NCBI RefSeq assembly: GCF_035594765.1
Contig: NC_085844.1
Span: 64,991,923 to 65,055,922 of the forward strand
Reading direction: 5' to 3'
DNA: 64,000 nucleotides
Source of the DNA: Anolis carolinensis
Taxonomy: Eukaryota
Part shown: positions 1 through 64,000 of the stretch, piece by piece
Layout: the number at the start of each line of letters is the position of its first letter
Numbering within the stretch: position 1 is the first letter of the stretch
Position numbers and translations under genes: made by a program
Notes under the pieces: generated by a model
The model's input: the letters and a program-made list of their open reading frames with translations, nothing else
The model's database searches: none
Told to the model about the DNA's origin: nothing

Positions 1-310
1 CAATCAAGATATGCTACATCCACAGCATTCCTTGCATCTATCAAGCTTATAACTCTATAAAAAAAGAGATTAGTCTGGCACAACTTGTTTTTGAGAAATC
101 CATGTTGACTTTTAGTGATCACAGCATTTTCTCTTTGTGATTACAGACTTCTTACTGATCTGCTCCAAAATCTTTCCTGTTGTCAGGCTAACTGGACAGT
201 AATTGTTTGGGTCCTCCCACCCACCCACCCCTCTTGAAAATAGGGACATTCCCCCCCCCCCTTGCCGGGACATCTCATGTTCTCCAAGAATTCTGAAAGA
301 TTATGGTTCA
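1..310 (-). mobile_element. CR1 LINE ORF2 reverse transcriptase fragment (degenerate; runs off window start)
   Basis: The minus strand translates in pieces to NVPIFK...NYCPVSLT...ITKSQHGFLKNKLCQTNL...YRVISLIDARNAVDVAYLD, which are CR1 RT motifs. Frameshifts are present. Confidence 0.85.
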
Positions 311-1085
311 AGACATGACTTGAGGGCACATACACGCACATTGCAAGACATATCTGCAAGCTAAATCTGTTTAATTTTAAAATTAGATATTGTAAGAATA
401 ACTGAATTGAAAGCTTACTTGACAGACGACTTGAAGGTGCAACCACAAAGACCTATAAAGCCTCCATCTACTTTGACCTGGCATTTACATTTCCAAAATA
501 TATTGACTACTGTCAGAAATGCTGCTGTGTTTCAAACTGCCTCTGCAATCTCAACTGCATAATACTCTGTTTTGTATCAGCTTTGAGGACATTGTGATCA
601 TGCTAATTAAAAGCAGCTTGAAAATTAGTTTTTGTCATACCTTGAAACCTCAATCAAAAATTTATCTGGTGTTCACCACTTCAGGAAGGAAAAAGACAAT
701 AATATAAGCCTTGAATATCAAAGGGACTCTAATCCAATGACTATTTGAAACACCTAAGAACTCAATTCTATAAACTTCTTGTGCTGAGGAAACAAGCTGA
801 CATTGAGCCAGACACTGGTGACTAGAACAAGAGCCATCAGGGACTCTAAAGAGGATGAAAGCTTGGGCTAGAAACAGATGAAAGACTTCATTTGGGCTTG
901 CACAATTTAGTCCTGTTCATATGTGCACAACCTGATAAACCAGCCTTTTTGTGCTTGTAGCCAGATAAAACAGCTATGGCAGACCTGTTCATGTGTACAG
1001 ATTGTCATCCTGGAGAGTTCTATTTGCATTCAGGCAAATGTGAAGAAAATTTCTATTCAGACTTTGCTATTGAACGGAGCAAGAT

Positions 1086-1089
<4 letters not shown>

Positions 1090-1116
<27 letters not shown>
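1090..1116. repeat. (GT)n microsatellite
   Basis: Direct dinucleotide run. Confidence 0.95.
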
Positions 1117-3589
1117 GCTCACCCTGGTCATGGTAGTGCAAAATGTTCTCTTATATTAAACCTTTTCTGTTCAGGGTGAACATATGAACAGAACCTCTTC
1201 TGGCCACCAAACATGGATTATAGATCCTAAAATCATGCAAAATGAGACAATTCAAGGAGCTGTAATAAAAAAAATACTAATGCTGCTGAGTTCTGTCCTA
1301 AACCTTACCGATATACTTATATATAGATCTACAGATTTTAATTTTTAAAATCCCCAAAAACGTGACCAACTTATCCATAGGTCATTGTGTGTGTGTACTA
1401 TACCCTAACTCTTTTCATAAAAAGAAACATTTCAATCTCTGAGTAGAATGGTGAAAGACAAGAACTTTGTCCACCCTGGGAGAACCTAAAAGAAGTAACA
1501 AGTCCCCTCAGCTCTCCCTATCATGGTTCCACTTATAGCCTTTTTGAACACCTGGGTGGTGAAATGGTGATGGCATCCAGGGAAGTTATTCTCAGAATTG
1601 GCACTGATGTTTTCCCTTCTCCGTGGAATTGTCCTCACCATATCCATCGGTCCTATCAAAACTCATAATTTTGCCCCCAGAAGTATTAGATAAAGGACAA
1701 AACTCAGAAATACTGTTTTGGACTCCAGCTCCTTGAAAATACATAGAGAGAGGGAGAGAAGTATTTGGTTGGTAATTTTTTTTTAGTATTTGTAAATCAA
1801 CAAATGGCACTGGTGCAGGAAATCAACACTGTAATAAAGAAAAACATCTACATCTGACAATATATTGACAATTCCCTGTCAAAACGAATGTTTACTACAT
1901 ACTGGATTGCTCTCCTTATTTACACTCTTATCTAAAGAGTGAGAATAAGCTGTGGAACATTGCCTGGCAATCTAAAGCTCATATGTTGAAGTCAACATTA
2001 CTAGGAAATCTCCAAAGCTTCAAACTGAGCAACAGAAGTTTGCAGATCACAAAGTTCAGCTCTGGTTGAAGAGTAAAAGGTGATAGCAAATCCTTTCTGA
2101 ATAACTACTTTGGAAGAAATTATTCTTGGAAAAAGCTTAGACTCTGCAGAAAGTCATCTTATTCACTTTGCGGTGGCAGCACAGGAGAATTTCTGTCTGA
2201 ACTTCAGCTAAATAGTGCAGCATTTTGATATTTTATGCACTGAATTTAGGTTAAAGAGCACAACACATGGAGATCAAAAGCAGGTGAAATATTATAGCAG
2301 AGAGCTAGAGCTGGTGGCTGATTGGTATGGGAGGTCTAACCTAGACCGGCAACAAGGGTGCAGAGGGACCAATAAAAATTGGATGGCAGCTTCATTCTTA
2401 GACAGGAAGCTTCTGGGTTCTTAGAAGATAAATTAAGAGAACAAGGGAAGCTCACCTTTGAAAGTCAGCTTTATCCTGGCTGAGCACTGACAAGGTGATC
2501 TGTGCTTGATGTGAATGCTGAGACATCAGCTTTTGGACTCCGATTGTGGGTGTTAAATGTGAAATGCTTTTTACAATGCTATTTATGTACCTGATTTGCT
2601 TTATGTCATTTTGTTTCACTTCCCCTGATTGGTGGGATGGTTAGGGTATGTTTTGGGGGTCCCTTTCTATTGAAGGTCACAAACAAGGGGATTTTTTTTG
2701 GAATTTTGGAAATTTCTCCATATTCAAACTTAGATTAAATGTATTTTCATTAGTTCAAATGTCAATTGATCTCAGATTTTTTTGCAGCCAATGTAGAATG
2801 CAATTTGTGCTGGTAGAAGGAGATTTATCACCAGGCTCTTGCTTAATCCTAACTACTTTTAAGTTGAGACATCTTTAAATTAAGATTGGGCTAATCCTTT
2901 GGGCTATGCTCATTAACAATGGTTTCACATAGTAACTACCAGCACTCCAGAATCTTTGGAACAGAAGCTTCTCTTTTTGAAGCAGCAGGGCTGACGTGTA
3001 AAATGCCTTGAATATTATTTTCCAGCAAATGATGTCTAAGATATTTAGACAAATAAAATGGGAAGCCAAGTTGGGGTTGCCAAGTCTCAGGGAACCATTG
3101 TTTTTCTCCAGTTTTCTAACAGTTTTCCTGCAACATGTGAGATAGTTTGAAGTCTGGACATTCACCTCCCGTTTGTTGGCAGTACCATCTGGCCTAGCAT
3201 GAAGGTATGTGTACATTTGTTACACTGGTACAGCATTGGTGTATAATCAGAAGCCAGGTGAGAGAAATTGAAAGAGATATGATAATTGTATAGCTTTGGT
3301 TCCATCATTCCATTTGAGATCAGGCATAGAGTAGAATATTAACATTGTGTCTCAAAAGATTTCATGTTGAATAAGTCCTGAGATCAGGAGATCTTGGGTA
3401 GAAAGTTCCCTGGGAGCTGATGGAGGACCAAAATCTCTAGCACAGCCCAGAGAACTAAAAAAAACTCCCTCATATCATAGGTGCTGTAGGCAAGGCCATG
3501 CAGGATAAAGCCCTGTTAGGAATGACAGAAACTGGGCATATTTTGCCCTCAACTGAATAGTTGAAAAATGCTGTCTTCCTACCTTCCTC

Positions 3590-4495
3590 TCAATCACCAA
3601 GATGAAGAAGAACAAACTGAAAACAATTTCAGATAAGACAGAGGTGCTTACAATTAGAGGTCCCAATCTGGGGTTGGAGGTGTTAACTCGTTTTGGATGG
3701 GGTTGCACTCCGTCTGAAAACCTGTATTTGCAACTTGTACATGCTTCTTGATCTTCTTCTCCAAATGTCAGCTCAGATAGATGTGATGGTCAGGAATGCT
3801 TATTATCAGCTTTGGTTTATAAGCCAAATGTGCTGCTTCCTATAATTTGAAGACCTAAAGATGGTAGTGCATGTGCTGGTAATCTCAAGATTTGATGTAT
3901 ACAGTGTGTTATACATTGGGCTGCACCTCTGTACCAAGTTTGGAAACTCTAATTATTCCAAAATATGGTAGCCAGATTGGTTATTGGTACATCTAGGAGT
4001 GATCAAATTACACCTATATTAAAAATCACTCCACTGGTTGTCATTAGTTTCCAGGCAAAGTGTTGGTTATGACCTTTAAAGCCCTACATGGTTTGGATCC
4101 AGGTTACCTGCACAATCACCTTCTCCAGTACAATCTGCCCTGCACTCTCAGTTCTTCTGAGAGATGCTTACTTCAATTGCCACTCAGAAGACCTTTTTGT
4201 TGGCCACCCTTAGACTGTGGGGTGACCTGCTAAAAGAGATTTGACCACTAAACGGGTAGTCAGAAGGGCCTGTCTCTTCTAGTGGGCATACCCAATCAGT
4301 GTTAACCTATGCATTTTAAATTGATATTTTATAAATATAATTGATTTCAATGTGCATTTTAATCTTCTGTGTATGTTATGCGTTTTAATCTGTTTGTTTC
4401 AAACTGTTTAATTTTAATCTATTTGTCTACTTTAACTATTTTTATCTATTTTAATTATGTTGTACCCCATTTCAAGCCTTAGCGAGGAGCTGGAA
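3590..4495 (+). mobile_element. L2 LINE 3' fragment (ORF2 C-terminus plus AT-rich 3' UTR), degenerate
   Basis: Remnant peptides KNKLK..DKTEVL, LDGVAL, VVHVLVISRFD, QNMVARLVIG, ITPILK.LHWL and VMTFKALHGLDPGYL. An AT-rich tail follows and ends at an (ATT)n run. Confidence 0.85.
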
Positions 4496-4588
4496 TTATT
4501 ATTATTATTATTAGTAGTAGTAGTAGTAGTAGTATTAGTATTATAATTATTAGTGTTGCTATCACTGTCATCATCATCATCGTCATCG
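4496..4588. repeat. Compound trinucleotide microsatellite (ATT)n(AGT)n...(ATC)n, likely derived from the L2 tail
   Basis: Direct repeat runs immediately after the L2 3' end. Confidence 0.85.
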
Positions 4589-5129
4589 CTATTTTATCTA
4601 GATTTTATTTGAATTTTGGACCCATTGTCCTCATACACATTTCCTTCACCAGATGCCCTGAACGCAGTTCAAGCTGATTTCTCATCTCCTGCTTGTCCCA
4701 CCTCTTAGAAACTGTAAGGATCCCTGCATGGCATCATAGGGTGTTCTAGACTTTGCTCTTGAAACATCAGGAAATGAAATACTATCATCTTAGCAACCAC
4801 ATTCAAGATTTAATGCAAAAGTCCAGACTAAAATTTATGATATTTGAAGAAAAAAGTAAAATATATAAGAAACAATCAGTTGTGGTTTAGCTTATGCTAT
4901 CTTCCAACTATGGAATATTGTGAAATGATTACATGTGATGTAAAATAGTCTAATATGATTTTTTCTTGTTATAAATTTGGCTGAGAACATGGATCACAAA
5001 TCAGGTGCCCTGCTTTACCTTCATAGGCAAACTCTGGATGAGGAGATCAAAGATGGTAGGCTTCAAAAGAAGAAAGTAGAAGAGGCTACAACTCCTCTGG
5101 GCTCTTCAGCTGGTTCAGGATGAAGGTAC

Positions 5130-5600
5130 TGTCACGGAGGCCAGAAAAGTCTGCACACCCTCAGGAGAAGTGGTCACAGGAGGGACCATGTGCATGAACT
5201 TAGCTGTACTGAAATACACAAATGCAGCAGAGATTAATATGCTCTGATGAGCAATAGTTAGCTTGTTCTAGTAACTGCTTATTATAAGCACTAATTCTTC
5301 AAATGCTGACTGCTGGATTCAATATCTACTTTGCTTTGCCAGGAAACATGCTTCTAGCACTCCTCTCTGCTTTTGGATTTTCTTTATTAAATTTGGCAGT
5401 TTTTCTGGATTCCTGGTAGACTTGGTCCCTGGTTGGGTTTTTTTTGGTTTTTTGTTTTTGTTTTGACCAACCAGTAAGGCATTGCTAAACTTGGACTGCT
5501 TACTTATGATGTTGTCTCTGTCTACTGCTACTAATGCTGACATTCTCATGGCTTTCTGAACTTCCACTCAGGCCTTGGGTCTTCCTCTATTTGCCAGTCT
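5130..5600 (+). mobile_element. Possible old Gypsy-type LTR remnant
   Basis: TGTCACG start at 5130 preceded by a purine-rich stretch (CAGGATGAAGGTAC). TATAAG at 5283 is followed about 29 nt later by GCTGGATTCAAT, which resembles the GCGGAGTCAAT start motif of the intact LTR. The 3' boundary is unknown. Confidence 0.35.
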
Positions 5601-5997
5601 CCTACATTGCCTGCTTGCTCTGAGGAATTCCCACTAAGGAATTCCTACTTGGCTAAGGCATTACAGCCACAAGAAACAAGACATTCCTTCTGTTTCCTAA
5701 TACCTAAACTCCTAAAGCAAAATTCGACAGCCACTATGGTCAGAAAAGCACTATTCTCAAACATGAGAAATATAGTTCAAGTGCTGCATACTACCTAGCA
5801 AATGTATTTGATGCCTTAGATAATTTTTCTTATTTGTGAAAGAGTGCGGTGACCTATAGATTATCTTCTGATTTAAAAAAGAAATACTAAAACAATCAAG
5901 GAGAGGTCAGAAACATGACAAAACAGTTACCCATGTCTTCAGACCATTTAAATAAATTTAGACTTTAAAAGGTTTTCAAAACGGCATGCAGTGGAAG

Positions 5998-6110
5998 CAG
6001 GGCCGTAGCCAAAAAAACGTGCACACACACACAAACACGGGTACAGGCCTGTCAATATCTGCTTGAGATAATGCCAGGAGGGACACTTATTTTTTTGTGT
6101 CTCATAGATA
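5998..6110 (+). mobile_element. hAT MITE fragment, same family as 17163-17446
   Basis: Shares the CAGGGCCGTAGCC terminus and the internal CCTGTCAATATCTGCTTGAGATA...TCTCATAGA sequence with the 17163 copy. Confidence 0.7.
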
Positions 6111-6861
6111 TCCCATTCAGAAAATCTGACTACTCTATCTTGGTGGAGGCATCCCCATACCCTCTAGCTAAACACACAAACTCCAACCACCAAGGAAAAG
6201 TTCCAACTTGCCTAAAGGAAGACTGCAACTCCCATGAATCCATACCATTGAGCCATGCAGTTACAAGTGGGGCCAAACTGTATTACTTCAACAGTGCAGC
6301 TGCAGCCTTGCTCATACAATGAACCATCCGGTTATCCATGCACCTTGTTGCACTTTGCCAGGACACTGAATTAAGTCAAGACTTCCAATTTGCCAAATCC
6401 ACTTCCTTTCCAACCAGGAAAAGAGGTTCTCTCTCTGCTGGTATGTTTGCATAACTACTCCCCACGAGTCATGACTCTGCATTTCAAGTGCCTACTACTG
6501 AGCTTCAGCTTCTCCTTCCTTGGATACTCCCCTGCCCACCCTGCAGAGCCTGCCTCCCTCTGAAGGAGCAGAAGACTTGCACACAGCCCTTCTCTGGCCC
6601 TTTGCCAGGAGACACAGCTGAATTCCCCTCCCTTTCAGCAAGACTCCAGAGAACACACCCTCAGATACAATCACAGGCCACCTTCCCACACCTGTGAGAT
6701 GGGCTTCTGAAACACTGTTGCATCTGCGACTGTCAGAACATTGTAGTTAAAAGCAGCCAGCCATAGCCTTTTTGAGCAAGTAGAAGAAAACATCCCAGCC
6801 ACCTTTTGGACAACCTGACTCTGTGTAATATTCTTACTGACTCTTCTCTGAATGAGAATTT

Positions 6862-7462
6862 CTGTGTGTTTCTCAGCCTGCAGGGCCAGAATCCAGAGAT
6901 ATTCTCTCCTGACATTTCACCCACATCTATGGCAGGCATCCTCAGAGGTTGTGAGGTATACTGGAAAAAAAAACTAAGCAAGGAAGGTTTATATTAAACA
7001 TCTGTGGAAGTTCCAGAGTGGGAGAAAGAATTCTTGTCTGTTGGAGGCAGGTGTGAATGTTGTTAATCACCTTGATTAGCATTAATGGCCTTGCAAACTT
7101 CATGTCCTGGCTTCTTCCTGCCTGGGGGAATGCTTTGTTTGGAGGCGTACGCTGCCCCTGATTGACTCATGTCTGGAATTCCTCTGTTTTCAGAGTGTTG
7201 TTCCTTATTTACTGTTCTGTTTTTTGAGGTTTTTTTAAAATATTGGTAGCCAGATGGTGTTCATTTTCATGGTTTCCTCCTTTCTGTTGAAATGGTCCAC
7301 ATGCTTGTGGATTTCAGTGGCTCCTCTGTGTAGTCTGAAACGGTGGTTGTGAGAGTGGTCCAGCATTTCCGTGTTCTCAAATAATATACTGTGTCCAGGT
7401 TAGTTCATCAGGTGCTCTGCTATGGCCAACTTCTCTGCCTGAATCAGTCTGCAGTGCCTTTT
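6862..7462 (-). mobile_element. Penelope-like element (PLE) 3' fragment: GIY-YIG endonuclease C-terminal part plus pLTR
   Basis: The minus strand encodes RHCRLIQAEKLAIAEHLMN*PGHSILFENTEMLDHSHNHRFRLHRGATEIHKHVDHFNRKEE. It is homologous to copies at 8175, 9747 and 27249. Confidence 0.9.
6906..6950 (-). ncRNA. Minimal type I hammerhead ribozyme motif in the Penelope pLTR (CpG-decayed)
   Basis: The minus strand reads CCU-CUGAGGA-U-GCCUGC-cauagau-GUGGGU-GAAA-UGUC-AGG. This gives the CUGANGA and GAAA core boxes, stem II, a GUC cleavage triplet and a short stem I (CCU/AGG). Confidence 0.7.
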
Positions 7463-7491
7463 GTCTGCTGGAGCAGGAAAGGGAAGGTGGC

Positions 7492-7612
7492 ATCTCTGGC
7501 CCTTCGGATGTTTTGGACTTTAACTCCCACAATTTCCAACAGCCGGTAGGCTGTTAGGAATCGTGGGAGTTAAAGTCCAAAACACCTGGAGGGCCAGAGT
7601 TTGCCCAGGCCT
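7492..7612. mobile_element. Palindromic hAT-Charlie-type MITE
   Basis: TGTTTTGGACTTTAACTCCCAC and GTGGGAGTTAAAGTCCAAAACA form a fold-back, with a TTTGCCCAGGCCT terminus. Confidence 0.75.
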
Positions 7613-7760
7613 CTACACTGTACATATAATGCAGCCCAACACAGCTTTAACTGCCATGGCTCAATGCTTTGTGTTCCTGGGAGTTGTAGTTTTACAAGGT
7701 CCTTTAGCCTTCTCTAGACTGGTGCCTCACCAAACTATGAATCCCATGATTCCATAGCCT
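7613..7760. mobile_element. Dispersed palindromic non-autonomous DNA element (family also at ~6200-6310, 7980-8165, 19840-20055, 31345-31545 and 33950-34012)
   Basis: The motifs TTTAACTGCCATGGCTCAATGC...GGGAGTTGTAGTTT...CCAAACTA recur at several places in the window. Confidence 0.7.
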
Positions 7761-7801
7761 AGAACATGAAACCTATCCACATCTTTACTTTATTACAGAG
7801 T

Positions 7802-7900
7802 CAAGGATGGAGAGAACTTGGGGCCCTCCAGATGTTTCCTGAACTGTGCATCCCATCATCCATCATCACTGTATTTTGGATGATGGGAGTTGCAGTCCAA
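7802..7900. mobile_element. MER3/MER5-like hAT MITE remnant
   Basis: GGCCCTCCAGATGTT...CATCCCATCATCC...GGATGATGGGAGTTGCAGTCCAA hairpin-type core. Confidence 0.55.
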
Positions 7901-7979
7901 TATACACCCCAATATACACTTTACCTTAGGTTGTTGTGAATCATGCCATCATCGCCTTCACAAAATGATCCCTAGTCTG

Positions 7980-8165
7980 TGGATGCATCTGTAATGTAGG
8001 ATTAATAGTTTGATATCACTTTAACGACTCAATGCTATGGAATCATGGAGCTGTAGCTTTGCAAGATCTTGTCTTCTCTGCCAAAGAATGCTGAGGTCTC
8101 AGCAAACTACAACTCCCAGGATTCAATTGAGCATTGGGCCATGGCAGTTAAAGTGGTGTCAGACC
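7980..8165. mobile_element. Dispersed palindromic non-autonomous DNA element
   Basis: CTCAATGCTATGGAATCATGGAGCTGTAG...CTACAACTCCCAGGATTC...CATTGGGCCATGGCAGTTAAAGTGGTGTC, an imperfect fold-back of the same family as 7613. Confidence 0.7.
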
Positions 8166-8174
8166 AGGATCACT

Positions 8175-9019
8175 GGGTTGCTGTGAGTTTTCTGGGATGT
8201 ATGGCCCATGGCCTGCCTCCGCAGCCTGGCCTGGCCTTCGCCCTCAAGGCCAGGTCTCCAGGCTGTCTGGCCGTCTTCCAGAAGCTTTCTCTCCTGACCT
8301 CAGAGGTTGTGAAGTCTGTTGGAAGCTAGGTAAGTGGGGTTTATATATCTGTGAAAAGTCCAGGGTGGGAGAAAGGGCTCTTGTCTGTTTGAAGCTAGTG
8401 AGAATGTTGCAATTGGCCAGCTTGATTAGCATTTAATGGCCTTGCAGGTTCAAAGCCTAGCTGCTTCCTCCCTGGGGGCATCCTTGGTTGGGAGGTGTTA
8501 GCTGGCCCTGATTATTTCCTGTCTGGATTTCCCCTGTTTTCAGAGTGTTGTTCTTTATTTACTGTCCTGATTTTAGAGTTTTTTTTAATACCAGGGGCCA
8601 GATTCCCTTTTGGTAGCCTTTTAATTCCTACAGATTCCTAAGGACCCTCAGGGCTCTTCCACACAGCCATATCACCCAGAATATCAAGCAAGAATAACTC
8701 ACAATATCTGCTTTGAACTGGGTTATCCGAGTCCACACTGCCCTATATCCCAGTTCAATTCGCAAATATAGTAATTCCTACAGAACATTACCATGTATTG
8801 AACTGCTTTTTCTGTTGATTTATTGTAAAACATGATGGTTTGGTGCTTAATTTGTAAAATCATAATGTAATGGGATGTTTAATAGGCTTTTCCTTAATCC
8901 CTCCTTATTATCCAACATTTTTGCTTATCCAATGCTTTTATTTTTCAGTGATTGGTTTTTTGGGGGGGGGGGCAAAATTCTGTTTGCTTACACTTGAAAA
9001 TTACCTAGGGCCGGCCCTG
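8175..9019. mobile_element. Composite hAT-type non-autonomous element carrying Penelope (8175-8605, minus), Harbinger-MITE-like (~8650-8760) and Mariner-MITE (~8770-8935) fragments
   Basis: The Penelope segment matches 6862-7260 and the Mariner segment is the reverse complement of 33322-33485. The block ends in a hAT-type terminus CTAGGGCCGGCCCTG. I did not find the left TIR. Confidence 0.6.
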
Positions 9020-9746
9020 ATCAGAATGCAGCCATAGTATCTGATAACCAGCACTTCTTTCTGACTTGCCCAACTATTATTTAATGATGCATGAAAACAC
9101 ATTTATATGAATGACTATTGCCTTTCCACTACAATTTCAGAATATTAAGTTAGGTCTGGACAATTTATCAGCACAATTCTTCTTATTGGTGGATTGATGC
9201 TCTATCATGCAAGCAAAAGGGGCCATGAATAACTACATAACTGGCCATGTGGAATTTCATAATCCTTATTAAAATGTCATGATTTTGGTATATTGTACTG
9301 AAGCACCTGTTTGCCAGAAGAGAGCTGGTCATAGTTAGGCCCGTCAAGCTATATGTATAATCTCTGTTAAAAATGCACTATTGCATATTGTACCATTATA
9401 TATCTTTGTTCAGCTATTCATTTCTAGATTAAATTGTCTTATATGTTTTAGTATTATATAACAGTTGACTACTTATTGTTTTGCTTTTTGATATTTGTTA
9501 TAGATATCTGTGCCTCTTGGATACTTATGTTACCACCCTGCTTGTATTGAGCAAATGATATTCATTTGAATATGATTTAAATGCTTTGCACCATTAGAAT
9601 TATTTGATTATTGGTGTCCTTGATCAATACAGCGATTCTCCTGGCCCATTTGGTCAACATTGTCAATAGGGTTGCAGGGGTGGAACTTCAATGCTTTTGT
9701 ACACCTAGCCTGAATATATCCAGTGTGTTATTAATTTATTGATTGG

Positions 9747-9931
9747 GTTGTTGTATGTTTTCCGGGCTATATGGCCATGTTCTAGAAGTATTCTCTCCTA
9801 ACATTTCGTCCACATCTATGGCATCCTCAGAGGTTGTGAGGTATGGAGAAACTAAGCAAGGTGACTTTGAATCATCCAAGCATCCTTCAGCTTATATATC
9901 TGTGGAAAGTCCAGGGTAGGAGAAGAACTCT
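9747..9931 (-). mobile_element. Short Penelope pLTR fragment
   Basis: GGTTGTTGTATGTTTTCCGGGCTATATGGCCATGTTCTAGAAGTATTCTCTCC...GGCATCCTCAGAGGTTGTGAGG. TTATTGATTGG occurs on both sides. Confidence 0.85.
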
Positions 9932-10872
9932 TTAAATAAATGAATCTTATTGATTGGTTTCTTATAAATCAATCTTATTAATCAATTTAATAACTCTTTA
10001 AATAAATCAATCTTATTGATTGGTTTCTTTGAAGTTCTTAAAATGTAATATGCCATACAGAGTTGCCATACATCAAAATCACCTCAATGGCAATTAACAA
10101 ACAACATGACATCATTTTCAAAACACTACTGGATAAGAATATTTCAACTTATCCCAGGGAAAACCCTCTCTCAGTTACCATTTTTAAAAAAGCTTGGCAC
10201 TTCTGATCTCTTCTGGAAGAGTCAAGGTATGAATTTCATTTCATAGTTTGTGCTGAAGAAAGAAAACTGAAAACAAAGTCATGTATTTTAAGTATCTTGA
10301 AAATCTGTATGTCTTTTTCTACTTTTATATTATTTGAGTGTGGAAAGCTTAGAATAATGACTATATCTGGAATAATGATTATAGAATGGAATAGTCAACA
10401 GCAGCATACTATTGCAAAAAGAATTACTGATCCATACCTATTGGCCATGCTGGCTGCAGTTTTCCAGAAGTTATAGTACAAAAAGCTTGGTGAACTACGC
10501 ATTAAATAAATAAGTATGCTGCTAGAGCTGACTTTAACAAAACATTAAAGCAAGCATGCATGCATCTATTCAGCACTGGTAAGGGAAAATTAAAACTTCA
10601 TGTCATTTTTTTCTCTGAAATCCCATGCTCACCCTTCACACACTGGATTTTAAAGAGGAAGGCTATTGTCATGCTATCAAAGTGACCCTTCATTATTATC
10701 CCCTTATGAATGAGGGCCCTTCTACACTGATACTATAATGCAGCTGAAAGTCTGCCACAATATCCACAAAACACACACCGCCAATGAGTGATGCATTACA
10801 CATCAAAGATAATACAGCAATTTAAAAGAATTCCAGGGAAGACTGATTGTCAATCTAATCACCTGCAGTGAA

Positions 10873-11124
10873 ACCAGTCCAGGTTATCTGAAGGACCACA
10901 TCCCTTTTTATGAACCTGGGAGACATCTATGATCTACTGGGGAGGGCCTTCTCTCGGTCCTACCATCAATTCAAGCACTCTTCGTGGGACCACAGGAGGG
11001 GGCCTTTTCAGTGGCTGCTCCAAGGCTGTGGAACTCCCTCCCAAGAGAAACCAGTATGGCCTCATCCCTGCTGACCTTCTGCAAGCAGGTAAAGACCTTC
11101 TTCGGCCAACAGACTTTTGGGTAA
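10873..11124 (+). mobile_element. Inverted C-terminal segment of the adjacent L2 ORF2
   Basis: The plus strand encodes PGYLKDHIPFYEPGRHL*STGEGLL...AFSVAAPRLWNSLP...LLTFCKQVKT, the extreme C-terminus of L2 ORF2. Confidence 0.8.
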
Positions 11125-12975
11125 GGGTAAGGTGGCTTTGTAGGTCAAAACTAGCACTTTGAATTGTGCTCGGAAAGGTGTTGGCAGCCAGTGGAGCTGT
11201 CGCAACTGAGGAGTTGTCCACTCCCTGTAGCCATCCCCAGTTAGCAGTCTGCCTGCTGCTCTTTGGACCAACTGAAATTTCTGAGCACTTTTCAAAGGCA
11301 GCCCCATGTAGAGCCCATTACAGTTGTTCAATTGGGATGTAACCAAAGTATGTATTGTGGCAAGATATGACTTCTCCAGGAATGGGCACAGTTGGCACAC
11401 TAGCTTTAACTATGTAAAAGCATAGTTAAAGGCCCAGGTATCACTGCTGATACCTGGGCCTCCAGGTTCAGAGCCAAATGCAAGAGTCCTCCCAAACGGT
11501 GAACCTGCATTTTCAGGAGCAGTGTAACCCCATCTAACACAGGCTGACTCCCTATTCTCAGACGTCTTACAACTGACTAGAAGCACCTCTGTCTTGTCTT
11601 GATTAAGCTTCAATTTGTTTGCCCTAATCCAGCCCATTACAGCTACCAGGCACCAGTTTACCACAGGAAAAGCTTGCTTGGAATTAGGTGAAAAGCAGTG
11701 GTACAGTCGGCTGTCATGTGCATATAGATAGCACCACACTCCAAATGTCCGGATGACCTCTCCCAGTGGTTTCATGTATATGTTGAACAGCATGGGGACC
11801 AGCACAGAGCCCTGAGGGACCTCACAGGCCAATGACCAAGGAGTCAAACAGAAGTCCCATAGCACCACCTTCTGAAAATGTCTCTCCAGGAAGGAACAGA
11901 GCCACTGAAGAACAGTATCTCCAAGCCCCATCCTAGAAATGTGACCCAGAAGGATACCATTGTTGATGATATTGAAAACCACTGAAAGGTACAGGAGAAC
12001 TAACAGGGACACACTCCCTCTGTCTAGTTCTCTGTATAGATCATCCACCAAGGTGACCAAAGCTGTTTCTGTCCCATAACCAGGACTGAAACCAGACTGA
12101 AATGGATCTAAATAATTTGCTTCATCAAGGAACCCTTAGAGTTGTGAAGCCACCACATGCTCCAGAACCTTGCCTAAAAATGGGAGGTTGAAGACTGGTC
12201 TGTAGTTGTCCAGTATAGAGGGGTCTAAGGAAGGTTTTTTTTTAAGAAGTGGTCTTACCACCGCATTCTTGAGGCCTGAGAATGGCATGTTAATTACTTC
12301 CCTGACCCACTCCACCATTCCCCCCTTGTCTGTTTTGTGAGCCAGGAAGGGCAAGGGTCTAGAGCACATGTGGTGGCTCTCATCTCTCCAAGAATCCTGT
12401 CCACATTCCCAGGCTGTACAAATTGAAATGTATCCATCAACACAGAACAAGCAGGTGCCAAAGTTACATCCACCGGAGCTGTATCAACTGTGGCATCTAA
12501 GTCAGAGAGAATCTGAGCAATCTTATCTGCAAAATTGAGGTGTGCTGTTGTATGGTCAACATTATCTTTCGGGCCAGGTTGGATTAGGCCTCTAACTACC
12601 CGAAACAGCTCTGCTGGATTGATTTTGTGCTGAAGCAATAGTATTTTGCTGGTTTTATTGCACCATCATAGATCTTCAGATACATCTTTACTTATTTTCA
12701 GTCAGAACCACTCTGAGTTCCCTGCCACTGTTGCTGTAGTCCTCATCTCATGCGTTTCATTGCTGCCAGGGCCTTAGTGAACCAGGGGGCCGGTTTAGCT
12801 CCACTTTGTGAGAAGGGCAATTGTATCTACCACCCTGCTCATTTCCCCATTCCAGAAATCGACCAGGGTTTCAACAGGATCACTTGTTCGGGTAGTGGGA
12901 AATTCCCCAAGAGCCATTAGGAATCCATCTGGATCCATAAGCCTCCTGGCGCGGGCCATCTTAATGGGTCCAAGG
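11125..12975 (-). mobile_element. L2 LINE ORF2 (tether plus RT), 5'-truncated, frameshifted
   Basis: Minus-strand ORF pieces: GPIKMARARRLMDPDGFL, NFADKIAQI, TTCALDPCPSW, PSLDPSILDNYRPVFNLPFLGKVLEHVVASQL, VPQGSVL, YAHD (the YADD equivalent), NKLKLNQDKTEVL and LHWLP..FKVLVLTYKA. Confidence 0.95.
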
Positions 12976-14466
12976 CTCAATGTGTTTTGCAATAACTCAT
13001 GCTCACTATCTGTTACCATCTCACTATCCATCATATATTGGAGCCAACTGATTTTGTTTCTTCCTTAACCATCTCACATTTGTGGAGAATTTTCAAATAA
13101 AACAAAACCACAGTGAGGGTTTAAATCTTCCACAATCATTCACACTGATCTTTTAACCAGTCTAGAGCCATGTGTGCTTTCTTTCAAGTAAATAATGAGC
13201 ATGTTCTTGAAACTGCACAATTAGACAGTTTTTCAGCGGAAGTTTTAAGTCTGCTTACCACTGTTATATGTGTTATAACACACTGTGTACACTGTGCAAT
13301 TAGACTTTGTTTCCAAATTTGTCATCAGGTCATTTTTTCATATAAAAGTATGTATCTCATCAAACAGCATATGCTTCTTCTCTGAATAGAAATAAATAAA
13401 TTTTGCAATAACACTAATAAAATCGTTTCTCATGAATATTATTAAAAACCAGAATACTGGAATTACTGTTATTAAACACAGTTTGTATAGCTTTGAATAT
13501 GTAAAATTGTACTTAATTATTGTATCTATTTATTTACTTTTTCGTTCATTTCTTTTTCTTTTTCATTCATTACCTTTTCACCAATTTCTTCCAATTGCAG
13601 TTTAAATAACATCAAGAACAACCTGTAGTCTGACAGGAATCTTGGGAATTGAGCAATTTTAAAGGATTAGAGAAACTTTACCTCAGGCAAATTCTGCAGT
13701 GGAATTATGGGTTTATGTTTTTAGTAGACTTTGGCTGTAAATTCATTTAAAATGTTAATGCAGAAAATTAAGAGCCAGCAAAGGATTTGAGTGAATAAAG
13801 AAATTAATCAGGAGTTCTTAAAAATGAAAAATCTCTTCTTGTGTATCTTGTGAATATCACACAGTGGCAGGATGAAATCCCAAAATGTTTTCAAATGTAC
13901 TGTCAAATAACAAAAGTCCAGATGGGCATAAGCTTGAAATGTTTCATACATCAGGAGGGGGAAAATGATTTATTAATGAAACCAATTTTCATTACTTAAA
14001 ATTGCACATTATACATGATCTCTCCCAAGGAAGCTGGTAATAAACATGGCCACAAGCTTGTTGGACATACCTAAATCCTAATGCCAGCATCGTTTTTTAA
14101 GTGCACAACATTTTTAATGCTTCATTTCTCGTCTCTATAATTTACTTTTCCTTGTGAAGACTTCTGCCATACATAAATTGCAGTATTTCCCACAGAGACG
14201 AAAGATGGAGTCCTTACACTGGATCATTACTCCAGCTATTCCCATTTTCTAATCAGCCTGGAGCTGTCAAACCAAATGGAGTGGTTGCTCAGGAATCTCC
14301 CTTAAAATGTATCATAGACGATAAGTAAATTATATCTCCTCACCAACTGAAGTACATATTACATGTCCCTAAAAAAGATATGTTTTAGAACTTCAGTTTT
14401 CCATAAGCAGCTAGGCTATCATTGGCCATGTCTATCAACTTATATTAGCCAACTGTCCATTCATAG

Positions 14467-14800
14467 GTAAAGGTAGGTAAAGGTTTTCCCCTGACGTTAA
14501 GTCCAGTCATGACCAACTCTGGGGGTTGGTGCTCATCTCCATTTCTAAGCCGAAGAGCCTGCGTTGTCCGTAGACACCTCCAAGGTCATGTGGCCGGCAT
14601 GACTGCATGGAACGCCCTTACCTTCCCGCCAGAGCGGTACCTATTGATCTACTCACATTGGCATGTTTTCGAACTGCTAGGTTGGCAGGAGCTGGGGCTA
14701 ACAGCGGGCACTCATTCCGCTCCCGGGATTTGAACCTGCAACCTTTCGGTCTGCAAGTTCAGCAGCTCAGCGCTTTAACACACTGCGCCGCCACCAGGGG
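14467..14800 (-). mobile_element. Sauria SINE, full length
   Basis: tRNA-derived head (B box GGTTCAAATCC on minus) and ACCTTT tail. TSD CCATTCATAG at 14457-14466 and 14801-14810. Confidence 0.95.
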
Positions 14801-15009
14801 CCATTCATAGAACACAATAAATGAGAACATTAATTTTTACATTTTAATACAAAGCTCTGGCAGTTACACATGAAGACCAATGGAAACTGCCCCATTAACA
14901 ATGTGGTAAAATGAAGAACATTTTTTAAAAAAATATCAGAAACAATTCAGCACTTGATGCACAATACATAAGCCCGGCTTGACAGTTTTAACTGGATTAT
15001 AGATAAAGC

Positions 15010-16287
15010 CTTGTGCTAGGTAGTTTCAGAAAAACATCTATTTCTGTTTTACTGACTATTCTAAAGCCTTCGACTGTATGGATCATAATAAATTGTGGCA
15101 AGTTCTTGTTGGTATGGGGATACCAAGTCACCTTGTCTATCCCCTGAGAAATCTGTATAATGACCAAGTAGTAACAGTAAGAACAGACCATGGAACAACA
15201 GACTGGTTCAATATTGGGAAAGGAGTGCGGCAGGGCTGCATACTTTCACCCTCCTTATTCAGCTTGTACGCAGAACACATCAAGTGACGTGCAGAGCTTG
15301 ATGAATCCAAGGCTGGAGTTAAAATTGCTGGAAGAAACATTAACAACCTTAGATATGCAGATGATACCACTTGATGTCTGAAAGTGAGGAGGATCTGAGG
15401 AGCCTTATCACCAAGGTGAAAGAAGAAAGTGCAAAAGCTGGGTTGCTGTTAAACATCAAGAAAACCAAGATCATGGCAACTACACCTGGCAAATAGAGGG
15501 AGAAAACGTGGAGGCAGTGACAGACTTTATATTTCTAGGTGCGAAGATCACTGCAGACACAGACTGCAGCCAGGAAATCAGAAGACGCTTACTTCTTGGG
15601 AGGAGAGCAATGGCCAACCTTGACAAAAAAGCTTTACTAGAGCTTTTAATCTATGTTAATTTTATCAATATTTGTATGTATGTATTTTTATCATTTACAA
15701 TTTTATCTTGTAAATCGCCTAGAGCATCTTGGATGGAGGGCGATTAATAAGTAATTAAATGATGATGATGATGATGATGATGATGCCAAAATAGTGAAGA
15801 GCAGAGACATCACACTGGAAACGATGGTCCACATAGTTAAACCAATGGTATTCCCCATAGTAACCTATAGATGCGAGAGCTGGACCTTAAGAAAGGCTGA
15901 GTGAAGGAAGATAGGCGCTTTTGAATTGTGGTGTTGGAGGAAAATTCTGAGAGTGCCTTGGACCGCAAGAAGAGCCAACCAGTCCATACTTCAGGAAATA
16001 ATGCTTGGCTGCTCACTGGAGGGAAGGATATTGGAGGCAAAGATGAAGTATTTTGGCCACATAATGAGAAGACAGGAAAGCTTGGAAAAGAGAATGATGC
16101 TGGGGAAAATGGAAGGGAAAAGGAAGAGGGGCTGACCAAGAGCAAGATGGACGGACGGTATCCTTGAAGTGACTAGCTTGACCTTGAAGGATCTGGGGGT
16201 GGCGACGGCCAACAGGAAGCTCTGGAGTGAGCTGGTCCATGAGGTCATGAAGAGTCGGAAGCAACTGAATGAATAAACAACAACAAC
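15010..16287 (+). mobile_element. RTE-BovB LINE, 5'-truncated
   Basis: FCFTDYSKAFDCMDHNKLW, GKGVRQGCILSP, NINNLRYADDTT, FIFLGAKIT and WCWRKILRVPWTARR. The 3' end is GAGTCGGAAGCAACTGAATGAATAAA(CAA)n. Confidence 0.95.
15629..15783 (+). mobile_element. Short L2-type 3' tail insertion nested in BovB
   Basis: TGTAAATCGCCTAGAG...AGGGCGATT stem-loop followed by (TGA)n. It interrupts BovB between near-duplicated TGACAAAA (15621-15628) and TGCCAAAA (15784-15791). Confidence 0.75.
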
Positions 16288-17162
16288 CATTAAAAACCAT
16301 GTAAAACAACTGCTCCAAATATATCCATAGATGTGGTACAGTCATTTTTGACACATAGCAACCACTCTGATTTGGCAGGAAATGTCCCAATTAGTTCTTT
16401 GGTGTCCCACTCTTTCAACTTTTTTAAATTCCAAATTTCTCTCTCCACATCTCACTTTCCCACCTCATACTCATTTACTTCCATTGGTTCAAACTGAGCT
16501 AAAAGCAAAAAAAGTAGTTTGTATTCAACTCTTCAAAAGAAAACTTCTGAAGCTTCTGCTAGCTTGACTGTTCTTCCTCTTTAATTTTGCCATCTTGGCC
16601 TCAACTCTGATTTTGCTCAGTCACATGTGTCCAACCTTTTACCTGTGAAATGTTGGAGGATATGCATTTTTTTCCCATGAACTGATTATTGATACGTAAT
16701 CAGATAGAGAAAGTACAGTGAAAAGGGAAAGCTTATATGGACTCATTTTGGAATGTTTATTTTAGCTTTCATTTGTTTTATTTATGTTCAGTCTTTTCCC
16801 CAATAAGGGACTCAAGGTAACTCATACTAAGGAAAACCAAAGAACAGTACAACTTCCCTATGCACATATTTGATATCCATGATTTCTCCTCCCAATGTTG
16901 CAACACACACACACACACAGAGACACACACACGGGAATATTTGTGGGTCTCTCTAGGTCCCCCACTGTGATTCTATGTATGCTTCCACCCTATAGTAGAA
17001 ATATAGGATTTGCAAATATAAGTATAGAGGATGTGGCCAAAATATGGCGGGCGAGGCAGTTTCACCACCACCTAATATACTTTATATATTTTTCTTTGCT
17101 GCCTCCAATTTATATTATATGCTTCTTTTGCTGCCAACGTTTAAATCATATACCGGTATGAG

Positions 17163-17446
17163 CAGGGCCGTAGCCAGAAAAAAATTTCGGGAGGGGTTTT
17201 GAAAATTTCGGGGGGGGGGGTTTAACCCCTAGCACACACCCCTCCCCGCTACAAACCTGTCAATATCTGCTTGAGATAGTGCCTGGAGGGACTCTTAATG
17301 TTTTGTATCTCATAGACTTAGCATGGGGATTTGGTTAACCAGTTAAAATTCATGAGTAAACCAGGTTTTTTTTTTATAACCTGAAAAATTTGGGGGGGGG
17401 GGGGGGTTGAACCCCTAACACCCCCCCCCCCCCGGCTACAGGCCTG
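17163..17446. mobile_element. hAT MITE with G/C-tract subterminal repeats
   Basis: TIRs CAGGGCCGTAGCCAG and CCGGCTACAGGCCTG match at 12/15. The 8-bp TSD GGTATGAG / AGTATTAG matches at 6/8. Confidence 0.85.
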
Positions 17447-17459
17447 AGTATTAGTGATG

Positions 17460-18080
17460 GTTAATAAGCAGACAGGCCCCCTCTTTATTGTGATGAACAG
17501 GAAGACACTTGAGGTGAAGTTAAAAACAGAAATATGATGTTTATTTGTACTTGAAAAGAAAGGTTGCATATTGGTTTCAATAAATATAACAGGTTGGCTA
17601 CTTAAACAGAGATTGGTTTCTTTAACTTGAGTTGCTTTACAAGTATGTTCTCTCACAAAGAAATATAAACAGGCTTTTTCAACCTTTGAGTCCCCTCTAA
17701 ACACAAGCACTCTAACCCTTAGAAGCTGACTACAATCCTTAGCACTTCTCCTTGAAGGCTAATTTAACTTTTCCCTCAAAGAGGTTTCTCGATAACAGTT
17801 CCCAAAACCTTCCTTCCTTCCTCTTCAAAACTCAAACTCTATAACTTCAAACATCAAAACCTATCTGACTAATTTTCTGGCTGAATAGTTCTTACTGCCT
17901 CTCTGGCTCCGCCTGCCTCCTGTTGCTAAATAACTCCCTCCAATTTCATCAACCAATCAGATTGCACTTCCAGATATGAAGCTACTTGATCCCTCATCCT
18001 CCAGCTTTGCTTCGCCTTTCCAAGCAAGGCCTTGAATTGCCTTTACACACCAACCATACAAGGTAGGCCAGTCTGTTACA
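17460..18080 (-). mobile_element. Possible solo LTR
   Basis: The right end GCCAGTCTGTTACA (TGTAACAGAC on minus) is partly mirrored by CAGACAGGCC at the left. TTTATT lies near the left end and a CCAATCAG box is internal. No clean TSD. Confidence 0.35.
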
Positions 18081-19029
18081 ATAAGCTAAACTAGAGGGTT
18101 ACATTAACCACCACAGTGGTCCTAGAGAGTTGTACCCCTTTCTTCAACCCATAATATAGCCTAAGGGGTACAAATGTGACATACCCTTCACCCATCCTTT
18201 CTTTAAAGCCAAATCTCATGCTCATAAACTCTTTTTTCAGTCTGACCTAACCTTAGATTTCTATTTGCATATTAATTTCCTGATCCTTCTGCCCTAGAGC
18301 TAGTGTCCTAGCAATTCAAGCACGGTTATTTGTACATCTTCTCTACCTGGAAAAAGTCTCCATATAATTACAAATACTCACAATAATGCATAAACATTCT
18401 GGGAGTGAAAATAAAAATATAAACAAGCTTTCATAAACTGCTTGCTTCCTCTTCTCTTTTTGTCCTGCTCAGAAATAGGTTTTAAATTATTTCCCTGCAT
18501 TGTTTTCATGAGAAGTGCCCTCCGTTGTGAGCGACAAGGACACATTGTATGGGAAACTAATTATTATAATTACCATTCCTATAAAATGCTAATATTTCAA
18601 GCCCAAATTTGGTTCAACCTTCATAAATTATTCTGACCGCAACATTTGGCCTTTCTTAGCATTGTTTTCAAGGACTGAGTGCATTTGTTTAGCAGACCTG
18701 TCTAGTGCTGCTGTGGTATGATGAAGGGCGACATTATTTCAGAAGAATTTCCATAGTGAGAAGCATAAGTCCAATGTATTTATCTTATCTGCACCGTAAG
18801 GTACAGTGATTAACAGCTGGTGTGCGTTCATAAACAACACTGCTATCCAGATATGAAAGATGATATAAAAGGAATGCAAAACATTTCACTCTTGCATAAA
18901 TATATGTGGCACAACCTTTTACTTAATTCAAGAAATGGTAAAGTATTGATCTAAAGCACGAGTGGCAGACCTCCCCCCCCCCCTTATTTATGCTGTATTC
19001 CTTTAGGAAAATGGTTTAAATTCTCTAAC

Positions 19030-19217
19030 GTGGGGGTGTCAAATTCATTTTCACCAAGGGCCACATCAGCCTGATAGTTGCCTTCAAAGGGCCATTTGTA
19101 ATTGCAAGATGATAAAAATGTAACCATGTTGCCCTGGCATGGAAAGCTTTGTGGGGCATATACAATGAAATGGGGCCTGTGGATTAGGCCTGTGGATCTT
19201 GTGTTTGACACATGTGT
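19030..19217. mobile_element. hAT-Charlie (MER30-like) MITE
   Basis: GGGGTGTCAAA and TTTGACACATGTG termini, with internal GGGCCACATCAGCC...GTTGCCTTCAAAGGGCC. Confidence 0.65.
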
Positions 19218-19361
19218 CCTAAAGGCATCAGGTCCCATCTGTTCTTGACAGCTAAGTAGTATCAGCAGCCCTGGTTTTAGTACCTGGAAGTGAGACCAGT
19301 AACTAATGCCTGATGCTCTAGGTTGTATTTCAGAGGAAGGAACTGACAAATCAACCTCTGA

Positions 19362-19511
19362 GGCCCCTTCGACACTGACCTTTTATCCTAGGATCTGATC
19401 CCAGATTACCTGTTTATCCCAGGTTATCTGGCAGTGGGGACTCATATAATCCACTTTAAAGCAGATAATCTGGGATCTGTTCCTGGGATATAGGGCAGTA
19501 TGGAAGGGGCC
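19362..19511. mobile_element. PIF/Harbinger-type MITE inserted in an old SINE tail
   Basis: TIRs GGCCCCTTC / GAAGGGGCC, 3-bp TSD TGA, and an internal GATCCCAGATTA / TAATCTGGGATC fold-back. Confidence 0.85.
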
Positions 19512-22043
19512 TGAGTGGTCTGCTTATGCTATTGAATTCATGAGGTCATCATAGGTCAAGGGGTGATTTGAAGGCACATATATGCTCCTTTGAAGTACTG
19601 CAATCTGTTTTGCAGGATTTGAGATTGAAACTAGAGTTAGGAAAGGCCACAGCCAAAAATGGTTATGGCCACAATTTTCTTTTTTCTTACTGTCACTCTT
19701 CTATACCCTTTCCCACTCCTTTTCTCTCTTTTTTTCTGTAATTCTTTCTTTACCATCTCTGCCATTCTGTCATTCCCCTTTATCTTCTACCATTCCTTTC
19801 CACTGCTATGTTATTGTTGGTGAATCCACTCTGGCTCTAAGAGTGCATTTACATTGTAAATTCAGTACAGTTTGAGATCACTTTAATTTCCGTGCCTTGG
19901 TGCTGTAGAATCTTGGATTTGTAGTTTTACAAAGCCTTTAGCCTTCTCTGCAAATAGTGCTAGTGCCTGGCACAGCTTCTACTATTCCATTGCATTGAGC
20001 CATAGCAGCCAAAGTAGTTTCAAATCACATTATTTTAAAAATGTAGCTGCATCCTATATCAGAACATGAACATTCACAAAATAGGTTCAACACTTGGAGA
20101 ACTCCTTGAAAGTTCAGAATAACAATCGCAACTTCTCATCTACTTCGGGGTATGTGGCTCTCGTCCATGGGCCCTCAGATAGGACAATTCCAGCTTTGAA
20201 AGGGGAAATGGCATGAAAGACAATGTCTTTACAGCATTACGTTTAACATTTCATTGACGAAAGTTAGATCACATGTGACCAAACAATATCAGAATGTAGT
20301 CAAGCTGAGGCGGGTTGCTTTTGCCTGGGTCTGCTGCCATCTCCTTCCCCTTTGTGTGTTATTTTTTCACTTTGCACCAATTGAGATAAGCTGGGATAAA
20401 CGGGAAAATGGGAGGAGGAAAGAGAAAGTCTTGCGAGATGGCACCATACTGATTTTTCTAGGAGAATCCAATGGCTTCATTGCAAAAATTATTGCTGAAC
20501 AATGGCATCCTGGCTCACAAGTAATCCTATTAACCATTGTGCTGCACTTGTTCCCAAAACAATATCTGCAAGTAATTCATTTATCAATGAGAATATCCTT
20601 AAATGCACTCTCCTTTACACAAAAGAAGTGGCAAATAACACAATTAACAATAAAAAAATACTTACAGAATTCCTTCCGCCATTCTTTCTACACAAAAACT
20701 GCTATATAAAATGTCACTGTTGGGTGATTTGTATTCTAGATCCCTCCTTTAAAAGGAGACAGCTGTATGCAAGCTGTATATTAAATTTACAAATTATTCA
20801 TCATTTACATGATAAATAAATATAAATTGCCCAATAATATATAACTAAGATGAGTTTTGCCCTTGGAGTCAACAAACAAGCTTGCTAAAATTAAACATGA
20901 GAGGAGGGGGCTATGTGTTTGTGTATAAATGTATATATGCTTGTGTGCGTGTGAGACAGACAGAGAGGCAAACAGACAGATGGACAGAAAGATTAAGGAG
21001 AAAGGGAAGTTTCAAAAGAGACAGAATGATGAGTGGGGGGAAAGTGAAGGAGGATGACCAACAGAGAATTTAAGTGGCGTAAGCAGAAAAAAATAGGATT
21101 AAGCCGAGGAAAAACAGCAAAGAGACAAGAAACAGATGGACAGGGGATAGGGGAATGAAACATTTGAGCCAGGGCAACAGGACACAGATTGGAGGACAGA
21201 AAATGTGATGCTAGGAAGATAAGGGAAAGGAGGGAGGGATGGGAGGGAAGAATGATGGAAGTGGCATCGGATTTTTCTGTCCCAGGCAAATAAGAAGAGT
21301 GAATATGTCTGAAGGACAATGAATCTAAAGGGGAAAATGTAATAGAAAACAGTTGCTGCAATTTGATAAAAATGAAAAGATGCAAATAGGACAGGAGAAG
21401 TAAATGTACTTACTAGGGAAAATATTAACACAGCTATCCCTATCTTCTGCTTAGAGAAAAGGATTGTCGGACTTGCTTTCTTGCTTAGAAATTAAGGCTT
21501 TTCAGCTTGAGTTTCCATCCAAATAAGGGGATTTGCATAGCCACCACAGGGAAAGGCTACCAAGCGGACTCTTAATCTGTTTATTCAGCTAACAGCAAGG
21601 CTGCGATCCTATGCAGACTTACTTCAAAGCTAGCCCCATTGAACTCAGTGCAGCTGACATTTTGTAGGATCCTGATATTGGTTTTGGTTAAGGCTTGATA
21701 AAATGGATGGGGTGGCAGGAGCTAGATACTGCATGACCAAACAAGAACAGCAAGCCTTGCCAGTACTTGCTTTTATCTCTCTCAGATTCCTCTGGCGCTT
21801 GGTCAATGGTTTCTTTTCTATATGACAGGACTAAGCAACCTGGTAACATATATATATATTGTATGACAGCTCCACACAATTCCTAACCATCAAGCATGCT
21901 AACTTGAGTTATAGGAACTGTATTCCTCATCATTGGAAAGGTGCAGATTTTTCTCATCTTCTTTTACAGCTATAAGCAGCTTTAATTCAGAAGCATTGCT
22001 TGGAGAAAGACAGAAAGTGAAAGGCTTAACTCTACTTCCCTAA

Positions 22044-22191
22044 GGCCCTTTCTTCACTGCCCCTATAGCTCAGGATCTGATCCCAGATTTTCTGCTTTAA
22101 ACTGGATTATATGAGACTCCAGTGCCAAAACCTGGGATAAGAAGATAATCTGTAATCAGATACTGCCATATTGGGAAAGTGTGGAAGGGCC
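22044..22191. mobile_element. PIF/Harbinger-type MITE (same family as 19362)
   Basis: GGCCCTTTC...GAAGGGCC termini and a CAGGATCTGATCCCAGAT core. Confidence 0.8.
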
Positions 22192-25100
22192 CAAAGTGTC
22201 ATGGTCCAGAGCCAAATTGTGATTTTGTTTAAGTTCCCTGCAGTTGATTTTCAAGAAAGAAGAAACCAGTGGGAAACCCATGCATGGGTCACCTATATCA
22301 CTTTTACTTTGGGCCCTTTATGGTGGCTCGCTAATAAGTATGGGCATTCTTTCAGTGTGAATTTCTTCTCCTACTCTCCAATAGCTAACAGGAAGCCAGT
22401 TTTCAAAAGACTAAAGCATGAAATATTGAGAACAGGGCATGTGATATTGAAACACATTATTTTGAATTCAGTGGAAGGATTGCATTTCCTCTCTCCTGGA
22501 AAATCTCTGTTCCAGATGGGACATAATTGAAATAAAAGAACAAAATATTCTTAAGACTATACTATCTTCAGCAAACTTTCTAAGACAGTTTACCAACCAA
22601 GATTTCCTTTTTTAAAAAAAGAAAAGGAAAAGCATAGTATAAGAAACCACGGAATATTCAAAGATTATTGGTTAATAGAATTGCAGCTATCCTCTAAAAA
22701 CGTCAACAGTGTTGGCTTTTAGGAGTTTGAGGAGAAAAGTGTATGAACAGGAACATTATCTCGGGGAAATACTTTCTCTCTGCTTCTCACTAGTCTTACC
22801 TTAGAAAATGGAGGGGACTTGGAGGAGACGCTTGGAAAGAACTTCACTATACCAGCAAGCTGCTATGGAAGCTCATCTTTCTTCAGATTGCAGCTATCTC
22901 CTACCTGATGTATGGGATGGTGTACTGAACTCCTCAAAAATGGAGGAACCATCTGCGATATGCCAAGCATGAGTTTAGTGTCCATTCTGAGTTAAACAAA
23001 CTTGACATAACTTGTAGGATTTTCTAATGAGATGATGAAAAAATATGTTAAGTCTTAAAAGCAGCATTGGTGGTGATGCTACGTTTTCAGAACTCCTTCA
23101 GGTGTTTCTATTTGATAAGATATATTAGTCTTTTTTATTCTGAGCTGCATATTTCACTTTAGCCTTACCAATTCTGGTTGAAGGCTGGACTTCTTTGAAT
23201 ATAAATCCAAAGCTTCTTTCTAAGGTAGACATTTGTTTTCTGTTCAGAAGACAAAGCAAAGAAATGAATGAACTCTATGTGATCTCTGCTCAACAAAGAC
23301 ATTTTATTATACCTTCTGTTCTTTTGACATTGGCCTAATTATAATGTATTTTGTTCTGCAGGTTTATTTTAAATCCATTGAATCCAAAGATGAAACAGTA
23401 CTTAAATATTGTTATAATCCAATTATAACAACAATGTACAAGGGCAATGAAAAGTCACATTTCTTTTGCATTATTTACTTATAAGCATGCACAATTAACT
23501 TAAATAAAGGAATGAATATTTATTTCAGCCCATTTTTGTAATTTCATACATTTGTGTTTATGTATACATATTTCTTGAATATGTATAAATCTCTGTATTT
23601 AAATCTACTCACCAGTACCACTCTCAAAGCCCTACTCCCCAGATATAGCATTTTCCCCATAAGTATAGATTACAAGTCAAAACTAGATTCATTCATCCAA
23701 TTAATGCTGCTGTAAAATTACATCTGAAATAAATATTTCTTCATCCCTCACTTTTTCTTTCCCTCCATCTAGATATCAATTTAAATAAGGATTGGATACA
23801 AGATGTTTGTTCCATTGAAATTAATAATTACTTTTTCATTTTGATTTCAATGCAACCAAAAGACAACCAATTTAAGTCTACTTTAAATTCAGTTGTAAGG
23901 CCCAACTGTAATAATCCCATTGGTTGCTATTCCCAATGGAATTGAGACTAGCAACTGGATTTGACCTTAGTCTTGAGCCAGTCACAAGAGTTGGAGACAC
24001 ACTAACACTTACTTAGCGAAGTTCTGCCTATGCTGGGGGGAAACTGATTTTTATTATTGCTTTCGTCCCCTGCCAACTCTCAGGCACATCTTTAAAATAT
24101 GTTTTACAAGACTGAGAGAGTTTTTGGAGCAACATGAGAGTTAGTATAGTAGGTTGCACAGGAAACATTGTCTTCCATCTGTTTTCTCCAGGCTTCACTG
24201 GATCTGAGTATCTTTTTTGAATGCAAGAACTCTTTTCTTTATGGAATCCAATTGTGTTTCTTTTCATTCCACTAATGAAATGCCCATATAGTAATATGTT
24301 CTGGAATTATGGGTAGCACCAATAAATCAATCGAACACTGCAATTTTTACGAGTAGTTTTAGGTCCATCCTTGTACAGTGTATACTGTTTTTCTCCTGTT
24401 CTATATTAATTTCTGCAGTGAGAACTTTTCAGCCCATGGACACTTTCTGTACAAGTTCAAACCAAGCTCCTCCAGAGATATTAATTACACGAGAAGCCTC
24501 CACAAGGAGAAATATGATTCCCAAATGCTGGTGTTCATACTGAATACAGGAAATGTTGCGAGCCATGTAAAGTTAGAAATATAGCTAAAGTATGGCCCAG
24601 CAGTCCTTTTCTACTCACGTTGCCTCTTCAACTCATTTTGCCTTATCACCTGAAAAAGATTAATGTTGTTATGCTATGAGTACAGCAGCATTCATATAGA
24701 TTATACAGCTACTGCTGGTCCTCCAAGAGTCCTTGTCAGTCATGTAGCTAGAGGACAGTGACCAAAAAAAAAAAAAAAAAAAAAAGGGCAAAATCCTAGA
24801 ACTTGACATATGAAACAGCAATCCAGTGATTTTTTTTAAAAAAAAGATGCAGGGAGGGAGAAGAAGAGGCCCTAACTTGGTTTGTGTTATTCCCTTTGAT
24901 TTAAGAATGGAAATGGTTAAGGAGAGCCTAGAATTTAAAGTAGAGAAGTACGACTTATTCATTACTTAAGGAAACTGTGTGCTGCTTGGCAGGGGTGTTG
25001 TTTCCAGAGCATATTTGTTGGATCTGGCTGCCCAAGGAGCATGTTTACCAAGGGCAATGACCATCAATCAATGGTACCTGCAGAGCACTCTTACATTCCA

Positions 25101-25696
25101 TATTAGTATAGGAACAGCATGCCCGCCAAACAATGTGCTTGTCCCTTACAGTGTGCAACTGTGATTTGTAGAGACAAAGTGCTGGCAAACTCTGTTGACC
25201 TGTCGGAAACTAACCTCAGATGATGGCAGTTTGGCCTTTCTTCTTGACAGATGTTAGGTCCAGACACTCAGAAGTGTATTTAACCACACTGACAGACAGC
25301 AAAGATAGTTGCAAGTAACACTCAAGCATGAAGTAGATGGCTGGGTCTTCTAGTTGACAGCTTGGATAGCATCCAGGGCTGCCTTAAGAAATGATGCGCA
25401 TTCCCCCTCTGGTTCCACCTCGTTTTAATGCCAACTTGCATTACCCGGAAAATATCTTTATGGGAGAAGTCAGAAGGAAATAAATCTATGTCCAAATCTG
25501 CTGCTACTAGATCTCCTTTTAAAAAGTGCCATATGATTTCACTAAAGTTAATTCTAGGGTACAGCTAGGACAAAACTTATGGAGAACTTTCAGCAGAACC
25601 CTCAAATGGTTTCAAGAAGAAGAGTTATAGCGTTTATTGTAATCTGAAAGAGTCTAAATGGTGTCATACTTTGAATGCTGAATTAGGGCTCTAGGA

Positions 25697-26389
25697 GACA
25701 GCTTCTTAAACTGTGGGTTCCAACTACAAGTGAGATCCCCTTAGCTCAATGTTCAGGTCACAAAATTTTTTGCAATAGTAAAATGTTTCTGAACACCACC
25801 TATTTACACAAATTTGTTAGCAACAACATGCAGTGTTTACAATTAATTCTGCAGAAAATGCTTTAGTTGAATTTCACAAAGAGGAAAATCAGCTTGTTTA
25901 TTAATGCTTATTAATAATTAATTAATTAATTAATGCCTTATTAATGCTGACTTATTGTCAGTAAAGGGGCCTCTGGTGGCACAGTGTGTTAAAGCACTGA
26001 GCTGCTGAACTTGCGGACCGAAAGGTCCCAGGTTCAAATCCCAGGAGCAGAATGAGCACCCGCTGTTAGCCCCAGCTCCTGCCAACCTAGGAGTTCGAAA
26101 ACATGCAAATTAATAGGTACCGCTCCGGCAGGAAGGTAAGGGCGCTCCATGCAGTCATGCTGGCCACATGACCTGGAGATGTCTATGGACAACACCAGCT
26201 CTTCGGCTTAGAAATGGAGATAAGCACCAACCCCCAGAGTTGATCACGACTGGACTTAACATCAGGGGAAACATTTACCTTTTATTGTCAGTAAATGTTT
26301 ACTTTTATATCTATTTTATGTATCTGAGATCATTGAAACATTTCTCAGACAAAAAAGGTTCATGGGTGAGAAAGGTTTAAGAAGCTTTG
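25697..26389. mobile_element. hAT-Charlie non-autonomous element hosting a Sauria SINE
   Basis: TIR core AGCTTCTTAAAC / GTTTAAGAAGCT and 8-bp TSD CTCTAGGA / CTCTAAGA. Confidence 0.8.
25966..26281 (+). mobile_element. Sauria SINE, full length
   Basis: A-box-like TGGCACAGTG, B box GGTTCAAATCC and an ACCTTT tail. The 14-bp TSD TTATTGTCAGTAAA lies at 25952-25965 and 26282-26295. Confidence 0.95.
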
Positions 26390-27248
26390 CTCTAAGAGGC
26401 CAAGGTTTTTTCTGATCAATCCATGAAATAATGAAACCATATGGGTAAATTGGGTTGAAATATGGGCCATTTTAAACTGTTACCTATTAGTTATTCCTAG
26501 AGATGAGCAAATAGGAACATCAGACCTTCTTCTCAGCTTCCTCTGGATGAAACATCCAAGCTCCAGTTTATAACTCATCTGGCTTTACTAGCCAGCCATC
26601 TCCTGGTAAGCCAACCGAGGCACAAAACCCCAATTTAATGGACTTTTGTTGAGGGCAAAACCCTCAGAACAGCACCAAGGACACTCTTCACACTCACCTT
26701 CATGTCACATGACATGTAGGGGCAGTTAAAATAGCTAGATAAAATAGTCAGATGACATTTCTGTTGTCCTGATACCTTCTGTGATAATCCGCAGCTTGAA
26801 CAGCAACATTTTTTTTAAAAAAAAACAAACAAACAGATTTACATTGCAGTAAAATAAAACAACAAAAACCCTAAAGGAATATGCATATTAGGTTTTTTGG
26901 ACATTTCTCCACCTTGCTGGAGGGAGAAGAGACCTCCCTGACAGTATAATGAGATTTTGAAATCATTGTTCCTTATTTTAAAAAAGTAGGTATGCTTACA
27001 TGGCTTTCACAGCATGTACCAATTGTAAGAAAAGGCATTGAAAGAATGTGAGTTATTATTAACCAAATACTTGTAATATCAGACAGATTCCCTTTTCCCT
27101 ATCCTTCCTGCTGTCTTCTACATTTGGTACAACTACACTGACCATTTAATGCAGCTTGAAATGAGTTTGAAAGTGTGGTGATTGTTATACAATGCACACT
27201 GTGAAAGAGTTTTAAGGGCTTTAAACCAACACAAGCAAATTGTAGCTA

Positions 27249-27466
27249 GGGTCGTTGTATGTTTTCCGGGCTGTATGGCCATGTTCCAGAAGTATTCTCT
27301 CCTGATGTTTTGCCTACATCTATGGCAGGCATCCTCAGAGGTTGTGAGGTATAGATGTGTCGTAGATGTGGGCAAAACATCAGGAGAGAATACTTCTGGA
27401 TCATGGCCATACAGCCCGGAAAACATACAACCACCCTGTGAACCCGGCCATGAAAGCCTTCGGCAA
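27249..27466. mobile_element. Penelope pLTR mini-insertion with inverted duplication
   Basis: Inverted arms of about 76 bp (27249-27324 and 27361-27436), with a perfect 13-bp TSD CAAATTGTAGCTA at 27236-27248 and 27467-27479. Confidence 0.9.
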
Positions 27467-27810
27467 CAAATTGTAGCTAAACCACATCGCATGAAATTGG
27501 TTATGCAGAATGCAGGTTCCTGTATGAACACTCAAAGCACGCAACTGATCTGCACTTGCACATTCTTCCCAGGGGAATTTAAATATAACTTCATTCTCTG
27601 TGGCTACCAAGCCATGGATCCTATGGATCCTGGAACCAGTTCAAAGGCTGCCTGTATAGTTTGTGTAATCACCGTCCAGAACGTTAACTAGTTTCAGAAT
27701 AACCAATATAATCATCTGCACCCTGCTTTCATTGATGCCGGTTTGAAAGTGACATAAATGGTCAGTGTGGATGTGCCAAGGGACTGTATTAGAAGGTCTT
27801 ATAGATGTCA

Positions 27811-27920
27811 GCCACATGACCTATGGACAATGATGGCTCTTCGGCTTAGAAATGGAGATGAGCACCAACTCCCAGAGTTGGACATGACTAGACTTAATAT
27901 CAGGGGAAAACCTTTACCTA
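27811..27920 (+). mobile_element. Sauria SINE 3' fragment
   Basis: GGCTCTTCGGCTTAGAAATGGAGATGAGCACC...CAGGGGAAAACCTTTACC. Confidence 0.9.
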
Positions 27921-27928
27921 ACCTATAT

Positions 27929-28063
27929 CATTGGTTCTCAACCTGTGGATCCCCAGATGTTTTGGCCTTCAACTCCCAGAAATCCAAACAGCTGCTAAAC
28001 TCGCTGGGATTTTTAGGAGTTGTAGGCCAAAACACCAGGGGACCCACAGGTTGAGAACCACTG
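27929..28063. mobile_element. hAT MITE with SPIN-like TIRs
   Basis: CATTGGTTCTCAACCTGTGG / CCACAGGTTGAGAACCACTG termini; the whole element folds back. TSD ACCTATAT / CTCTATAT. Confidence 0.85.
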
Positions 28064-29129
28064 CTCTATATTTTGAGAGCTCTCACTTCTTTACACTAAT
28101 TTGGAAGAGACCTGTAATCCATATTAGATATGTATTGGCCCAATGAAAAACTTTGCATGGCAAAAGATGGAGATTCCTGTGCACTGTAGCTATGACTTCT
28201 TACATGTCACCACATGATGGATGTTTCATCATACATCTTGGCCATATTTCACTTATTTTTTTTCTCAGGAAAAAATGACAGATAACCACTTCATGTCAAT
28301 ATTGGAAATGAACCAATGAATTTGATTCCCATATTTTATAGATGCTGCTAGAGGCTGCATCTTTTCCCATCGCAAGCAAGCATATATTTAAAGAAGCATA
28401 CCTTTCTATGTTGTTTTCATCCTAAAAATATTGGCATTCTTCCTAGACTAGGGGGCAAATAAATCATTGGATGCACAGGTGCTGTTTGTTTTTTTTAAAA
28501 AACGTGTGTCTCTGAATATATTTTCCAACCTAATCTGCATCTTTTCTGCTTCTTCTATCATCACTGGACACCAGAAACATCCATTTGGCAGTTCTGCTGA
28601 TACTGCCCTGAGCAGAATGTGTCACTGACTAGATTTGAGCTTCTGCTACAGTACAGAGGACTGACAGAGCTAAATTTGGGAGGTGAGGCAGCTGTCATTC
28701 AAAAGAGAGCGAGAGGGATGAAGTGATATGCAAATTGGTCTTCTCTTGTCACTGTCCACTTTAAATATTACTCATTAAAATATATACCTTGCCAAAGGAA
28801 GTTGGAAACTCTTCTTTGGATCCTCCCCACAAGCATTTTAGGTAGTTATTCTTGATTATGAGAATGCTGAAATTATGCATAGCAAAATTATCTTGAATTG
28901 AGGGGAGGGATAAAATTGTTATAGGAAGTGATTCCTATAATTGGGGGTTGGAGACAATTATATATACTTTTCATATGAATGTGAAATACCAGGTTGTATT
29001 GAAGGAATACAACAAAAACAAATGGCGTTTCTCCTATAAAATCCGCACCAAAACCCCGTTTCCATTTTATTGCTTGATTCTTTTTCAGAAGATATAAGAC
29101 TGGAAAACTGGGGCTATTTGAACCACTAA

Positions 29130-29278
29130 GGCTGGATCTACACTATCTTGTGTCCCAGGATCTGATCCCAGATTATCTGCTTTGATCTGGATTATGTAAG
29201 TCTCCACTGCTAGATTATCTCGGATGAGAAGATAATCTGGAATCAGATCCTGGGATATAGGGTAGTGTAGAAGGCGCC
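29130..29278. mobile_element. PIF/Harbinger-type MITE (same family as 19362)
   Basis: CCCAGGATCTGATCCCAGATTATCT / AGATAATCTGGAATCAGATCCTGGG fold-back with TAA/TTA flanks. Confidence 0.8.
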
Positions 29279-29619
29279 TTAGTAAATCAATTGTCCATTA
29301 GCTACATATCCTTGATAGTGGCAGCTCTGATCAGTCAGTTATACACCTACAATTGATGGATGGATAGATGGATGGATAAACAAACAAACTATAGTCAGGT
29401 ATCCAATATATTAGTATAACCCTAAATACATAAGGAGAGGAATATTCTATCCTTGCCCTCTTCATTGTTTCCCTCCACTTTGCTTTTTGAACTCTAGTTC
29501 AACAGTGCACTTTCGACTAGTTCCTTTCATGTGAACATGAAATGTAGACCTAACACAGGGAGACCTCATACATTAAAGTAATCCTATATACTAATGGTGC
29601 TAACACTCTAAAGGTCTCA

Positions 29620-29930
29620 GGACCTCATCACATAGACTTCTAGCTCCATCCTAGGATGCTGTCAAGACAGAATCAGGACAGAGTCAGGACAGATCCGAAT
29701 GGAGCCCTTCACATGACTTAGGGATTCCTCTGGCAGGACTCCATCCTGGCTCCACCTTGGAAGCTTTCTAGGACAGAGCTCTGAGAACATAGGTGGCTAC
29801 CTGTGTTCTCATCACACTACAACTGGGCCAGAGCAAGGGGAAGGCTCCATCCTGGCTCTATCTTGGAAGCATCATAGGATGGAGCCAGAAGTCCATGCAA
29901 TGGGAAAGGTGGTGATATGAGTGATGTCAG
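29620..29930. mobile_element. Fold-back non-autonomous DNA element with an internal repeated GGCTCCATCC unit
   Basis: GACTTCTAGCTCCATCCTAGGATGC at ~29635 is the reverse complement of GCATCATAGGATGGAGCCAGAAGTC at ~29870. Confidence 0.6.
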
Positions 29931-32928
29931 GTGCAAGTTGACAATTTCCCCCACTGCCCCATGGATTTGCCATGCTGTCCGATGAATTCCCTTGCTGTTG
30001 CCCACATTAGGGATCTTAATGCAACAAGGCCCTCAATATTCAAGTCTGTACACATAGCACTATGTTTCCACTTTAAGCTACATCTCATGGAATCCTGGTG
30101 ACTGTAGTTTGGTGATGCATTGGAGCTCTCTGTCTGATAATTCAAATTACCCCTCCTTAAAGTTAAAATCAAATGATAGAGAATGCTGACCCATCACTAC
30201 TACTGAAGTAGCAGTCAGCTATGGGATATGATCAGCTTCTGTACTTAAATGAGAGGATCATTATCTTGTAATTATCCACCTGATGTACCAAATATCTCAA
30301 GTCAAACCAGCACTCGTAACATTTGATACTGTACTTTTGTCAATTGTTTCCCAAAGGCAGCAACAAATATCCTTACAGAAAAGTTAACATGCACAATCCA
30401 TATATATATGACATTTTATTGCTTAATTAAGATGGTGTAATATCAACTTTGTACCATGTTTGCCTTGTCTTTGCTTCCAATGGCTGTGTGTGTTGCTTAC
30501 AAGATACAAATTACAGCCAGGAAAAAGTTAACTAATCTTTTTCAAGGTGAGGAGAGACACCCTACAATGCTCTTGGGGAAAGAGCAGCTGTCTTCCCTCA
30601 GATCAAAAAAATATACCAATGAAAAGTAGACAGGTGGAAGGGATGGTAAAGTGCACTGGAGGATGTACTTTGATATGAGCTATAGGGGAATGATGTATGT
30701 AATCAATCTTGAGATTAAACAGTGAATACTAATGAGCATGAACAGTGTCAGATTAGGGCATTGGGGTTCATTCGGGAAAGACATGGAGAGATGAGGAATT
30801 TTTCTTTAAAAATATAACACAAGAAATGCATGAGAATGATATAGCTGGGAAAGTTTAAATTTTTGTCTTCCAGGTTTTAGAAATTTGAAATTATTAATTC
30901 TGAAATCTGTAGTCCAAAAAGTATCTTTTAAAGCTTTGGTAAAAGCATGTGTAAGAGAGATGCAATGCTATCTAGCTGCATAGCTGTTTCAAAAAGCAGT
31001 CAAGACAAGAAACACTGCCAGATTTTGATCCATAGCTACTGTAACTGCATTCTCAAGGAAGTTTGATATGGAAGTTTGGTATTGGCTGTTGATATGGCTG
31101 TAGTGGTCCATACCAGCAAAGCAGCTCTAGCAATTTCCATCTGAAACAGATCTTTTATAAACCTCCTGTGCCCTATCTACCCATCCAAGACCAAGCTACC
31201 CCAAAACAGTGTACATAATAGTCATAGTGCATTGACAATTAACAACTTTTAAAAGCATACTTCCCATATCCAGAATCCAATGACAAATTCATATTCACTC
31301 CTACAGGCTACTATAGGGTTACAGATGAATTCAGGGTAATTTAGGATGCATTTAGAATGAATGGATTTTGAACCACTTTAACCACCATAGTCCAATGCCA
31401 TGGAATCTGGGAATTAGTAGTTTGGTGAGGCACTACTACTCTTGGGCAGAGAAGCCTTAAGGCCTTGAAAAACTACTACTCCTGTGATTCCATTGAGCAA
31501 TTTGCAGTTAAGGTGATGTCAGACCACATCGATTCTTGAGTAGATTCAAGGAAGAAGTTAGAATTATTGTTCCAAATTTATTGTTTTAAATGCTAGTGCT
31601 TTATTCTGAAAATCTGTAAACTGAAAATCCTGGCCAACTGTATCACTGGATGAGTTACAGCTACATATTTACATATGAGGAGAAGGAGCCACGTTCTTTT
31701 ATTTTTTTTCTTCCAGCCCTGGATTAATCCCAGCTGTGTCATACAAAAATCCTTTCCTTTGGCATAATTATTTTGTGATTTTCAGAGAAAAGAGGAAAAT
31801 TTGTACATCACACATGGGTTCTCTCCTTGAGCGAGGATTCATTTTATAGAAGGCTTCTTTAGTCCTGCAGGAGTGCCACTAGGAAGAACAATATATTGGA
31901 TAATGCTGCTGTCTTATGGGCTTTCCCTTCTTTTATTTATATACTAGTTAAGCTAGTAATGACAGATCAGTGTTTGTATGGATAATGTTTTCCATGAGCT
32001 TCCCTATCCTTCTCTTCCGTGGTTGCTGAGCTGACTACACAAAGTCCAAAGCTTCGCAATGTCAGTGTGTTGTTAATATCTCTACAGTAAACTCTTAAGT
32101 GAATCTGACAGTTGATAGTGATTATTAACCTTGCGCTGAACCAGTAATTAATCCGTTCAAGCTGTAAAGGAGAGAGGGATGGGGTAGGGGAGAATGCAAA
32201 GCAAATTTGCCTGCTGTGGCTCAGTGATTTTGCTGAATCTGAGTGCCCTAATCTGATATTGTTTAAACTCATTAGTATTCCCTGTCTAATCTGGAGATTT
32301 ATTACATACATCATTTCCCTATAGTTCATACACTCATTTGCAATCTCCAAGACATTTTTTTCCTCTTGTACGCACATTTCTGTCTTAGCATAAACGGAAT
32401 ATGCCAATCATGAAAACATGATGTTATTTGCTATCACAAAACATTATTCCATTTGTACCTCCAGACTATTCTCATAGCCAAATAATGTTTGTTGTCATGC
32501 AACAGTACCTGACAAATCAGTTTTCTGCAATGAATTCCTACAAAAGTATATTTTCTAACAGGAAATAAAGATAGAAGGATCTGTTTCTACCCTCTCACAA
32601 CTTGCCTTTGGTTAATGCTTGAAAAGTAAAGTAAAGCACAGACACCAAAGCTCTAGTATGCTATGAACCCTTAATTGAACTCTGCCACAAGAGGAGTCAA
32701 TCATATTCATCAGAAATTGTTATCTTCCTACAACAAAAAGTTAGCATGGACAGTAAACACTGGAATTGTACATAGCCTCTTCTTGCAGTTCCTGTATTAT
32801 ATGCCTGTCTTACCAAGTGAGATAGGGCACCAAATATGAACCAAACACACAAACATGCAACTAGAGTCTGATATACTTCAGTATGTAATGCATATACAAG
32901 TCTGCTTCCATGACTTTGTGTTCAACCT

Positions 32929-33319
32929 TGACTTAGGCGATCCCTCGCTGAGCAATTATGATGGCCTTCCAAGTGCAGCATCCTGGTGATGGATACGTAG
33001 GTGACTGTAGAGCCCTATTCTTGACATGCATGTTGTTCTACAGTGGGGACTGGTTTCTAGGTGGAAGGCCATCCCGGTCAGGGTTGGCTTGATGTGCCTT
33101 CCTCTTGGCACATTTCTCCCTTTTGCCCTCCATTTGTGCCTCTTCAAATTCCACAACACTGCTGGTCACAGCTGACCTCCAACTAGAGCGCTCAAGAGCC
33201 AGGGCTTCCCAGTTCTTGGTGTCAATGCCACAGTTTTTAAGGTTAGCTTTAAACCCATTTTTGAATCTCTCTTCCCGTCCATCAACATTCCATTTTTCAT
33301 TCTTGAGTTGGGAGTATAA
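32929..33319 (-). mobile_element. RTE LINE 3' fragment
   Basis: Minus strand: LYSQLKN...KRFKNGFKANLKNCGIDTKNWEALALERSSWRSAV...PHCRTTCMSRIGLYSHLRIH (C-terminal zinc-finger-like end), followed by GGATCGCCTAAGT. Confidence 0.9.
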
Positions 33320-33321
33320 TA

Positions 33322-33485
33322 CAGTAGAGTCTCACTTATCCAAGCTAAAAGGGCCAGCAGAAGCTTGGATAAACTAATATCTTGGATAATAAGGAGGGAT
33401 TAAGGAAAAGCCTATTAAACATCAAAATAGGTTATGATTTTACAAATTAAGCACCAAAACATCATGTTTTACAACACTTATCGAC
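33322..33485 (+). mobile_element. Tc1/Mariner-superfamily MITE fragment
   Basis: TA followed by a CAGTAGAGTCTCACTTATCCAA terminus. The internal sequence is shared with the fragment at ~8770-8935. Confidence 0.8.
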
Positions 33486-34639
33486 TAAACTTATCTCATT
33501 TATGATGATGATTTTTACTTCCTGTTTATTGATGCAACTCCTGATGGATCCAAGACATAAGCCAGCAGCAGCATGCTTATGACATAACCTCCTCCTTCTC
33601 CTCTCCCACTTCCTATAGGTTAAGGTGGGACACAACAGATTAACCACTTCTTCCCACTGAACAGGTCAAGTATTTAGGAGAATTTGTTTACCATTCAGCT
33701 TAGTCATACTCCAATTGGAAATTATATACATGATTTTCCTACATTCATCATACACCTTTCAATCTATCCATTTTACTCAGGAGTTCTCCATAGATTTCCC
33801 ATCACACAGTTTAGATTTGTCCTTGCCTATTATCCCTCCCCAATTTTCTTTGTGGAAAAAAAACCTCAAGAAAATTTCTGACAGTGAAAGACAGCTGCTA
33901 TTATGGAAAGTTATGTACTATTACAAATATTTAAAATCCCTCAGTCCGTAGCATCTATCCATGGCAGTTGAAGTGCTGTCAAACTGCTGTAATTTGACTG
34001 TGTAGGTGCACTCATATACTTACCTGCCCTGGTTCCCCAAACTATATTAACAGCCAAAAGCTATGTCTAGCAGCAGAAATCGGTTGTACTAGTGATCCTG
34101 TTTGTTAGCCAGACAACCATTTGTTAGAAAGGACTAGAATCCAAATGAATCAGAACCAGGATCACCAGCAGAACAGATCTCTTTCACCCAGTGCAGCTCC
34201 TGGCAATTAAGGGGATGTGAAGAAGGAATAAATAAGCCAAAAGCTTTGAAACATGTTCAAGAGTTTAATTAAAGTTTAGTATACCCCCCAGAGTGCTCTT
34301 CTTGGGAAAGAAGAGTCTGCTTAACAGAGGAACCTGCTCCCATCCCCAATCATGTCCAGTCTAGTGGAAGCTGTTCCGAGGAACTCTGTCCTCCTTCAGT
34401 GAGTGGAACTTCTCTGTGGCCCAAAAGAAGCCTCCATTTGACCCTCCTCTTTCCTTCCCTCCTTAGACCTACATTGGCTCCATCCCTGTTCTGAATTCAG
34501 GTCCTGAAGTTTCTTTCAAACCTCAGCTCTTTCTTTGTATAGCAATCAAACCTCACAGATGCAACCCAATGACAATGGAAAGGCTCAAGTTAAGCAATGT
34601 GCATATTTTTTAAAAGAAAGAGAATGCCTGGAATGGCAC

Positions 34640-35452
34640 TGTTGTGGGATCCAGTCAGGTAGAAGGATTTGAAAAGGGATACAAGGATGAAAGAAGGGAT
34701 AGAGGAGGGGTACAAGGGGTATAAGGAAGGAGGGAAGGTATCAAAGAAAGAAGGGAGGGAAGGGGAATGAAAGAAAGGAGACAAAGAAGAATGAAGGGTT
34801 AGAAGAGGGAAAGAAGAAATAGAAAGGAAAGGAATAGAGAAAGATGGGAGAGAAAGGGGAGGAAGAGGGAAAGAACGCTGTGGAGGGGAAAATAAGGGAC
34901 ATACAGGGGAAAGAAGAAGGAAAGAGACAAAGAAAGAATGGAAGGAAGGAAGAAGATAAAAGAAGGGAAGAAAGGTAGAAAGAAAAAAAGGGTAAAGAGA
35001 AATAATGTATAAAGTATGGGATGTAAGGGGAGAAAGGGAAGAAAATGAGAAAGAAGAGATGGAAGAAGAAATAAAAGGAAGGGAAGGAGAAAAAATTGAA
35101 GAAAGGTGGAAAGAAAGGATGGAAATGAGAAAGAAGGGCGAAAGGAGGGAAGGAAAGGAGAAAGAAGTAGGGAAAAAGAAGAGAAGGGAAGATGGAAAAG
35201 AAAGGAAAGGTGAAAGAAGAGAGGGAAGGGGAAAGGATGGAAAGGTTTGGAATGAGAAAGAAGAGAAGGAAGGGGGAAGGAAAGGGGAAAGAGGGCAAGG
35301 GAAGAAGAAAAATGAGAGAGAAGAGGGAAAGAAAGGAAATGAGAAAGAAAAGAATGAAGGGAAATCGGAGAGAAGAAAAGGGAGAAGGGGAGGAAAAGAT
35401 GAGGAAGAAAAGAAAGGGGAAAGAAGGGAAAGGGGAAAGAAGGGAACAAAAT
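34640..35452. repeat. ~800-bp GA-rich polypurine low-complexity tract
   Basis: Almost exclusively A/G on the plus strand. It explains the spurious E/K/R/G-rich and F/P/S/L-rich ORFs. Confidence 0.9.
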
Positions 35453-36025
35453 GAGGAGATTTCTCTCTCCAGGAGATGAAGCCAATGCCCCCTTCCATAA
35501 CCATTTCATTTTAAAGCAGAGAATAGGGGGAATACATTTATATGACAGAATTGGCCATTTTGCCCATCTCTATGTGGATAATTTACAAAAATGTCACTTG
35601 TCAACCAGCTTAGAAAATGTTTGAAAAGATAACCCTTTAAAACACTTTGAAAATGCCAAGATATCTCTACCCCACATTTAAAGTCTACATCATGTGATGA
35701 ACACAGTAGGTTGACATTTCTTAAGTGGGTGGCTCAGTAGAATTTAACAAATGTGATGAAGTGGTTAGCTAGAGCAACAAATAGACACATAACACAGTTT
35801 AAAACATGGACATGGCTTTAAAATACACTCTTAAAAAGCATAACATCAATTTAAAAAACATACATCGTAAAACAATCAAGTCATAATTTAAAACTCATAA
35901 CTGAAAAATCATCTGGATTGACTTGCCAGAAAAAAAGATCTTTATGTTATTTTAAACTCAGAGCTCATCTACACTGGCAAATAATTCAGTGTAGAAGCAT
36001 GTGGTGTAAAAATAACACCCTAGGC

Positions 36026-36396
36026 CAATGACAGCAAACCTTTTAGAGACTGAGTGCAGAAACTGGGAGGGGGGGCACTCAAGGTGTGATTGCAAGCAGG
36101 GGGGGCAAGCAAGCAAACAAGAGGGTGAGTGGGGGCATGGATAAGTGAAGGTGGGTGAGTAGGTGGGAGGGTGAGTAAGTGGGTGAGTGGGAGTGAGGTG
36201 CTGAGCAGGGGATAGGCAAGCAGGGAAAGCAAGTGGGGGCAGGATAGTGAGCAAGCAGGGAATGAGCAAGCAGGGGGGTGGGATGATGATCGAGCAGGGA
36301 GTAGGTGGGTGAGCAGGAGGTGGGATGGTGAGTTTGCCAGGCGAGAGGGCACTGCATGCTCCTTCTGGCACAAGTTCCATAGGTTCACCACCACTG
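36026..36396. mobile_element. hAT MITE with OposCharlie/OC1-like TIRs and a G-rich minisatellite core
   Basis: Ends CAATGACAGCAAACCT / AGGTTCACCACCACTG and 8-bp TSD CCCTAGGC / CCCGAGGC. Confidence 0.75.
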
Positions 36397-38822
36397 CCCG
36401 AGGCTAATGCATTTCAACCTTGAATAAACCTGTTATTCCAGGTTAGAATCTTTTTTACTTTTGGGTGTGAAACGGAGTGCAAGGAGGGAAGCAAGACAAT
36501 TACCTTTCCCCCCTGTGTCAAGACCACATCAACATGGGTGGGTATATGGCCATCCCCCAGACAAAAAGGTAGGATCTCCCCCCCCCCCCCCCCAATGTAT
36601 GGCCTTAAAATGCGACACAAACTGGCATTTTAAAATGCTGGTTCATGTTGCATTTTGGCTTGTATAGGAAGGCCCTCTGATGACATATGCAGATATTAAA
36701 ACTCTTCTGGCAGGTCATTCCATAATTTGGGAGCAGCTGAAGAAAAGGTAATTGGGTTAGTTTAGCCCTAGATGAGCATACCCTCTTTTAGGGTCCATTA
36801 AGGATATGGAGTCAGTAGGCAAAGATTCAAACCTTCCCAGTTTTCTGTTTTACCTAGTATCCAACTATCTGTATGGTTCAGTGGTAATAAACAATGTATC
36901 CTAGTACTGAAGTTAGTTACGTTATGGCACTTAAATAGATTCAAGATCTGTTCATGAAATATAGACCTATAGACAGAAAGGTGCTAAAAGCTAGATTTCA
37001 AGGTCTTGAAACCAACTGCTTTCAAGAAACTCAGATCCTGCAAGTGTACTTTACAAGAAAGAGTGATTCTATGTATTAGAAATGTACCTTTTAAGAAGGC
37101 TAAAACAATTATATCTCAAGGTTTGCTGTTACATCACTAAACTAATCAAGAAATAATAGCATGTTATCTGGTTTGAAAATAATTTGGAAATCCAGCTAGA
37201 AAACTTCAGTTTCTGATTTTCAACAGAGAAAACCACCTCAACACATTTAAAGTCGTCTTCTCTATGGTACCTTGCATTGGGACCACTGCCAAAACAGGAC
37301 CACCCTGGTTTCCCTAATGCATGCTCCCTTCCCCCAATAGGTCCTCTGTGAGACAAAGGCATGTCTTCCATTGACCACATTATAAATAAACCATCAGAAG
37401 GAAATATGAATTGGTTACTTCTCTTTCTATTTTAGAAAGCCTTGAATTAAAAAAAAACTAGTTACAAAAGGTAGAATGAAAATAGCTACACATTAAATGG
37501 GGGAAAAAGAAGCTGCTTGAGAAGTCTTTCTTGACTGACCTTGGGAAATGTGCTCCGTAAGAAACACTTATCTATGCCTTGACATTTTTATGAAGAATAA
37601 CAGTAAGAATGCATATGTAAACATTCTATCTCTGTATGTTCTCTGTCAATTATTGGATGTTCTGAAGAAATGCATTGTAATATTCTTTTCTTCTTGTCAA
37701 GTAGCCACCATGGCTTTTTATTTCTTTTTTATTTTTATTTTTTATTTCTTAATGATAGTGCTTGTTTCTTATGAATTGTAATAAGGTTCTTTTGGGAGAT
37801 GGGGATGAATGATTAAAAAATCATGCCTTGCTATCTGTCTTGTGAGCAGGTTATACCAAACACTTCAATGTTCAGTAAATGAAATTTTAGCCAGTCTTGA
37901 CTTGCAAAGTATGTGCCTTAGTGAACAGTTATTTGTTTGTTAAAAGGCCTTAGAGATGCAAAGGGTTGTGATGTTTCTGTTTCATTAAGCAACTGGTGTT
38001 AAAAATCTATTTTTCAAGTTTTGTTGTTTTCAGACAGCCAAATATCAATCAAGAGTGCCATTTAAAGCTTATGCATAAAAACTTGCAAAATAATTCACAG
38101 TGCAAATGCTGTATCTTAAGGTAGATTGTATGTTTTACTGACAAGTCCTTTGCACATTGACATGGTGACAATACTTTATGGTTTAACTTTCAGGGAATGA
38201 ATCTTTCCTCCACACTCCCAAGAAGAAATGATCTCTGTTGAGAGCATTTTATGTGGAAACCATCCAAGTTTTTTGGTTTTTTTTAGTTGCCAAGCAAGGA
38301 TGTTAATGACATTGAAGATGTTAAGGTATGCTGTATTTTTTAACTGATGAAAAATCATATTGATGCTAACCTGCTGTCTCCATAAAAAAAACACTAGAAG
38401 GAAAGGAATTTTGTTTGTGGACACAGCTGGGTGTTATGCTTTGGCAAGCTCATGACATTGGAACCATCTGAGCTGAACATAAAAGATGTCAAAAAGTTCT
38501 AATTAATGTTGTTACTATTTCAACAAAACAGACTTCCAGTATACTTGTTATATTTTTCTGTCCCTCTACCATATCCTGTAAAATCTCATTCCCCCCTTCT
38601 CATTATCTTCCACTTGTGGTTCTCAAATTGCTCCTTCCTCCCCATTTTTCGGTAAGCATATATTTATATCTGACTATATTTGTTTTCTCCGCTGTATCCA
38701 TTTTTTTTATTTTACACAAAATATTTAAATTTCTTAGAATCTAGAACAATATGATAACATCTTAGGACACTGCATTGTCTTTTAATATCTAAGTGTTAAA
38801 TATACTAATATATGCTTTAAAA

Positions 38823-39432
38823 GATAGAATCATAGAGTTGGAAGAGACCTTGTGGGCCATCCAGTCCAATCCCCTGCCAAGAAGCAGGAAAATCACATTC
38901 AAAGCACCCCCGACAGATGGCCATCCATCCTCTGCTTAAAAGCCTCCAAAGAAGGATCCTCAACCACACTCCGGGGGAGAGAGTTCCAGTGCTGAACAGC
39001 TCTCAAAGTTAGGAAGTTCTTCCTAATGTCCAGGTGGAATCTCCTTTCCTGTAATTTGAAGCCATTGTTCCATGTCCTAGTCTCCAAGTTAGCAGAAAAC
39101 AAGTTTGCTTCCTCCTCCCTATGACTTCCCCTCACATATTTATACATGGCTATCATGCCTCCTCTCAGCCTTCTCTTCTGCAGGGTAAACATGCCCAGTT
39201 CTTTAAACTGCTTTTCATATGACTTGTTCTCCAGACCCTTGACCCTCCTCTGAACACATTCCAGCTTGTCAACATCTCCCTTAAATTGCAGTGCCAAGAA
39301 TTGGACACAGTATTCCAGGTGTGGTCTGACCAAGGCAAAATAGAGGGGTAGCATGCCTTCCCTACATCTAGACACTATACTCCTATTTATGCAGGGCAAA
39401 ATCCCATTGGCTTTTTTAGCTGCCGCATCACA
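38823..39432 (-). mobile_element. CR1 LINE 3' end (5'-truncated)
   Basis: CDAAAKKANGIL.CINRSI...LVRPHLEYCVQF...LECVQRR...LKELGMF.LQKRRLRG...WNSLP, followed by a CTCTATGATTCTAT octamer-type tail. Confidence 0.95.
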
Positions 39433-41070
39433 TATCACGTATTGTAGATGACACAAAACCGAAGATAACAGTGAAGATAACTTACTGAAATAAAAGACTT
39501 CTGCTCCCAAGTGCCACAAAATCATGCTGGACAATCTACAAAATAGAGATGTTAGGCATGGATAAATTAAACTGGGGGTAAAGATCCCACTAATCCAAGA
39601 GTTACACTGCATAAGAAACCATTGTACATGAGACTTAAACATTGCAGTTGGGAGCATTCTACTGCAAGATAATAAAATAATAATAGATGTGCCTGATTTT
39701 ACTGTCTGAATGATATGGATGGCAACTTCACTAACTCAAACTAAATCAAACTAAATGCACAGGTAAGATATAATGGTGCAGGAAGTTCAAGACAAATGAA
39801 ATGCAAATCTGAACCATTTCTATTTTCAACAGCCACTGTGACCCTCTTAAATCTGCCTTGAAACAGGTTCTGGAGTAGACTAATGGTAAGCCTAGGGTCA
39901 AGTTAATCCCTGAGCCTAGTTAACTCCCTCTTCTCATCAAGTCCTTGGTTCTAATCTTCAAAGAACATTCTATAGGAAACCAGTTCTCTCTATGAGCAAT
40001 ACTAACTTGTGGTGAATTGTTAACTCACTTTAGCTCCTATTTAATGATAAAGATCAAGTCAACCAGAACGAAGAATTTGAGAGTGGAAGATAAGACGATT
40101 TTGGTCATGGGGATCTGACTAAGGAATAAACTTCAAGAACAGATTAGAATAATTCAGCATCTGGCCACCTTTATGGGTCATACTTCAAGACCTTCTTCTC
40201 TGATAAAGCTTTTCCATCATAATCACACTGACACTCATAACATCTCCCATATTTCTTAGCCTTCAAATAGGGCTTCACACAGCTAGCAAGAGAAATGAAT
40301 CCAAGGTTCCCTGAAGGGCATGAAGTGCCTTGCTCTGGAAATCTTATTAACCTGGAAAGTTTTTTTAAATGGAAACTTCACAAAAGTTCTCCTCCTGAAA
40401 AAGCTAATTCATGGTGACTCCACAGTAATGGGTAACATTTCTATTTCAGTTCCAGATAACATTTTAATATTTTTCTCTTGAAAAAAATAATTAATTTGCC
40501 ATTAGCTACTATAGATTCCTGTGTATTTGTAAAAGATTGTAGAAATAAAATGGAACACTGAGTTATTTCACATTACTGATCTTGTGAGTTGCAAAATTTT
40601 CACAACAGCAACAACAACAATAACATACCTATTCATTAAATATATTAGAAACATTTATTACAGTGCATGAGGATCAGAGCCTCTTGAGGAATCTAGACAT
40701 GCAATTTATAAGCATTTCTCCAGGACTTTATAGTCTCATTAGGTGAAATAAATCTTTTAAAAATATTGTTAGTCACATATTTAGGGTGTTCTCAATTATG
40801 ATCAAATTAATGTTAATATCAGATTGGCTGGAGAGTGCAATCACTTCAGCATGGCCTGGTTAAATCAGCTGAAATGTAAACATGCAGCTAACAAAATGAG
40901 ATATAATTAATCAGTCATTGGATGGGAGCACAGAAGATATCTTCATGTCCTCTCTATACCTTTTGCAGAACAAATTTTGTGTCACCTTAGAATGGGTCAT
41001 GACTTGGTGGCACTGCAAAAGGTGTAGTGGTGAAAAGCCATGCCTCATACCCCAATCATATATGCCATAG

Positions 41071-41394
41071 GTAAAGGTAAAGATTTCTTCTAGCGTAGTC
41101 GTGTCTGACTCTGCGGGTTGGTGCTCATCTCCATTTCTAAGCTGAAGAGCCGGCATTGTCCATAGATGCCTCCGAGGTCATGTGGCTGGCATGACTGCAT
41201 AAAGCGGCGTTACCTTCCCACCAGAGTGGTACCTATCGATCTACTCACATTTGCATGTTTCTGCGCTGCTAGGTTGGCAGAAGCTGGGGCTAACAGCGGG
41301 CGCTCATCCCGCTCCCATTATTTAAACCGCCAACCTTTCGATCAGCAGGTTCAACAGCTCAGCAGTTTTACCTGCTGCACCACAGGGGGCTCCA
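41071..41394 (-). mobile_element. Sauria SINE, full length, more diverged
   Basis: Family body and ACCTTT tail, with a 14-bp TSD CATATATGCCATAG at 41057-41070 and 41395-41408. Confidence 0.95.
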
Positions 41395-43644
41395 CATATA
41401 TGCCATAGATATCATTAATATGAGAATATTAGTAGGACACATATGGAGTTTTTTCCCCCCTAAAATGTAGCAAATCCATCTGCACAAAGTGATTTGATAC
41501 ATTTCGATAGTTTTGATCTGTACACAATATTCTATTTCTAGCCAACAATATGCTGCCACCTAGAACATTTAAAAAATGGTATCTTTAGGAAATAAACTCC
41601 ACACGTGCATCCAATCAAATGCTGTATTAGGTGAGGGCCCATTCCATCCATGTCAGTGGGGAAATCAATCCAATCTCGGGTTCAGTATATTTAAAAGATA
41701 TATTCAAGGTCAAAGAGTCCAACACCTTGGATAACTCCTTTAAATTTCATACTGAAACCACTAGACTGGATTCATTGCCCACTGATATGGAAATCACAAT
41801 TGATGATGATGGTACAGATCTCCTGATCCTAACCACTCCGTCCCCAAGTTCCTGCTATGTTGTATTTCAAAAGACACCAAGAAGAAAGTTTCAGAACTGG
41901 CTTACTGCCTTTTGAGTAGCAATGAGAAAAGGTTAAATTTGGAGGGAGAAATGTGAACATTCCAGTGCACAGATGTTTGATTCTGGGCATAGACAACAAG
42001 AAGAACAAATTGTCTGCTCCTGAAGGCCTCTGAAGGGTGCAAAGACTGTCAAAAATGCCCCCTTTAATTTGTTTGATGTTAAATAGTACTGGGAATCTGC
42101 TAAATATTGATAAGCGGAATCCCTGCTTCCGAAGACTTCTAAATGGGTCAATTCACTCTCTTGAGGGACCACAAGATGACAAACACTGGGGGACCAAAAG
42201 CCACAAAAACAGCTTTGGGTGGCCCCACATGTCTGTCCATATCCATGGTTCACTGACCCAGGTGAGAGGTACCCAGGTAAGTGCATCAAGGAAAGTGGAA
42301 GTATCATTCCAATATTGCACAGAAGAGTTGTTTTTAAGTACATAGCAGAGGTGTTTGCTTTTTTCTAAATGGAGTTTGAGTAGATTTGATGTTTTTAAAC
42401 AGAACATAGTAAACAAACTTTAGAACTTCTCCAGATTTCCTAAGATAGCTATTGCTTGGCTTTTCTATTGGATTCCTGGATCTCATTGTGCAGAGAAAAT
42501 TGCCTAATCTGCATGGCAAGCTGGTGCTCATGAATGGCTTGCTGTGTGAAGGCAGCCACCATGGGGAGCACATGGTAGCCCTTAATGTACAAGAATCTCT
42601 CACAATTGCTTTTCCTTTGCTTCTCAGTTATCACGTTTGACACTATATCACAAGGGTGCCAATGCTTTCTATTTCCCAGACAGAGTTACCAATGTTATGT
42701 TCTTCTGCCATGCCCTGGGCTAGGTTTTATGAAGATTTCAAGATACTGATCTTACATGCATTATCACAATATTTTTCATTCAGAAAACACAACTGGGCTA
42801 ACGGTTCCTTTCCTTAACTGGAGTCACTAAATGCACAGTGTAGTTAACCTGCTAAGAGTGGTGTCTAGACTGCTCAGAGGTCAGCAGTTAGGGTGTACTG
42901 CCAAGCAATGCTCAGTGCTTTGTACCATCCTCAGGAGATGAAAAGCAACATCTGCTTCCTGACAACTTGTGTAGTCCTGAAGTGAGAGATTGATTAGGTT
43001 AGGCTTGATCTATGGTCTCCCATGAGGCTGGGTGTGTTGCATTACCATGCAGCCATCAGGCACAGCTAATTCAGCATCCTAAAAGGTGAACTTCAAAGGT
43101 TTGTATTAATTAGAAGGGAAAAAAAATAAATCCACCCTTTCTCCCCTGCCAGTCAAGGAGAAATGCACAGCTTTAGAATGACAACGAAAGCACAGCTAAC
43201 AGCTCCAAACAACTGAAGGTCAGCTTCTCTTTCTCTTAACTGCATATACAGAAAGCTTTCTAAAATTTCTGAACTAACTTCTGGCATTCCTTTAATACTG
43301 TGCAACTCACTTTGACAAGGTAAAAATGCATTTATTGCTACAAAACAAATCACCATCAAGGCCAAATAAGTCATGAAAGCCAAATCCTCACCTGAAATGG
43401 GAATTACAGGATTCTTCATGAATGTTCCCTAAATTCCAGGAAAGACTTTCAGATATGGTCCAGGCATAGAGGAAGATTTTGGTCTATCTGGTGTTCTTCC
43501 ATGGAAATGTAATAATAAGGGGTTTCATACTATTTCGATAATCTTCAAACTGCAAAGAGATTGGGGGAAAGAGTAAAATTACTTATTTAACAGTGGATGC
43601 TTCTAGGTGGGAAAATATATAGAATTCTTTGTTTTGTTTCTATT

Positions 43645-43810
43645 TGTTGTTTTGTGCCTACATGATGTTTCTGGTATGATGACCCTAAGGTGAAATTGTC
43701 ATGTTTTCTTTTCTGAGTTTAAGAGTGTGTGACTTGGTCAAGGCCTCCCAGTGTTTTTTCATGGAGGAGTGGGGATTCGAACCTTGTTGTGTAGTCCAAC
43801 ACTTTACGTA
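43645..43810 (-). mobile_element. Old tRNA-derived SINE (related copies ~46745-46960 and ~47632-47830)
   Basis: B box GGTTCGAATCCCC on the minus strand. A GTGTGACTTG.CCAAGG..ACCCAG core is shared with the other two copies. Confidence 0.6.
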
Positions 43811-44145
43811 TTATGTTATATTATTGTGCAGATCCAGACAATGTTTTCCTCATTCTGAAACATTTCCAAGCTAATGACAAGACTTTTTATCCTTGGGCCT
43901 TAGGACATTTTAAATTAATCCAGTACTTTCTAAAGTGAAATATAACTGTACTTCTATGCGTGTTCCTACTCAATAATAAACCAGAAAATTCTGCATAGAT
44001 GAAATGACATTGGAAAGTAAAAGAAACAACAAATCAATTGATTGGTGGCAGTAAATTATTCACCCAGTCATATAGAGAAGCACTATTTATAACTGTGAAA
44101 ACTGATATTTTTGATTTGGCAGGAACACAGAGGACGGTCTTCTCA

Positions 44146-44667
44146 GGGCCCTTCAAGACAGGCCCAAATCACAAAAGGAAGTGGGATTTAAAATCCTGAT
44201 TCATTTCACAATTTAGGCCACACATAGTGCCCAAATCCCAAGTTTTCCCTGGAGGGATGGGTTGACCTGGGGCCTGGCTGCATCAGGAGCTCTCTCTGAA
44301 GGGCCTGTGGATGCAGGCAGGCCCCTCTGGTAAGTTTACCAGAGAAATAGGGGAGCTGCGAGGGGAGGGTGTGGGCGGCTATTTTGCTCCTTTGGGCTCT
44401 TAGAGCCCAAAGAACAGGGATGACAATGGAGACTGGTCTCCGGGATCGTGGAAGGTGGTCCCGAGAGTCAATCCCCACAGGCCCAGCACCTGAAAAGATC
44501 TGGTCCTTGCAGTAATGTCCGGATCGTTTCAGGTGTTTTTTAAATCCAGAATAAACTGGGAAATCCCAGTTTACTCTGGATTAAATTGGATTAACCTAAG
44601 GCATTGTTTGGATGCCTCAGGTTAATCCAAAATCCACCACAGGTTTTGGGCCTTTGTGGAAGGGCCC
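44146..44667. mobile_element. PIF/Harbinger-type non-autonomous element inserted in an L2 3' fragment (~44110-44780)
   Basis: GGGCCCTTC...GGCCCAAA / TTTGGGCC...GAAGGGCCC termini. The rejoined flanks read GTQRTVFS|VAAPRLCNSLP (L2 ORF2 C-terminus). Confidence 0.75.
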
Positions 44668-44860
44668 CAGTGGCTGCTCCCAGGCTGTGTAACTCCCTTC
44701 CCAACAAGCTTAGCATAGCACTTTCCTGAACAAACAAGTTGAAAAGCTACCTTCTTCCCCGCAAACAAGTCCTTAGTGGCTGATTGTTCAGGGAGGAAAG
44801 GACCTTTCAAAATTGTTTTTTTTGTTGCCGCTTCTTTTTTCATGTTCTTTTAAAAAAACC

Positions 44861-44909
<49 letters not shown>
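44861..44909. repeat. (TA)n(TG)n microsatellite
   Basis: Direct repeat run. Confidence 0.95.
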
Positions 44910-44912
<3 letters not shown>

Positions 44913-45989
44913 GAGGCTGTATTTCTTTTAACATAAGTTATCTAGAGTCCCAGGCCAGGAAAAAGACAAAGTATTCAGAAGCAGTAGGAGGTGGTGGTGA
45001 CAAGGGGAAAAGCTGGATTCAAAGACATTTAAGCTCAACTCAAAATGTGTCAAAGTGTTTCCAGTTCAGGCATTCTGAATTCCCTTAGGTCTAGGCTTGC
45101 CATAATCATTACTTACAGCAACAGACTTTTAAATCTGTTGTGAAAGTAGAAGATGAGACAGATACAGATCATTTTATCCATTCCTTCTGAGACTCTGTTG
45201 ACTGTTGAACTGCCCTATCTGTTCTTGTAAGCAGGTCTACCAAACAGATGTTGTAAAAGGCTATGAAGTTCAACTCCTCCAATAATTTGCTTTTAGCAAG
45301 GGGCAAGGAGCTATGTAACGGGGGAATGTGGAAGAAACATTGCAATTAACTCAAGCGAACCACTCCTGTTTCTGTGAATCAAAACATGAAAACCTTTCAA
45401 AATGAAGGTAGATTGTGCTTTTCAGAGGGGTCTACTATTGGTAAACTCTTTAGCAATTAGAATCAGTAACATTTTACAGTTGCAAAATCTGTGATCATTA
45501 TTTTAAGAAACTGGCCATGGGGACATTTTAATTTATCCTGCATTATGCCCTTTTAATATCAAATTGAGGACACCAGATCTAAAAAGCAATGCTATACACA
45601 TATTCTCGTTAACTTCTCACCAAAAAATGAACTGAAAGAAATGTGTGTTAACTGAAATCAATAAATAGAGCTATTCTTAGCAGGGACTTGCATGTTCTAG
45701 CAAAAGGGCTGTCAAAAATAAGGGGCTAGCCAGGACTAAAAAAATGTATCCAGTATAACATAGCACTACAAATATGGATGAATGCAGTAGGATTCAGTAT
45801 GGGACTCAAGACTGTTCGTTTGGATGAGTAATTTTTTTCTATTTCACAATTATTGTAATGTCAAGTTCTTTTTAACAGATTTATAAAAAATATCAAAAAA
45901 TAAAAATAAAAAATAAAATTCTAGAAGCTTAACAAAAGCAATGACCAATTCTGAACAGGAATTCCAAAAATCACTTAAGGCAAAAGCAA

Positions 45990-46703
45990 GAAACTAATCC
46001 AAGGTTTGTTGCACTTAAACTAAAATTATATCCAAAAGCTTGAAAGCATGAACATGGTCATAATCCAAAGGCTTGATACTTGAATTTGACTATAATCCCA
46101 AAGGCTTGAAACTTGAAACAAGATTTGTAATCCAAACAGGAGGCATGGAATTTGAACAGGAAATCAAGATACAGACCCAAGAACAGAACTCCTGACTCAG
46201 AGCTTCCATGACAGGTAACTTGACACATGAAAATCCAACATTGATGTCCCCCTCCCCCCCTCCCCCCGGAACATTGACTCCAGTTCCTTAAGAGTACTCC
46301 CCTTTGCCCATGACATCACCTTTTCTTACACCTTGTTTTCCCTTGTTTTTCTTTCAGTCTCTAGGATTTGTCTCTGTTTTGCACTATCCCTGCTGATCTC
46401 TAAACACAGGGTTATCTGTAACCCTCTTGTGTCCCTCACATTCCTTTCCAAGTCAATTCCTGGCCGATTCTCATGAGAATCATTGCCTGTTTCCCCAACA
46501 ACAGATCTACTCAAAACATTCCCATTGTCTCATAAAACACTTTAGTTTTACCCCACAAAAACACTAGGGTCAACCAGAACATTCTTGTCTTCATCCTGAG
46601 AGGCTTCACAGGCCTCAACAAATATTTTGTGTGTATCCCCAATGAACAAAGGAACAATTTATACTCTAAGGAGATCAAGGATGTCATAGGCACTGTTGTC
46701 ACT
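45990..46703 (-). mobile_element. Probable old solo LTR related to the chromovirus LTR
   Basis: The minus strand has GGAGTCAA (46274-46281), TTCAAGTATCAAG / TTGGATTA-type repeats like those in the intact R region, and a decayed acidic-then-basic reading frame. Boundaries are approximate. Confidence 0.5.
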
Positions 46704-49141
46704 TGATTTCCTTTGAAAGGTTTTTTAAAATCTCATACATGATGGTTTGTTGTGCACCTTCATGTTCAATCCAATTTATAGCAACTCTACCATGGGGTTT
46801 TATTGGCAAACTGTATCCAAAGGAAGTTTGCCCATTTGCCTTCCACTTAAACTGAACAAGTGTGACTTACCTAAGTTCACTCATGCCATTTACATGGATG
46901 CATGGGGACTTAAACCCTGGTCTCCCAAACACATGATTTAACTTTCAAACCATATTGGCTCACATAATGATATACAAACAGAAAATCAATACATGGAAGA
47001 AATATTGATTATTATTGATGCTCCATTTCCATCCCACTTTTCCTCCATTAAGCTCATGGTTGCATATATGGTGCTGTACTGGCACATCTTTATCTTGAAA
47101 ATTAGGACCTTATCAGATGGCCCTTTTTAAAGTGGGGGAAATCATGGGCAGTGTTGGGGACACCCTGGCTGTGTTCCTTACTGTCAGGGTCCATCCTCTG
47201 CTTTCCCACAATGTTTACCCACTGTCCTTGCTTCCTCTTTGGCTCCTCTGCCTTTTTTGGATAAAGAATCAGCTGGGCTTCTGGGCTTCTCTGCTACAAT
47301 GCTGCCAGCGTGGAGCCTCAGTGAAAGTAGCTCTGCATCATGTGATGGGCTCCAGGGGACTCCATGCTGGCAATACAGGGAAGTGGGGATAAGATGCTTC
47401 TCTGCCTCCATCTGACAAGGTCATAACTCTATCAGGTAGATTAAAACAAGATGGAAAGAGTTACATTGCTGACTTGAATCTGGATTTCAAAAATATTATC
47501 AAACAATCCAAATTATCAAACAATCCAAGCATTACACTGCACTGGCAACAAAAGCAGCAGCAGCAAACAATCAATAAGACAAACCCACATCCAGAGAAAA
47601 CTTGCATAGTAGTTAAAAGCAAGAACTTTCTTATTGTGTGCTGTCATTTCTGATTTCTGATTACCCTAAAATGAACCTATCACACTTTTTTCTTAGCAGG
47701 ATTTGTTGGACAGTGTTGCCTTTGCTTCTCTCTGAGGCTAAGAGACTGTGACTTGCTTAAGATCACCCAGTCGGTTTCCATGGCTGGATGCTGATTCTAG
47801 AGTCATAGTACAACATTCAAACCAGCTCTGCCCAAAAGCAAGAACTATCCACCAGAAAGTCCCCTATTCAAATATCAGTTATCACTTAATTAGCATTTGT
47901 TAATAAATATCCATGAGAAGGTGAAATTGTTCATGACCTTCTTCTTCATTGCCAGCCAGTTCATTAGTAGAAAATCCTAGTTTTTCTTAGGTGTCTGCTA
48001 GGGTTATCGTTTCTAATGACATTCTTTTTCTTACTGAATGAACTCATTCATTTCACTCCTCCCCTTGAAATCAATAATGCTGGGCTTCAGAAGCAAGGTC
48101 CTGGAGGTGTGAATAAATGGCTACAAACTGTCCTTCAGCAACTCGAGATTAATCAGCTTTTCAGCTTTTCTTTCCCTTAATGGAAGCTTTAGCATTTTCA
48201 TTTAGCAATGCCTGACACAGGCTATCACAAGTGTAATGCTCTATGATGGTTTCTTGCAATTTGTGTCTTTACGTTTGGGATACATTTCACTACGAAAGAT
48301 TTCGCTAGAGCTATGAGCAAGCATGATGATGATCTATGAACGAGTTCCTTCCAGTAAAACTGTTCTGGCAAACATTCCCCTGCGATTGTTCATTCGGAAG
48401 TGTTTAGATCAAATGTAATTTCTCAACCAGAAGATGGGCAAGGAGTGGAGGATTAAAGAAAGCAAGTAAGGAAGGGACTTTTTTTTTGCTAAGAAAGGAG
48501 GGGGGAAGCAAAGTAAAACAGTTTAAGTGTTGTCAGTACTAGTTAGGTGGTGTTTCTTGATAATTATCTTGAGGGATGCCTATAATGACTTCTGTTCAGA
48601 ACCCATTAGAAATGAGACCATGCAGTGCAGCCCACAGAAATGCAGCAGTAACCATTCAATCTTACATTAAGGACTTGTGGGGGTACATTAAACTTAACAC
48701 ATCATTTCACATACAAGCTCTACCCAAATACAGCAGATCCATATTTCCACTTGTGGGGAGTTTGTTGCAGTGTTTTCCCCATTGTGATTTTAAAATTTTG
48801 ACAGAAATGAAGTGTTATGAAAATTAAAAGAAAGCTAATAAAGTTACATCTTTAAAAATATATATAACTGCTGAAAAAGAGCATTAGGAATGTTATGGCT
48901 GTTCACCATCTACATGATTTCCCTACTTGTGTAGCTGCTCTATATGTATATACTTGCTTTGAAGAAGCTTTATATGTGTACCCTGATGTCACATAGATGT
49001 CTCTCACACTGGCTGAATTATGACGTATTTGTATGTGTATATGTATGTCTTAGCTTATTTTCAGTCAATTCATTCACTTAATCATGTATCCATCCATTCA
49101 AATATTTTATAAACTGCCCAATGGAAAATGCCCTAAAAGTA

Positions 49142-49468
49142 AGTAAAAGTTTCCCCTGACGTTAAGTCCAGTCGTGACCGGCTCTGGGGGTTGGTGCTCA
49201 TCTCCATTTCTAAGCCACAGAGCCAGCATTGTCCATAGACACCTCCAAGGTCATGTGGCTGGCATGACTGCATGGAGCGCCGTTACCTTCCCACCGTAGC
49301 GGTACCTATTGATCTACTCACATTTGCATGTTTTCGAACTGCTAGATTGGCAGGAGCTGGGGCTAACAGCGGACGCTCATTCCGCTCCCAGGATTTGAAC
49401 CTGGGACCTTTTGGTCCACAAGTTCAGCAGCTCAGCGCTTTAACACACTGTGCCACCAGGGGCCCCAA
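49142..49468 (-). mobile_element. Sauria SINE, full length
   Basis: Family body, with TSD CCTAAAAGTA at 49132-49141 and 49469-49478. Confidence 0.95.
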
Positions 49469-49741
49469 CCTAAAAGTAGCTTACCAATATTTCATAAGCA
49501 ATCAATAAAATCAACTATTTTACAGTAGAAGTAAGTAAACTAACTGAAATGGCACTTATATGTTCAACCACTAAAACACAAAGAGATAAAAAGAAAAGCA
49601 GAAAAATAGATAGGACCTGAATTCCTGTCAAAAGAGTAAGGTCTTAATTTAAAACGCAAACAGTGAGAATGTCAGGTGACTCTTTCTTGGCAAGATGTTC
49701 CACAATAAAGTGGGACAATACTAGGGTGTTTATTTTATGGT

Positions 49742-49978
49742 GGGAGCATTGTGAGCGGCCGCTGTTAGCTCTAGCTCCTGCCAACCTAGCAGTTCGAAAA
49801 CATGCCAATGTGAGTAGATCAATAGGTACCGCTCCGGCGCTCCATGCAGTCATGCCGGCCACATGACCTTGGAGGTGCCTACGGACAACGCCGTCTCTTC
49901 GGCTTAGAAATGGAGATGAGCACCAACCCCCAGAGTCAGACATGACTGGACTTAATGTCAGGGGAAACCTTTACCTTT
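49742..49978 (+). mobile_element. Sauria SINE, 5'-truncated
   Basis: CCGCTGTTAGC...GTAGATCAATAGGTACCGC...CAGGGGAAACCTTTACCTTT. Confidence 0.92.
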
Positions 49979-51779
49979 TATTATACTTTTTTACTGTGTC
50001 ACCTACATAGAAATATGGATGGAAAATATAGTAAAATAATTGAAAAAATGTCAAAACCCAAATATTGAGAAATGCTGAGAAAAATTCTGAATTGCCAGGA
50101 ATCTTCACAATTTGGAACTAAATTCAAGCAAAATTTCCATATGGTTATTTTGTGCAAAAAACTGCATTTTCTGCATGAATTTTTTTCAACATAGGAATAT
50201 TAACTCTTGTGCATTAAATGCTATTTTCTGTACACAGATGCTGTAACTGGAGATTTATTTTACTCTGCAGTAAATGCTGTTTCCAGCACAAAAATAATCC
50301 AGCTTTCTGCACAAAACAATCACTTGTGAATGTTGCATAGAATGTTGCAAATTGCAAATAGCCTTCAAAAACGATTTGATTCTTGAAAACCTTCATATAG
50401 TAGGAAGAAAATTGCTGAAATTACTCACTGCTATCTTCAAAAAGAAACTGTGAAGAGTTACATCCATTGAGAAAACTCTCTAAAGCTGACCTTAGCGAAC
50501 AGCAGGGATATATGAGAGTAATGCTTTTTCATGTTGATGAACATGTGTGCCATTTTTAGTGTTTGCATTTTTCTTTCTAACCTTAGTAGCCTTTTATTCT
50601 TTTGTCTCATGGCAGATTTCTCTGGGTTTGTCAGATGTAATACTGCTGGAAATATAAGCTGAAATAATGTCAGCCAGATCCACAAATTAGGCCCTTATTG
50701 CAAGAGAATCCACTATATTTCTGATAGTGTTTGCTTGGTACTTGAATGCAGCCAGAAGCTCAGTAAAATAAATCTGCCTCCCAAATCCCTTATCATTAAG
50801 TCTGGAAGACGAGACAATGAAATCAGAAGCACATGCAGTGTTTATAAGGATATTATAGTAGACAGATTTGACAATTTGTCTCTGGACCAAACAAACGTAT
50901 TGACAATCATTTGGCATCCTGAATAACAGCATGCAACACTGTCAAGGAAACAGGAAAGAAGAGTTGTGCATCTCTGTCACCACACTCCTCTACAAGCCAA
51001 TGATGGCAGAATGGCAAAGCATTTTGAAAATTCATATTGCACTATAATCTCAATTGGATCATTACATTTGATTTATGGTGCCTTGCATTTAATAAGTATG
51101 CAGATATTTGCATCAAGGGGCAGTGCAATATTGTACGGGGCAAACTATCCCTGTATAATGAACACTATGAATCGGTATTTACAAGCAATTTAATTTCCGA
51201 GGTCAAGAATCACAAAGACGTTATGTTCCTTATTAATTCATTAGAGGTGCAGGGCCATTTTATTGGAATATAAAAGATAACCCTAACTTTGATTTAAACA
51301 AGCTGGTAAATCCAGGACTTAAATGATTCTGCTATAAACAAGGAGCTTTTTAAAGAGAAGAGTCTATTGTGCATAGCAGTTCTATTTCTAACAACATAAA
51401 TGTTAATGTGATAATAAAGCTGCTGCTAATACATTGCTGTTAAGACAGTCACTTCATATAAACAATGCTGGGGTTTCCATATTTACTTTGATCACATTGT
51501 GGATGTTGAGATGAAGTGTTGATTTTGGGTGCTACCTTTGCTTTCTATAAAAACAATGTTACTTTACATCTAGGTTGAGATACTTCCTTCCATATAACAG
51601 CAGCCTTCAGTGACATCCTAGCTTTTGAGTGTTCCCACACTCCTAAAAAGTTGAAACACATCCCCAAATGGTCAGATTCTTCCAATAAGCCAAAACAGAG
51701 TGTCTTTTTGGTTTCTTTGTTTTGTCTTTGGTCCTACTCACCACTGGAATAGTTTTTCTGATAATTTATTTCAGTCCTT

Positions 51780-53160
51780 GGGTGGACAATGATTACCCAC
51801 CATATGCTAAATCAGCACACAACCATCAAGCAACCCACCAATGGCCTGAGTAATAACAGATTCTCTTTTAACATTATACATTCCATGTTGGAATTTTCTT
51901 TTCTTCCAGGAATTTTTTTTTGAAGAGTTCTCAATCTTTCATGAATTTTAAATATTGAAGGGTCTTTTATCTGATGACATTTTGTCAAAATGTCCATGTC
52001 CATTTCCACGATTTCAGCTACTTTTACTATCTATTCTTCCATCAATGGTGGGGGTTTTTTGTTTCCATGTTCGCGCGTACACAATCCTTGCTGCAGTTGT
52101 CATCAGAGCGAAAAGTCTTTCATATGTCTTCAAAAGTGATCTATCTGTTACAGCTAGTAAGAAGACCTCTGGATGCATGGCTATTTTTAGTTTTAATACC
52201 TTTTCTATAGTTTTATGTTTCTCAATGTAATCTTCCAGGACCACCACAAATGTTGCTTGTTTACATTTCCAACAGATATTTTTCAATAGTGGCTGCATTT
52301 TGGCTATTTTTACAGGTGTCATGTAACATTGATAGAACATTTTGTAAAAGTTTTTCAACTGTGAGTAATTTTTTAATATTTTTATTTTTTTACTTTCAAG
52401 AGGCATTCCCACTCATCTAGACTAATCGTATGGTTAACATTTTTGGCCCGTTTTAGTATACATTCTTTGATATATTCATTTTAGCAGCAGGGTGTAGATT
52501 TTAGATAGTTGTTTATTTCTTACTTGTAGTATTCTGTCGAAACCGGTCTTCTCTTCCTCAAATCTTATGTGTGTGTCCTTTTGATATTGATGGTGCATTT
52601 GTGTAAATTCAAATCAGTTCAGGTTGTAGTTTTGTTGGTTTATGTCTGTCCTTGTTTTAGTTGGAAATTGCCTCTTGTCTTCTTGAGTAAATCCACATAA
52701 GTTAACCATCTTCTGTTACCCTTGAGATTTCCACTTTGCTTAAAGGCTTCCTGAGTCAAAGTCCATTGTAGTATTTTTGTATAAATTTTTATTTTGTTTG
52801 TTCCAGGTTCTCGTCAGAATTTTCCTAACTGGGTGTTTATTAAAATTGGGATCTTAGGCCACTTTTCCATAAACTAAGTAGGCATGCAAGCCAATTTTAA
52901 AATTTGTTTCTTCAAGAACAATGAGGCTTTGGTTATCGAGACTGATCCATTCTTTTAACCAATTCAGTATAGCTGCTTCTTGGTATAATTTTAAGTTTGG
53001 AAGGGAAAATCCTCCTCTTTGTTTAGGATCTTATAATTTTTTTGTCTTTATTCTAGGTTTTCCCCCTCTCCAAACAAATTTTGTGAGTTCAACATTCTGG
53101 GTTTTTTGTTGATTTTATCCATAATAAGCTTCAATGGTTTACAACCCACATGACTGTTAT
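51780..53160 (-). mobile_element. L1-clade LINE ORF2 3' fragment (degenerate)
   Basis: Minus strand: FVWRG..., YYQEAA, KMFYQCYMTP.K, CWKCK (Cys-rich domain), PEVFLL and TAARIVYARTWK. Confidence 0.85.
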
Positions 53161-53999
53161 TTTATTAAGATTATTGTCTTGGCCCTATTTTAATGGTGAG
53201 TTGAACGAACACATTATATCATTAAAACCATAGATTAGGAGTTTCTTCACTGTTTTGTCTCCACACTATCTTAACTACTTGGAAGGTGAACTGGCTGTGC
53301 AGGAATAGATAGGAGACTATATAGTTGAAACAAACATTAATTTATTAACTGACAGGAATTTTAGACTTCCTCTCTTCCTGAGTCTCACTATGAAGTCTTT
53401 ATGAGGAGATATAAAGTCTTTGAGAGATAGACACCGTTCTGGCCAACTAAGGTTCTTGAATTTTTATTTCTTCTTATTGTCTCTTTCTTGTATGGTGTTC
53501 AACTATCTCTAAGATTGTCTCAATATTTAACTCCGTTTAGGCTTGAATACAGCTCCAACTAGATTTGAACTCTGACTGGATGTGCTATTTGTAGACCTTC
53601 CGACCTTCCTTTCGCTTCACCTTCCAGTCACGAAAAGCCTGACTCTTCCAAGGACCAGAAGTGCCTTGCCTGAGGCTCCACCACTGAGGGAATTCTTAAA
53701 GGGGCAGGGTGATGGAGGCTTCAAATGCAAAGAGGCTGTCTAGACTGACATCCCCCCCCCCCCAGAAACTGTTCATAAAATATTAATCCTTCTAAAATAG
53801 GCTTAACTAGGAGTAAACACTGAGAGTCTTCATGGGGCATGACATTCACATTACACAATTTTAAAATAATGATTCTACTTTAACTTGCTGGACCTTATAG
53901 AATCCAGAGACTTCTGGCCTAGTGAGAGCTCTCTGGTTGAGAGCCATTAAAGCACAAACATGAACAATTTAATGGAGGAAAAATGGAAAACTGCTGAAA

Positions 54000-54340
54000 A
54001 AAACAATGTAGCTGCACAATAAAACTGAGGAAGAAGTTTAAAGAAAAAGGGAGTAAGTTAAAAGATTGGAAGGAAGGTCGAATTACCAAGAAAAACTACA
54101 AGCTTGCAGGAATAGTGTAAAGAAAGCTTACTATTGAGTTCTAAATGAGCTGAGACTGGTTAGGCAAGCAAAAAGCCAAAAGAGTGTGTAGCGGGGGGGG
54201 GGGGGGGTCAGATACATTTGAAGTAAGAGAAATGATAAAGCCACTGTTCAGTGATGATAATAAAATGCTAACAGATCACAAGAAAAATGCAAAACTGCTC
54301 AATACCTGTTTTGGTTGAAATTTTTTTCTCAAAATTATAA
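54000..54340 (+). mobile_element. CR1 ORF2 tether-region remnant
   Basis: Pieces such as KDWKEGRITKKNYK, CRNSVKKA, NELRL and KMLTD.K.NAKLLNT.F. Confidence 0.6.
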
Positions 54341-54454
54341 CTGGAACTATCAATATGGCCTTCAATTCCTAGGGCCAGCAACTGAAAAAGAAAACTGTTT
54401 TTCAAAATAGGCTTCAATGTTAGTATTTTTAGAGTGGAGATATAAAGTAAGGTA

Positions 54455-54789
54455 AAAGGTAAAGGTAAAGCTTTCCCCTGACGTTAAGTCCAGTAATGTC
54501 TGACTCTGAGGGTTGGTGCTTATCTCCATTTCTAAGCCGAAGAGCCAGCATTGTCCGAAGACACCTCCAAGGTCATGTGGCCGGCATGACTGCATGGAGT
54601 GCCCTTACCTTCCCGCCTGAGCGGTACCTATTGATCTACTCACACTGGCATGTTTTCTAACTGCTAGGTTGGCAGAAGCTGGAGCTAACAGCGGGCGCTC
54701 ACTCCGCTCCTGGGATTTGAACCTGGGACCTTTCGGTCTGCAAGTTCAGTAGCTCAGTGCTTTAACACACTTCTCCACCGGGGCTCCAC
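54455..54789 (-). mobile_element. Sauria SINE, full length
   Basis: Family body and (ACCTTT)n tail, with a 15-bp TSD ATATAAAGTAAGGTA at 54440-54454 and 54790-54804. Confidence 0.95.
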
Positions 54790-55432
54790 ATATAAAGTAA
54801 GGTATTAGGATCAAAATATATTTAAATGCTTAATAGAGGCTAATCATACTAATATCTTTCTATGTTTGATGAACAGTTCATTTGGGGTTTATCTGGCACA
54901 CTGTCTTTCCAGACATTTTTCACATGTATATACTTCACATTCAGAATTGCCTGAGTTTTTCAGTTAAGGAAGCTTGCCAATGAAAACTCATGCACTTAAT
55001 AAAGTGGATGGCAGAGAGATGGTTTATGTCTTTTCTTTCACACTAATAGAAACTCTAGCATTGGCAGAACCTTTTAAAAAAACTATTTAAACATTTAACA
55101 GATGGTAATAGATCCAAGAAAGTAACAAGCAATTACTGTTTCTCAAGATGTAGCGATAAGAAACCTTGATAATTAGATTATTGGCAGGATAGGTGGCAGT
55201 TTGTCAGTTGGAGTAAATTGTTAGGTTAATGTGGATGGATGTAGGTAAAAACAACTAGATCTAAGCAGTGTTACAATAAACAACTGATTCTCTTACATTT
55301 CAAACAAGCTCTTGTTTCATTAGCATGTTTACAAAACCATAAAAAGTTGCTAACATATAGCCAAGTATATAGATGTGATCAATAAAAGGAAATCTATAAT
55401 ACAGTGGAACTGGAATCTTACCTCCTTAAGTA

Positions 55433-55797
55433 CAGCGTGTTTCAAAATGATGGGCTCAATTTAAAAGCAATATATTTCACACTGGCAAAATGCTACAATT
55501 ACACAAAATTTGACAAATAGTTTAATGCATTATCAAGTTTTAGAAACCATTTTGAGACAAAAACAAATCTAAAAAATAAATCTGCAAATGGAAAATATGT
55601 CATTGCATCTTATGTTGTGGGGTCACCATCTTCCACATGACTGAGGTTAGGGGTTGTTTGGTTGCTGGGAGAAGCATCTACTGGTAATACTTTGAAACTC
55701 CTAAACCTTTCAAGGGGGAAAAGTTACATTCATGGGCAGCTCAGGGTTGCAGAGATACCACATTTTCAAATTGGGTCCAAACTTTTGAAACACCTTG
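55433..55797. mobile_element. Tc1/Mariner non-autonomous element
   Basis: TA then CAGCGTGTTTCAAAA...GGCTCAATTT at the left, and AAATTGGGTCC...TTTTGAAACACCTTG at the right (imperfect TIRs). Confidence 0.75.
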
Positions 55798-55994
55798 TGT
55801 ATAGCAAGCAAATGATAGCATATTCAGATATTCAATTGTTATGGTTGCTATAGCCAACAGGCACTAATGGCTTTTCAAAGATACACCAGGCTATACTCTC
55901 ATGGTATGCCAAAGATTTATTTGGGTATATGTTGACTGCTGTTGAGTCAAGGCCTCGTGCTTTTGTCATATATTACACCAAATAACATGATTTA

Positions 55995-56225
55995 TGTTCC
56001 CGGGTGGAAAGGGTTTACTAAAACTTTGTTTTTGTGGTCCGCACAAAGGTTAACTCTCTTCTACTGTTCTCACAAGATACATCTCTAGCCACTACGCACG
56101 ATAGGTCCCAACACGGCTCTCCTGCTCTAGAGAGCTGACTAGGCCCGTTAAAAGGCAGTTTCATCTTGCCTAACCCTACTGAGGGGGCAGGTGGTCCCCA
56201 GGGGGGAAAGATTGAGGTCATGTGG
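55995..56225 (+). mobile_element. 5' part of the young L2 element split by the Gypsy insertion
   Basis: The frame is open from 56139 (..EGAGGPQGGKIEVMW) and continues without a break into GRRRSGH... after the 3' LTR once one TSD is removed. The left boundary is approximate. Confidence 0.75.
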
Positions 56226-56621
56226 TGTGATGACCCATGGGCCTTGTAGTCCTGCTCAGGACATTGTAATTCCTGATGAAGATGAAAACTTGGGTTTTTT
56301 ACCTTCCCAGTCTGAACTGGATTCCTCTCTGCCAGATCTTTCCCAGGCAGATCTGGGAACCTTGCACCTGCAAGAAAGTTGTCTCCCAGAAGTATGTCAA
56401 ACAAGCCCAGAGCCTACTTCTCCCGTATTCTTGCGCCGGGAGTTTTGTAAACAACAGAGAAGTTTGGATTCAGCTTCGCGCAGGAGTGCGCGGATTGCAG
56501 CTAAGAATGTGGCCAATTAAGACTGCTTCTCGTGAGAATCTTTGGGGAGTCTCACATCTGGTCTCAGAGTTAGCTTTCGGTTCTGATTCCCAGAGAACTG
56601 CTTCGGCGGGAAGCTAGACTC

Positions 56622-56662
56622 TATTTAGGTGTTTTACCCGCGTAGTAACTTCGCGGAGTCAA
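56622..56662 (+). promoter_or_regulatory. LTR promoter: TATA-like box and predicted TSS/self-primer sequence
   Basis: TATTTA at 56622 lies 31 nt upstream of GCGGAGTCAA (56653-56662), which is complementary to the PBS. Confidence 0.7.
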
Positions 56663-57126
56663 TTCGTCAGCCTACGGAGCGAGTTGTGTCTGGACAGCGC
56701 GCTCCGGTTCAAGCCTCGCTCCTGCTCAAGCCTTGCCTTGCTATCCAGCCTTCGCCTTGCTTCCCAGCCTTTGTTTATCTACGGACTTTGCCTTGTTTCC
56801 CAGGATCAATCCTTGCCTTGTTCCACGGATTTATCAAGTTATTCCACGGACCTTGTTCTTGTTCTTAGTTACCTTGTTCCACGTTCAAGCCTTGTTTCAA
56901 GTATCAAGTTATTTCCTAGCCTCGCTCAAGTTTCATGGACTAAAGGACCTTGTCATCTCCCCTCACTTTGCTTGGCAAAGTGAGTGTTTCGGTTATTGGA
57001 TTACAACTTTGGACCTTAATATTTCTTATTGGACATTGCTTTTTTGGACTAATTCTGACCTTTCCTGGAAGGTCTAATTCTGGACTATTTTCTACACTTG
57101 TTTTTATTAACTTTATATATTCCTAC

Positions 57127-57132
57127 AATAAA
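57127..57132 (+). terminator. LTR polyadenylation signal (3' LTR copy at 62577-62582)
   Basis: AATAAA followed by a GU-rich tract (TCTGTGTATGGTTATTGGTG) near the LTR end. Confidence 0.75.
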
Positions 57133-57197
57133 GATATTAGATAGATTCTGGCCTCTGTGTATGGTTATTGGTGCTCTGCAGCCTGGGTCGTGACAGT

Positions 57198-57207
57198 TTG
57201 ACTCCGC
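57198..57207 (+). promoter_or_regulatory. Self-priming primer-binding site
   Basis: TTGACTCCGC starts 2 nt after the LTR. It lacks the TGG expected for tRNA priming and is the exact reverse complement of 56653-56662. Confidence 0.8.
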
Positions 57208-57237
57208 CACCCTAAGCACCAATTAACCTCGGCCAGA

Positions 57238-58230
57238 ATGTCTACCGGAACCGTACCTGGGCCGAGCGGCCAGCCGATTACCTACACCATCGACAAGGAA
57301 GAGGTGGACCGAATCCGTGATAAGCTCAATGCACAGGATGGAGAAATAAGGGGTTTGAAGGAACGCGGAGTTCGTCTTCCGGCCATGGCGTTGCCAACCA
57401 AGTTTACTGGAGAAGCTTCTAAGGTTCATGTCTTCCGTCGCCAATGTCAAGCTTATCTGGAGGCCCGTGCTGCCGAGTTTCCCCAAGAAGACATCAAAGT
57501 GGCATGGGTTTACAGTCTTCTAGACGGGCCAGCGGCCAGCTGGGCGACGGCACTGTTCGACCAAGCCTCTCCACACCTAAGATCAGCGCAACACTTCTTG
57601 GACCACCTCAAGGAGACTTGGGGAATCGAGGACAATTTGGAGGCAGCCGGTCACAAACTCCGTCGCCTTTTCCAAGGAGACAGACCTATGTCTCAGTATA
57701 TAGCCGAGTTCCGAGTGCTGGCCCACAACACCGGCTGGAACGATGTAGCCCTCAGGGGACAATTCCGGGAGGGTCTCAACATTGAAATGCTGGAAGAAAT
57801 CTCCAAGGTGGATCCTCCCCAGACCCTCGAGGCACTCATTGATCAATGTTTACGGGCTGAAGTCATGATTGCCAACAGGAAACAGTGGGTTCGAGGCCAG
57901 GGCAGTAGAGCCGGGGCAAAACCCCCCGCTCCCGCCAGCGTTCAGCCACGTCCGGTGTGGAGACCCCCACCGCCAACCCCATACCCCAGAGGAGGCGAGG
58001 AGGTGCCGATGCAGTTGGGCAATGTGCGTCCCAGACTAGATGCCGCCGAGAAGGCCCGTCGTCAACGCTTAAACCTCTGCTGGTACTGCGGGAACGGGGG
58101 CCACTTCGCCAGAGAGTGTCCAGCCAAAGGGAAGCCTGCCGCCCGTCTTGCGGCGGCGTCCTCCACGGAGACGAAGGCGTCTGAGCCGACTGGCACACAG
58201 CCGGCGGGGGAAGCCAACGACCGGGTGTAG
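57238..58230 (+). CDS. gag: Gag (capsid-like domain plus CCHC zinc knuckle), 330 aa
   Basis: LPTKFTG...LLDGPAASW...LFQGDRPMSQYIAEFR...QFREGL and PMQLG...RRQRLNLCWYCGNGGHFARECP, a sushi/PEG10-type Gag. Confidence 0.97.
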   Translation: MSTGTVPGPSGQPITYTIDKEEVDRIRDKLNAQDGEIRGLKERGVRLPAMALPTKFTGEASKVHVFRRQCQAYLEARAAEFPQEDIKVAWVYSLLDGPAASWATALFDQASPHLRSAQHFLDHLKETWGIEDNLEAAGHKLRRLFQGDRPMSQYIAEFRVLAHNTGWNDVALRGQFREGLNIEMLEEISKVDPPQTLEALIDQCLRAEVMIANRKQWVRGQGSRAGAKPPAPASVQPRPVWRPPPPTPYPRGGEEVPMQLGNVRPRLDAAEKARRQRLNLCWYCGNGGHFARECPAKGKPAARLAAASSTETKASEPTGTQPAGEANDRV

Positions 58231-61200
58231 AGGGGCTCGCCAACCCGGTCAAAAAATCCATCCAAGAGCCGCCAACCGGGGTCCTGTTCCTTCTCGTGGT
58301 CACATTATGGTCAGCAAAAAGGGGACCCGTCATGATCCACGCCATGATAGACTCTGGAGCTACCAACAATTTCATCGATAGAGAGTATGCCGACTCTCTG
58401 GGATTACAATATCATGATTTCAAGAATGCCCGTGTGGTGCAAGCCATAGACGGCCGCCCCCTCAAGACGGGCCCCGTAAGTCAGTGGTCGGAACCCACCA
58501 GGATGTGGATAAGGGAACATATGGAAGAGATTTCCTTCTTTGTTACCGAGGTCCCCCATTTCCCTGTGATTTTGGGAATTCCATGGCTGACTCTCCACGA
58601 CCCTAACATCTCCTGGTCCAACAGAGAACTGCAGTTTGCTTCACCGTACTGCCAAAACCATTGCCTCGTAGCCAAGGTATGCCATGCCACAGACACCGAG
58701 CCCATCATCACCTTGCCAAAGAAGTACTCCGAGTATTGGGATGTATTCAACGAGAAAGAAGCCGAAAAATTACCCCCACATAGACCTTATGACTGTGCCA
58801 TTGACTTGGTGGAGGGGGCCCCGATCCCGCGAGGGCATCTCTACTCCCTGACTGAACCAGAGCAAGAAGCTCTCAGGGAATTCCTAGAGACAAACCTTCG
58901 CAAGGGATTCATCAGACCCTCTCAATCCCCAGCCGCCTCCCCAGTGATGTTTGTGAAGAAGAAGTCAGGGGAACTACGCTTGGTGGTGGACTACAGAGCA
59001 TTGAACAATATCACCAAGCGGAACAGCTATCCCCTGCCTTTAATCTCGGATCTACTGGATCGGCTTCGAGGAGCCAAGGTTTACACCAAGCTGGATCTTC
59101 GGGGGGCTTACAACTTAGTTCGCATCAGGGAAGGGGACGAGTGGAAGACCGCCTTCCAGACCAAATTCGGATTATTTGAGTCCCGAGTTATGAATTTCGG
59201 TTTATGCGGAGCCCCCGCAACGTTCCAGCATTTTGTCAATGACATTTTTCAGGACTATCTAGACAGGTTCTTGATAATCTACCTGGACGATTTTTTGGTG
59301 TTTTCCAGATCACAATCAGAACATGAGAACCACGTCAAAATGGTGTTACAACGATTGCGGGATCATGGACTTTATGCCAAGCTGGAAAAATGCGCTTTTG
59401 ATCTACAAGAGGTAGATTTCCTTGGTTACCGCATCTCGCCTCTAGGGCTTTCCATGGATCCAGCCAAAGTTTCAGCAGTATTGGAATGGCGGGCGCCAAC
59501 TAACAAGAAAGAGGTGCAGCGTTTCTTGGGGTTCGCGAACTACTACCGCAAGTTCATTCCAGATTTTGCCCGCTGGTCCGACCCCATCACTAGCTGCATC
59601 CGTGGAAAGCAGCCTTTCCGCTGGACTGATCAAGCAGAGAAAGGGTTCCAGCAACTAAAGAAACTATTCACCTCCCAGCCAATTCTACAGCACCCAAATC
59701 CTGGAACCCCTTTTGTGGTGCAAGCGGACGCCTCTGATGTGGCAATTGGGGCTGTACTCTTACAACCGGTGGGAGATCACCTCCACCCCTGTGCCTTTTA
59801 TTCTCGTCAACTAACCACACCAGAGAGGAATTACACCATTTGGGAAAAAGAACTACTGGCCATAAAGGCAGCCTTTGAAACTTGGAGACATTGGCTAGAA
59901 GGGGCCAAATTTCCCATTGAAGTCCACACTGATCATCGTAATCTAGAACATCTAAGAACTGCCCGCAAACTAAATCAGAGGCAGCAACGTTGGGCTTTAT
60001 TCTTTGAACGTTTCAACTTCCAGATCCATTATGTGACCCCAGCCCAAACCAAGCAAGCAGACGCCCTGTCACGTAAACCGGAATACGCTGCAGGACGCAA
60101 GGAGACCTTTGAATCCCAACTGCTACAACCTGAGAACTTTGCCACGCTCACGGTGGGGAACACCAAATCCATTCCCATTGGTTCAACTTCCCCTACTCCA
60201 GGACCCATCTGTGCTCAAGAAATCAGGGCTAGTCAGCAAGCAGATGCCTGGGCGCAGGACCAACTTCGCCAAGGTCTGCATTTCCCCTTTTCGCTTAAAG
60301 ATGGGCTGCTCTGCTATAGAAATCATGTCTATATCCCACCCGGACCGGGCAGGGAAAAAGCGCTTCGTCTGTGTCATGACTGCAAACCAGCAGGACACTT
60401 CGGACTATTTAAAACTATGCATTTGATCCTAAGGGATTTTTGGTGGCCCAAGATCCGCAAGGATGTGGAAAAATATGTCAACACCTGCCCAGTATGCCAG
60501 CGCTCCAAGATACGAAGGGAGAAGCCCTCAGGGCTTTTACACCCCCTTCCTACCCCATCTCGCCCATGGGAAATAATTTCCGCGGATTTCATCACTGACC
60601 TACCACCTTCCTGTGGATTCACCACGATCTTAGTGGTGGTGGACCTATTCACCAAGTTAGCCCATTTCATTCCCTGCGAAGGCCTCCCCACGGCCAAGGA
60701 AACTGCGGATCTATTTCTTCAACATGTCTTCAGACTACATGGATTGCCCAAGAGTTTAGTCACAGACCGTGGATCTCAATTCACCTCTCGTTTTTGGAAG
60801 GCACTACAAAAACTATTGGGCATAGACTCTCGCTTATCTTCAGCTCATCATCCCCAAACAGATGGGCAAACGGAGCGCACCAATGCCACTTTGGAGCAGT
60901 ATCTTCGCTGTTATGTAAACTATCAACAGGACAATTGGGCTTCTCTGTTACCACTGTCTGAGTTTGCCTACAACAATGGAGTTCAAGCTTCTACAAAAGA
61001 AACGCCGTTCTTTGCAAACTACGGCTTCCATCCACGTTTCTTTCCCCCTGTCATTGAAACTTCAGAGGTTCCCGCAGCAGAGGATTGGCTGCAGGAACTC
61101 ACAGCGGTGCAACAACTTTTGCTCCAGCAACTGGACCAAGCCAAGGGGGACTATAAACGCCACGCTGACAAACATCGCCAGCCGGGCCCCGAAATCAAGG

Positions 61201-61970
61201 TAGGAGATCGGGTTTTCCTGTCCACTCGCTTTCTGCCCTCCCACCGCCCTTGCCGGAAGTTAGATGCCCGTTTCATTGGCCCCTATCCAGTGGTGGCGCA
61301 ATTAAACCCCGTGACTTTCAAACTCCAACTTCCGCGTTCAATGCGCATTCACCCCGTGTTTCACCGTTCCCTGCTCCTTCCGGCGGATGGTGTGCGTCCT
61401 GATACAGACCAACCGGCCCCCCCTCCTGTTTTGATGAATGGGGAGGAGGAGTTCGAGGTTGAGGACATTTTGGATTCTCGCTTTCACCGCCGCCGCCTAC
61501 AATATCTCATTGACTGGGTGGGTTTTGGCCCTGAGGAACGCTCCTGGGAAGACGCCTCCACAGTCCATGCTCCTGATCTAACCCGTCGCTTTCATCAGAC
61601 CTATCCCACCAAACCGCGACCTCGCGCCTCGGGGAGAGGGCCCCAGTTTGGGAGGGGCCTTGAGGAGGGGGATAGTGTGATGACCCATGGGCCTTGTAGT
61701 CCTGCTCAGGACATTGTAATTCCTGATGAAGATGAAAACTTGGGTTTTTTACCTTCCCAGTCTGAACTGGATTCCTCTCTGCCAGATCTTTCCCAGGCAG
61801 ATCTGGGAACCTTGCACCTGCAAGAAAGTTGTCTCCCAGAAGTATGTCAAACAAGCCCAGAGCCTACTTCTCCCGTATTCTTGCGCCGGGAGTTTTGTAA
61901 ACAACAGAGAAGTTTGGATTCAGCTTCGCGCAGGAGTGCGCGGATTGCAGCTAAGAATGTGGCCAATTAA
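58185..61970 (+). CDS. pol: Pol polyprotein (protease, RT, RNase H, integrase, chromodomain, LTR-encoded tail), in the -1 frame relative to gag
   Basis: The frame is open from 58185 (after TGA at 58182) to TAA at 61968-61970. Motifs: DSGA, YLDD, DAS/EKELLAI/TDH, H..H/C..C, D-D-E (DFITDLP, TDRG, GQTERTN), GPY, and a chromodomain at ~61443-61605. Confidence 0.97.
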   Translation, partial: ADWHTAGGGSQRPGVEGLANPVKKSIQEPPTGVLFLLVVTLWSAKRGPVMIHAMIDSGATNNFIDREYADSLGLQYHDFKNARVVQAIDGRPLKTGPVSQWSEPTRMWIREHMEEISFFVTEVPHFPVILGIPWLTLHDPNISWSNRELQFASPYCQNHCLVAKVCHATDTEPIITLPKKYSEYWDVFNEKEAEKLPPHRPYDCAIDLVEGAPIPRGHLYSLTEPEQEALREFLETNLRKGFIRPSQSPAASPVMFVKKKSGELRLVVDYRALNNITKRNSYPLPLISDLLDRLRGAKVYTKLDLRGAYNLVRIREGDEWKTAFQTKFGLFESRVMNFGLCGAPATFQHFVNDIFQDYLDRFLIIYLDDFLVFSRSQSEHENHVKMVLQRLRDHGLYAKLEKCAFDLQEVDFLGYRISPLGLSMDPAKVSAVLEWRAPTNKKEVQRFLGFANYYRKFIPDFARWSDPITSCIRGKQPFRWTDQAEKGFQQLKKLFTSQPILQHPNPGTPFVVQADASDVAIGAVLLQPVGDHLHPCAFYSRQLTTPERNYTIWEKELLAIKAAFETWRHWLEGAKFPIEVHTDHRNLEHLRTARKLNQRQQRWALFFERFNFQIHYVTPAQTKQADALSRKPEYAAGRKETFESQLLQPENFATLTVGNTKSIPIGSTSPTPGPICAQEIRASQQADAWAQDQLRQGLHFPFSLKDGLLCYRNHVYIPPGPGREKALRLCHDCKPAGHFGLFKTMHLILRDFWWPKIRKDVEKYVNTCPVCQRSKIRREKPSGLLHPLPTPSRPWEIISADFITDLPPSCGFTTILVVVDLFTKLAHFIPCEGLPTAKETADLFLQHVFRLHGLPKSLVTDRGSQFTSRFWKALQKLLGIDSRLSSAHHPQTDGQTERTNATLEQYLRCYVNYQQDNWASLLPLSEFAYNNGVQASTKETPFFANYGFHPRFFPPVIETSEVPAAEDWLQELTAVQQLLLQQLDQAKGDYKRHADKHRQPGPEIKVGDRVFLSTRFLPSHRPCRKLDARFIGPYPVVAQLNPVTFKLQLPRSMRIHPVFHRSLLLPADGVRPDTDQPAPPPVLMNGEEEFEVEDILDSRFHRRRLQYLIDWVGFGPEERSWEDASTVHAPDLTRRFHQTYPTKPRPRASGRGPQFGRGLEEGDSVMTHGPCSPAQDIVIPDEDENLGFLPSQSELDSSLPDLSQADLGTLHLQESCLPEVCQTSPEPTSPVFLRREFCKQQRSLDSASRRSARIAAKNVAN
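61662..61675 (+). promoter_or_regulatory. Polypurine tract
   Basis: GAGGAGGGGGATAG directly abuts the 3' LTR TG. Confidence 0.9.
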
Positions 61971-62645
61971 GACTGCTTCTCGTGAGAATCTTTGGGGAGT
62001 CTCACATCTGGTCTCAGAGTTAGCTTTCGGTTCTGATTCCCAGAGAACTGCTTCGGCGGGAAGCTAGACTCTATTTAGGTGTTTTACCCGCGTAGTAACT
62101 TCGCGGAGTCAATTCGTCAGCCTACGGAGCGAGTTGTGTCTGGACAGCGCGCTCCGGTTCAAGCCTCGCTCCTGCTCAAGCCTTGCCTTGCTATCCAGCC
62201 TTCGCCTTGCTTCCCAGCCTTTGTTTATCTACGGACTTTGCCTTGTTTCCCAGGATCAATCCTTGCCTTGTTCCACGGATTTATCAAGTTATTCCACGGA
62301 CCTTGTTCTTGTTCTTAGTTACCTTGTTCCACGTTCAAGCCTTGTTTCAAGTATCAAGTTATTTCCTAGCCTCGCTCAAGTTTCATGGACTAAAGGACCT
62401 TGTCATCTCCCCTCACTTTGCTTGGCAAAGTGAGTGTTTCGGTTATTGGATTACAACTTTGGACCTTAATATTTCTTATTGGACATTGCTTTTTTGGACT
62501 AATTCTGACCTTTCCTGGAAGGTCTAATTCTGGACTATTTTCTACACTTGTTTTTATTAACTTTATATATTCCTACAATAAAGATATTAGATAGATTCTG
62601 GCCTCTGTGTATGGTTATTGGTGCTCTGCAGCCTGGGTCGTGACA
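61676..62645 (+). repeat. 3' LTR
   Basis: Direct repeat of 56226-57195, followed by the TSD TGTGG. Confidence 0.98.
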
Positions 62646-64000
62646 TGTGGGGGAGGAGGAGAAGCGGTCACCAAAATCCCAGGGAGAAGCGCAATAGAAC
62701 ACTTGCGACCCTGGAGAAGGAAAGGCGTGGTAGTCCTCATGACAGTCCCTTCGGGCTTAAAGTCCTGCTGTTGAATGCCAGGTCTGTTAATGGTAAGACC
62801 TCCGTCATCCAGGATTTACTCCTGGATGAGAGGGCAGACCTGGCCTGCATCACCGAGACCTGGTTGGATGAGCTGGGTGGGGTTAACCTCACTCAGCTGT
62901 GTCCTCCTGGTTTCGGGGTGCATCAGCAGGCCAGGCTCGGGGGGCGGGGAGGAGGGGTTGCGGTGGTCTTTCGGCAATCCATCGCCGTGGACAGGTGCGC
63001 TGTTCCGCAAGCCTCAGGTTTTGAGTGTGTCCACCTGAGGGTAGGTGTCCGGGACAGTTTGGGGATTCTGCTGGTGTACCGTCCACCCCGCGACACAGCA
63101 GTCTCCCTCCCTGAGCTTGCAGAAGTGGTCTCTGGCGTGGTGCTGGCCTCCCAGCGCCTGGTGGTGCTGGGGGACTTCAACATTCACGCGGAGGCCCCTT
63201 TAACTGGTGCAGCTCAGGACTTCATGGCTGCCATGACAACCATGGGACTGTCCCAGGTCATCTCTGGACCCACCCATCAGGCAGGACACACCCTTGACCT
63301 AGTATTTATTGCCGACAGTGGATTGGTTGGAGTGGAAGAGCAAACTATTCTTCCATTGTCATGGTCCGACCATCACCTGGTCACTTTAAGACTTACCGTG
63401 ACCACTAACCTCTGCAGGGGTGGTGGACCCATTAAGATGGTCCGCCCCAGGAGACTAATGGATCCAGACGGCTTCTTGAGGTCTCTTGGGGATCTTCCTG
63501 TCATTGAGGCTGACGATCCTGTTGATGTCTTGGTCGATCGCTACAACAGCGAGATGGCCAGGGCGATAGACACGATTGCCCCTGAACGTCCCCTCTCAAC
63601 CCGCCGACGCACCAGGGCTCCCTGGTTCACAAGGGAGCTGGCCGTGATGAAGCGGTCGAGAAGGGGTCTAGAGTGCTCCTGGCGGAGAACTCGTAGGGTA
63701 TCCGACCGAACACGGGCTAGAGCCGCTATTAGGGCCTATTCTGCGGCCTTGCGGGCAGCCAGAAAGGCTTTCTCGGCTGCCCGCATAGCATCTGCAATCA
63801 ATAGACCAACGGAGTTGTTTCGGGTTGTTGGGGAGCTCCTCCATCCTCCCCAGGGGGAGGAGACCCCTGACAACCCAGCAACTCAGTGCAGCGATTTCGC
63901 GCACTTTTTTGCAGATAAAGTCGCTCGGATACGCTCTGAGTTAGACACTGGGGTTAGTGCAATGCCAGGTGAGGTGCCTGAGGCATCTGTCTGTCCGATC
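62645..64000 (+). CDS. L2 LINE ORF2, N-terminal part (APE endonuclease plus tether), open to the window end; absent from the ORF track because it has no stop
   Basis: 452 uninterrupted codons: MWGRRR...LLLNARSVNGK...CITETWL...RGGGVA...VYRPP...VLGDFNIH...PTHQAGHTLDL...WSDH...GPIKMVRPRRLMDPDGFL...APWF...FADKVARIR. Confidence 0.93.
   Translation, partial: MWGRRRSGHQNPREKRNRTLATLEKERRGSPHDSPFGLKVLLLNARSVNGKTSVIQDLLLDERADLACITETWLDELGGVNLTQLCPPGFGVHQQARLGGRGGGVAVVFRQSIAVDRCAVPQASGFECVHLRVGVRDSLGILLVYRPPRDTAVSLPELAEVVSGVVLASQRLVVLGDFNIHAEAPLTGAAQDFMAAMTTMGLSQVISGPTHQAGHTLDLVFIADSGLVGVEEQTILPLSWSDHHLVTLRLTVTTNLCRGGGPIKMVRPRRLMDPDGFLRSLGDLPVIEADDPVDVLVDRYNSEMARAIDTIAPERPLSTRRRTRAPWFTRELAVMKRSRRGLECSWRRTRRVSDRTRARAAIRAYSAALRAARKAFSAARIASAINRPTELFRVVGELLHPPQGEETPDNPATQCSDFAHFFADKVARIRSELDTGVSAMPGEVPEASVCPI

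Follow-up and report, generated by a model that had tools for sequence, protein, structure and literature searches.

How does an LTR retrotransposon begin its minus-strand DNA when its primer-binding site (PBS) lacks the TGG of a tRNA-primed element? This question was raised by an element in a 64,000-nucleotide stretch of the Anolis carolinensis genome (hereafter the window). Judging from genomic sequence, we consider it highly probable that the PBS pairs with a 10-mer of the element's own LTR, which would act as the RNA 5′ end and prime minus-strand DNA in place of a tRNA.

The LTR element spans positions 56226-62645 of the window. It has protease, reverse transcriptase (RT), RNase H and integrase in that order between two LTRs, is flanked by a target-site duplication (TSD), and carries a chromodomain at the integrase C-terminus (PF00385, E value 2.7e-9, above its cut-off), which identifies it as a Ty3/gypsy chromovirus. 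Its RT-RNase H region shares 98% identity with UniRef proteins of Anolis carolinensis; further UniRef matches were gypsy proteins from lizard, snake, frog, fish, fungi and algae, and most of the best-matching proteins (lizard, frog, fish and fungal gypsy) contain SH3_Tf2-1 and chromo domains. The family is young and abundant: 721 bases were 100% identical at all 40 genomic places scored, and the genome holds 3,904 exact LTR-PBS junctions and 14,812 LTR primer sites.

Features of the element and of its predicted RNA (window coordinates)
Feature	Position	Strand	Remarks
Left target-site duplication TGTGG	56221-56225	.	same 5-mer at 62646-62650
5′ LTR, 970 bp, TG...CA	56226-57195	+	sequence identical to 3′ LTR; terminus ...GTGACA
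TATA-like box TATTTA	56622-56627	+	TATATA or AATATA in many relatives
Predicted RNA 5′ end and 10-nt self-primer GCGGAGTCAA	56653-56662	+	transcription start predicted
R stretch, candidate third pretzel duplex with U5 end 57184-57194	56666-56674	+	-11.9 kcal/mol
Poly(A) signal AATAAA	57127-57132	+	475 nt downstream of predicted start
U5-leader stem, 5′ arms	57145-57153 and 57163-57175	+	folding, covariation, RNAalifold
Spacer GT, 2 nt, LTR end to PBS	57196-57197	+	
Primer-binding site (PBS) TTGACTCCGC	57198-57207	+	without TGG
U5-leader stem, 3′ arms	57215-57228 and 57231-57239	+	extend into gag ATG
gag ORF, 330 aa	57238-58230	+	DUF4939, Retrotrans_gag, zf-CCHC
pol ORF, -1 frame	58185-61970	+	protease, RT, RNase H, integrase, SH3_Tf2-1, chromodomain
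Polypurine tract, then 2-nt spacer AG, then 3′ LTR	61662-61675	+	
3′ LTR, 970 bp	61676-62645	+	
Right target-site duplication TGTGG	62646-62650	.	

Several other features of the locus were recorded. The element lies within a LINE, and the LINE's endonuclease ORF (PF03372, PF14529) resumes to the right of the 3′ LTR (56220-56225, 62646-64000); the insertion point is an in-frame ATG TGG, which the LTR end CA and the TSD restore. By eye, ORF fragments at 11410-12135 and 38899-39735, both on the minus strand, resemble decayed LINE reverse transcriptases. The pol frame stays open for about 295 nt (about 98 codons) into U3 of the 3′ LTR (61676-61970), as it does into the 3′ LTR of L161, a copy of the related family C described below. 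At the gag-pol -1 overlap (58206-58212), G GGG GAA is conserved in the window's family (A), and related families B, C and E have G GGA AAA or G GGA AAC, possibly a non-canonical slippery site. Elsewhere in the genome, PBS junctions lie one element length apart (G000:C4:165310232 and 165315682; G000:C3:55178506-55189432), a spacing that points to tandem LTR-internal-LTR arrays; Tf1 without integrase yields such tandems (PMC11042837, excerpt).

The preliminary description had noted GT and a sequence without TGG directly after the 5′ LTR, together with a perfect 10-nt complement 31 nt past TATTTA. Both were confirmed: the former lies at 57196-57207, and the PBS (57198-57207) is perfectly complementary over 10 nt to LTR positions 56653-56662, across a loop of 535 nt. 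The 31 nt run from the start of TATTTA (56622) to that of GCGGAGTCAA (56653), and GCGGAGTCAA occurs in the window only in the 5′ LTR (56653) and the 3′ LTR (62103). When the LTR was dinucleotide-shuffled, a 10-nt complement starting at most 4 nt from the LTR end arose in 7 of 5000 shuffles, and one anywhere in the first 18 nt in 11 of 5000.

To compare the PBS with host tRNAs, we combined an Rfam search with fetched tRNA clusters, giving 48 distinct genes that cover 26 anticodons and 15 amino acids (without Asn, Glu, Trp, Tyr and Val); fetching further clusters added only one more distinct gene. Across these 48 tRNAs, the PBS did not show the pattern of a tRNA-primed element, namely a start in TGG and a match to a tRNA 3′ end. 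No mature CCA end fits the PBS because it lacks TGG; the best Watson-Crick match was 7/10, at an internal site, and the best among the mature 3′ ends of 47 genes still had 3 mismatches. That a host tRNA, a tRNA half or another small host RNA primes the element, the LTR match being incidental, could draw on an internal stretch of tRNA-Leu(cag) that fits 9/10 when G-U pairs are allowed, and on the 26 anticodons and 15 amino acids to which the sample extends. We regard this alternative as exceedingly improbable given that 14 different PBS sequences, presented next, each match their own LTR. Among the families fetched, we found no tRNA-primed gypsy family to serve as a negative control.

To see whether the complementarity is kept among relatives, we performed gag-family searches of the same genome and fetched regions from it, obtaining 141 loci, window included. 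Nine of the 141 lacked the junction pattern, and merging the others left 115 distinct junctions, which fall into seven families, A (the window's) to G. We wrote the junction patterns with the sequences already in view; for members of A, B, C, E, F and G, however, LTR pairs and TSDs located the LTR ends independently. At 93 of the 115 junctions, the PBS was perfectly complementary, over no fewer than 10 nt, to a site upstream within its own element (A 28/35, B 24/30, C 15/17, D 0/3, E 21/25, F 4/4, G 1/1). The other 22 junctions, including 3/3 of family D, had no perfect match; five family A misses that we checked were one-sided point changes. Matches between different families numbered 2 in the whole matrix. 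In total there were 14 distinct primer/PBS pairs. Among the primers are GCGGAGTCAA in family A, GCGTGTGGCAA in B, GCGTTGGGCAA in C, ATTCTTGGCTT in F, AGTAGTGTTATT in G and, in E, six variants of ATTCAGTACAA, 1-2 positions off the commonest. The complementarity is therefore conserved and covaries across families, and, as set out below, within them. Together with the lack of fit among the sampled host tRNAs, this supports the earlier interpretation of the locus as an intact vertebrate self-priming element. Separately, copies of families B, C and F (L185, L161, L165) match the window's Pol as far as about residue 1050-1069, short of the chromodomain; these families may thus lack this domain through loss, with the self-complementary PBS kept. 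In L161, the 9-nt stretch directly following the primer, GGTAATCTG, is also able to pair with the LTR end and the PBS start (CAGATTGCC), possibly an alternative register.

The position of the match agrees with a transcription start. In six families it begins 28-32 nt downstream of a TATA-like hexamer (93/93 matched junctions, with a loose motif list) and does not reach further upstream, and it starts at a pyrimidine|purine step in 91/93; this step and spacing are as expected for a Pol II start. The RNA might nevertheless start elsewhere, leaving the 10-mer internal, either excised at both ends as a primer or binding the PBS as a structural or regulatory switch, with something else acting as primer. 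The start here is predicted, and Tf2 of S. pombe uses alternative start sites (PMC5341516). We consider an internal 10-mer very unlikely, in view both of these start-like properties and of the 2-nt spacer between LTR end and PBS, which is kept in 89/93 matched junctions. The base after the PBS (57208 and its equivalents) is C in 89/93 matched elements (A 28/28, B 23/24, C 15/15, E 21/21, F 1/4, G 1/1), and this C could pair with, or be a copy of, the cap G of the primer.

Single copies of family A have also changed on both sides. A search for PBS variants at the A position returned 23 copies; one for variants at the T position found none. GCGGAGACAA was present in the LTR of 17 of the 21 copies with PBS TTGTCTCCGC; two of the other four keep GCGGAGTCAA, one has a further change and one is without the site. 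One copy with PBS TTGGCTCCGC has no compensation in its LTR. Copy L254 carries GCGGAGGCAA in both LTRs and the complementary PBS TTGCCTCCGC; its LTRs are 99.7% identical and its TSD is intact. For the CpG variant CCAC in the PBS, we considered all 33 copies: 6 have the matching GTGG primer, 26 have none and 1 is without the site. GTGG was found at 165 of 14,977 LTR sites (1.1%, a background uncorrected for copy age), and the six compensated copies go back to four independent lineages (p about 4e-4, with no correction for age). In 4/4 compensated copies with the second LTR at hand, GTGG is present in both LTRs, so the change predates insertion. The 26 uncompensated copies likely reflect CpG decay after insertion. 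The 100 GTGG sites listed out of the 165 included two elements that carry it in both LTRs; one of them, L270, keeps the old PBS, as expected of a first-round or unresolved copy, and we did not count it as support. Because GTGG would pair with the old PBS by G-U wobble, selection to keep the pairing gives the PBS little cause to change as well; a simple explanation would be that the primer is copied into the plus-strand PBS.

These within-copy changes bear on whether the primer acts in trans, that is, on another RNA molecule. The long loop and the competing local pairings would favor this arrangement, as would the excess of LTR primer sites over PBS junctions (14,812 vs 3,904) and two elements, L238 and L242, that combine the primer of the window's subfamily with the PBS of its sister subfamily. 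These two can, however, be plain point mutations, RNA 56653-57210 is predicted to fold with the intramolecular duplex, and private changes track between the primer and the PBS of one element. We therefore think priming in trans unlikely.

We then assessed the predicted RNA structure. The primer:PBS duplex has an energy of -16.7 kcal/mol, and RNA 56653-57210 folds with this duplex at a probability of 0.85-1.0; competing pairings exist. When the leader was added, nested folding placed the duplex at 0.03 or less. This drop arises because U5 (57145-57175) pairs with the leader (57215-57239), crossing the first duplex, and nested models cannot show such a pseudoknot. For the same reason, folding of the whole RNA (z 0.01) is uninformative as a test. 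The U5-leader stem itself had a z of -3.84, and RNAalifold recovered the same helices unaided. In 35 family members, 93.2% of cells pair and four pairs change on both sides; the two-sided changed cells numbered 28, compared with 8.5 in shuffles (0/500). Related sequences inflate these measures, and the number of pairs with two-sided change in these 35 members was not above shuffles (212/500). In families B, C, E and G, the U5-leader duplex was not above shuffles. The published pretzel consists of a central primer:PBS duplex and two duplexes between PBS-adjacent and LTR sequences (PMC10085805, excerpt). The covarying U5-leader stem gives the modeled RNA of family A a Tf1-type pretzel topology. 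A candidate third duplex averages -9.9 kcal/mol in family A vs -7.8 shuffled, weak support there, and -9.5 vs -3.9 shuffled in family E.

The preliminary description had given a loop of about 535 nt and had called the implied R, of about 500 nt, unusually long. The loop length is real, but it is not special to this element: loops measure 439-535 nt in family A, 441-634 in B and 612-768 in C, and 77-99 in E, F and G; that of D is about 200-260 nt, taken from imperfect matches. R would be about 500 nt if the predicted start is right, and a long R is likewise not peculiar to the window's element, being common to several families. In the tree, E, F and G group together (100/100), as do B and C (100/100), and the links between A, B+C and D are weak. 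We found no support for an intron within the long R that would make the loop shorter, as the GTGAGT donor at 56980 is GTGTGT in the 4 relatives compared and no joint was seen. Four presumed-RNA contig sets over the stretch showed no joints or poly(A) loose end among those listed; contigs cannot show where an RNA starts or ends. R also holds a 10-bp hairpin, CTCACTTTGC-TTG-GCAAAGTGAG, at 56962-56984. With AATAAA lying within R, the 5′ LTR must avoid early polyadenylation. LTR models of fish Sushi likewise have AATAAA near the LTR 3′ end (PMC3601003, excerpt). Only at the 5′ LTR is the GU-rich stretch downstream of AATAAA covered by the U5-leader stem, which as modeled would solve this problem there. 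In copy L189 of the short-loop family E, AATAAA overlaps the last primer bases.

A mechanism can be proposed from these data. Pol II would start at G56653; nucleotides 1-10 of the RNA would then fold over the 535-nt loop onto the PBS, with U5 pairing to the leader to form a pseudoknotted pretzel. The element's RT/RNase H, whose RNase H domain is present, would cut after nucleotide 10 by analogy with Tf1, in which bases 1-11 pair with the PBS and RNase H cleavage falls between bases 11 and 12 (PMC7175516, excerpt). From the new 3′ end, RT would synthesize DNA across U5 and the long R, and strand transfer would follow. Plus-strand synthesis would later copy the RNA primer, so that a primer change can be written into the PBS. 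In Tf1, the cDNA 3′ end often retains a PBS copy (PMC11042837, excerpt).

More tentatively, and with rather less than even confidence, we offer a joint reading of these results. Thousands of copies may form a natural mutational record proving that the capped 5′ end of a vertebrate retrotransposon is its primer and is reverse-transcribed into its PBS: changes private to one copy's primer recur in that copy's PBS, and the C after the PBS (89/93) would be the copied cap. Self-priming would also work over loops of 440-770 nt in one lineage, with the U5-leader stem masking the poly(A) signal's downstream part in the 5′ LTR but not in the 3′ LTR.

Self-priming is an already described trait of the Tf1/sushi group, vertebrates included. 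As the preliminary description had stated, and as excerpts of PMC7175516 and PMC10085805 bear out, it is known for Tf1 and proposed for vertebrate sushi-group elements; it was shown experimentally in fission yeast and is implicated or proposed from sequence for vertebrates (excerpts of PMC10085805 and PMC6317226). In the literature searched, we found no experimental test of self-priming in a vertebrate and no single-copy coupling of primer and PBS. Nor did this literature yield an account of these Anolis primers, although Butler 2001, known to us through citations, may list reptile elements or loop sizes. The available excerpts of PMC4340606, PMC2864245 and PMC11042837 held nothing further on vertebrate priming. 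The Anolis genome offers unusually dense comparative support, with seven families, 14 primer/PBS pairs and single copies changed on both sides. Genome-wide covariation and exact RNA-end predictions make a vertebrate test straightforward: the cap is predicted at 56653, the cut at 56662|56663 and a 10-nt RNA (GCGGAGUCAA) on strong-stop DNA. Given about 3,900 copies that carry a PBS, some of them identical, the mechanism is directly testable in lizard tissue, and the short-loop and long-loop families permit a comparison of loop-size tolerance.

Finally, we compared the Anolis element with known self-priming elements. Its primer has 10 nt vs 11 in Tf1, a difference that we counted against the likeness. 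The Tf1 loop, about 90 nt, compares with 535 nt in the Anolis element. In Tf1 the mechanism was shown by experiment, whereas in the Anolis element, which has a vertebrate host, it is read from sequence. Tf1 and Tf2 (Schizosaccharomyces pombe) and Tj1 (S. japonicus) share with it the lack of a tRNA PBS, a PBS complementary to the predicted RNA 5′ end and a chromodomain integrase (excerpts of PMC7175516, PMC4600332 and PMC10085805), as well as the U5-leader duplex of the pretzel that crosses the primer:PBS duplex (PMC10085805, excerpt). The Anolis element has a gag with a CCHC knuckle and a -1 pol frame, whereas Tf1 and Tf2 have no CCHC and one ORF (PMC10085805, excerpt). CCHC gag and a -1 gag-pol overlap are shared with vertebrate sushi-group chromoviruses, for which self-priming and the pretzel were proposed by Butler 2001 (as cited in excerpts of PMC10085805 and PMC6317226); the Anolis element differs in being a lizard family. 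Self-priming has likewise been predicted from PBS-LTR complementarity for the plant/fungal Tcn1 clade (PMC6317226), which has other hosts and is more distant from the Anolis element in RT-RNase H. Our tree, which is midpoint-rooted, has weak deep forks and contains no named sushi-ichi or tRNA-primed outgroup, places the element among the vertebrate rows; its sub-clade is not fixed because the tree has no named V-clade reference. Taken with these comparisons, the element probably works like Tf1 and very likely belongs to the Tf1/sushi group.
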